Below are positions 1-24,000 of a stretch of DNA of 24,000 nucleotides, in pieces; position 1 is the stretch's first letter; every line of letters begins with the position of its first letter. The notes beneath the pieces are model-generated. The model was given only the letters and a program-made list of their open reading frames with translations. It ran no database searches and was not told the origin of the DNA. The stretch is from Candidatus Spongiisociaceae bacterium (GTDB lineage: Bacteria > Actinomycetota > Acidimicrobiia > Spongiisociales > Spongiisociaceae). The translations under genes were made by a program, and so were the position numbers. The stretch is taken from the NCBI GenBank assembly GCA_965219685.1, contig CBDCOH010000002.1, positions 3,381,311 through 3,405,310 on the forward strand, read 5' to 3'.

Positions 1-89
1 GGATGGAACTGGGTGATCGCGCGCCCCTCGGGACGGAACAGTTGCTGGAGTCACTCCGAGCCTCGGGCGGCGCCGGAGGATCGGAGTGA
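1..89 (+). CDS. 3' end of an upstream gene that runs off the window (product unknown; probably same operon as the following ATPase)
   Basis: Frame open from the window edge (..ELGDRAPLGTEQLLESLRASGGAGGSE*). Its TGA at 87-89 overlaps the GTG start at 86 (GTGA coupling). Confidence 0.3.
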   Translation, partial: MELGDRAPLGTEQLLESLRASGGAGGSE

Positions 90-892
90 TCCGGCTTCGC
101 GATGTCAGCTACACCTACCCGAAGGGTGTCGAGGCGATACGTGGACTGAGCCTCGACGTGTCCGTCGGCGAGATCCTGTTCGTGCTAGGGCACAACGGCG
201 CCGGAAAGTCGACGATGCTCCGCCTTTTCAACGGTCTACTCAAGCCCACCACCGGTACGGTGACGGTCGACGGCACCGACACGGCGAAGGTGAGACCCGC
301 CCAACTCGCGCGTAGCGTCGGTCTGGTGTTCCAGAATCCCGACGCCCAGTTGTTCCGTGACCGGGTCTCGGACGAGGTGTCGTTCGGAGCCGACCATGGC
401 GCCGGAACGGCGGATTCGACGCAACGCTTCGATCAGGCGATGGCTCTTCTCGGACTCGAGTCGGTGGCGGATCGCAACCCCTACGATCTCTCCCTCTCGT
501 GGCGCAAGCGGGTGGCCATCGCGTCGGTCGTCGCCATGGGCAGCCCGATCTTGGTGCTCGACGAGCCTACGGGCGGCCAGGACGCCGAAGGAACCCGTGT
601 TCTCACCGACCTCGTCATGGACAGGCGCCGTCACGGTCACGGTTGCGTGGTGGTCACCCACGACGTGGACCTGGCCTTCGACTGTGCCGACCGGGTGGTG
701 GTGATGAGAGAAGGCGAGATCCATCTAGAAGGCGACCCGATGACCGTGCTCGGCGATCCGCTCCTGGCGGCGGCCGGTGTCGAACCTTCAACGATGCACC
801 GTGTCTCGCAGGGGCTGGGACTGGATCGACCGGTCCGTACAGTGGACGAACTGGAAGAACACCTCAGATCCGCAGGAGGCACAACTCCATGA
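86..892 (+). CDS. ABC-type ATPase, energy-coupling-factor (EcfA/CbiO-like) family
   Basis: Walker A GHNGAGKST. ABC signature region LSLSWRKRVAIA followed by Walker B ILVLDEPTGGQD. H-loop VVVTHD. GGAGGA precedes the GTG start at 86. Confidence 0.85.
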   Translation: MIRLRDVSYTYPKGVEAIRGLSLDVSVGEILFVLGHNGAGKSTMLRLFNGLLKPTTGTVTVDGTDTAKVRPAQLARSVGLVFQNPDAQLFRDRVSDEVSFGADHGAGTADSTQRFDQAMALLGLESVADRNPYDLSLSWRKRVAIASVVAMGSPILVLDEPTGGQDAEGTRVLTDLVMDRRRHGHGCVVVTHDVDLAFDCADRVVVMREGEIHLEGDPMTVLGDPLLAAAGVEPSTMHRVSQGLGLDRPVRTVDELEEHLRSAGGTTP

Positions 893-1680
893 GCTTCGAT
901 CCGCTGAGCACCGACAAGCCGCAGCACCATATCCGATGCCTCCCGGGCGATGTGGCCGACAAGGTCCTCCTACCCGGTGACCCCAAGAGAGCGGAGCGGA
1001 TAGCAGAGTTGCTCGACGACGCCCGCCACATCGCCACCAATCGCGAGTACGCCACCTACACGGGGACCTATCGAGGCATGCCGGTGTCCGTGACGTCGAC
1101 CGGCATCGGTTGCCCTTCTGCGGCCATCGCCATCGAGGAACTCACCAGCGTGGGCGCCAGAACCCTGATCCGCGTCGGAACCAGCGGTTCGATGACGCCC
1201 GACGTGCAACCCGGTGAGGTGATCGTCGGGACGGGGGCCATACGGGAGGAGGGGACCGGGACGTCGTACCTTCCCATCGAATACCCGGCCGTGGCCGACC
1301 TCGACATGACGATCTGCCTGCGGGCCGCAGCCCTGGAACTCGGGCTGCCGGTGCGGTCGGGCGTTCTCCATTCCAAGGACTCGTTCTACTCGCACCGGAC
1401 TCCGGACCGGGTGCCGGTGGCGCAGGAGATGCTGGGGAAGCGGGCCGCGTGGAGAGCGGGTGGGGCCCTCGCATCGGAGATGGAGACCTCCACGCTGTTT
1501 ATCCTCGGATCCATGCTGCGGTTGAGGACAGGCTCCATATGTATGGTCGCCAGTTCGCATGATGCGGCTACCCGCCTGCCGCCTGCGGAGGCGGCGGCGC
1601 TGGTCGACAAGGTGATATTCGCCGCGCTCGATGCCCTGGTCATGGTCGAGTCACCGGGCAAGGGAGGCAACTCCGGATGA
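889..1680 (+). CDS. Nucleoside phosphorylase, PNP/UDP family 1 (uridine/purine nucleoside phosphorylase-like)
   Basis: GDPKRAERIA...REYATYTGTYRGMPVSVTSTGIGCPSAAIAIEELTSVGARTLIRVGTSGS is the typical family pattern. ATG at 889 overlaps the upstream TGA (ATGA), with AGGAGG upstream. The long 499..1680 ORF is only an in-frame upstream extension. Confidence 0.85.
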   Translation: MSFDPLSTDKPQHHIRCLPGDVADKVLLPGDPKRAERIAELLDDARHIATNREYATYTGTYRGMPVSVTSTGIGCPSAAIAIEELTSVGARTLIRVGTSGSMTPDVQPGEVIVGTGAIREEGTGTSYLPIEYPAVADLDMTICLRAAALELGLPVRSGVLHSKDSFYSHRTPDRVPVAQEMLGKRAAWRAGGALASEMETSTLFILGSMLRLRTGSICMVASSHDAATRLPPAEAAALVDKVIFAALDALVMVESPGKGGNSG

Positions 1681-2681
1681 CCACCCGGATCGACGTCCAC
1701 ACCCACTTCTACCCCACTTCCTACCTGGCCGCCCTGGAACGACGGAGCGACATCCCGCGCGTCTACCGGGACGGCGCTGTCAGACGGTTCGTGATCTTCC
1801 CGGAGGAGGATGCCGACCCGCGCATAGGTCGCCCCATCGAGGACGGGTGGTGCACCGTCGCGGGGAAGGTCGGCTTCATGGACGAAAAGGCCATCTCACG
1901 CTCCGTCATCTCGCTCGGCAACCCCTGGATGGAGCCGTTCGAGGGTCAGCAGGGGATCGAACTGACACGAGTGGTCAACGACGAGTTAGGCGCCCTGGAG
2001 GAGACGACGGATGGGCGGATGGTGGGTCTCGGAGCCCTCCCCGCAACCAGTGTCGAGGATGTCGTGGCGGAGATCGCGGCCATCGACCGGCACCCGAGCC
2101 TGCGCGGAATCGTGACGGGCCCCCGGATCGCGCAACTCCGGCTGGACGATCCGGAGTTGGAACCGGTCTGGGCGGAACTGGAGTCGCGGGACGTCCCCGT
2201 GTTGTTGCACCCCCAGGACGGTATCGCCCTCGACCTCCTGGAAGGCTACGGACACGTCCTGCCCGTCGGGGTGGGTTTCCCGATGGAGACCACCGCAGTG
2301 GTGAGCCGCCTCGTGTTCGGCGGCGTTCTCCACAACCACCCCGATCTCAAGATGATCGTCTCGCACGGTGGGGGGACGCTGTCGGCCCTGGTAGGGCGGC
2401 TCGACGCTGCCTGGCGATCGGACGAGATCGGCCGGTCCCGCCTTCCCGAACCCCCATCCAGGTCGATCGCCCGGCTCTACGTCGACGCCATCACCTACGC
2501 ACCGGGTCCGCTGCACGCATCCATCGCCATGGTCGGTAGCGAACGGGTCATGTTCGGCACCGATCACCCCTTCTCCATCGAGGATGCCGAAGCAACTGCG
2601 GACGCCATGGGTGCGGTCGACGAGATCGCCCGCGAGTCGATCTTCGCAGGCACCGCCTCCGCCCTCTTCCGATTGACCTGA
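1677..2681 (+). CDS. Amidohydrolase-2 family protein (ACMSD-like metal-dependent hydrolase/decarboxylase)
   Basis: N-terminal IDVHTHFYP metal motif and C-terminal MFGTDHPF motif. ATGA overlap with the upstream gene, and GGGAGG upstream. Confidence 0.8.
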   Translation: MTTRIDVHTHFYPTSYLAALERRSDIPRVYRDGAVRRFVIFPEEDADPRIGRPIEDGWCTVAGKVGFMDEKAISRSVISLGNPWMEPFEGQQGIELTRVVNDELGALEETTDGRMVGLGALPATSVEDVVAEIAAIDRHPSLRGIVTGPRIAQLRLDDPELEPVWAELESRDVPVLLHPQDGIALDLLEGYGHVLPVGVGFPMETTAVVSRLVFGGVLHNHPDLKMIVSHGGGTLSALVGRLDAAWRSDEIGRSRLPEPPSRSIARLYVDAITYAPGPLHASIAMVGSERVMFGTDHPFSIEDAEATADAMGAVDEIARESIFAGTASALFRLT

Positions 2682-2746
2682 CGATCGAGAAGCTGCCTGA
2701 CCAATCGGCCAATCGAGCGGCAGCCCCGACAGGGTTGCGTAGCTAG

Positions 2747-2776
2747 TTGGTCAAGTCTGATCTAGTCAGATAAACT
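2747..2776 (+). promoter_or_regulatory. Candidate promoter of the TA operon, giving a leaderless transcript
   Basis: TTGGTC (2747-2752), 18 nt, then TAAACT (2771-2776), which lies 7 nt before the ATG at 2784. There is no SD before that ATG. Inverted arms TCTGA/TCAGA (2756-2760 / 2766-2770) lie in the spacer and could be an operator. Confidence 0.25.
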
Positions 2777-2783
2777 GGCCTGT

Positions 2784-3017
2784 ATGATCGTCAACGTTTA
2801 CGAGGCCAAGACCCATTTCTCCAAGCTCCTCGACCGTGTTCTGAACGGTGAGGAGATCGTGATAGGTCGGGCGGGGAGGCCCGTCGCCCGACTAGTTCCC
2901 TTCGTCGCGAAGCGAACTCCAAGGGTGCCGGGCAGGCTGGCCGGCAAGATCGTCATGGCTGAGGACTTCGACGCGACACCCGGCTGGCTGCTCGACGCTT
3001 TCGAGGGCCGGGAGTGA
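2784..3017 (+). CDS. Type II antitoxin, Phd/YefM family
   Basis: MIVNVYEAKTHFSKLLDRV..GEEIVI.RAGRPVARLVP is the classic Phd/YefM N-terminus. 77 aa. Its stop overlaps the toxin start. Confidence 0.85.
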   Translation: MIVNVYEAKTHFSKLLDRVLNGEEIVIGRAGRPVARLVPFVAKRTPRVPGRLAGKIVMAEDFDATPGWLLDAFEGRE

Positions 3018-3385
3018 ATCTACTGCTGGACACCCACACCGCGTTGTGGTGGTTCAGCAACGAGGGTCTCTTCACAGGAGGGGCGGATGCCATCGCGGAT
3101 CCCAACAACCTCGTTTACGTAAGCGTGGCCAGCATCTGGGAGGTCAGCATCAAGCAGACCATCGGCAAACTCGCCATCAGTGATGAGTTCTACACGTTTG
3201 TCTACGAGGACTTCGAGCCTCTTCATATCACCATCTCAGACGCCCGAGCAGCCGGTGCCCTGCCGCGACACCACCGCGATCCGTTCGACAGGATGCTTGT
3301 CGCGCAGGCTCTTGCGCGCGACCTGACGCTGGTGAGTCGGGATCGGGCGTTGAGCCAGTATGGGGTCAAGTTGATGAGAGCCTGA
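3014..3385 (+). CDS. vapC: Type II toxin, VapC family PIN-domain ribonuclease
   Basis: LLLDTHTALWW (first acidic residue), EVSIKQ, and HHRDPFDRMLVAQA, a PIN motif typical of this VapC subgroup. GTGA overlap with the antitoxin. Confidence 0.85.
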   Translation: MNLLLDTHTALWWFSNEGLFTGGADAIADPNNLVYVSVASIWEVSIKQTIGKLAISDEFYTFVYEDFEPLHITISDARAAGALPRHHRDPFDRMLVAQALARDLTLVSRDRALSQYGVKLMRA

Positions 3386-3516
3386 ACCGGGTTCGATACC
3401 TCCCAGGATGTGTTGTGGGCGCAGCCCGGAAGGCGTAACTCCCTACAAGGCCCCTTACCGTCGACACGTGGCCCGAAAAACTCCTACAATGGCCACCCTC
3501 CGGCAACCGGCAACGG

Positions 3517-4488
3517 CTACGCTCGGCGTCCGGTGTAGGGGATGTCGTCGAGGATCCGGAACAGGACCTTCTTGTCGTCGTCGCCCAGAGCGCTGAAGGG
3601 TGGCCGCACGGACCCGCCCTTCAGGCCCACGTAGTCAAGGGTGCCCTTGATGACCGATGCCCCGAAGTAGTACGGGTACTCCTCGCCGGTCGTGAACTCC
3701 TCCCCCATGAAGAAGTGCATATAGGGCGCCAGCCTGGCGTGCATGCGGTCCGCCTCGCCGTAGGCGCCCTTCTCCAGCAGGTCCCAGTACTCGAGCTCGA
3801 ACTCGGGCCACCAACTGGCCGGACCCGAGATGAAGCTGGCGCTGCCGTGGATGTGACCGACCGACGAGGTGAAGCCCAGGGAGTTGTCGATGAAATTGAA
3901 CCGGTCCTTGAACATCGGGATGGTGCTGATCATCGGTACGTATATGCCCGGTCCCCCGTACTTGAGGGACAGGACGTTGGGGATGTCGGTCACGCGCTGA
4001 AGCAACGTGGCGGTGAGGCTGGTGGCGAGGTGCCCGCGCCACGGCTGGTCGTACAGCATGATGGCCATGTCCGGAACGGATTCCGCCACCATACGTATGA
4101 AGGTGTCGAAACTGTCCTCGTCGAGGCGGTAGTAGAACGGCGGGGTGAGCATCACATGGCCGGCCCCGGCGTCGCGGGCGTTGCGGGTCATCTTGATGGC
4201 TTCGAACACGCTGCAGGAACCCACCCCGGCCACGATCGGGAGCTTCCCGTCGGCGCCCCTGACGGACGCCTCGACTATCTGGCTGTGCTCCTCCTCGTTC
4301 AGATGTACCAGTTCACCCGTTCCCGACGGGGAGATGACGAAGCCGCGTCCGGTGACAAGGCCGCCTTCGACCATCCAGCGGATGTTGTCCTCCAGGGCGC
4401 CTAGATCCGGGCTGAAGTCATCGTTCCAGGGAATCATTGCCAGCGAGGCAGGCCCGCATATCTCCGCTTTCCGTGCGTCCCAGTCCAT
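3517..4488 (-). CDS. Dihydrodipicolinate synthase/N-acetylneuraminate lyase family class I aldolase
   Basis: SPSGTGE motif, YDQP motif, and Schiff-base lysine context VLSLKYGG. ATG at 4488 is preceded by GGAGGG with a 5-nt spacer. The ORF-track start at 4599 is an unsupported extension. Confidence 0.85.
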   Translation of the reverse strand: MDWDARKAEICGPASLAMIPWNDDFSPDLGALEDNIRWMVEGGLVTGRGFVISPSGTGELVHLNEEEHSQIVEASVRGADGKLPIVAGVGSCSVFEAIKMTRNARDAGAGHVMLTPPFYYRLDEDSFDTFIRMVAESVPDMAIMLYDQPWRGHLATSLTATLLQRVTDIPNVLSLKYGGPGIYVPMISTIPMFKDRFNFIDNSLGFTSSVGHIHGSASFISGPASWWPEFELEYWDLLEKGAYGEADRMHARLAPYMHFFMGEEFTTGEEYPYYFGASVIKGTLDYVGLKGGSVRPPFSALGDDDKKVLFRILDDIPYTGRRA

Positions 4489-4678
4489 TTTCGCCCTCCA
4501 CTCGAACCGGCACCGAACCTGCGCCGGTCTGTCTATCGACACCGAAACTATCGTCGTTCGTCGCTCCGTTGTCAACGGCCTGCAAGCCGGCCGCCCCAAC
4601 CCTGCCGTTCATCGCCCTTCCGCCGAACCTGTGCTCGTCATTAGAGTCGAACGCGCGCCGGGAAGGAGGTTCGTAGCC

Positions 4679-5410
4679 GTGACAGCCGGCCTCGGGCGGA
4701 TCGGCTTGATCGTCCCTTGTGATCTGACACTCGATGCGGAGTATCCGCGCTACCTCCCGGAGGGAGCGACCGTTCACGTGACACGTACCGGTTTTCACGC
4801 CGGCGATCTCGATCTCGACTTCATCTTGGGCGTGTCCTCACCGTCCGAGATCGCCTACGCCACCCGCAGCCTCACCAAGATCGCTCCGGGCGTCATCAGC
4901 TTTGCATGCACGTCCGGGAGCTTCGTTCTCGGCCTCGGCGGCGAGTCCGGTATCCGGGCCCTGATGGAGGATGCGGGGGCTGCAGTCGCCCAGACGACCA
5001 GCGGGGCGCTCCTCGATGCACTCGCCGCGCTGGGGGTCGAGCGGATCGGGCTCGGCACGCCCTACACGGAGTCGGTCGGCGCCAGACTCGGGTTTTTCCT
5101 GACCGAAGCCGGGTACCACGTCACGGATGTGGTCAACATGGAACTCCACGACGTGATCGGCCCGGTGGCGGACGACATGGTGACCGACCTGGCGCGCCGC
5201 GCGGCTGGCGGCCGCCCGGACGCCGTCTTCCTCGCCTGCACGGGTGTCCCGACGCTCGACTTGATCATCCCTCTCGAGGCCGACCTGGAGATGCCCGTGC
5301 TTACCGCCAACCAGGTCACGATGTGGGCGGCCCTGGGATCGATCGGCATGCGCTCGCCGCTGGCCTCCCAACGCCTTCTCCGCACCGGGTGGAGGAGCCA
5401 CCGGGCCTGA
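4679..5410 (+). CDS. Asp/Glu/hydantoin racemase superfamily enzyme (maleate cis-trans isomerase / arylmalonate decarboxylase-like)
   Basis: Two cysteine motifs at the expected spacing (ISFACTSGSF and AVFLACTGVPT), plus VLTANQ. GTG at 4679 is preceded by GGAAGGAGG (4661-4669). The upstream part of ORF 4145..5410 is antisense to the DHDPS-like gene. Confidence 0.8.
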   Translation: MTAGLGRIGLIVPCDLTLDAEYPRYLPEGATVHVTRTGFHAGDLDLDFILGVSSPSEIAYATRSLTKIAPGVISFACTSGSFVLGLGGESGIRALMEDAGAAVAQTTSGALLDALAALGVERIGLGTPYTESVGARLGFFLTEAGYHVTDVVNMELHDVIGPVADDMVTDLARRAAGGRPDAVFLACTGVPTLDLIIPLEADLEMPVLTANQVTMWAALGSIGMRSPLASQRLLRTGWRSHRA

Positions 5411-5447
5411 GCGGACCACTCCACCGGTCACCTCACCACGGTCGACC

Positions 5448-6589
5448 TTATCGGACCCGACTGAGGCCGACCGGTGCGGTCGACAGCACCTCGGGAGCAC
5501 CATCGGTGATAGCGAGCACCTGCTCTGCGCAGTAGATCCCGGTGTCGTCCACGACGGCCGGTTCGATAGTGACCACCATGCCCGGCTGCAATACCGTCTC
5601 GTCGAACTCGGCGATGCTGGGGGGTTCGGTCGCGTCGAGGCCGATGCCGTGACCGAGCCGCCCGAACCCGAGCGAGTCAAGCCCGAGAGAGTCCGACCTG
5701 TCCCGCACGGCCGCCGCGACCTCTCCGACCGCCGCACCGGCGCGGGCCACCTCGATCCCGGCGTTCGTGGCCTCAACCACGGCCTCCTGGAGTTCCGTCT
5801 GCCGGGAGTCGGGGCCTCCGACCACCGCTGCCCGGCAGAAGTCGGACCAGTACCCGTCCACCCGCACACCAACGTCGGACCAGACGAGGTCCCCCTCCCG
5901 GATGACACGGTCGCGCGGAGCGCTGACGAACCGGTCGTACGACCCGGACCCTGACGTTATGGCGATCCAACCCAGGGTGTCAGCCCCCGCACCGATGGCA
6001 GCCCTCGCTATCCGTCGCGCCAGTTCACGCTCGGTGACTCCGGTGAGGGTCCCTGCCAGTACCTGCGCAAACGCTGCACTCGTGGCCTGGGCCGCAGCCC
6101 GTAGGCAGGCTATCTCGTAGGGGGACTTGACGGTCCGCAGCACCAGAGCAAGTCCTGGCCGTCGACCAACCGGAGGCGGTCGACCTGGCGGGCGATGGCA
6201 CCGAAGTCGGCGGGAGTTACTCCCGCCCTCGCCTCCCTACCCAACTCCAAGCCGATGGGGCCGGGCGGAAGGGCACCGATCGCATCGACCACATGCGGCA
6301 CCACGCTCTCGGGCGGTACGTCGTAGCGATGGACCACCGAGTCGGGCCATGCCTCCCCGGCCTCATCGGCGACGAAGGCGGGGAGGCAAAGGTGGAGGGG
6401 GCCGTCCTCCGGAACCACCGCGATCGTCGACCTGGTGGCCGATGACCACATCGGGTCGAACCGTAGACCGGTGAAGTAGACGAAGTTGGCCTGTGTCGAG
6501 ACGACCAGCCCAACCAGGCCGGCATCGGCCATCGCAGATCGGGCTCGCACGACGCGGTCGCGGAACTCGTCGGGGGGTGGTTGCGGCAT
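5448..6589 (-). pseudogene. M24 (creatinase/Xaa-Pro peptidase fold) gene split by a frame change near 6138-6150
   Basis: ORF 6110..6589 encodes a creatinase_N-like domain ending ..RLRLVDGQDLLW. ORF 5448..6143 continues in another frame with (V)LRTVKSPYEIACLR and a complete pita-bread domain. The two ORFs overlap by 34 nt. Confidence 0.7.
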
Positions 6590-6726
6590 CAGGCGACAGA
6601 TGGGGGCACGGCGGCGACTCCCCGCTGGCGGCAGGCCACCAAGAGCCTCCGGTTGATGGAATTGCGCAGGCTCCCATCGACAACCGCCATGGCGATGTCT
6701 CGAAGGAGCGCCCTCTCGTGGGTCAT
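6589..6726 (-). CDS. Hypothetical 45-aa protein, translationally coupled to the M24 gene
   Basis: ATG at 6726 is preceded by AAAGGAA. Its TGA overlaps the M24 ATG by 1 nt (TGATG at 6587-6591). No recognisable family. Confidence 0.25.
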   Translation of the reverse strand: MTHERALLRDIAMAVVDGSLRNSINRRLLVACRQRGVAAVPPSVA

Positions 6727-6921
6727 GCGTTCCTTTTGATCCCAAGTCCGTTCATCCGGAGATCGGACGCGCCGGATTATCGCGTGCGACGCGTCGAACG
6801 TCGACCGGCCCGGGGCCGCCCAACCCCCGAATCGTATACTCCTACACGAGCCGGAGGCCGGGCAAGGCGAGGGCCATGAGCGACGGTTTGCCGGAAGCAA
6901 CCGGAAGGGGAGGAGCGGAAG

Positions 6922-7749
6922 ATGAACCCGACATGGCTAGGCGACAGGGCCGTCGCCGCATTCTTCTCCTTCGACCTCGACGGCGAGGCGTGGCTGCTCG
7001 CGGTTGACCGACGGAACGCCGACCTCCCGATCACCATGTCGCAGGCTGCATACGGACCCAAGGTCGGCGTCTACCGCATCCTCGATGTGCTGGCCGAATT
7101 CGAAGTCAGGTCCACCTTCTTCGTACCCTCGTGGGTGGCCGAGCGCCACCCGGCCGCGGTTGAAGCGATCCTCGCCGGGGGTCACGAACTCGGCTTGCAC
7201 GGCCACATGCACGAGCGCCCGGATCTCCTGTCTGAACAAGAGGAGGTCGAGGTAGTGGAGCGGAGCATCCGGATCCTGAGCGAGATGTCGGGCCGGCCAC
7301 CCATTGGCCACCGGGCGCCTGTCGCGGAGATCAGCCCGGCGACGAACCGGATCCTCGCCGAGCGGGGCGTCCAATACACGTCCACCTTCATGGACTCGGT
7401 CGTTCCGTACTTCCATGATCTCGAGAATCTGTCACTTCTCGAATTGCCGATGCACTGGGTAGCCGACGACTGGGGATTCGCGATGGTCTCGCCCAATGCG
7501 TACCCCGCGCCGCACGTCAATCCGGTTATGACCAATGACCACGTCGTGTCGCTGTGGTCCGCCGAACTCGAAGGGATCCGGGAGGTGGGCGGGCTGTTCA
7601 CCCTCGTCAACCATCCACAGGTCACGGGCCGTCCGTACCGGATCGACACGCTGCGCCGCATCATCATGCACGCCCGGGAGATAGACGCATGGATAGCAAA
7701 CGGGGAGGACATCAACGCTCATTGGAGATCCCTGTCAACTCCGGCGTGA
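6922..7749 (+). CDS. Polysaccharide deacetylase family protein (CE4/NodB fold, PuuE-allantoinase-like)
   Basis: FSFDLDGE, RSTFFVPSW and GHELGLHGHMHE motifs. GGAGGAG precedes the ATG. Confidence 0.85.
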   Translation: MNPTWLGDRAVAAFFSFDLDGEAWLLAVDRRNADLPITMSQAAYGPKVGVYRILDVLAEFEVRSTFFVPSWVAERHPAAVEAILAGGHELGLHGHMHERPDLLSEQEEVEVVERSIRILSEMSGRPPIGHRAPVAEISPATNRILAERGVQYTSTFMDSVVPYFHDLENLSLLELPMHWVADDWGFAMVSPNAYPAPHVNPVMTNDHVVSLWSAELEGIREVGGLFTLVNHPQVTGRPYRIDTLRRIIMHAREIDAWIANGEDINAHWRSLSTPA

Positions 7750-8405
7750 GGAGTAGCAGGATCTCGTGATCCTCAGCGTCACCGCGTCGGGCGCCGGTAT
7801 CGGGTTCGGTGACATCAACGATCCGCCCGGGATCGTAGGTGAGGGCCTTGCCGCCGTCCAGGGTCGCCCCGCCGCATAAGAGACCCGGTCACCGTCGGAA
7901 GACCCCCATGGATAGAGCTGCTCTCTAGTCGGCAAACGCCGCTCTCGCAGCCGCCCCGACCTCATCCTCACCGATGCCCTGTAGTATTCTTCAGGCCTAT
8001 AGGGTGGCGAATGTACATGACCTCAAGAGTCTTGCGGCGCGGCCGGGATCCGGCCTACGAAGCCGCGCCTACTCCCCGCGGCGGCCGTCTAAGTTGTAGC
8101 CAAGTCAGCAGCGATCGTGTCGAACCCTCCACGGCAACTCAAGACCCGGTGACGATCGGTCACGGCACGAAGGCAGGCGTCAGCAGCCTCCGGCTCGACT
8201 CTCTCACCGCCGCCAACCTGTCGTCCCCGAACTCACCGGCCTCGGCCGCTTCGAGCGTTCCGGTCCGCGAGGCCTGCGTTCTCGCCGCTCCCCACCCCCG
8301 CAGCCCGAGACCCCAGCGGCCCCTGTGTCACTGGGCTTCTCGCCTTGACGAGAAGGCGCTATCGGTTCATCAGGCTCCTGATTCCAGCCGTGATCGCACT
8401 GTACG

Positions 8406-9317
8406 TTGTCATGCTCCCACTCTGGCGAGGCGGCACGCACGAACACTCTGTCATGTCTGGCCGTCTTGTGGCTGATCCAGAGCCTTTTGCTTCTTCCCTA
8501 TTCGCTGTCGGGCTTGTGGAAGATATGGGACGGTCGTCTTGAATTACTGTCGTCAGACAGTATGGTCAGAATACTATTGAATCGCGCTATAGACGATGCT
8601 AGCAATATAGCGCCGCTCCTACCGCTAATCGCTCGGCATGACCTGCTCGCTCAGTCCATACTCCTGGTTACAGCCTATATAGAAGTGTTCGCACTCTTAG
8701 TGGTCTTCAGACCACATTTGCATAGAGTCTTTGGAGTCATACTGATCATCTTCCATGTCGGAAGTGATTGGCAAATGAACATCTCCTTCTTCAGCAATAT
8801 TCTCATGATCGGCCTCTTCCTAGTGCTGTCTCCGACGGCTCCAACCCGGTTTTCTCTATCTGGCTTGGTACAATCCTTACCCGTGTACGGTATCCCTTTT
8901 CGTGCCTGGGCCCGCCTTCGATCGTCGCGCGACCGCGGTCCCGTGGCCCGGGCTTGGCTCGTCTACGATGGCGAGTGCCCGCTCTGCAGGAATTACACGC
9001 AATACCTCCGGGTGAAGGAGACGGTTGGAGAACTGACACTCGTCGATGCCCGTAAGGGCGGTCCCCTCGTAGATGAGGTTCGTGAATTACCTCATGATCT
9101 CAACGATGGGATGGTTCTGAAGATGCACGGGCGTTACTACATCGGGCATGAGGCGCTGAATGTCCTTGCGTTGGTCTCGGAGAGACGTGGTGGCTTCAGT
9201 AGGGTGAATCGACTCGTATTCAGTTCGCCTCTGGCCGCACGGCTCGGCTATCCCCTGCTGCAGGCAGGACGCTGCCTGCTGCTGAGGGTCAAGGGCGTCC
9301 CACCCATACCGGAGTGA
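8406..9317 (+). CDS. Fusion protein: N-terminal polytopic membrane domain (HTTM-like) + C-terminal DCC-family (DUF393) thiol-disulfide oxidoreductase domain
   Basis: About 5 hydrophobic helices in the first ~170 aa (for example VFGVILIIFHVGSDWQMNISFFSNILMIGLFLVL). These are followed by LVYDGECPLCRNYTQYL, the DCC CxxC motif. The start is uncertain: only TTG candidates exist, and a second TM-like ORF lies in another frame at 8345. Confidence 0.7.
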   Translation: MSCSHSGEAARTNTLSCLAVLWLIQSLLLLPYSLSGLWKIWDGRLELLSSDSMVRILLNRAIDDASNIAPLLPLIARHDLLAQSILLVTAYIEVFALLVVFRPHLHRVFGVILIIFHVGSDWQMNISFFSNILMIGLFLVLSPTAPTRFSLSGLVQSLPVYGIPFRAWARLRSSRDRGPVARAWLVYDGECPLCRNYTQYLRVKETVGELTLVDARKGGPLVDEVRELPHDLNDGMVLKMHGRYYIGHEALNVLALVSERRGGFSRVNRLVFSSPLAARLGYPLLQAGRCLLLRVKGVPPIPE

Positions 9318-9572
9318 GAGAGGATCCTGCCGGCGTAGTTCGTTCGTGAAAGTAACGACAGCGAGTCTTGTATCCGGAGGCGCCTACGTCCCTGTGCCCC
9401 CTCGGGTCAATCCCCGTTAGTCTGTCGTCTAGGCCTCTCTGTCGATGGAGTGACTACCGTACCGGAGGTTAAGCGGCTGCGATTGCGCGGTTGCCCCAGC
9501 GCTCAGGATCGCTCCGACAGCGAATGCCTCCCGCTGTTACAGTCGGACGCGTGCCTACGAGGAGGTGAGGGC

Positions 9573-10811
9573 GTGGGAGACAGCAGGCGCTACAAGGCCT
9601 TCGAGCCCCCCGCCCACGTAGACGCCATCCGCGGAGACCTGCTCCGCCTCACCTTCCCGCTGGAGGAGTACAGGACTCGCTACCGCAGGGTCCAGCGGAT
9701 GATCGGCGACGCGGGCCTCGATTACCTGTTCAGCACCTACCTGCCGCCCGTCTGCTGGATAACGGGATACGAGACCCTCGCCTCCGGGGCACCTGTCGCG
9801 CTGGTGATCCCGGCCGAGGGTGAGCCGACCCTGATGATCGACGACTTCGAGGCTTTCAACACCCTGACGTCGGCTTGGGTGGAGGATGTGGTCACCTTCC
9901 CCTGGGCGGAGAACACCACCGGCGCCTTGATCGACCTGGCCAAGGATCGTGGGTGGGCCGGCAAGCGACTCGGTTGGGATTACAACCGGATGGCGGTTGA
10001 CGTCTTCCAGGCGGTTTCGGACGCGGTCGACGCGGAGTGGGTGCCCACGCGCAACATGCTTGAGGAGGCTCGCTCCCAGAAGAGCCCCGCCGAGATCGAG
10101 CAGATCCGCCGCGCCGGCCGCCTGACGGTGCTCGGCATGGCGGCGGCCCGCGAGTCCATCCGCCCGGGCGTCATCGATACCGACATCGCCAACGCCGCCT
10201 ACGACGCCATCATCGGGGGCGGCAGCGAGCGGATGGGGCTCCAGCCGATCGTGACGGTGGGCAAGCGCTCCGGGATTCCTCACACCACCTTCCGCCGTAT
10301 ACCGATCGAGCCGGGCGAGTCGATCCTCATGGAGTTCGGGGCCTGCATCAACCGCTACACGGCGCCGATGATCCGGGCCGGATTCCTGGGCCAGCCCAAC
10401 AACCCCCTGTGGGTCGAGATGTGGGAGGGGTGCAAGGACGCGGTCGAGAACACCATCCGGCTGATGCGACCCGGCGCCGAGGTCACGCCACTGGCCGAGG
10501 AAGCCTCCGTACGCCTGTTCTCACTCCCGGAAGGGGTGTACGTGGACGGCAACCGCGGTTACTCGATGGGGCTCAGTTTCCCGGCCGGGTGGGGAGACTG
10601 CCCCGGCCTCCAGATCGCCACCGAGCAATTCTTGCCCTCCGCCAGGCCCGCCAGCTACGCCACCCTGAAGGTCGGCCACACGTTCCACGTGCGGGCCATG
10701 GCCCGCCACGTCGGGTTCGCAGGCGTAGGAGTTAGCGAGACGGTGACCGTGACCGAAGACGGCGCCGAGGTGCTCACGTCGAACACCAGGGAACTCGCCG
10801 TCATCGAATGA
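9573..10811 (+). CDS. M24-fold protein (creatinase/ectoine-hydrolase-like), non-canonical metal site
   Basis: Creatinase_N-like N-domain, SQKSPAEIEQIRRAG linker motif and pita-bread C-domain. GTG at 9573 lies 8 nt after GGAGG (9560-9564). The track start at 9450 lacks an SD. Confidence 0.8.
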   Translation: MGDSRRYKAFEPPAHVDAIRGDLLRLTFPLEEYRTRYRRVQRMIGDAGLDYLFSTYLPPVCWITGYETLASGAPVALVIPAEGEPTLMIDDFEAFNTLTSAWVEDVVTFPWAENTTGALIDLAKDRGWAGKRLGWDYNRMAVDVFQAVSDAVDAEWVPTRNMLEEARSQKSPAEIEQIRRAGRLTVLGMAAARESIRPGVIDTDIANAAYDAIIGGGSERMGLQPIVTVGKRSGIPHTTFRRIPIEPGESILMEFGACINRYTAPMIRAGFLGQPNNPLWVEMWEGCKDAVENTIRLMRPGAEVTPLAEEASVRLFSLPEGVYVDGNRGYSMGLSFPAGWGDCPGLQIATEQFLPSARPASYATLKVGHTFHVRAMARHVGFAGVGVSETVTVTEDGAEVLTSNTRELAVIE

Positions 10812-10848
10812 CCTGCGAGGCCGGCGCAACACCAAGGAGCAGCGCCCG

Positions 10849-11433
10849 GTGACCTCCGACGAGACATCCTCGTCGTCCATGTTCGCCTCGGCTCGGGAAC
10901 GGCGGCTCTGGACGTGGACCTTGGCGGTCGTGGTGGCGATCTACTCGACTCTCGGCCTCGCACGGACCCTGGCCGGAATCCTGCGAGAGGAAGGTCTCCT
11001 CGTAGCCGCCTTCGCCGCCGGCATGGTGCTCGTCGGAGCAACGGTCTTGGTCATGGGGCTGAGGAGTCGGCCGGGGGCCGCAGAAGTTGGCATCGCGCTG
11101 GGTATCGCGGCCGCGTACTTCATGGTGATGGTCCGGATGGCCCTCCCGGAGGAGCGCACCCACCTCATTGAATACGGTGTCGTGGCCGTCTTCATCCACG
11201 AAGCGCTGAAGGAGCGGGCCGGCCAGGGCCGGCGTGTCCCCGTACCCGCGCTGATCGCAGTTGGGGCGGCGTCCGCGGTAGGAACGGTCGACGAGGGCAT
11301 CCAGGCGTTCCTTCCCAGCCGTGTCTTCGACACCGAGGACATCCTGTTCAACGTCCTCGCAGCAACGATGGCAGTCGCCTCGAGCGCGGCGCTGGGCTGG
11401 GCCCGCAGCCGCAGGAGAGTCGGTAGCCGGTAG
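10849..11433 (+). CDS. VanZ-like family membrane protein
   Basis: Four hydrophobic segments and the C-terminal VanZ pattern DEGIQAFLPSRVFDTEDILFNVLAA. GTG at 10849 lies 9 nt after AAGGAG. Confidence 0.7.
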   Translation: MTSDETSSSSMFASARERRLWTWTLAVVVAIYSTLGLARTLAGILREEGLLVAAFAAGMVLVGATVLVMGLRSRPGAAEVGIALGIAAAYFMVMVRMALPEERTHLIEYGVVAVFIHEALKERAGQGRRVPVPALIAVGAASAVGTVDEGIQAFLPSRVFDTEDILFNVLAATMAVASSAALGWARSRRRVGSR

Positions 11434-11801
11434 CAACGGTAGGCCTCCAGGTGTGGTGATCGAACAGCCCGCGAGCGCGAAGAGCGCTCACTGACCGGAG
11501 CCACTGTGCCGCCCGATCACCGGCGAGCAGCCCAAGGCCGGCTGGCAGTATTCCATCAGGAAGGTGGTATCCCCTTCATATATCTACTCGCCGTCCTTCG
11601 CCTCTGATTCCGAAGGAGGTCGGTCAGCCTCGTGCGTGCGGAGTCTCGTCGCTGCGCCGAACTCGGGGCTTGCTGCCCCATCGAACTTCGGGCTCGAGCG
11701 AGTCAAGCCTTGAGAACGTGTCCCAAGCCGATAGCTTCCGAAAACTCTCGTGTGTTCATACAATTGAGCCCAAGCCGCTCGCAGGCAGTCCGGATGCTGA
11801 T

Positions 11802-12212
11802 CTAGATCGGCAGTCGATCCACCTGGTCCTCGGTTACCACAAAGCATTCCTGGGCTTCGTTTTCCCTCCATAACTGCAGTGCTAGGGCCAGAACGTAAGG
11901 ATCCGCCGGGTCGTTCTCTGCGTTCGCTTCGATAACTTCACCGGCCACTGCCATAACTTGCTCAACATATCCGGGGTCAGGTCCGCGCCGTACAATGATG
12001 TCAGGCTCAACTCCGAGAGCCCACGCCTCAGGCAGATCTATGTGGCGTTGACCCCCTACCTCCCGTGCTACCTGTCGCGGGAACGTGATCCTCCCGTTCT
12101 CGACCATCTCCTCCAGGTGTTTGGCGAACCGCCATTGATCCCTGGCCTTGACTACCTGTTTGAACGCAATGATCGAAGAGGTGTCAAGGACGTAGATCGT
12201 GTCATCCAGCAT
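11802..12212 (-). CDS. DUF4411 family (PIN-like nuclease fold) protein, ending at an in-frame TAG; homology appears to continue to 11703
   Basis: N-terminus IYVLDTSSIIAFKQ...WRFAKHLEEMVENGRI and ..DPYVLALA...CFVVTED fit the DUF4411 pattern as I recall it. The ATG directly abuts the upstream stop (TAGATG). Confidence 0.7.
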   Translation of the reverse strand: MLDDTIYVLDTSSIIAFKQVVKARDQWRFAKHLEEMVENGRITFPRQVAREVGGQRHIDLPEAWALGVEPDIIVRRGPDPGYVEQVMAVAGEVIEANAENDPADPYVLALALQLWRENEAQECFVVTEDQVDRLPI

Positions 12213-13346
12213 CTACCCACCGACATCCACCAACTGAGCGATTTCGTCGACTTCGGTGGTGTCAACCCTGAGATAGTCGCTCAGGTCACGCAAGTTGAGA
12301 AGTCCCCGGTCAGCCGCCCGGATCAGCTCGTCGACCACAACGCCGCCGTACTCGTCGATGCGACGCTGAGTCCGATACGTGGGCCGGCCCCTAGCAAAGC
12401 CCTTGTCACGATCCCACGTACGCGCCTTCTGGTCCACTAGGGCGTAGAGGGACCAAGGTGCAACCTGAAGGCGTATCAAGCGGACGGCAGCCGCACGAAT
12501 ACTCACCTTGAACTTGGCAGCAACCTTCTTGGCGACACCGAAACCGTCCTCTCCCGCAGGGATCTGATCCACGAACTGCAGCACGGATTCTCTCGGGAGC
12601 AGGACCGAAGCGGCGAACTGCTCACACCATCGTTCCTCGTCGGCAACGTCGCTAACGAGGTCAACACACGCCGACTCGCTCCGTAAGGTGAGGTGACCGA
12701 GTTCATGGAAGGCTGTGAAAACACGTGCCTCCCGGTTGTAGGCCGTGTTCACAGAAATAACTGGCGCGACCTCGTCCGAGAACGAGAAGCCCCGGATACC
12801 GTCCGGCCCGAGTTGGAGGGTGAACATGAGAATCCCGCGGCCCTCGAGCCTCGCCCGCCACCAGCGCCAAGGATCAACACGCGAGTCCCAGGACATCTGT
12901 AGATCAACGCTCACCCCGAGCCAGCGGCGGACCCGCGTCCCGGCCATCTCCGTATCTTCGTCTCGACCGAGCCGGGGCAGATCGGCCCGGCGACCCTGCT
13001 GCCTAAACAAGAAGGACATCAGCTTCTGCAGTCTGCGGGAGCGCCTCACCCAGAGGCGTTCCCGTTCCGACAGAGCACGGCCTACCTGGCCTGGAGACCC
13101 CCTCAACACTGGGACGCTCAATGGCTCAGGTGCGCGGGGAGCGAAGAACAGAGCGCTAGGCCGCTTCAAAGTCTTGAACAGCCGTGTGAACTCGCCCTGC
13201 GACGGTCTAGAAACACCGTCCATCCAATCCCTCAGCACAACGGCGTCTACCCCTACCCTCCCAGAGACATCCTCCAGCAAAAGGCCGCTCTCTTCGACAG
13301 CCCAGCGGACAACCTCGGCGTTCACAGGCACAAAGGACTTCGCCAT
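12213..13346 (-). CDS. XRE-type HTH domain fused to ImmA/IrrE-family (Peptidase_M78/DUF955) zinc metalloprotease
   Basis: N-terminal VNAEVVRWAVEESGLLLEDVSGRVGVDAVVLRDWMDGVSRPSQGEFTRLFKTLKRPSALFF (HTH). HEXXH motif in TAFHELGHLTL. ATG at 13346 is preceded by GGAGGAAGG. The track start at 13535 is an unsupported extension. Confidence 0.8.
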   Translation of the reverse strand: MAKSFVPVNAEVVRWAVEESGLLLEDVSGRVGVDAVVLRDWMDGVSRPSQGEFTRLFKTLKRPSALFFAPRAPEPLSVPVLRGSPGQVGRALSERERLWVRRSRRLQKLMSFLFRQQGRRADLPRLGRDEDTEMAGTRVRRWLGVSVDLQMSWDSRVDPWRWWRARLEGRGILMFTLQLGPDGIRGFSFSDEVAPVISVNTAYNREARVFTAFHELGHLTLRSESACVDLVSDVADEERWCEQFAASVLLPRESVLQFVDQIPAGEDGFGVAKKVAAKFKVSIRAAAVRLIRLQVAPWSLYALVDQKARTWDRDKGFARGRPTYRTQRRIDEYGGVVVDELIRAADRGLLNLRDLSDYLRVDTTEVDEIAQLVDVGG

Positions 13347-13699
13347 CCACCTTCCTCCACTCAAACCACCATAGCCGCCGGGTGAGACCAGGCCGGCTAG
13401 ACCACTGGCTTTGGAGGGTGGTCGAAAACGGGGTAGCGACGGTCCGTCTTCCTCTGACCAGGCATTATGTAGTCGGTCGATTCCGTGAAGGGGTTTCACA
13501 CCACCCTCCTCGACCGTCCGTGCCAGTGAGGCCACACCAACCTCCCGGCACGGCCCGGCAAGAAGGGCGGCGAGCCAGAACTGTCCAGATCGTCTAGCGC
13601 CGCAGTGGAATCGAGGATCAGGAGACTATCCAGGCGGAAAATGCCATATTGTCCTGGGTTTAGGGCGCTGAGAACCCGTGTGAGACCGTCAGGATCCGG

Positions 13700-13774
13700 T
13701 GGGCCCACCTGGATTTGAACCAGGGACCTCATCCTTATCAGGGATGCGCTCTAACCAACCTGAGCTATGGGCCC
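13700..13774 (-). tRNA. tRNA-Ile (anticodon GAT)
   Basis: Minus-strand sequence GGGCCCATAGCTCAGGTTGGTTAGAGCGCATCCCTGATAAGGATGAGGTCCCTGGTTCAAATCCAGGTGGGCCCA. 7-bp acceptor stem, D stem GCTC/GAGC, anticodon stem CATCC/GGATG with loop CTGATAA, T arm CCTGG-TTCAAAT-CCAGG. CCA is not fully encoded (CCG). A TATTAT box lies 10 nt upstream of the 5' end. Confidence 0.93.
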
Positions 13775-13820
13775 GGAGAGCCAGATAATACACCGCCGCC
13801 GACTCCTTCCGGAAGGCGGG

Positions 13821-14654
13821 TTAGCGGGCGATCCAGGCCTCGGCGATCTGACCGACATACTCCAGCACCTCGGACGTCGGAGCGGTGGGTAGGCAGACGA
13901 CTACCCGGTCGCATCCGGCTTCGGCCATCTCCTCGATCCGGTGCGACGCGGTGTAGTCGAGGTAGACGCTGATCTCCAGCGGCCCCCTGCCGTTGGCGGC
14001 CGCGGCGGCCTGGACCTCGGCGATCTCGGCTGGGGTCACCCGGTACATGCCCAGCGGGATCCACCCGTCCGCCAACGAGGCCAGGTCTGCCTTGGTTCCG
14101 GGACCCAGGGCCGCTCCGATGTGAACAGGGGGGTGGGGATGCTGGAGGGGTTTGGGTCCTTGGCGACTCGCAGCCAGGTGCATGCTGTCACCCGCGAACT
14201 CCGTGGTATCGGTGGTCCACAGTGCCTTGACCATCCTCAGCTTCTCCCGCGTGATCGCCCGCCGCTGGTCGAAGGGGATACCGTGGCTCTCGTACTCCTT
14301 CCTGAGCCATCCGTACCCGACGCCGAACAGGAACCGGCCGCCCGAGATGCGGTCGAGGGTGGCGGTGGCCTTGGCCGTCCAGATCGGATCCCGGATCCCG
14401 AGCAAGGTGATCCCGGTCCCGAGCAGCATCCTGGCGGTGGAGGAGGCGACCGCGGCCAGGGAGGTGAACGCGTCGTAGAGGATCTCGTACTTCTCGGGTA
14501 ACCGGCGGTCCCCGAGTTCCTGCTGCTGGGCCAGTGGCATGTGGGAGTGCTCCGGCAACCACAGAGATTCGAAGCCGTGGGCTTCGAGCTCGACGCCCAA
14601 CTCGGCGGGCTGGATCGAATCGGCCGTGAAGAAGATGGAGGCGCCTATGTGCAC
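13821..14654 (-). CDS. Luciferase-like monooxygenase (LLM) class, probable F420-dependent oxidoreductase
   Basis: HIGASIFFTADS...ELGVELEAHGFESLWLPEHSHMP is the typical N-terminus of the actinobacterial LLM F420 class. 277 aa. GTG start lies 7 nt after the sulfatase stop. Confidence 0.85.
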   Translation of the reverse strand: MHIGASIFFTADSIQPAELGVELEAHGFESLWLPEHSHMPLAQQQELGDRRLPEKYEILYDAFTSLAAVASSTARMLLGTGITLLGIRDPIWTAKATATLDRISGGRFLFGVGYGWLRKEYESHGIPFDQRRAITREKLRMVKALWTTDTTEFAGDSMHLAASRQGPKPLQHPHPPVHIGAALGPGTKADLASLADGWIPLGMYRVTPAEIAEVQAAAAANGRGPLEISVYLDYTASHRIEEMAEAGCDRVVVCLPTAPTSEVLEYVGQIAEAWIAR

Positions 14655-14661
14655 TGTGCCC

Positions 14662-16305
14662 TCACGCCCTGCGAAGCCTGGCGCGTCCCTGGTCCACCCC
14701 GCGGCGTTCCAGCGCGAGCAGCTGTTGCAGGTCCTCGCGCAAGTTGAAGTTCACGCCCACCCGGACAGCCCACTCCTTCCATTCGTCCGCCATCCGAACG
14801 ACTCGCTGCCTCTCCCGGCAGGCCAGATCGTTGCTCTCGGTGCGATCCTCGTCGATCTGGTACAGCTCCCACCGTTCTTCCTCCCCGCTCACCAGCTTCC
14901 ACGGACCGTTTCTGATCGCTCGGTACCCCTCGTGCTCGAAGAACAGGGCTCCCGGACGCTCCCATCCACAATTGCGGAAAGCGGGCAGCAGGCTGTGCCC
15001 CTCGTAGGGAGTGATGTCGCGACCACGGAACCGGGCCGGGTACGCGGCGCCCGCCGCCTCGAGACAGGTGGGCATGATGTCCACGAGATGGGCGGGTGTG
15101 TGAACCACGCCCGACTCCGGAACGCCGGCCGGCCAATGGACTATGAGCGGGGTGGAGATGCCACCCTCGTGCACCCACCCCTTGAATCGACGGAACGGAG
15201 TGTTGGAGACGTTCGCCCAGCAGATGTCGTAGCTCTGGAATGTCTCCGGCCCGCCCGGGACGATGTCCGGAGTGTTTCCGTAGTGCATCGGCCGGCCGTC
15301 AGGGGTGGTGTCCGCCATCCAGCCGGGCCGCATAGGGCCGTCCTCGGCCAGGAACTCCGCCGCTCCGCCGTTGTCGGACAGGAAGACGATCAGCGTATTG
15401 TCCAGCTCGTCCCGCTCGCGGAGCGCCTGCACCAGTCTGGCCACCCCCTGGTCCATGCGATCGATCTGGGCGGCGTACACCGCCATCCGGTACGCCTCCC
15501 ACTCCGGATAGGTGGACTCCTCCCAGGGGAAGGCGGTCGGATCGCGGGGGCTGATCGGCCAGCGGGGGTCGACCAGGCCCCGCTCCTTGAGTTCCTCGTG
15601 ACGGGCGGTCCTGATCGAGTCCCAGCCGCCCCGGTAGTGGTTCTCGTAGCCGGCGATGTCCTCCCCGCGGGCGTGCAGGGGCCAATGGGGGGCGGTGTAG
15701 GAGAGGTACAGGAAGAAGGGCACCTCGTCGTCCATGGCCTCGGTGGCCATGCGTACCGCGTGGTCGCTTATCCGATCCGTGTAGTACCAGTCGGGCTCCG
15801 TCTGGTCGAGCAGTTCCTCGTTGCGCATCAGGTAGGTGGGCTTGTAGTACGAGCCGGCCCCGCCGATCGTCCCGAAGAAGTCGTCGAACCCCCGCTCCCT
15901 CGGCAGGGGGAATCCGGGACGCTCATCGGGCCAACTGTCCCGCTCGGCCATGTTCCGCTGGCGCGCCACATGCCACTTACCCGACATGAGCGTGCGGTAT
16001 CCCGCGGCCTGCAGCGCCTCGGCGACGGTGACGGATGAGTCGTTCAGGTAACCCTGGTAGGCGGGATTGGTTTCCGACATGGTGTAGGTCATGTGGCCGA
16101 TGCCGGCCTGGTGCGGGTGCAAACCGGTCAGCAGCGCGGCCCTCGACGGGCAGCAGCGAGCCGAGTTGTACATCTGGGTGAAACGGAGCCCGTCCCGGGC
16201 GAGCGAATCGATCGCCGGCGTGGATATCTCCGACCCGTAACAACCGAGATCCGAGAAGCCGAGATCGTCGGCCAGGATCACGACGATGTTGGGCCTGTCA
16301 CTCAC
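14662..16305 (-). CDS. Arylsulfatase (Cys-type, formylglycine-dependent sulfatase family)
   Basis: PNIVVILADDLGFSDLGCYG, then the sulfatase signature SARCCPSRAALLTG. No N-terminal signal peptide. The GTG start overlaps the upstream stop (GTGA). Confidence 0.9.
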   Translation of the reverse strand: MSDRPNIVVILADDLGFSDLGCYGSEISTPAIDSLARDGLRFTQMYNSARCCPSRAALLTGLHPHQAGIGHMTYTMSETNPAYQGYLNDSSVTVAEALQAAGYRTLMSGKWHVARQRNMAERDSWPDERPGFPLPRERGFDDFFGTIGGAGSYYKPTYLMRNEELLDQTEPDWYYTDRISDHAVRMATEAMDDEVPFFLYLSYTAPHWPLHARGEDIAGYENHYRGGWDSIRTARHEELKERGLVDPRWPISPRDPTAFPWEESTYPEWEAYRMAVYAAQIDRMDQGVARLVQALRERDELDNTLIVFLSDNGGAAEFLAEDGPMRPGWMADTTPDGRPMHYGNTPDIVPGGPETFQSYDICWANVSNTPFRRFKGWVHEGGISTPLIVHWPAGVPESGVVHTPAHLVDIMPTCLEAAGAAYPARFRGRDITPYEGHSLLPAFRNCGWERPGALFFEHEGYRAIRNGPWKLVSGEEERWELYQIDEDRTESNDLACRERQRVVRMADEWKEWAVRVGVNFNLREDLQQLLALERRGVDQGRARLRRA

Positions 16306-17159
16306 GCGGCAGGCTGGTGATCACGCCAGGAGAATCGGGGTCGGTAGCCGATGAGTTCCCTCGCCGCTCGAATGGACACGAGCGTCTCGTACCCGTCCAG
16401 GGGCCGCCGGAGCGGGACACCCCCGAAAGCCAGGGCGGCCAACTCCGATGATGGGATGTCCATGCATGTGTCGGCGGCGCCGATGTTCAATACGTGGGCG
16501 CCGCGCACGGGAGCTTCCAGGGCGGAGGCGCATGCGCCGGCGACATCGCGCACGTCGACGTAGACGAAGGCGTTGAACCGCCGGGACAGGGGATTCTCCT
16601 GCCAGACCGGCACCACTTCCCATCCGCCTTCGTGGATCATCCAAGCGAGCCGTAACCCGACCACGTCCAGACCTCGAACCTCCGAGAAGTACGTCCCGAT
16701 CTGCTCACCCACATGCTTCGAGAGCGCATAGGTCCCCCGGGGCCGGGCGGGAAGAGACTCGCTGATGGGCAGGCAATCGGGGAGGTTGTCAGGTCCCCAA
16801 GGGTTACCGGTCACGGCCTGCGTCGAAGCCCAGACGACCCGTTTGACGCCTGCAATGGCGGCCGCCTCGAAAACGTTGTACGTGGTCTGCACGTTCGTGT
16901 TGAAAGTGACGGTGGGTGTCCGCACTCCTTGGGCCCAGACCCCCGCCAGGTGCAGGACGGCGTCGGCGCCACGGAAGGCCTCAACCGTCTCTCCGAGGTC
17001 GCCGAGGTCCACGAAGAGGTGCGAGCCGATGTGCGAACCCGCGTCACCCCCACGAGGAGCTACCAGATCCACGGTGAGCACCTCGGCGCCGGTGGACCGT
17101 AGATGAGAGGCGATCACGGTTCCCGACCGGCCCGCTCCTCCCGTGATCACAACTCTCAA
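16302..17159 (-). CDS. NAD-dependent epimerase/dehydratase (extended SDR) family protein
   Basis: Rossmann motif VVITGGAGRSG. YxxxK-type region YALSKHVGE. TTG start at 17159 is preceded by AAGGAG with a 6-nt spacer. Confidence 0.85.
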   Translation of the reverse strand: MRVVITGGAGRSGTVIASHLRSTGAEVLTVDLVAPRGGDAGSHIGSHLFVDLGDLGETVEAFRGADAVLHLAGVWAQGVRTPTVTFNTNVQTTYNVFEAAAIAGVKRVVWASTQAVTGNPWGPDNLPDCLPISESLPARPRGTYALSKHVGEQIGTYFSEVRGLDVVGLRLAWMIHEGGWEVVPVWQENPLSRRFNAFVYVDVRDVAGACASALEAPVRGAHVLNIGAADTCMDIPSSELAALAFGGVPLRRPLDGYETLVSIRAARELIGYRPRFSWRDHQPAA

Positions 17160-17169
17160 CGCGTTCTCC

Positions 17170-17991
17170 TTATGTCTGGTCTTCGCCGGTGGACAGGTTT
17201 CTGAAGGCGCGGACCGTGTTGCGGACGGCGCGCTCGACCGGTATCCGCTCGATGCTCGAAGCCCCGACGAAACCCACCGCGGTCGTGAGCGGCAGCGCCT
17301 CCCGGACGTCGTCGGGCGTGGACAGCCTGCCCCCGTGGAGAAGGGCGATGACCTGCGGATTCACAGCTACAGCGGCGTCGATCAGTGACTGGGCGTACCC
17401 GCAGACCGCTTCGATAGATCGGTCGTCCGAATACCCGACCCTTCCGCCGGTGGTGGGCCCCGAGTGGGTGACGATCACATCCGCTCCCGCGGCCGCCATG
17501 GCGGCGGCGTCATCCGCACTGGCCACATACGCCATGGTGAAGAGGTCGCGAGACCGGGCCAGGCCGATCGCTTCGACCTCACGCCCGAAGCCGTAGCCGA
17601 CCATCTCTGCTCTCCGGCGCTGGTCGGGCATGTTCGTGAGGGTGGGAAAGTTGATGATCCCGTCGAACCCGGCCGCCTCGAACTGGTCGAGCAACCTGCC
17701 CAGGTCCCTGCGGGTAGGGTCGTTGGCTTCGATGCCTCCGATGACCGGCGTGGTCGACACCACGTTGAGGATCTCCGATGACATCTCGACTGTCTCCCGG
17801 TTCGAGTCCCCGAACCGCCAGGTCGGCAGGCCCTTGAGTCGCGACCGACCCGTGCTGTAGACCACGATCAGGTCGGCGTCGCCTTCCTCGGCGGCCCTGG
17901 CAATTATCCCGGCGCTGCATCCGGCCGCCAGCACCGCGTGGCCCGTGGAGATGCGCCCGCGCAGGCGTTCCAGGATGGCTTGTCGTTTCAA
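17170..17991 (-). CDS. Phosphoenolpyruvate hydrolase-like / TIM-barrel signal transduction (TIM-br_sig_trns) family protein
   Basis: ILERLR....G..VLAAGCSAGIIARAAEEGDADLIVVYSTGRSRLKG...GDSN, INFPT and VTHSGPTTGG are family-typical. TTG at 17991 lies 7 nt after GGAGGG. An alternative GTG at 18066 lies 10 nt after AAGGAG. Confidence 0.75.
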   Translation of the reverse strand: MKRQAILERLRGRISTGHAVLAAGCSAGIIARAAEEGDADLIVVYSTGRSRLKGLPTWRFGDSNRETVEMSSEILNVVSTTPVIGGIEANDPTRRDLGRLLDQFEAAGFDGIINFPTLTNMPDQRRRAEMVGYGFGREVEAIGLARSRDLFTMAYVASADDAAAMAAAGADVIVTHSGPTTGGRVGYSDDRSIEAVCGYAQSLIDAAVAVNPQVIALLHGGRLSTPDDVREALPLTTAVGFVGASSIERIPVERAVRNTVRAFRNLSTGEDQT

Positions 17992-18065
17992 GTCGGTTCC
18001 CTCCGCGTGAGGTTGCGTCCCGTGAGCCTTCCAGCCGCTGTGCGGGATTCCAAACCGCCCCGGCA

Positions 18066-18091
18066 CCGGTCGCCCTCTCCTTGGCGACCGG
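18066..18091 (-). promoter_or_regulatory. Intercistronic GC-rich stem-loop downstream of the solute-binding-protein gene
   Basis: Perfect 9-bp stem CCGGTCGCC / GGCGACCGG with an 8-nt loop. On the transcript the loop reads AAGGAGAG. It is flanked by direct GGCACCGG repeats (18062-18069 and 18090-18097). There is no U-tract. Confidence 0.35.
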
Positions 18092-18132
18092 CACCGGGCA
18101 TGCTCGGGATCAGGTCGTCGGTTACTCGGCGC

Positions 18133-19671
18133 TCACGAATCGAGCAGGTTCGCGTAGTACTCGCCGAGGAGCGTGGCGCCGTCCTCCACGAGCTTCCGCT
18201 GAGCCTCCTCGCGGGTCATGTTCCCGGTTAGCAGTTCCGCCTGAACGTCCTGCTGGAGCACCCTGAACGAGAAGGGCGGCGGGCCCAGGTTGCCTTCGTC
18301 GGTCATCGGCATCTCCGAGAGGGCGTACGGGAGGATCTCCCACGCCGCCGCCATCGGGGGCGAGGTTCCGAGAAACGCCGCATACTCGGCGGAGTCCCCG
18401 ACGCTCAACCGGCTCGGCAGGTTGCCCGACGTGGCGGCCCAGTAGGCCTGGCTCTCCGGGCTGGACAGGAACTTGACGAACTCCCAGGTCGCCCTGTTCT
18501 CGGCCTCGGTCGTGTTGAAGGCGACCGCATTCGGACCGAAGAGCACCGTGAGCGGATCCGAACCCGGGAGCTCCTGTGGAAGCGCCCCGACGCTCCAGTT
18601 GAACGCGCCGGCTACGCCCTCCTCGACGAACGGTATCCATCTACTCGACGTAACGATGTACGCCACCTGCTGGGAAGCGAAGTCGCTCAGGTTGGCCGTG
18701 GCCTCGTCGGCCCTGCCCACGGTGGGGAAGCCGTAACCCTCCTCGATGAGCGTCGCGAACAGGTCGAGCGTCTTGGTCCACGGTTCCTCACCGTAGCGGG
18801 TCGCCCGGGTGTCCATGTCGATGGTGGGGAAGCCCCCGAAGGTGAATCCGGTGGCATTCCACATCGAGGCATCGACCTGGATGGAGTAACAACTCTTGTT
18901 GAGTTCGGTCAGGATCACCTCGCACTGGGAGAGGAACTCGTCCCAGGTCTCGGCCGGCCCGTCGAATCCCAGGCCGGTCAGCATGTCCTGGTTGTAGAAC
19001 AGGACCGCGATCGCCACTGTCCAGGGGAAGCTGAGCATCCGGCCGCCCTCGGTCAGGTAGGTGTTCCGGGCGATCTCCACCGGCAGGAAGTCGGCCACGT
19101 CCACCCCGATCTGCGGATCGTTGACATAATCCGTCAGGTCGAGCAGCACCCCGCCCCTATGCCAGTTGACGGTGCCGTCCTCGAACGCAACCGTCAGGTT
19201 CGGGAGGTCGTTGGCTTCAATGGCGCCGGCGATCTTCTGGGATGTCGGGTAGTAACCGCCGGTGAACTGGGCCTCCACGTCGATCTGCGGATACTTGGCC
19301 TCGAACCTGGCCACCAGTTCGGTCATCGCCTCCTCCAGCGGCCCGCTGTAGACGTGCCAGAACTGGATGGTGGCGGGTTCCAACTGCGCGAGCGTGGTGG
19401 TTGTCTCCTCCATCGCCGCCTCGGTCGTGACAGGCGCCGCCTCGGTCGTGGGCGTCTCCTCCATCGCCGCCTCGGTGGTAGCAGGCGCCGCCTCGGTCGT
19501 GGGCGTCTCCTCCATCGCCGCCTCGGTCGTGGCAGGCGCCGCGGTGGTCGCCGCCGGCGCGGCTGTAGTCGCGGCCGGCTCGTCGTCGCCGCAAGCCGCG
19601 GCAACCAGTGCCCAGACTACGAACAGCACCCCGAGCATCATGGTCTTCGGTCGGGAATGACTTGCCTTCAT
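18133..19671 (-). CDS. ABC transporter extracellular solute-binding lipoprotein (carbohydrate, family 1)
   Basis: Signal peptide with lipobox LVAAAC, a T/E/A/P-rich linker, then a family-1 SBP-like body. GGGAG lies 5 nt before the ATG. Confidence 0.85.
   Translation of the reverse strand: MKASHSRPKTMMLGVLFVVWALVAAACGDDEPAATTAAPAATTAAPATTEAAMEETPTTEAAPATTEAAMEETPTTEAAPVTTEAAMEETTTTLAQLEPATIQFWHVYSGPLEEAMTELVARFEAKYPQIDVEAQFTGGYYPTSQKIAGAIEANDLPNLTVAFEDGTVNWHRGGVLLDLTDYVNDPQIGVDVADFLPVEIARNTYLTEGGRMLSFPWTVAIAVLFYNQDMLTGLGFDGPAETWDEFLSQCEVILTELNKSCYSIQVDASMWNATGFTFGGFPTIDMDTRATRYGEEPWTKTLDLFATLIEEGYGFPTVGRADEATANLSDFASQQVAYIVTSSRWIPFVEEGVAGAFNWSVGALPQELPGSDPLTVLFGPNAVAFNTTEAENRATWEFVKFLSSPESQAYWAATSGNLPSRLSVGDSAEYAAFLGTSPPMAAAWEILPYALSEMPMTDEGNLGPPPFSFRVLQQDVQAELLTGNMTREEAQRKLVEDGATLLGEYYANLLDS
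19405..19542. repeat. 51-nt tandem repeat, about 2.7 copies, inside the SBP linker
   Basis: Units at 19405-19455, 19456-19506 and 19507-~19542 each start CTCCTCCATCGCCGCCTCGG, with only a few mismatches. They encode (A/V)TTEAAMEETPTTEAAP repeats. Confidence 0.85.
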
Positions 19672-19732
19672 ACCTACTCCCTCGCTTGTCTACCGTTTCG
19701 TCCGCCGATCCGCAGACCGCGGCTGCCGTCGG

Positions 19733-20560
19733 TTACTTGAGACCTCCCTGGGTGACTCCTTCTATAACGAACCTCTGGCCAACAAAAAACAGAATACCCA
19801 CGGGCAGTATCCCGATGACGGCCGCAGCCATCAACATGTTGATGAACACGGCGCCCTCCGTCTGGAAGGAGACCAGACCCAGTTGCACGACACGCAACTC
19901 CGCGTCGGCGGTCACGAACAGCGGCCAGAGGAGGGCGTTCCAGGACCAGATGAACGTGATGAGAAAGACGGTCACGGCTGCTGCCCGGACCAGGGGCAGC
20001 CCGATCGACCAGAACGCCCTGGCCTCCGAGCTGCCGTCCACGTACGCCGAGTCGAACAGGTCGTCGGGGATTCCCAGGAACTCCTGGCGGAACATGAACA
20101 CCGCGAACGCCCCGGCCATCCACGGCACGATCAGGGCGGTGTAGGTGTTGTACCAGCCGAGATCGTTGATGAGCACGTAGTTGGCGATGAAGGTGGCCTC
20201 GAAGGGGATCATGAAACTGGCAAGGACGAGCATCAGGATCACCTTCCGTCCCCGGAACCGGATCCGCACGAGGGCATAGCCCGCCAGCGCGCCGAACAGC
20301 ACGTTCCCACTCGCCGAGAGGACCGCCACGAAGAGGGAGTTGAGTATCCAGCGGGCCATCATGGTCTCGAGGAAGATGTCGATGTAGGTGGTGATGGACG
20401 CCGATTCGGGAATCAACGTGGGAGGAACCAGCAGAGCCTCGTCCAAGGGCTTCAGCGAAGTGGTCACCATCCAGTAGAGAGGCGCCAGGGCGAAGGCACA
20501 GAGCACGACCAGCACGACATGGGCGAGCGTGCGGGTCTGGGACGAGTGGCCGGCTGCCAT
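19733..20560 (-). CDS. Carbohydrate ABC transporter permease (MalG-like)
   Basis: Six-TM permease with an EAA-like loop (DSAYVDGSSEARAFWSIGLPLVR). The ATG at 20560 overlaps the upstream TGA (TGATG). Confidence 0.85.
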   Translation of the reverse strand: MAAGHSSQTRTLAHVVLVVLCAFALAPLYWMVTTSLKPLDEALLVPPTLIPESASITTYIDIFLETMMARWILNSLFVAVLSASGNVLFGALAGYALVRIRFRGRKVILMLVLASFMIPFEATFIANYVLINDLGWYNTYTALIVPWMAGAFAVFMFRQEFLGIPDDLFDSAYVDGSSEARAFWSIGLPLVRAAAVTVFLITFIWSWNALLWPLFVTADAELRVVQLGLVSFQTEGAVFINMLMAAAVIGILPVGILFFVGQRFVIEGVTQGGLK

Positions 20561-21561
20561 CAGACGGTCCCCGCGGTGTAGTGGACCCATCGACGGCTCA
20601 ACCGGAACTGGAGCCAGGTGACCAGCAGGATGATTATGAAGAGTGCCGTGGCCGTGGTGGCGCCGACTGCGAACAGGTTGTCACCCCAGAACTGGCGGTA
20701 CATGAGCATCGACAGGGTCTCGGTGGTTCTCGCCGGCCCGCCCTGGGTCAGGACGAAGATCGTGTTGAACTCGCGGAGCGCGAAGACCAGGGAGACGACC
20801 ACCACGAACAGGATCGTCGGGGAGAGCACCGGAACCACGACCCGCCGGAGAATCTTCGGCTCGCTGGCGCCGTCCACACGGGCCGCGTCGAGCAGGTCCG
20901 GATCGATACGGGTCATACCGGCATACAGGATGAGGACGGTGAACCCCAGCATCTGCCAGAACCTGACCAGCACGAGGATGGCCATTGCGACGCTCGGGCC
21001 TTCCGCCCAACCGGGCACGGTGGCGCCGAACCAACCTGCGACCATCTCGACAACACCGGTCGAGTCGAGAATCCACGACTGGCGCCTCACGCCGAACGGC
21101 TGGAGCGAAGCATTCACAACGCCGGTCGGGCTCGGGGCGAATACGAGTCCCCACACGAGGCTCGTGGCAACAGTGGGAACGATGAAGGGGACGAACAGCA
21201 GGAGCCGGTAGAGGTAGCTCTTGCGGATCACGTAGTGCAGCAAGTAGGCGACCGGAATGGACACGATGACCGTTACGGGCACCACGAAGGCGAAGAAGAA
21301 GGTCACCTTCACCGAGTTCCAGAAGTCCCCGCCCTGGAGCAGGTCTATGTAGTTCGCCAAGCCCACCCACTCGGCCCCGGCCAGGGTCCAGTCGGTGAGC
21401 GAGAGATAGATGTTGCGACCGGTCCCGTACAGGTGGAATACCCCGATCACCAGCAAGGCCGGCAGCACGAAGAGGATGGCCGTGCCCAGCGAACTGGTGC
21501 GGGAGGAACGCCGCCTACGCCATCGACCGGCGTAAGTCCGAAGCGACCTTGCCGAGACCAT
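20560..21561 (-). CDS. Carbohydrate ABC transporter permease (MalF-like)
   Basis: Polytopic permease with EAA loop DAARVDGASEPKILRRVVVPVL. ATG at 21561 lies 8 nt after GGAGG. Confidence 0.85.
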   Translation of the reverse strand: MVSARSLRTYAGRWRRRRSSRTSSLGTAILFVLPALLVIGVFHLYGTGRNIYLSLTDWTLAGAEWVGLANYIDLLQGGDFWNSVKVTFFFAFVVPVTVIVSIPVAYLLHYVIRKSYLYRLLLFVPFIVPTVATSLVWGLVFAPSPTGVVNASLQPFGVRRQSWILDSTGVVEMVAGWFGATVPGWAEGPSVAMAILVLVRFWQMLGFTVLILYAGMTRIDPDLLDAARVDGASEPKILRRVVVPVLSPTILFVVVVSLVFALREFNTIFVLTQGGPARTTETLSMLMYRQFWGDNLFAVGATTATALFIIILLVTWLQFRLSRRWVHYTAGTV

Positions 21562-21630
21562 ACGCTCACCCTCCTAGGCTGCTCTGATTATGGCCCAATC
21601 GGAACCGGCCCGTAGGAGCCTCCGGAACCG

Positions 21631-22044
21631 CCGAAGGTCCACCTGCTTCTCCACTTGGTGGGTTTCCATGCGGCCGGGGACCCTCACCGAACTGGCCGGG
21701 GAGAGCGGGACGGCGATGGCTCTCCCGGAGACCTTCGGCGACTTCAAGCACTTCCTCCGACCTGGCGAACCGGGCGATTCGCGAAGCCGGACACCTCAGC
21801 CGGCTGGTCTTAGAGGTGGTCGAGGATGCCGCGGCCGCAGACAGCGGACTACTCCGGCGCCTCGCTCCTGTTCGGGAACTCGCTGCTCAGCGAGTACCAG
21901 TTGGCCCGCGACGTGTTCGGGTTCTCCGACCGCCGTATCGCCGCCGTCGCCGAAGCCTCGATCGTCCACAGCACAGCATCCCGAGCCCTCAAGTCGGGCG
22001 CTTCGGCAGGGATCCGCCAGTGGTTGGGCCACGATGAGCAGTAA
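21631..22044 (+). pseudogene. Relic of an adenosine deaminase-family gene (frameshifts plus a large internal deletion)
   Basis: Four consecutive frames carry PKVHLLLHLVG / SMRPGTLTELAGESG..LPETFGDFKHFL / DLANRAIREAGHLSRLVLEVVEDAAAADSG / ASLLFGNSLLSEYQLARDVFGFSDRRIAAVAEASI.... These match the N-terminal and C-terminal signature regions of adenosine deaminases. There is no start codon, and the ~190-codon catalytic core is missing. Confidence 0.5.
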
Positions 22045-22107
22045 CTACCGTCCCCATGGCGTGTCCCGGCTTGTACTCTCGCATCGCGACATCCTGGGAG
22101 CAATCGA

Positions 22108-23103
22108 ATGACAGAGTTGCTGAGGAAGCGACCTCTTGGGCGGACCGGTATTCGTGTCTCGCCGATCGGGATCGGCACGGGATCGTTAGGGGCCGACCCG
22201 GCGGTCGCCGACCCCGCCGGTGTCGACGAATTCGCCGTCGCGACCCTTCGAACCGCTCTCCGGTCCGGCCTGAACTACATCGACACGGCGCCCGGGTATC
22301 GGGGCGGCGCCAGCGACCGACGGGTCGGCATGGCCCTGCGCGACGGATGGCGCGACCGCGTCGTGCTGGCCACCAAGGTGGGCAGCCATCCGGACCGTCC
22401 GGGCGACATGACCGGCGAGGCCGCGGAATGGGTCATCGAGCAGAGCATGGAGATCATCGGGACCGGCTTCATCGATGTCGCCCTGGTCCACGACCCCTCC
22501 GCCATGGCCCCGGTCTTGGAGCCGGGCGGCGCTGTCGCGGCCCTCGAGCGGTTGAAGGAGGAGGGCAAAGTCCGCGCCATCGGCCTGGGCGTCCAGAACC
22601 ACGAGTTTCTCAGGACTGCGATCGAGTCGGGAAGGTTCGATGTGATCCAGAGCCCCTACGACTACAACCTGATGCGTACCACTGCCGAGCACCTGCTCGA
22701 CCTGGCGGCCGAACGAGGGCTGGGGGTCCTCAACGCGTCCCCGTTCCTGGCCGGACTCCTCTCCGGCGTCGATCCCGACGAGATAGTCGCCATCCGGGCC
22801 GCAACCGGCATGTGGAAGCTGAGAGCCCGTGACGTAGGACGGGCACGCCGGATCTGGGAGTGGGCGAGAGACCGGGATGCGGATCTACGGGCGCTGGCTA
22901 TGCAGTTCTGCTTGCGGGAACAACGTATCGCCACGACCCTCATCGGGCCCCGGCGCCCCTCGGACGTGGTGGAGGATCTTGTCGCCGCCTCCAAGCCGGT
23001 ACCCCGCGAGGACTGGGAGGCGCTGGCCGAGGTCCTTCCGACCTTCCCGCCGCCGGCTCCCGGAGGAGAGGCCGCAGTAGGGCCCTACCCGCCGAGTGAC
23101 TGA
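22108..23103 (+). CDS. Aldo/keto reductase family oxidoreductase
   Basis: RPLGRTGIRVSPIGIGT, IDTAPGY.GG.SDRRVG and VLATKVG are typical AKR motifs. GGGAG lies 7 nt before the ATG. Confidence 0.9.
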   Translation: MTELLRKRPLGRTGIRVSPIGIGTGSLGADPAVADPAGVDEFAVATLRTALRSGLNYIDTAPGYRGGASDRRVGMALRDGWRDRVVLATKVGSHPDRPGDMTGEAAEWVIEQSMEIIGTGFIDVALVHDPSAMAPVLEPGGAVAALERLKEEGKVRAIGLGVQNHEFLRTAIESGRFDVIQSPYDYNLMRTTAEHLLDLAAERGLGVLNASPFLAGLLSGVDPDEIVAIRAATGMWKLRARDVGRARRIWEWARDRDADLRALAMQFCLREQRIATTLIGPRRPSDVVEDLVAASKPVPREDWEALAEVLPTFPPPAPGGEAAVGPYPPSD

Positions 23104-23130
23104 ACTGCCTCTGGCTGGCGACTGGCTGTC

Positions 23131-23214
23131 CCGTTATCCGTTGCCCGTTGTTCGTTGGCCGTTGGCCGTTGGCCGTGGACGAGGGGCCGTGGACGGCAAA
23201 CGGCGGACGGGGAA
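23131..23214. repeat. Degenerate heptanucleotide tandem repeat (about 12 units) in a convergent intergenic region
   Basis: Read in 7-nt steps: CCGTTAT CCGTTGC CCGTTGT TCGTTGG CCGTTGG CCGTTGG CCGTGGA CGAGGGG CCGTGGA CGGCAAA CGGCGGA CGGGGAA. The core is a perfect (CGTTGGC)x3 at 23153-23173. Confidence 0.7.
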
Positions 23215-23227
23215 ACTGGTGGTTGCG

Positions 23228-24000
23228 TCAGGCTTGGTAGGCATCCGGGACAGGCGGTAGGGGCCTCGTGAGCCAGCGGGGGCGGCGGAGGCCCCCGGGT
23301 CCGGGTCCGGGACGGGTCCGGGCCATCCACTCCCGGTAGATGTCGTGGGACTTGGCCGTGTCCACGAAGACATCGCCGTATCGGTCTCCGGCTTCGGCAG
23401 GGCCCAGGCGGACGCGCTGATGCCAGGCATGCATGCCCGACACGGGATCGGGATGAACCGGGAAGGCCAGGTTCTGGTGTACACCGGGATCGCGCCACCA
23501 GATCCGCTCGCTGTCGGGATCCTCAGACTGGAACGGTTCGATGCCGGTCTTGTGCCTCAGCAGCCAGCCACCCGCGGGGCGCTGGATGTCCACCAGGGCC
23601 GACGACCACCGCTCGTTGCCCATGCCGGCGTCGAGGCGCCACCTCCCCATGTGGTGGGATGCAGCCACCACACCCGGCCTGATCCCCTCGGTCCGCCAGG
23701 CTCGCATCACGAAGTAGCCGATGTCGGTGGATATTCGCACCAGGTCGCCGGTGGCGAATCCGAGCTGGTCGGCGTCGATGGAGTTCATCCAAAGCGGGTG
23801 GCCGTGGCTGATCTCGTACAGGTATTTGGCGTTGCCCGACCGGGTATGGATGAGGGTGGGCAGCCGGAAGATCGGCAGCAGGATGCGCTCGTCTCCCTCG
23901 AGGTCCAGATCGCGCCAGTACACGTGGGACTTGAGGTACGTGGGTATGGCAGCATCCGCCCAGTTCCAGGATTCGAGCGTCTCGGAGTGCCACTCGAGCA
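23228..24000 (-). CDS. Molybdopterin-dependent oxidoreductase, C-terminal part (molybdopterin dinucleotide-binding domain); 5' end lies beyond the window
   Basis: The frame stays open upstream of the track start to the window edge (..LEWHSETLESWNWADAAIPTYLKSHVYWRDL..). ..LWMNSIDADQLGFATGDLVRISTDIGYFVMRAWRTEGIRPGVVAASHH.. is the typical C-terminal beta-barrel domain pattern. Confidence 0.8.
   Translation of the reverse strand, partial: LEWHSETLESWNWADAAIPTYLKSHVYWRDLDLEGDERILLPIFRLPTLIHTRSGNAKYLYEISHGHPLWMNSIDADQLGFATGDLVRISTDIGYFVMRAWRTEGIRPGVVAASHHMGRWRLDAGMGNERWSSALVDIQRPAGGWLLRHKTGIEPFQSEDPDSERIWWRDPGVHQNLAFPVHPDPVSGMHAWHQRVRLGPAEAGDRYGDVFVDTAKSHDIYREWMARTRPGPGPGGLRRPRWLTRPLPPVPDAYQA

Follow-up and report, generated by a model that had tools for sequence, protein, structure and literature searches.

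The window analyzed here (the whole stretch of 24,000 nucleotides from a Candidatus Spongiisociaceae genome) carries two tightly coupled minus-strand genes, with a VanZ-like membrane protein gene on one side and the 3′ end of tRNA-Ile(GAT) on the other. An earlier, sequence-only reading had described this arrangement, including the TAGATG stop–start junction of the two genes at 12210-12215, and we could confirm it. The first gene encodes a three-domain protein: an XRE-type HTH domain, a zinc peptidase of the IrrE/ImmA (M78) kind, and a C-terminal domain of four helices. The second encodes a DUF4411 (PIN-like) protein and is cut short by an in-frame stop codon. As shown below, both proteins are homologous to the VapB52/VapC52 toxin–antitoxin pair of Mycobacterium tuberculosis, and we name the genes in Table 1 accordingly.

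Table 1. Features of the locus, with their positions in the window and the evidence for each
Feature	Position	Strand	Evidence
VanZ-like membrane protein gene, flanking	10849-11433	plus	Pfam VanZ below threshold, E = 1e-5
Inserted DNA, 2.27 kb	11431-13696		missing from close relatives L083 and L084
Mobile two-gene cassette	11613-13407	minus	blastn similarity to unrelated loci
Orphaned 3′ end of toxin gene, 32 codons + original TGA	11703-11801	minus	read-through match
Truncated VapC52-like DUF4411 (PIN-like) ORF, 136 aa	11802-12212	minus	Pfam DUF4411
Premature TAG, codon 137, AAG (Lys) to TAG	11802-11804	minus	comparison with relatives
VapB52-like antitoxin/sensor gene, 377 aa + TAG stop	12213-13346	minus	Pfam M78, PDB 9vzy_A, AlphaFold2
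C-terminal four-helix domain, aa 325-377	12216-12374	minus	AlphaFold2; profile alignment to 9vzy_A
E238, third zinc ligand, aligned to VapB52 E245	12633-12635	minus	invariant; alignment
C227, aligned to VapB52 "cysteine switch" C229	12666-12668	minus	alignment to 9vzy_A
HExxH zinc-binding/catalytic motif, H214 E215 H218	12693-12707	minus	invariant; aligned to VapB52 H216/H220
L81-R82, aligned to VapB52 "FR" self-cleavage motif	13101-13106	minus	alignment to 9vzy_A
N-terminal five-helix XRE-type HTH domain, aa 1-70	13137-13346	minus	AlphaFold2, Foldseek
Shine-Dalgarno GGAGGA of antitoxin gene	13353-13358	minus	sequence; kept in relatives
Candidate -10 hexamer TATGGT, 22 nt 5′ of ATG	13368-13373	minus	inference from conservation
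tRNA-Ile(GAT)	13698-13774	minus	ARAGORN; Rfam tRNA, 70 bits

Insertion beside tRNA-Ile

In two close relatives (L083 and L084), the VanZ-like gene is followed by tRNA-Ile within approximately 83 nt, and the gene pair is absent. The VanZ-like gene is 92-94% identical in both, with the similarity in L084 also covering the upstream creatinase gene, and the tRNA-Ile of the window is 97.6% identical to theirs. Since the same junction holds only ~83 nt in these relatives, the 2.27-kb DNA is a true insertion. It starts 1-2 nt past the 3′ end of the tRNA, with homology picking up again at 13696, and stands in place of the relatives' ~83-nt spacer and the last three VanZ-like codons (TKP). Nowhere in the insert did the spacer itself match significantly. 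The VanZ-like protein of the window ends in ...GSR and its orthologues P0045 and P0046 in ...GSRTKP, indicating that the insertion changed the last codons of this gene.

The composition of the insert is atypical. Its G+C content is 60.6%, compared with 0.649 and 0.661 in the flanks, and GC3 is 0.71 and 0.63 in the two cassette genes versus 0.83-0.87 in four neighboring genes. The counts of 31/60 and 41/60 G+C with which the sequence-only reading had illustrated this difference were exact. Its estimate of about 270-350 nt of non-coding DNA on each side also agrees with our measurements of 351 nt (13347-13697) and 270 nt (11434-11703).

Location at a tRNA 3′ end and unusual composition are both features of tRNA-integrated islands, and the locus had been proposed to be the remnant of one. 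An integrase and a far-boundary repeat of the tRNA 3′ end are two further features; they are absent from the window but present at L061, where the same module lies by tRNA-Met in an island of ~9.3 kb with a tyrosine integrase, bounded by a repeat of the 3′ part of the tRNA of at least 28 nt. As had been noted, no integrase or recombinase gene accompanies the pair in the 24-kb window, where the neighbors are all metabolic or transport genes; the window also holds no att repeat, no direct repeat of the tRNA of 12 nt or longer, and no other island gene. The insert probably arrived as part of a larger island targeted to the tRNA, and its recombinase would since have disappeared. The empty sites in L083 and L084 and the integrase-bearing island of L061 back this proposal. 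A tRNA in the same orientation lies at most 400 nt upstream in 5 of the 135 loci surveyed (the window, L009, L050, L051, and L061), while about 0.4 such loci would be expected by our own rough estimate from tRNA density. This tRNA-adjacent placement can help annotate defense islands and toxin–antitoxin loci in uncultured Acidimicrobiia, which include metagenome-assembled genomes (MAGs) named as sponge-associated lineages.

The antitoxin and toxin genes

The antitoxin gene starts at the ATG at 13346, with GGAGGA before it, and its exact 377-aa product is recorded as P0001. Upstream, positions T1, T3, and T6 of the candidate hexamer are invariant in nine close relatives and the sequence further upstream is unconserved; a scan for sigma-70 consensus promoters found nothing. 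The assignment of the product as an HTH domain fused to an ImmA/IrrE protease held up. Its peptidase domain matches Pfam Peptidase_M78 (E = 1e-12), with the motif read as FHELGH, and the AlphaFold2 model (pLDDT 85) gave Foldseek matches to PprI/IrrE and to XRE HTH domains. In Pfam, the HTH domain reached HTH_3 only below threshold (E = 0.02-0.03). Despite this score, the predicted structure confirms an XRE fold: modeled helices at residues 10-19, 24-31, 35-43, 50-60, and 64-68 superpose at ~1.1-2.0 Å rmsd on C.BclI, C.AhdI, P22 c2, and the N-terminal domain of CapH. Helices of the C-terminal domain are predicted at 325-333, 335-346, 352-359, and 363-372.

As a single sequence, the antitoxin matches VapB52 (PDB 9vzy_A) with E = 2e-13, and the ImmA family profile A1 matches the same chain with E = 9e-49 over its full length (profile positions 8-379 versus chain residues 2-387). 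By homology, the HTH domain is the equivalent of the VapB52 N-terminal domain that binds the toxin dimer. Behind it, R82 is invariant among 24 homologues, where the residue before it is L, F, or Y, and it pairs in the alignment with the arginine of D-F-R in 9vzy_A. The motif is thus L-R in the window and F-R in VapB52. For residues 83-86, pLDDT drops below 50, which a flexible linker would be expected to show. The zinc-site residues H214, E215, H218, and E238 are invariant in alignment A1, and C227, in a loop (227-233) of low pLDDT, is kept in at least 90% of homologues. With catalytic and switch residues all conserved, the antitoxin gene is intact; its dN/dS against relatives is 0.13-0.19.

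For the toxin, the earlier DUF4411 assignment was correct as to family, but the ORF is truncated. The 136-aa ORF matches Pfam DUF4411 over profile positions 1-121 of 159 (31 bits, E = 2.6e-7). When the TAG is read through to the TGA at 11703-11705, the match extends to positions 1-154 (46.5 bits, E = 4.5e-12). PIN_4 matched only below threshold. A search of the PDB with the single toxin sequence found no match, whereas the DUF4411 family profile A3 aligned at full length to VapC52 chains 9vzy_D and 9vzz_A (E = 2e-32 and 2.5e-30). The AlphaFold2 model of an intact orthologue (pLDDT 90.9) is a PIN domain with VapC toxins as its top Foldseek matches. An acidic PIN-like active site, which the sequence-only reading had suggested looking for, is present, with D10, E51, and A103-D104-P105 invariant in 45 homologues.

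The lesion is a single transversion at 11804, which places the TAG, known from one assembly, at codon 137 of 169. This codon is AAG in L001, L002, and L003, lysine is also encoded in L165, L166, and L167, and at least 90% of 33 homologues share K137. The toxin gene has a pairwise dN/dS of 0.17-0.23, resembling that of intact pairs, and its lineage-specific changes are 7:8 synonymous to non-synonymous, compared with 21:9 in the antitoxin. These comparisons indicate that the nonsense mutation is recent.

The part lost from the 136-aa product comprises a helix (140-147), a strand (150-152), and a second helix (154-160) in the orthologue model, the last of which aligns with the VapC52 dimer-interface helix alpha8; the conserved C144 and F157 also lie here. 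The window toxin is thus a DUF4411 protein of the PIN fold but not a full-length toxin, since it lacks alpha8. With the last core strand and two helices deleted, including the dimerization helix, the truncated product is most likely inactive, and we deduce loss of toxicity from this. Still, the four acidic active-site positions D10, E51, D104, and E128/D129 are all encoded 5′ of the stop, so residual activity is conceivable. The module could still function, as a toxin–antitoxin or anti-phage system, if the 136-aa PIN product retains toxicity, or if the TAG reflects an error in the assembly or is overcome by read-through. Apart from the TAG, the toxin gene has no lesion, its pairwise dN/dS resembles that of intact copies, and gene callers annotate the 136-aa protein (P0042). 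However, the 33 missing residues hold structural elements and conserved positions of the toxin, TAG works as a stop elsewhere in this genome (the antitoxin and VanZ-like genes both end with it), and independent toxin lesions in relatives indicate that loss is common. We consider a functional module quite improbable. With a premature stop in its toxin, this copy is probably no longer a toxin–antitoxin or defense module, and an appropriate annotation for the genome would be a VapBC52-like module with a pseudogenized toxin.

Relation to VapBC52 and other systems

The sequence-only reading held that, to its knowledge, the function of this gene pair had never been demonstrated experimentally. This was mistaken, as an answer already exists for the homologous M. 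tuberculosis pair Rv2515c/Rv2514c (VapBC52): toxicity and rescue were demonstrated in 2019 (PMC6504116), and the system was characterized structurally and mechanistically in 2026 (PMC13273310; PDB 9vzy and 9vzz). There, ssDNA sets off self-cleavage of the VapB52 antitoxin and frees a tRNA-cleaving PIN toxin. A cysteine switch (C229) blocks the zinc site until ssDNA binds, the N-terminal domain binds the toxin dimer, and VapC52 can be neutralized by non-cognate antitoxins as well (PMC13273310). The architecture had been predicted earlier by bioinformatics, in 2009 for three-component systems of HTH-COG2856/DUF955 with PIN-like toxins (Makarova et al., PMC2701414) and in 2017 for the DUF4411 version (Matelska et al., PMC5499597).

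The window's module shares with VapBC52 the order of an antitoxin followed by an adjoining toxin, the three-domain antitoxin with HExxH motif, Glu ligand, and Cys switch, and a DUF4411 PIN toxin whose family has an extra C-terminal helix. It differs in that the sequences are distant, the linker carries L-R, the toxin ends early (at codon 137), and the host is another, with the closest copies in Acidimicrobiia MAGs. Toxicity, self-cleavage, and tRNA cleavage are known for the M. tuberculosis pair only (PMC6504116, PMC13273310), while the window's module is known from its sequence; for the latter, we infer ssDNA sensing, self-cleavage, and tRNA cleavage by homology. In an intact module, one large antitoxin would hold the DUF4411 PIN toxin as a dimer, with the N-terminal HTH domain clamping the dimer from outside and the C-terminal helical domain capping the toxin active site. 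Between these domains, the zinc-coordinating cysteine would keep the IrrE-type zinc peptidase off. Single-stranded DNA, produced by DNA damage or by replicating phage, could free this switch, whereupon the peptidase would cleave its own linker behind the N-terminal domain and the complex would dissociate. The released toxin would then cut the anticodon loop or the variable loop of tRNAs, halting growth and phage production.

We consider it likely that the locus is a horizontally acquired VapBC52-type toxin–antitoxin and abortive-infection module at the 3′ end of tRNA-Ile, now decaying and with a toxin that is most likely inactive. The domain identities, the full-length homology to a solved complex, the insertion, the mobility of the cassette, and the nonsense mutation are direct observations behind this interpretation. 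The window holds a recognizable, ordinary, and probably defunct copy of a characterized family. The earlier view of the pair as a sensor/antitoxin with a nuclease effector was right, going by the homology to VapB52/VapC52.

Proteases of this fold also occur in other settings. CapH/CapP (CBASS) and IrrE/DdrO (Deinococcus) have, like the window, an M78/IrrE-fold peptidase; it is activated by ssDNA or DNA damage in those systems and would be so in the window, probably through the same cysteine-switch mechanism. In these systems, a separate HTH repressor is cleaved and the output is transcription, whereas in the window HTH and protease form one polypeptide and the output would be the release of a bound toxin. 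The M78 domain, a PADLOC match to CapP (4e-16), and a structure resembling IrrE/PprI would fit a classical ImmA/IrrE/CapP-type anti-repressor that cuts a separate XRE repressor, switching on a mobile element, a DNA-damage regulon, or a CBASS-like operon, with DUF4411 as an unrelated neighbor. However, no separate XRE repressor gene that could be an ImmA/ImmR-type substrate lies in the insert or elsewhere in the 24-kb window, and neither CBASS nor repair-regulon genes, nor any of a mobile element, were found there. In addition to the HTH fusion, the full-length homology is to VapB52, a self-cleaving protein, and, across phyla, over 90% of the homologous loci that could be evaluated have a DUF4411 gene following the ImmA gene. 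We regard an anti-repressor as extremely improbable.

RosmerTA (RmrT/RmrA; Millman et al. 2022, bioRxiv 10.1101/2022.05.11.491447), a group of toxin–antitoxin systems directed against phages, has a similar HTH-Zn-peptidase (ImmA-like) antitoxin, and 14 RmrA models of PADLOC match that of the window (best E = 9.6e-17). The RosmerTA antitoxin hub also associates with PIN-like toxins (Ernits et al. 2023, PMC10440598). However, the window's DUF4411 protein, truncated or repaired, matches no RmrT or other PADLOC model, even at E up to 10, and RmrT of Gordonia phage Kita depolarizes membranes and is not a PIN nuclease (PMC10440598). The arrangement predicted by Makarova, Matelska, and colleagues, in which a PIN-like DUF4411.1 gene comes after a fused Xre-COG2856 gene, is that of the window. 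While DUF4411.1 was described as mostly monocistronic in Actinobacteria (Matelska et al., PMC5499597), we found it paired in Acidimicrobiia and at other actinobacterial loci, which were retrieved through their ImmA gene.

Cassette mobility and toxin loss

The family occurs in at least a dozen phyla, Archaea included, moves as a minimal cassette about 1.8 kb long, and often lies directly 3′ of tRNA genes. By blastn, similarity of 77-88% identity to L001-L003 and L165-L170 is confined to 11613-13407, and the flanks differ at every locus. The cassette of 1.7-1.8 kb, made up of both genes with ~40-60 nt of upstream and at most 90 nt of downstream DNA, recurs in unrelated contexts at eight other metagenomic loci. 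Antitoxin-first bicistronic order is found in the window and in the majority of the 189 homologous loci that were surveyed. Among loci with an ImmA homologue, an intact DUF4411 gene lies directly downstream at 62 of 82 from genomes and 54 of 80 from metagenomes, and a broken or partial gene at 12 and 7 more, respectively; among viral-contig loci, 25 of 27 have a downstream DUF4411 gene.

Several close relatives have an intact antitoxin and a damaged or missing toxin. The toxin of L002 has lost 255 nt and carries a TGA codon, that of L168 is absent with an ISL3 transposase adjacent, and that of L169/L170 is absent in two assemblies. Estimates of ImmA dN/dS are 0.16-0.19 where both partners are toxin-less and 0.12-0.18 where both are intact. 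These comparisons indicate that toxins were lost or broken independently while antitoxins were retained under purifying selection. Loss of the toxin first, as also seen in the window, is the order of decay expected for toxin–antitoxin modules, and its recurrence offers a small, testable example of such decay.

The same pattern could arise if selection maintained orphan antitoxins in a role of their own, either in anti-addiction or cross-talk, by neutralizing related DUF4411/VapC toxins from mobile elements or from elsewhere in the genome, or as ssDNA-responsive HTH regulators. Their survival in several independent lineages, the low dN/dS of toxin-less pairs, and the reported non-cognate neutralization of VapC52 (PMC13273310) are in line with this. 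However, neutral decay predicts the same outcome, since the antitoxin cannot disappear while its toxin remains. Estimates of dN/dS from pairs reflect mainly the time preceding toxin loss, the small rise to 0.176 is equally consistent with the onset of relaxation, and no fewer than 11 close clusters of toxins are undamaged. Selection for such a role is unlikely in our view, and decay of a VapBC52-type module remains our preferred interpretation. It is rather improbable that the VapB52-like HTH-IrrE proteins that outlived their toxins (window, L002, L168, and L169/L170) are maintained as stand-alone ssDNA-sensing factors, whether as anti-addiction antidotes against incoming DUF4411/VapC toxins or as self-cleaving transcriptional switches. 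Another possible case of toxin damage beside an intact antitoxin is L001, and P0043 is one more broken toxin, for which no antitoxin is visible.

Gene pair and family

Judged from its sequence, the pair of genes beside tRNA-Ile(GAT) is a decayed member of a known family, with a putatively disabled effector. Both genes lie 3' of the tRNA, on the tRNA's strand. The longest form of the antitoxin ORF starts from a GTG at 13535, but the real start is the ATG at 13346, which has GGAGGA ahead of it and gives a 377-aa protein identical to one on record in the protein collection (P0001). This protein carries an FHELGH motif and is matched by Pfam Peptidase_M78 (IrrE N-terminal-like; E = 1e-12); its match to HTH_3 falls below threshold (E = 0.02-0.03). 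The antitoxin stop codon abuts the toxin ATG. When the toxin is read through its in-frame TAG, 32 further sense codons follow, and the DUF4411 match then covers profile positions 1-154 and scores 46.5 bits instead of 31. The growth of the match indicates a toxin-like gene interrupted by a nonsense codon. A TATGGT hexamer is a plausible -10 element of the antitoxin gene, judging by its conservation; neither a generic sigma-70 scan nor a scan for intrinsic terminators gave a match in 11300-13900, and an Rfam scan of the insert returned the tRNA only.

Features of the window around the gene pair
Feature	Position	Strand	Remarks
Altered end of VanZ-like gene	11422-11433		...GSR in the window, ...GSRTKP in orthologues; TAG stop at junction with inserted DNA
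Insert	11431-13696		2,266 nt
TGA ending the read-through toxin frame	11703-11705	-
In-frame TAG of toxin	11802-11804	-
DUF4411 toxin ORF	11802-12212	-	136 aa; Pfam DUF4411 E = 2.6e-7, profile positions 1-121 of 159 only
TAGATG junction	12210-12215	-
Antitoxin gene	12213-13346	-
Candidate -10 element	22 nt before antitoxin ATG	-	In upstream stretch conserved across relatives; T-x-T-x-x-T invariant
tRNA-Ile(GAT)	13698-13774	-	Sole tRNA of the window (ARAGORN); confirmed by Rfam
Second, deeper G+C dip	8250-9250		G+C 0.53-0.57
ORF in this dip	8406-9317		DCC1-like thiol-disulfide oxidoreductase domain
ORF in this dip	8011-8475		No Pfam match
Smaller G+C dips	2750-3500 and 19750-20250

The HTH-ImmA plus DUF4411 architecture is already known. 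Xre fused to COG2856, together with PIN toxins, was predicted to form three-component toxin-antitoxin systems (Makarova et al. 2009, PMC2701414), and HTH-DUF955 with DUF4411.1 was described specifically by Matelska et al. 2017 (PMC5499597). ImmA-type antitoxins have been placed in RosmerTA defence, and their association with PIN-like toxins noted (Millman et al. 2022, 10.1101/2022.05.11.491447; Ernits et al. 2023, PMC10440598). The sequence-only reading held that such a pair was experimentally unexplored, which is out of date: Rv2515c/Rv2514c of M. tuberculosis was found toxic and rescued in 2019 (PMC6504116) and was characterised as VapBC52 in 2026 (PMC13273310). VapC52 is a DUF4411 PIN tRNase whose cuts fall in the anticodon loop or the variable loop. 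In VapB52, an HTH domain at the N-terminus is followed by an IrrE peptidase domain in the middle and a helical domain at the C-terminus, and one VapB52 molecule binds one VapC52 dimer (1:2). When single-stranded DNA opens the cysteine switch in the zinc site of VapB52, the peptidase cuts off its own N-terminal domain at an FR motif and the toxin is freed. Overexpression of VapC52 protected M. smegmatis against phage D29 (PMC13273310).

Family profiles tie the pair in the window to this system. The ImmA profile matched VapB52 (PDB 9vzy_A) with E = 9e-49 over positions 8-379, against 2e-13 for the single antitoxin sequence. The DUF4411 profile matched VapC52 over the full length in 9vzy_D (E = 2e-32) and 9vzz_A (E = 2.5e-30); the toxin as a single sequence found no match in the PDB, and only the family profile found one. 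The invariant antitoxin residues H214, E215, H218 and E238 align with VapB52 H216, E217, H220 and E245, and C227, conserved in at least 90% of homologues, aligns with C229. The Arg of the FR motif has its aligned counterpart in R82, which is invariant and follows an L. In an AlphaFold2 model (pLDDT 85), the antitoxin has a five-helix N-terminal domain, a peptidase core and a four-helix C-terminal domain, with confidence low exactly at 83-86 (the linker) and 227-233 (the switch loop). Foldseek matched the middle domain to PprI/IrrE and the N-terminal domain to XRE-type HTH domains including C.Csp231I, a homologue named in the VapB52 paper (PMC13273310). Modelled with a pLDDT of 90.9, the nearest toxin orthologue that is intact adopts a PIN fold, with VapC toxins, Nmd4 and Nob1 as top matches. 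The earlier observation is confirmed, and its guess of a sensor or antitoxin with a nuclease effector is supported. PADLOC matched the antitoxin to its models for RmrA (the RosmerTA antitoxin) and CapP (a CBASS-associated protease), and had no model for the toxin.

Toxin damage in the window and in relatives

In the window, one substitution at position 11804, A to T on the coding strand, makes up the lesion. Relatives have AAG at this site (L001, L002, L003) or encode Lys (L165, L166, L167), and at least 90% of homologues keep K137. In the model of the intact orthologue, the segment lost comprises helix 140-147, strand 150-152 and helix 154-160, including the conserved C144 and F157. The last helix aligns with alpha8, the dimer-interface helix of VapC52. 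All four acidic positions are retained, and loss of function is the likeliest outcome predicted for the truncated toxin, with some residual activity possible. Read-through or reassignment of TAG was considered and rejected, as TAG also ends the antitoxin gene and the VanZ-like gene. The toxin gene carries no other lesion and its pairwise dN/dS (0.17-0.23) is like that of intact copies; lineage-specific synonymous and non-synonymous changes number 7:8 in the toxin vs 21:9 in the antitoxin. Taken together, these features make the nonsense mutation look recent.

Toxin damage recurs in the close clade, defined by ImmA identity of at least 75%. Intact toxins occur at L003, L165, L166 and L167 as well as in further protein clusters, and 11 toxin clusters with at least 71% identity have the full length. 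Among the damaged copies, L002 has lost 255 nt at the N-terminal end and has a CGA-to-TGA change, P0043 is frameshifted near codon 112, and at L168 the toxin is absent and an ISL3 transposase adjoins. The toxin is also absent from two assemblies (L169:3001-7125 and L170, GCA_009841075.1, VXMP01000047.1; 3 differences in 7,125 nt), where an orphan ImmA/VapB52-like gene has no DUF4411 trace. There, a convergent gene for an 846-aa N6_N4 methyltransferase lies 35 nt after the antitoxin stop and forms a restriction-modification-like pair with a ResIII helicase gene. Damage or loss is independent among L002, P0043, L168 and L169/L170. The toxin of L001 has two compensating frameshifts, and its alignment to L165, in essence the same locus, opens 5 gaps in 2.3 kb. 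Since these frameshifts may be long-read indel errors, we excluded L001 as a secure toxin loss.

Despite toxin loss, the antitoxin is intact, with dN/dS of 0.16-0.19 in pairs of loci that both lack the toxin vs 0.12-0.18 in pairs where both are intact. An antitoxin cannot be lost before its toxin, and toxin-first decay with the antitoxin kept is therefore the predicted course. Consequently, we hold independent function of the orphan antitoxin as a minority possibility only.

Insertion next to tRNA-Ile and mobility

Clustering at 90% identity groups the VanZ-like protein with two metagenomic ones, from contigs L083 (Tara sample) and L084 (JGI). The gene is 92-94% identical to the window in both, and L084 also spans the upstream creatinase gene; tRNA-Ile is 97.6% identical over its whole length in L083 and 98% over the part covered in L084. 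Only about 83 nt separate the VanZ-like gene from the tRNA in these contigs. In the window, this spacer and the last three VanZ codons (TKP) give way to the insert, whose right junction lies 1-2 nt past the tRNA 3' end. When the 83-nt spacer was sought across the insert by local alignment, no significant match was found, and scores equalled those of shuffled sequence. On this comparison, the segment between the VanZ-like gene and the tRNA is an insertion. Its G+C is 60.6% vs 65-66% for the flanks, and GC3 is 0.71 and 0.63 for antitoxin and toxin vs 0.83-0.87 for four neighbouring genes; the G+C counts of the sequence-only reading were exact on recount.

A search of the window for att-type direct repeats of the 3' end of tRNA-Ile found none of at least 12 nt. 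A 21-nt, 81% match at 11890-11910 was considered and rejected as a probable chance match within the toxin gene. Among the other scanned genes of the 24-kb window there was no recombinase, integrase or defence gene. They encode metabolic or transport proteins, such as a sulfatase, a luciferase-like monooxygenase, creatinase/M24 peptidases, an ABC transporter and an aldo-keto reductase, or are without Pfam match. Separately, the second G+C dip may be another acquired segment.

The window DNA is 77-88% identical to eight other metagenomic loci (L001, L002, L003, L165, L166, L167, L168 and L169/L170, the last two counted as one) across the cassette only. Where the toxin gene persists, matches run from 11613-11712 to 13357-13407, and the flanks are unrelated in all eight. 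The mobile unit is consequently the two genes with about 40-60 nt upstream and up to 90 nt downstream.

Five of 135 surveyed loci (the window, Ile; L009, Leu; L050 and L051, Ala; L061, Met) have a like-oriented tRNA no more than 400 nt upstream, where about 0.4 would be expected by chance on a rough estimate from typical tRNA density. At L061:7565-16921, the module lies next to tRNA-Met, at one end of a roughly 9.3-kb island. From the tRNA side this island holds the ImmA-DUF4411 pair, a MerR regulator, a PDZ protein, a resolvase, a tyrosine integrase and two ThsB-like TIR genes (Thoeris-type); at its far end, a repeat of the tRNA-Met 3' part of at least 28 nt runs to the locus end. On a 77-kb plasmid of Iamia sp. 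(L198, NZ_CP050949.1:58212-61182), the pair adjoins a tyrosine recombinase and is annotated in RefSeq as 'XRE family transcriptional regulator' and 'DUF4411 family protein'. As Iamia sp. is a cultured member of Acidimicrobiia, this pair could be an experimental source. Given the upstream tRNAs, the L061 island and the plasmid pair, it is reasonable to regard the window copy as a remnant of a tRNA-targeted island. This suggestion had been made from the sequence alone and also gains from the empty sites in L083 and L084; the entry route is one that we infer. At L087:4843-5203, tRNA-Ala(TGC) and tRNA-Ile(GAT) occupy the strand opposite to the module, some 200-500 nt downstream of it, unlike the upstream tRNAs elsewhere, and may belong to an rRNA-operon spacer.

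Conservation and defence context

Scanning species-representative genomes with an alignment of 24 ImmA homologues (A1) gave 80 loci, in Acidimicrobiia, other Actinomycetota, Chloroflexota, Acidobacteriota, Myxococcota, Poribacteria, Bacteroidota, Proteobacteria and two Archaea; the same query gave 80 metagenome and 27 viral-contig loci. With an HMM built from the repaired toxin, we looked for DUF4411 in the gene immediately downstream of ImmA. Across 82 loci (the 80 from genomes plus L001 and L002), it was intact in 62 and broken or partial in 12. The metagenome loci had 54 intact and seven broken or partial partners, the remainder being mostly cut by contig ends, and 25 of the 27 viral loci had the gene. 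The HTH-ImmA and DUF4411 pair is a conserved unit. A metagenome scan with the single antitoxin protein found no relatives, and one with the antitoxin alignment found only distant ones (at most 41% identity).

No consistent gene followed the ImmA homologue at the genome loci without DUF4411 (L040, L041, L044, L055, L066, L075). The homologues at L044, L055, L066 and L075 (ImmA match about 8001-9150), at 26-29% identity, have a C-terminal segment with GGGNYY or GGGDYY and may pair with other effectors or none.

Intact copies sit among restriction-modification, AAA_15/AAA_21 ATPase and other defence-type genes, which fits a defence role for the family. The window copy is alone among metabolic genes. 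At L166:1-7131, an intact pair directly follows type I restriction-modification genes (HsdS, HsdM). Next, on the opposite strand, comes a second gene of the HTH_19/HTH_31-Peptidase_M78 type (393 aa), distinct from that of the pair.

What the first reader, a model, noticed from the sequence alone, without database searches (positions are those of the whole stretch)
11703..11804. In-frame TAG truncates the DUF4411 gene; 32 further in-frame codons still look like the family C-terminus
The DUF4411 ORF stops at TAG (11804-11802) after ..VVTEDQVDRLPI. Reading straight on in the same frame gives ISIRTACERLGLNCMNTREFSEAIGLGHVLKA, then TGA at 11705-11703. This resembles the conserved C-terminal block that I recall for DUF4411 proteins (..IPDVC..fGv..i.t.E.l.....). 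The restored length of 169 aa fits the family. There are three possible explanations. The putative nuclease/toxin may have been inactivated by a nonsense mutation, which is a common fate for toxic effectors. A truncated product may be made. Low-level amber readthrough may control the dose of the full-length protein.
Basis: seen in the sequence. Interest (0 to 1): 0.65.

Follow-up and report, generated by a model that had tools for sequence, protein, structure and literature searches.

The report
Nonsense-mutated PIN-like toxin gene (DUF4411)
A single A-to-T change has turned a conserved lysine codon into a stop codon in the nuclease ("toxin") gene of a small mobile toxin-antitoxin/defence gene pair, so this is a freshly broken copy of a known kind of gene rather than a new mechanism.

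Summary
The minus-strand ORF 12212..11802 (136 codons) ends at TAG. The same frame continues for 32 codons to TGA at 11705-11703. That tail is real family sequence: the Pfam DUF4411 score rises from 31 to 44.8 bits, and the match extends from profile position 121 to 154 of 159. Five relatives (83-95% identical) all carry AAG (Lys) where the window has TAG, with no indels, and all end at the same TGA. Lys137 is nearly invariant in the family.

The gene is the second gene of a compact, low-GC cassette of about 1.8 kb. Its partner is an intact 377-aa HTH + M78/ImmA protease, which is RmrA-like. The cassette lies beside tRNA-Ile and occurs in unrelated contexts in other genomes.

An AlphaFold model (pLDDT 92) shows a PIN fold. 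The stop removes its last helix-strand-helix unit but leaves the acidic catalytic residues.

The best reading is a recent nonsense mutation that disables the toxin of a Rosmer-like TA/defence module. A base-call error cannot be excluded without reads; a second gene in the window is frameshifted. No evidence was found for programmed readthrough. The finding is ordinary and of low interest.

The parts
11802..12212 (-). Truncated DUF4411 (PIN-like) ORF of 136 codons plus the TAG stop. It retains the conserved acidic residues D10, E51, D104, D129 and D132.
   Evidence: Pfam PF14367, 31 bits, above the 23.5 cutoff. Alignment A1 gives the invariant and near-invariant columns.
11802..11804 (-). Premature stop codon TAG at codon 137. 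The ancestral codon is AAG (Lys), changed by one A-to-T transversion at window position 11804.
   Evidence: All of L001, L003, L004 and L005 and L007 have AAG. K137 is conserved in at least 90% of 35 family members.
11703..11801 (-). Stranded C-terminal coding segment: codons 138-169 plus the ancestral TGA stop. It encodes the last helix-strand-helix of the PIN-like fold, including the conserved I138 and C144.
   Evidence: It adds 13.8 bits to the DUF4411 match. It is 28/32 identical to the P0002 tail. The AF2 model places H140-147, E150-152 and H154-160 here, with block-mean pLDDT of 91-97. Since the split from L007 there have been only 2 lineage-specific substitutions and no indels.
12213..13346 (-). 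Intact partner gene of 377 aa: an N-terminal HTH fused to an M78/ImmA-IrrE zinc peptidase with the HELGH motif. It is RmrA-like and is the presumed antitoxin/regulator. Its TAG stop directly abuts the DUF4411 ATG (TAGATG).
   Evidence: Pfam Peptidase_M78, 1.1e-12. PADLOC RmrA, 9.6e-17, and CapP, 3.8e-16. It is 87-90% identical to the orthologue partners along their full length, and the start at MAKSF is shared.
13347..13410 (-). Conserved 5' leader of the cassette, about 60 nt including a GGAGGAAGG ribosome-binding region. Similarity to the orthologue loci stops upstream of it.
   Evidence: Alignment A5.
11600..11702 (-). 3' flank of the cassette that is still shared with the closest allele L007. 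Similarity is lost beyond about 11600, which gives the approximate end of the mobile module.
   Evidence: Alignment A4. The GC dip to 56-61% across about 11600-13400, against about 67% in the flanks, agrees.
13698..13774 (-). tRNA-Ile(GAT) immediately beside the cassette. This is context only. No att-like repeat was found.

Best explanation
The locus is a two-gene mobile module. An HTH + M78/ImmA-type metallopeptidase (RmrA-like antitoxin/regulator) is followed by a DUF4411 PIN-like nuclease, the presumed toxin/effector. In this genome the nuclease gene has acquired a recent AAG-to-TAG nonsense mutation at the nearly invariant Lys137.

Translation therefore ends after 136 residues. The product keeps the acidic catalytic residues but lacks the last helix-strand-helix of the PIN fold, about 19% of the protein. 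This most likely destabilises or inactivates it. The partner gene is untouched. The result is a decaying toxin with an orphaned antitoxin, which is the usual way TA/abortive-infection modules are lost.

Shown: the lesion, its ancestral state, the conservation and predicted structure of the lost segment, the intact partner, and the mobility of the cassette. Inferred: that the protein is a toxin, that truncation abolishes activity, and that the base call is correct.
For: - **HMM and orthologues:** The HMM match runs through the stop. Five relatives carry AAG and end at the same TGA. K137, I138 and C144 are at least 90% conserved.
- **Wider family:** Of the N-terminally complete hits among the top 150 representatives, 107 of 130 include the tail and none ends naturally near position 136. 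A PDB 'DUF4411 family protein' (9vzy) aligns through the tail.
- **Structure:** The AF2 model has pLDDT 92.3 and the tail is ordered as helix-strand-helix. The best structural matches are VapC and Nob1 PIN nucleases.
- **Partner gene:** It is intact, with HELGH retained, and is 87-90% identical to the orthologue partners. It matches RmrA models.
- **TAG as a stop:** TAG terminates the partner gene and other genes at the expected family ends.
- **Related alleles broken independently:** L007 has a +1 nt insertion at about codon 112. L008 has a 1-nt deletion at codon 137. L009 has an IS insertion in the tail and a broken partner.
- **Age of the lesion:** The tail shows no excess decay (0 synonymous and 2 nonsynonymous changes, no indel), so the lesion is young.
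- **Literature:** DUF4411.1 proteins are described as potential toxins acting with HTH and DUF955 protease partners (PMC5499597). ImmA-type antitoxins pair with diverse toxins, including PIN-like domains, in Rosmer-like systems (PMC10440598; bioRxiv 10.1101/2022.05.11.491447).
Against: - No reads were available, so the T at 11804 may be an assembly or base-call error.
- Loss of function is inferred and not measured. All four or five acidic residues remain upstream of the stop, so residual activity is conceivable.
- Toxicity of this DUF4411 clade has not been demonstrated in anything I could find.
- The substitution counts in the tail are too small to show relaxed selection.
Confidence: 0.58

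Rival explanations
1. Assembly or base-call error: the organism really has AAG, the gene is intact, and the TAG exists only in the deposited sequence.
For: - It is a single-base difference from every relative.
- The tail shows no decay.
- A second gene 6 kb away, an M24 aminopeptidase at 5448..6745, is split by a frameshift. That is what an imperfect long-read consensus would produce.
- The changed base lies between two GATC motifs. From my own knowledge, methylated motifs are a known source of systematic nanopore substitution errors.
- The source is one 4.39-Mb contig. Its relatives come from metagenome assemblies whose contig names look like long-read assemblers, which is an inference.
Against: - Consensus errors in long-read assemblies are mostly homopolymer indels and rarely A-to-T transversions (own knowledge).
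- About 20 other genes in the window are full length against their Pfam models.
- Toxin genes are a class in which real inactivating mutations are common, and three related alleles are also broken in different ways.
Confidence: 0.25
2. The stop is real, but the 136-aa product is still functional. It could be an attenuated nuclease, or a partner-binding decoy that changes how the module is regulated.
For: - The conserved acidic residues D10, E51, D104, D129 and D132 all lie upstream of the stop.
- The truncated protein still passes the Pfam gathering threshold (31 against 23.5 bits).
- The ORF and its translational coupling to the partner gene are unchanged.
Against: - The removed segment is conserved across the family and contains near-invariant residues.
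- The segment is predicted to be an ordered part of the fold, including a beta-strand.
- No family member among the top 150 representatives ends naturally at this point.
Confidence: 0.12
3. Low-level or programmed amber readthrough supplies a small dose of full-length toxin, so the stop is a recoding or dose-control device.
For: - The tail remains open and conserved.
- A distant allele (L008) has its own lesion at exactly the same codon: a 1-nt loss in an A-run, where a -1 slip on A_AAA would restore the normal protein.
- Near-cognate reading of UAG by tRNA-Lys, tRNA-Gln or tRNA-Tyr occurs at a low basal level in bacteria (own knowledge).
Against: - The stop is not conserved, and the five closest relatives all have AAG.
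- TAG is an ordinary terminator in this window, including for the partner gene 411 nt upstream.
- There is no stimulatory RNA structure (z = +0.66) and no Rfam element.
- No suppressor tRNA is present in the window.
- An A-run indel is the most common kind of mutation or sequencing error.
Confidence: 0.03

Closest known systems
[quoted passage not shown] 2017, PMC5499597)
   Same: - The Pfam match is above threshold.
- It is a single-domain protein of about 170 aa with four or five conserved acidic residues.
- It lies directly downstream of a fused HTH + DUF955/M78 protease gene.
- The predicted fold is VapC/Nob1-like PIN.
   Different: This copy is interrupted by a nonsense codon at Lys137. 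The paper states that most actinobacterial DUF4411.1 genes are monocistronic, whereas this Acidimicrobiia-type clade keeps the protease partner.
RosmerTA (RmrT/RmrA) anti-phage toxin-antitoxin systems (Millman et al. 2022; Ernits et al. 2023, PMC10440598)
   Same: - The upstream gene matches PADLOC RmrA models (best E = 9.6e-17, covering HTH and peptidase).
- It is a two-gene operon with the genes directly adjacent.
- In relatives it lies in defence-island-like contexts, such as type I R-M, methyltransferases and transposases.
- Ernits et al. note that the ImmA antitoxin node associates with PIN-like domains.
   Different: - The DUF4411 protein matches no PADLOC model, including any RmrT model.
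- The characterised RmrT toxins mentioned in the papers I read are of unknown function or are membrane-depolarising, not nucleases.
- No phage-defence test exists for this clade.
VapBC type II toxin-antitoxin systems (PIN-domain RNase toxins)
   Same: The toxin has a PIN fold with an acidic active site, and the best Foldseek hits are VapC toxins (3h87, 5h4g, 6a7v). The partner is encoded upstream and has a DNA-binding domain.
   Different: The partner is a 377-aa HTH-metallopeptidase and not a small VapB. The sequence matches DUF4411 and not PF01850. A canonical VapC (PF01850) is present elsewhere in the window at 3014..3385.
ImmR/ImmA (ICEBs1) and CapH/CapP (CBASS) HTH repressor + M78 protease switches
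   Same: The partner has the M78/ImmA-IrrE peptidase domain with HExxH and an HTH. It matches the PADLOC CapP model at 3.8e-16.
   Different: Here the HTH and the protease are fused in one polypeptide, and the controlled gene is a PIN-like nuclease. A damage- or phage-triggered self-cleavage mechanism is only an inference by analogy.

Membership tests
DUF4411 (PF14367) | Sequence match to the family HMM above Pfam's gathering score | tested here: met
   The score is 31.0 bits for the truncated product and 44.8 bits for the restored product, against a cutoff of 23.5.
DUF4411 (PF14367) | An uninterrupted ORF covering the whole domain, including the C-terminal K-I-x(5)-C..LGL block | tested here: not met
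   The block is encoded but is separated from the ORF by TAG at codon 137. The window copy is therefore a pseudogene or truncated allele of the family.
PIN domain-like superfamily | Conserved acidic active-site residues on an alpha/beta/alpha PIN fold | tested here: met
   D10, E51, D104, D129 and D132 are invariant or at least 90% conserved. The AF2 model has pLDDT 92.3. The top Foldseek hits are VapC and Nob1, with probability 0.99-1.0 and best E = 4.7e-4.
PIN domain-like superfamily | Metal-dependent nuclease activity | not testable with these tools
   This needs biochemistry.
RosmerTA | RmrA-type antitoxin (HTH + Zn-peptidase) encoded in the operon | tested here: met
   PADLOC RmrA model PDLC03949 matches at E = 9.6e-17 over residues 73-365, and 14 further RmrA models also match. 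The HELGH motif is intact.
RosmerTA | Toxin recognised by an RmrT model | tested here: not met
   The 169-aa restored protein matches no PADLOC family at E <= 1.
RosmerTA | Protection against phage, and toxicity neutralised by RmrA | not testable with these tools
   Experimental work is needed. No paper in the library reports such a test for a DUF4411 pair.
Type II toxin-antitoxin module (generic) | Two adjacent or overlapping co-oriented genes, with the pairing conserved across unrelated genomic contexts | tested here: met
   The junction is TAGATG. The same pair occurs in L001, L003, L004, L005, L008, L009 and an Iamia plasmid, each with different neighbours.

The most novel reading that the evidence does not exclude
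Codon 137 marks the boundary between the catalytic core and the C-terminal helix-strand-helix. It might be a recurrent recoding point. The window has an amber codon there, and a 64%-identical allele (L008) has a slippery A-run frameshift at the same codon. Under this reading, rare readthrough or slippage would supply a trace of full-length toxin while most product is a harmless core, acting as a built-in dose limiter for a dangerous effector.
Probability: 0.03. Interest if true: 0.6.

Novelty: new member of a known kind. Interest (0 to 1): 0.2.

Why it matters
The result matters mainly for annotation. The 136-aa 'DUF4411 family protein' should be flagged as a pseudogene or truncated allele, and the upstream HTH-M78 gene as an orphaned antitoxin-like regulator.

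It also gives a clean natural pair of alleles (TAG against AAG) for testing two questions:
- whether the conserved C-terminal helix-strand-helix of DUF4411 nucleases is needed for activity;
- whether HTH-M78 + DUF4411 cassettes are bona fide Rosmer-like TA/defence systems.

Broken alleles recur in this clade (nonsense, frameshifts, IS insertion). This is consistent with the effector being costly, which is indirect support for the toxin hypothesis.

Tried and rejected
- **Alternative decoding of TAG.** Rejected. TAG ends the partner gene and several other genes at the expected family termini.
- **RNA element or readthrough stimulator near the stop.** Rfam found only the tRNA. The RNA fold is no better than shuffled sequence (z = +0.66).
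- **Promoter or terminator scan of 11400-13800.** Nothing was found.
- **att-like direct repeats linking tRNA-Ile to the far end of the cassette.** None was convincing.
- **An independent assembly carrying the same 136-aa product, as a test of whether the stop is real.** None is on record. The only cluster-mate is a different, frameshifted allele.
- **A species-level orthologue in genome contigs at a syntenic position.** Only one hit was found, an Acidimicrobiia MAG with a different context.
- **Phage collection.** No DUF4411 relative was found.
- **Relaxed selection in the tail.** Only 2 lineage-specific changes were available, which is too few to test.
- **Contact analysis of the tail in the AF2 model.** This could not be done because the model coordinates are not exposed to scripts.
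- **Publication for PDB 9vzy/9vzz.** None was found in the library.

Full report
**1. Observation**

On the minus strand an ORF starts at ATG 12212. It reads 136 codons ending ...VVTEDQVDRLPI and stops at TAG (11804-11802). The same frame continues for 32 sense codons, ISIRTACERLGLNCMNTREFSEAIGLGHVLKA, to TGA at 11705-11703.

An open run of 32 codons is not remarkable in DNA with about 60% GC. The test is therefore homology. Pfam DUF4411 (PF14367) scores 31.0 bits on the 136-aa product, with the alignment stopping at profile position 121 of 159. With the tail appended (X at the stop) the score is 44.8 bits and the alignment reaches profile position 154. The downstream codons contribute 13.8 bits and complete the domain.

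**2. Orthologues**

A protein search found 37 relatives. Four of them are 83-85% identical and 169-173 aa long (P0001-P0004). In the 35-sequence alignment A1, the column at the stop is a Lys in at least 90% of members. I138 and C144 in the tail are equally conserved.

I fetched the four orthologue loci and aligned the DNA. All four have AAG where the window has TAG. There are no indels across the tail, and three of the four relatives end at the same TGA (L005, which has a 1-nt deletion near the end, runs four codons further).

The closest allele of all is a 985-bp JGI metagenome contig, L007, about 95% identical in nucleotides. It also has AAG. The lesion is therefore one A-to-T transversion at window position 11804.

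A profile search of 1.84 billion representative proteins found 1223 relatives. Of the 130 top-150 hits that begin at the N-terminus, 107 match through profile position 150 or beyond, with a median length of 171 aa. None ends naturally near position 136.

**3. What the gene is**

DUF4411 is a PIN-like nuclease family. The alignment shows conserved acidic residues D10, E51, D104, D129 and D132. An AlphaFold2 model of the restored protein is confident (mean pLDDT 92.3, pTM 0.89). Its best PDB matches by Foldseek are VapC toxins and the Nob1 endonuclease. A profile search of PDB sequences finds two recent entries named 'DUF4411 family protein' (9vzy, 9vzz), and the alignment to 9vzy runs through the tail.

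In the model the tail forms helix 140-147, strand 150-152 and helix 154-160, with block-mean pLDDT of 91-97. From the order of secondary-structure elements I infer that this is the terminal alpha-beta-alpha unit of the PIN sandwich.

**4. The partner and the cassette**

Immediately upstream lies a gene whose TAG stop abuts the DUF4411 ATG (TAGATG). It encodes an HTH fused to an M78/ImmA-IrrE zinc peptidase (Pfam Peptidase_M78, 1.1e-12). The 440-codon ORF listed mechanically is too long. Orthologue partners start at MAKSF, which gives 13346..12213 and 377 aa. It is 87-90% identical to the four orthologue partners over their full length and retains HELGH, so it is intact.

It matches 15 PADLOC RmrA models (best 9.6e-17) and CapP (3.8e-16). 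It also weakly matches an NCBIfam 'spr1629 family repressor/antitoxin' model, far below that model's cutoff. The DUF4411 protein matches no PADLOC model.

The pair sits in a GC trough (56-61% against about 67%) next to tRNA-Ile(GAT). Similarity to other loci begins about 60 nt upstream of the partner's ATG and ends about 100 nt after the TGA. The mobile unit is therefore about 1.8 kb and has no recombinase.

In other genomes the same pair lies beside a type I R-M system (L003), beside transposases and methyltransferases (L001, L004), beside fatty-acid metabolism genes (L005), and on an Iamia plasmid next to an integrase. This is the behaviour of a TA/defence cassette.

The literature agrees. 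Matelska et al. [quoted passage not shown] Millman et al. describe RosmerTA as a Zn-peptidase antitoxin paired with a toxin of unknown function. Ernits et al. note that the ImmA antitoxin node associates with PIN-like domains (PMC10440598). I found no experimental test of a DUF4411 pair.

**5. Which explanation**

(a) A real, recent nonsense mutation that cripples the toxin. This fits the following points:
- The lost segment is conserved and structured.
- The partner is intact. From general knowledge of TA systems, toxin loss is tolerated while antitoxin loss is not; Millman et al. could not obtain a delta-rmrA mutant.
- Related alleles are broken in other ways. L007 has a +1 nt insertion at about codon 112. 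L008 has lost one A from an A-run at codon 137. L009 has a DDE transposase inserted in the tail and a fragmented partner.
- Since the split from L007, the window lineage has 7 synonymous and 6 nonsynonymous changes in the head. The tail has 0 synonymous and 2 nonsynonymous changes (D153N, R168K) and no indel. The lesion is therefore young relative to about 5% nucleotide divergence.

(b) Base-call or assembly error. I cannot exclude it. The window holds a second broken gene. An M24 aminopeptidase is split into a Creatinase_N ORF (6745..6110) and a Peptidase_M24 ORF (6143..5448), which are in different frames. Each aligns to the corresponding half of the intact paralogue at 9450..10811. The other roughly 20 genes look full length. 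The changed base lies between two GATC motifs.

(c) A functional truncated product. This is possible because the acidic residues are retained. It is not favoured, because the tail is conserved and no natural short forms exist.

(d) Programmed readthrough. It is not conserved, as all relatives have AAG. TAG is an ordinary stop in this window. There is no RNA structure (z = +0.66) and no Rfam element. The only hint is that L008's independent lesion hits the same codon, which is most simply a coincidence involving a mutable A-run.

**6. Verdict**

The feature is a freshly truncated member of a known, predicted toxin family within a Rosmer-like HTH-M78/PIN cassette. It is useful for annotation and as a natural allele pair for experiments, but it is not surprising. 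Interest is 0.2.

Noticed in passing
window 5448..6745 (-): An M24 aminopeptidase/creatinase-like gene appears to be split by a frameshift. ORF 6745..6110 carries only Creatinase_N, and the overlapping ORF 6143..5448, in another frame, carries only Peptidase_M24. The intact paralogue at 9450..10811 has both domains. The shift lies in about 6137-6150 (TTGCTCTGGTGCTG, possibly GGG reduced to GG). It is either a second pseudogene or an assembly indel.
   Followed up: partly
window 11800..11809 (and 11782..11825): The A-to-T change converts GATCAAGATC into a perfect 10-bp palindrome, GATCTAGATC. This creates CTAG and XbaI (TCTAGA) sites, flanked by two GATC motifs. It lies at the exact centre of a 26-nt-arm quasi-palindrome that is 73% complementary. 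A template-switch (quasi-palindrome correction) origin, or a methylation-motif base-calling artefact, is conceivable but untested.
   Followed up: no
L007:1-985 (JGI 3300035549), L008:2001-2560, L009:1045-3335: Related DUF4411 alleles are independently broken. L007 has a 1-nt insertion at about codon 112. L008 has lost one A from an A5 run exactly at the Lys137 codon, and the -1 frame restores KISIFTACKRLGLGYISMKDFIEAIGWKHVLRA. L009 has a DDE transposase inserted after codon ~152, together with a fragmented partner gene.
   Followed up: partly
window 3014..3385 (+): A canonical VapC-type PIN toxin gene is present (PF01850, 9.1e-15, full length). It probably has a small VapB-like gene just upstream, at about 2750-3010. 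This is a second, unrelated PIN toxin-antitoxin locus in the same window.
   Followed up: no
window 8000..9320 (+): GC falls sharply to 49-54% at about 8400-9000. The 303-codon ORF 8406..9317 has a DCC1-like thiol-disulfide oxidoreductase domain only in its C-terminal third. It overlaps ORF 8011..8475, which has no family match. This may be another foreign insertion or a mis-framed gene.
   Followed up: no
L003:9480-11355: The orthologue locus L003 lies next to a complete type I R-M system (HsdR/S/M). About 1 kb downstream it carries a second, different HTH + Peptidase_M78 gene (393 aa), overlapped by a 234-aa gene with no Pfam match. This may be another Rosmer-like pair with an unknown toxin.
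   Followed up: no
window 11600..13410 beside tRNA-Ile 13698..13774: The HTH-M78/DUF4411 cassette is only about 1.8 kb. It has no recombinase and no detectable att repeats, yet it occurs in at least six unrelated contexts. How it moves is unclear.
   Followed up: partly
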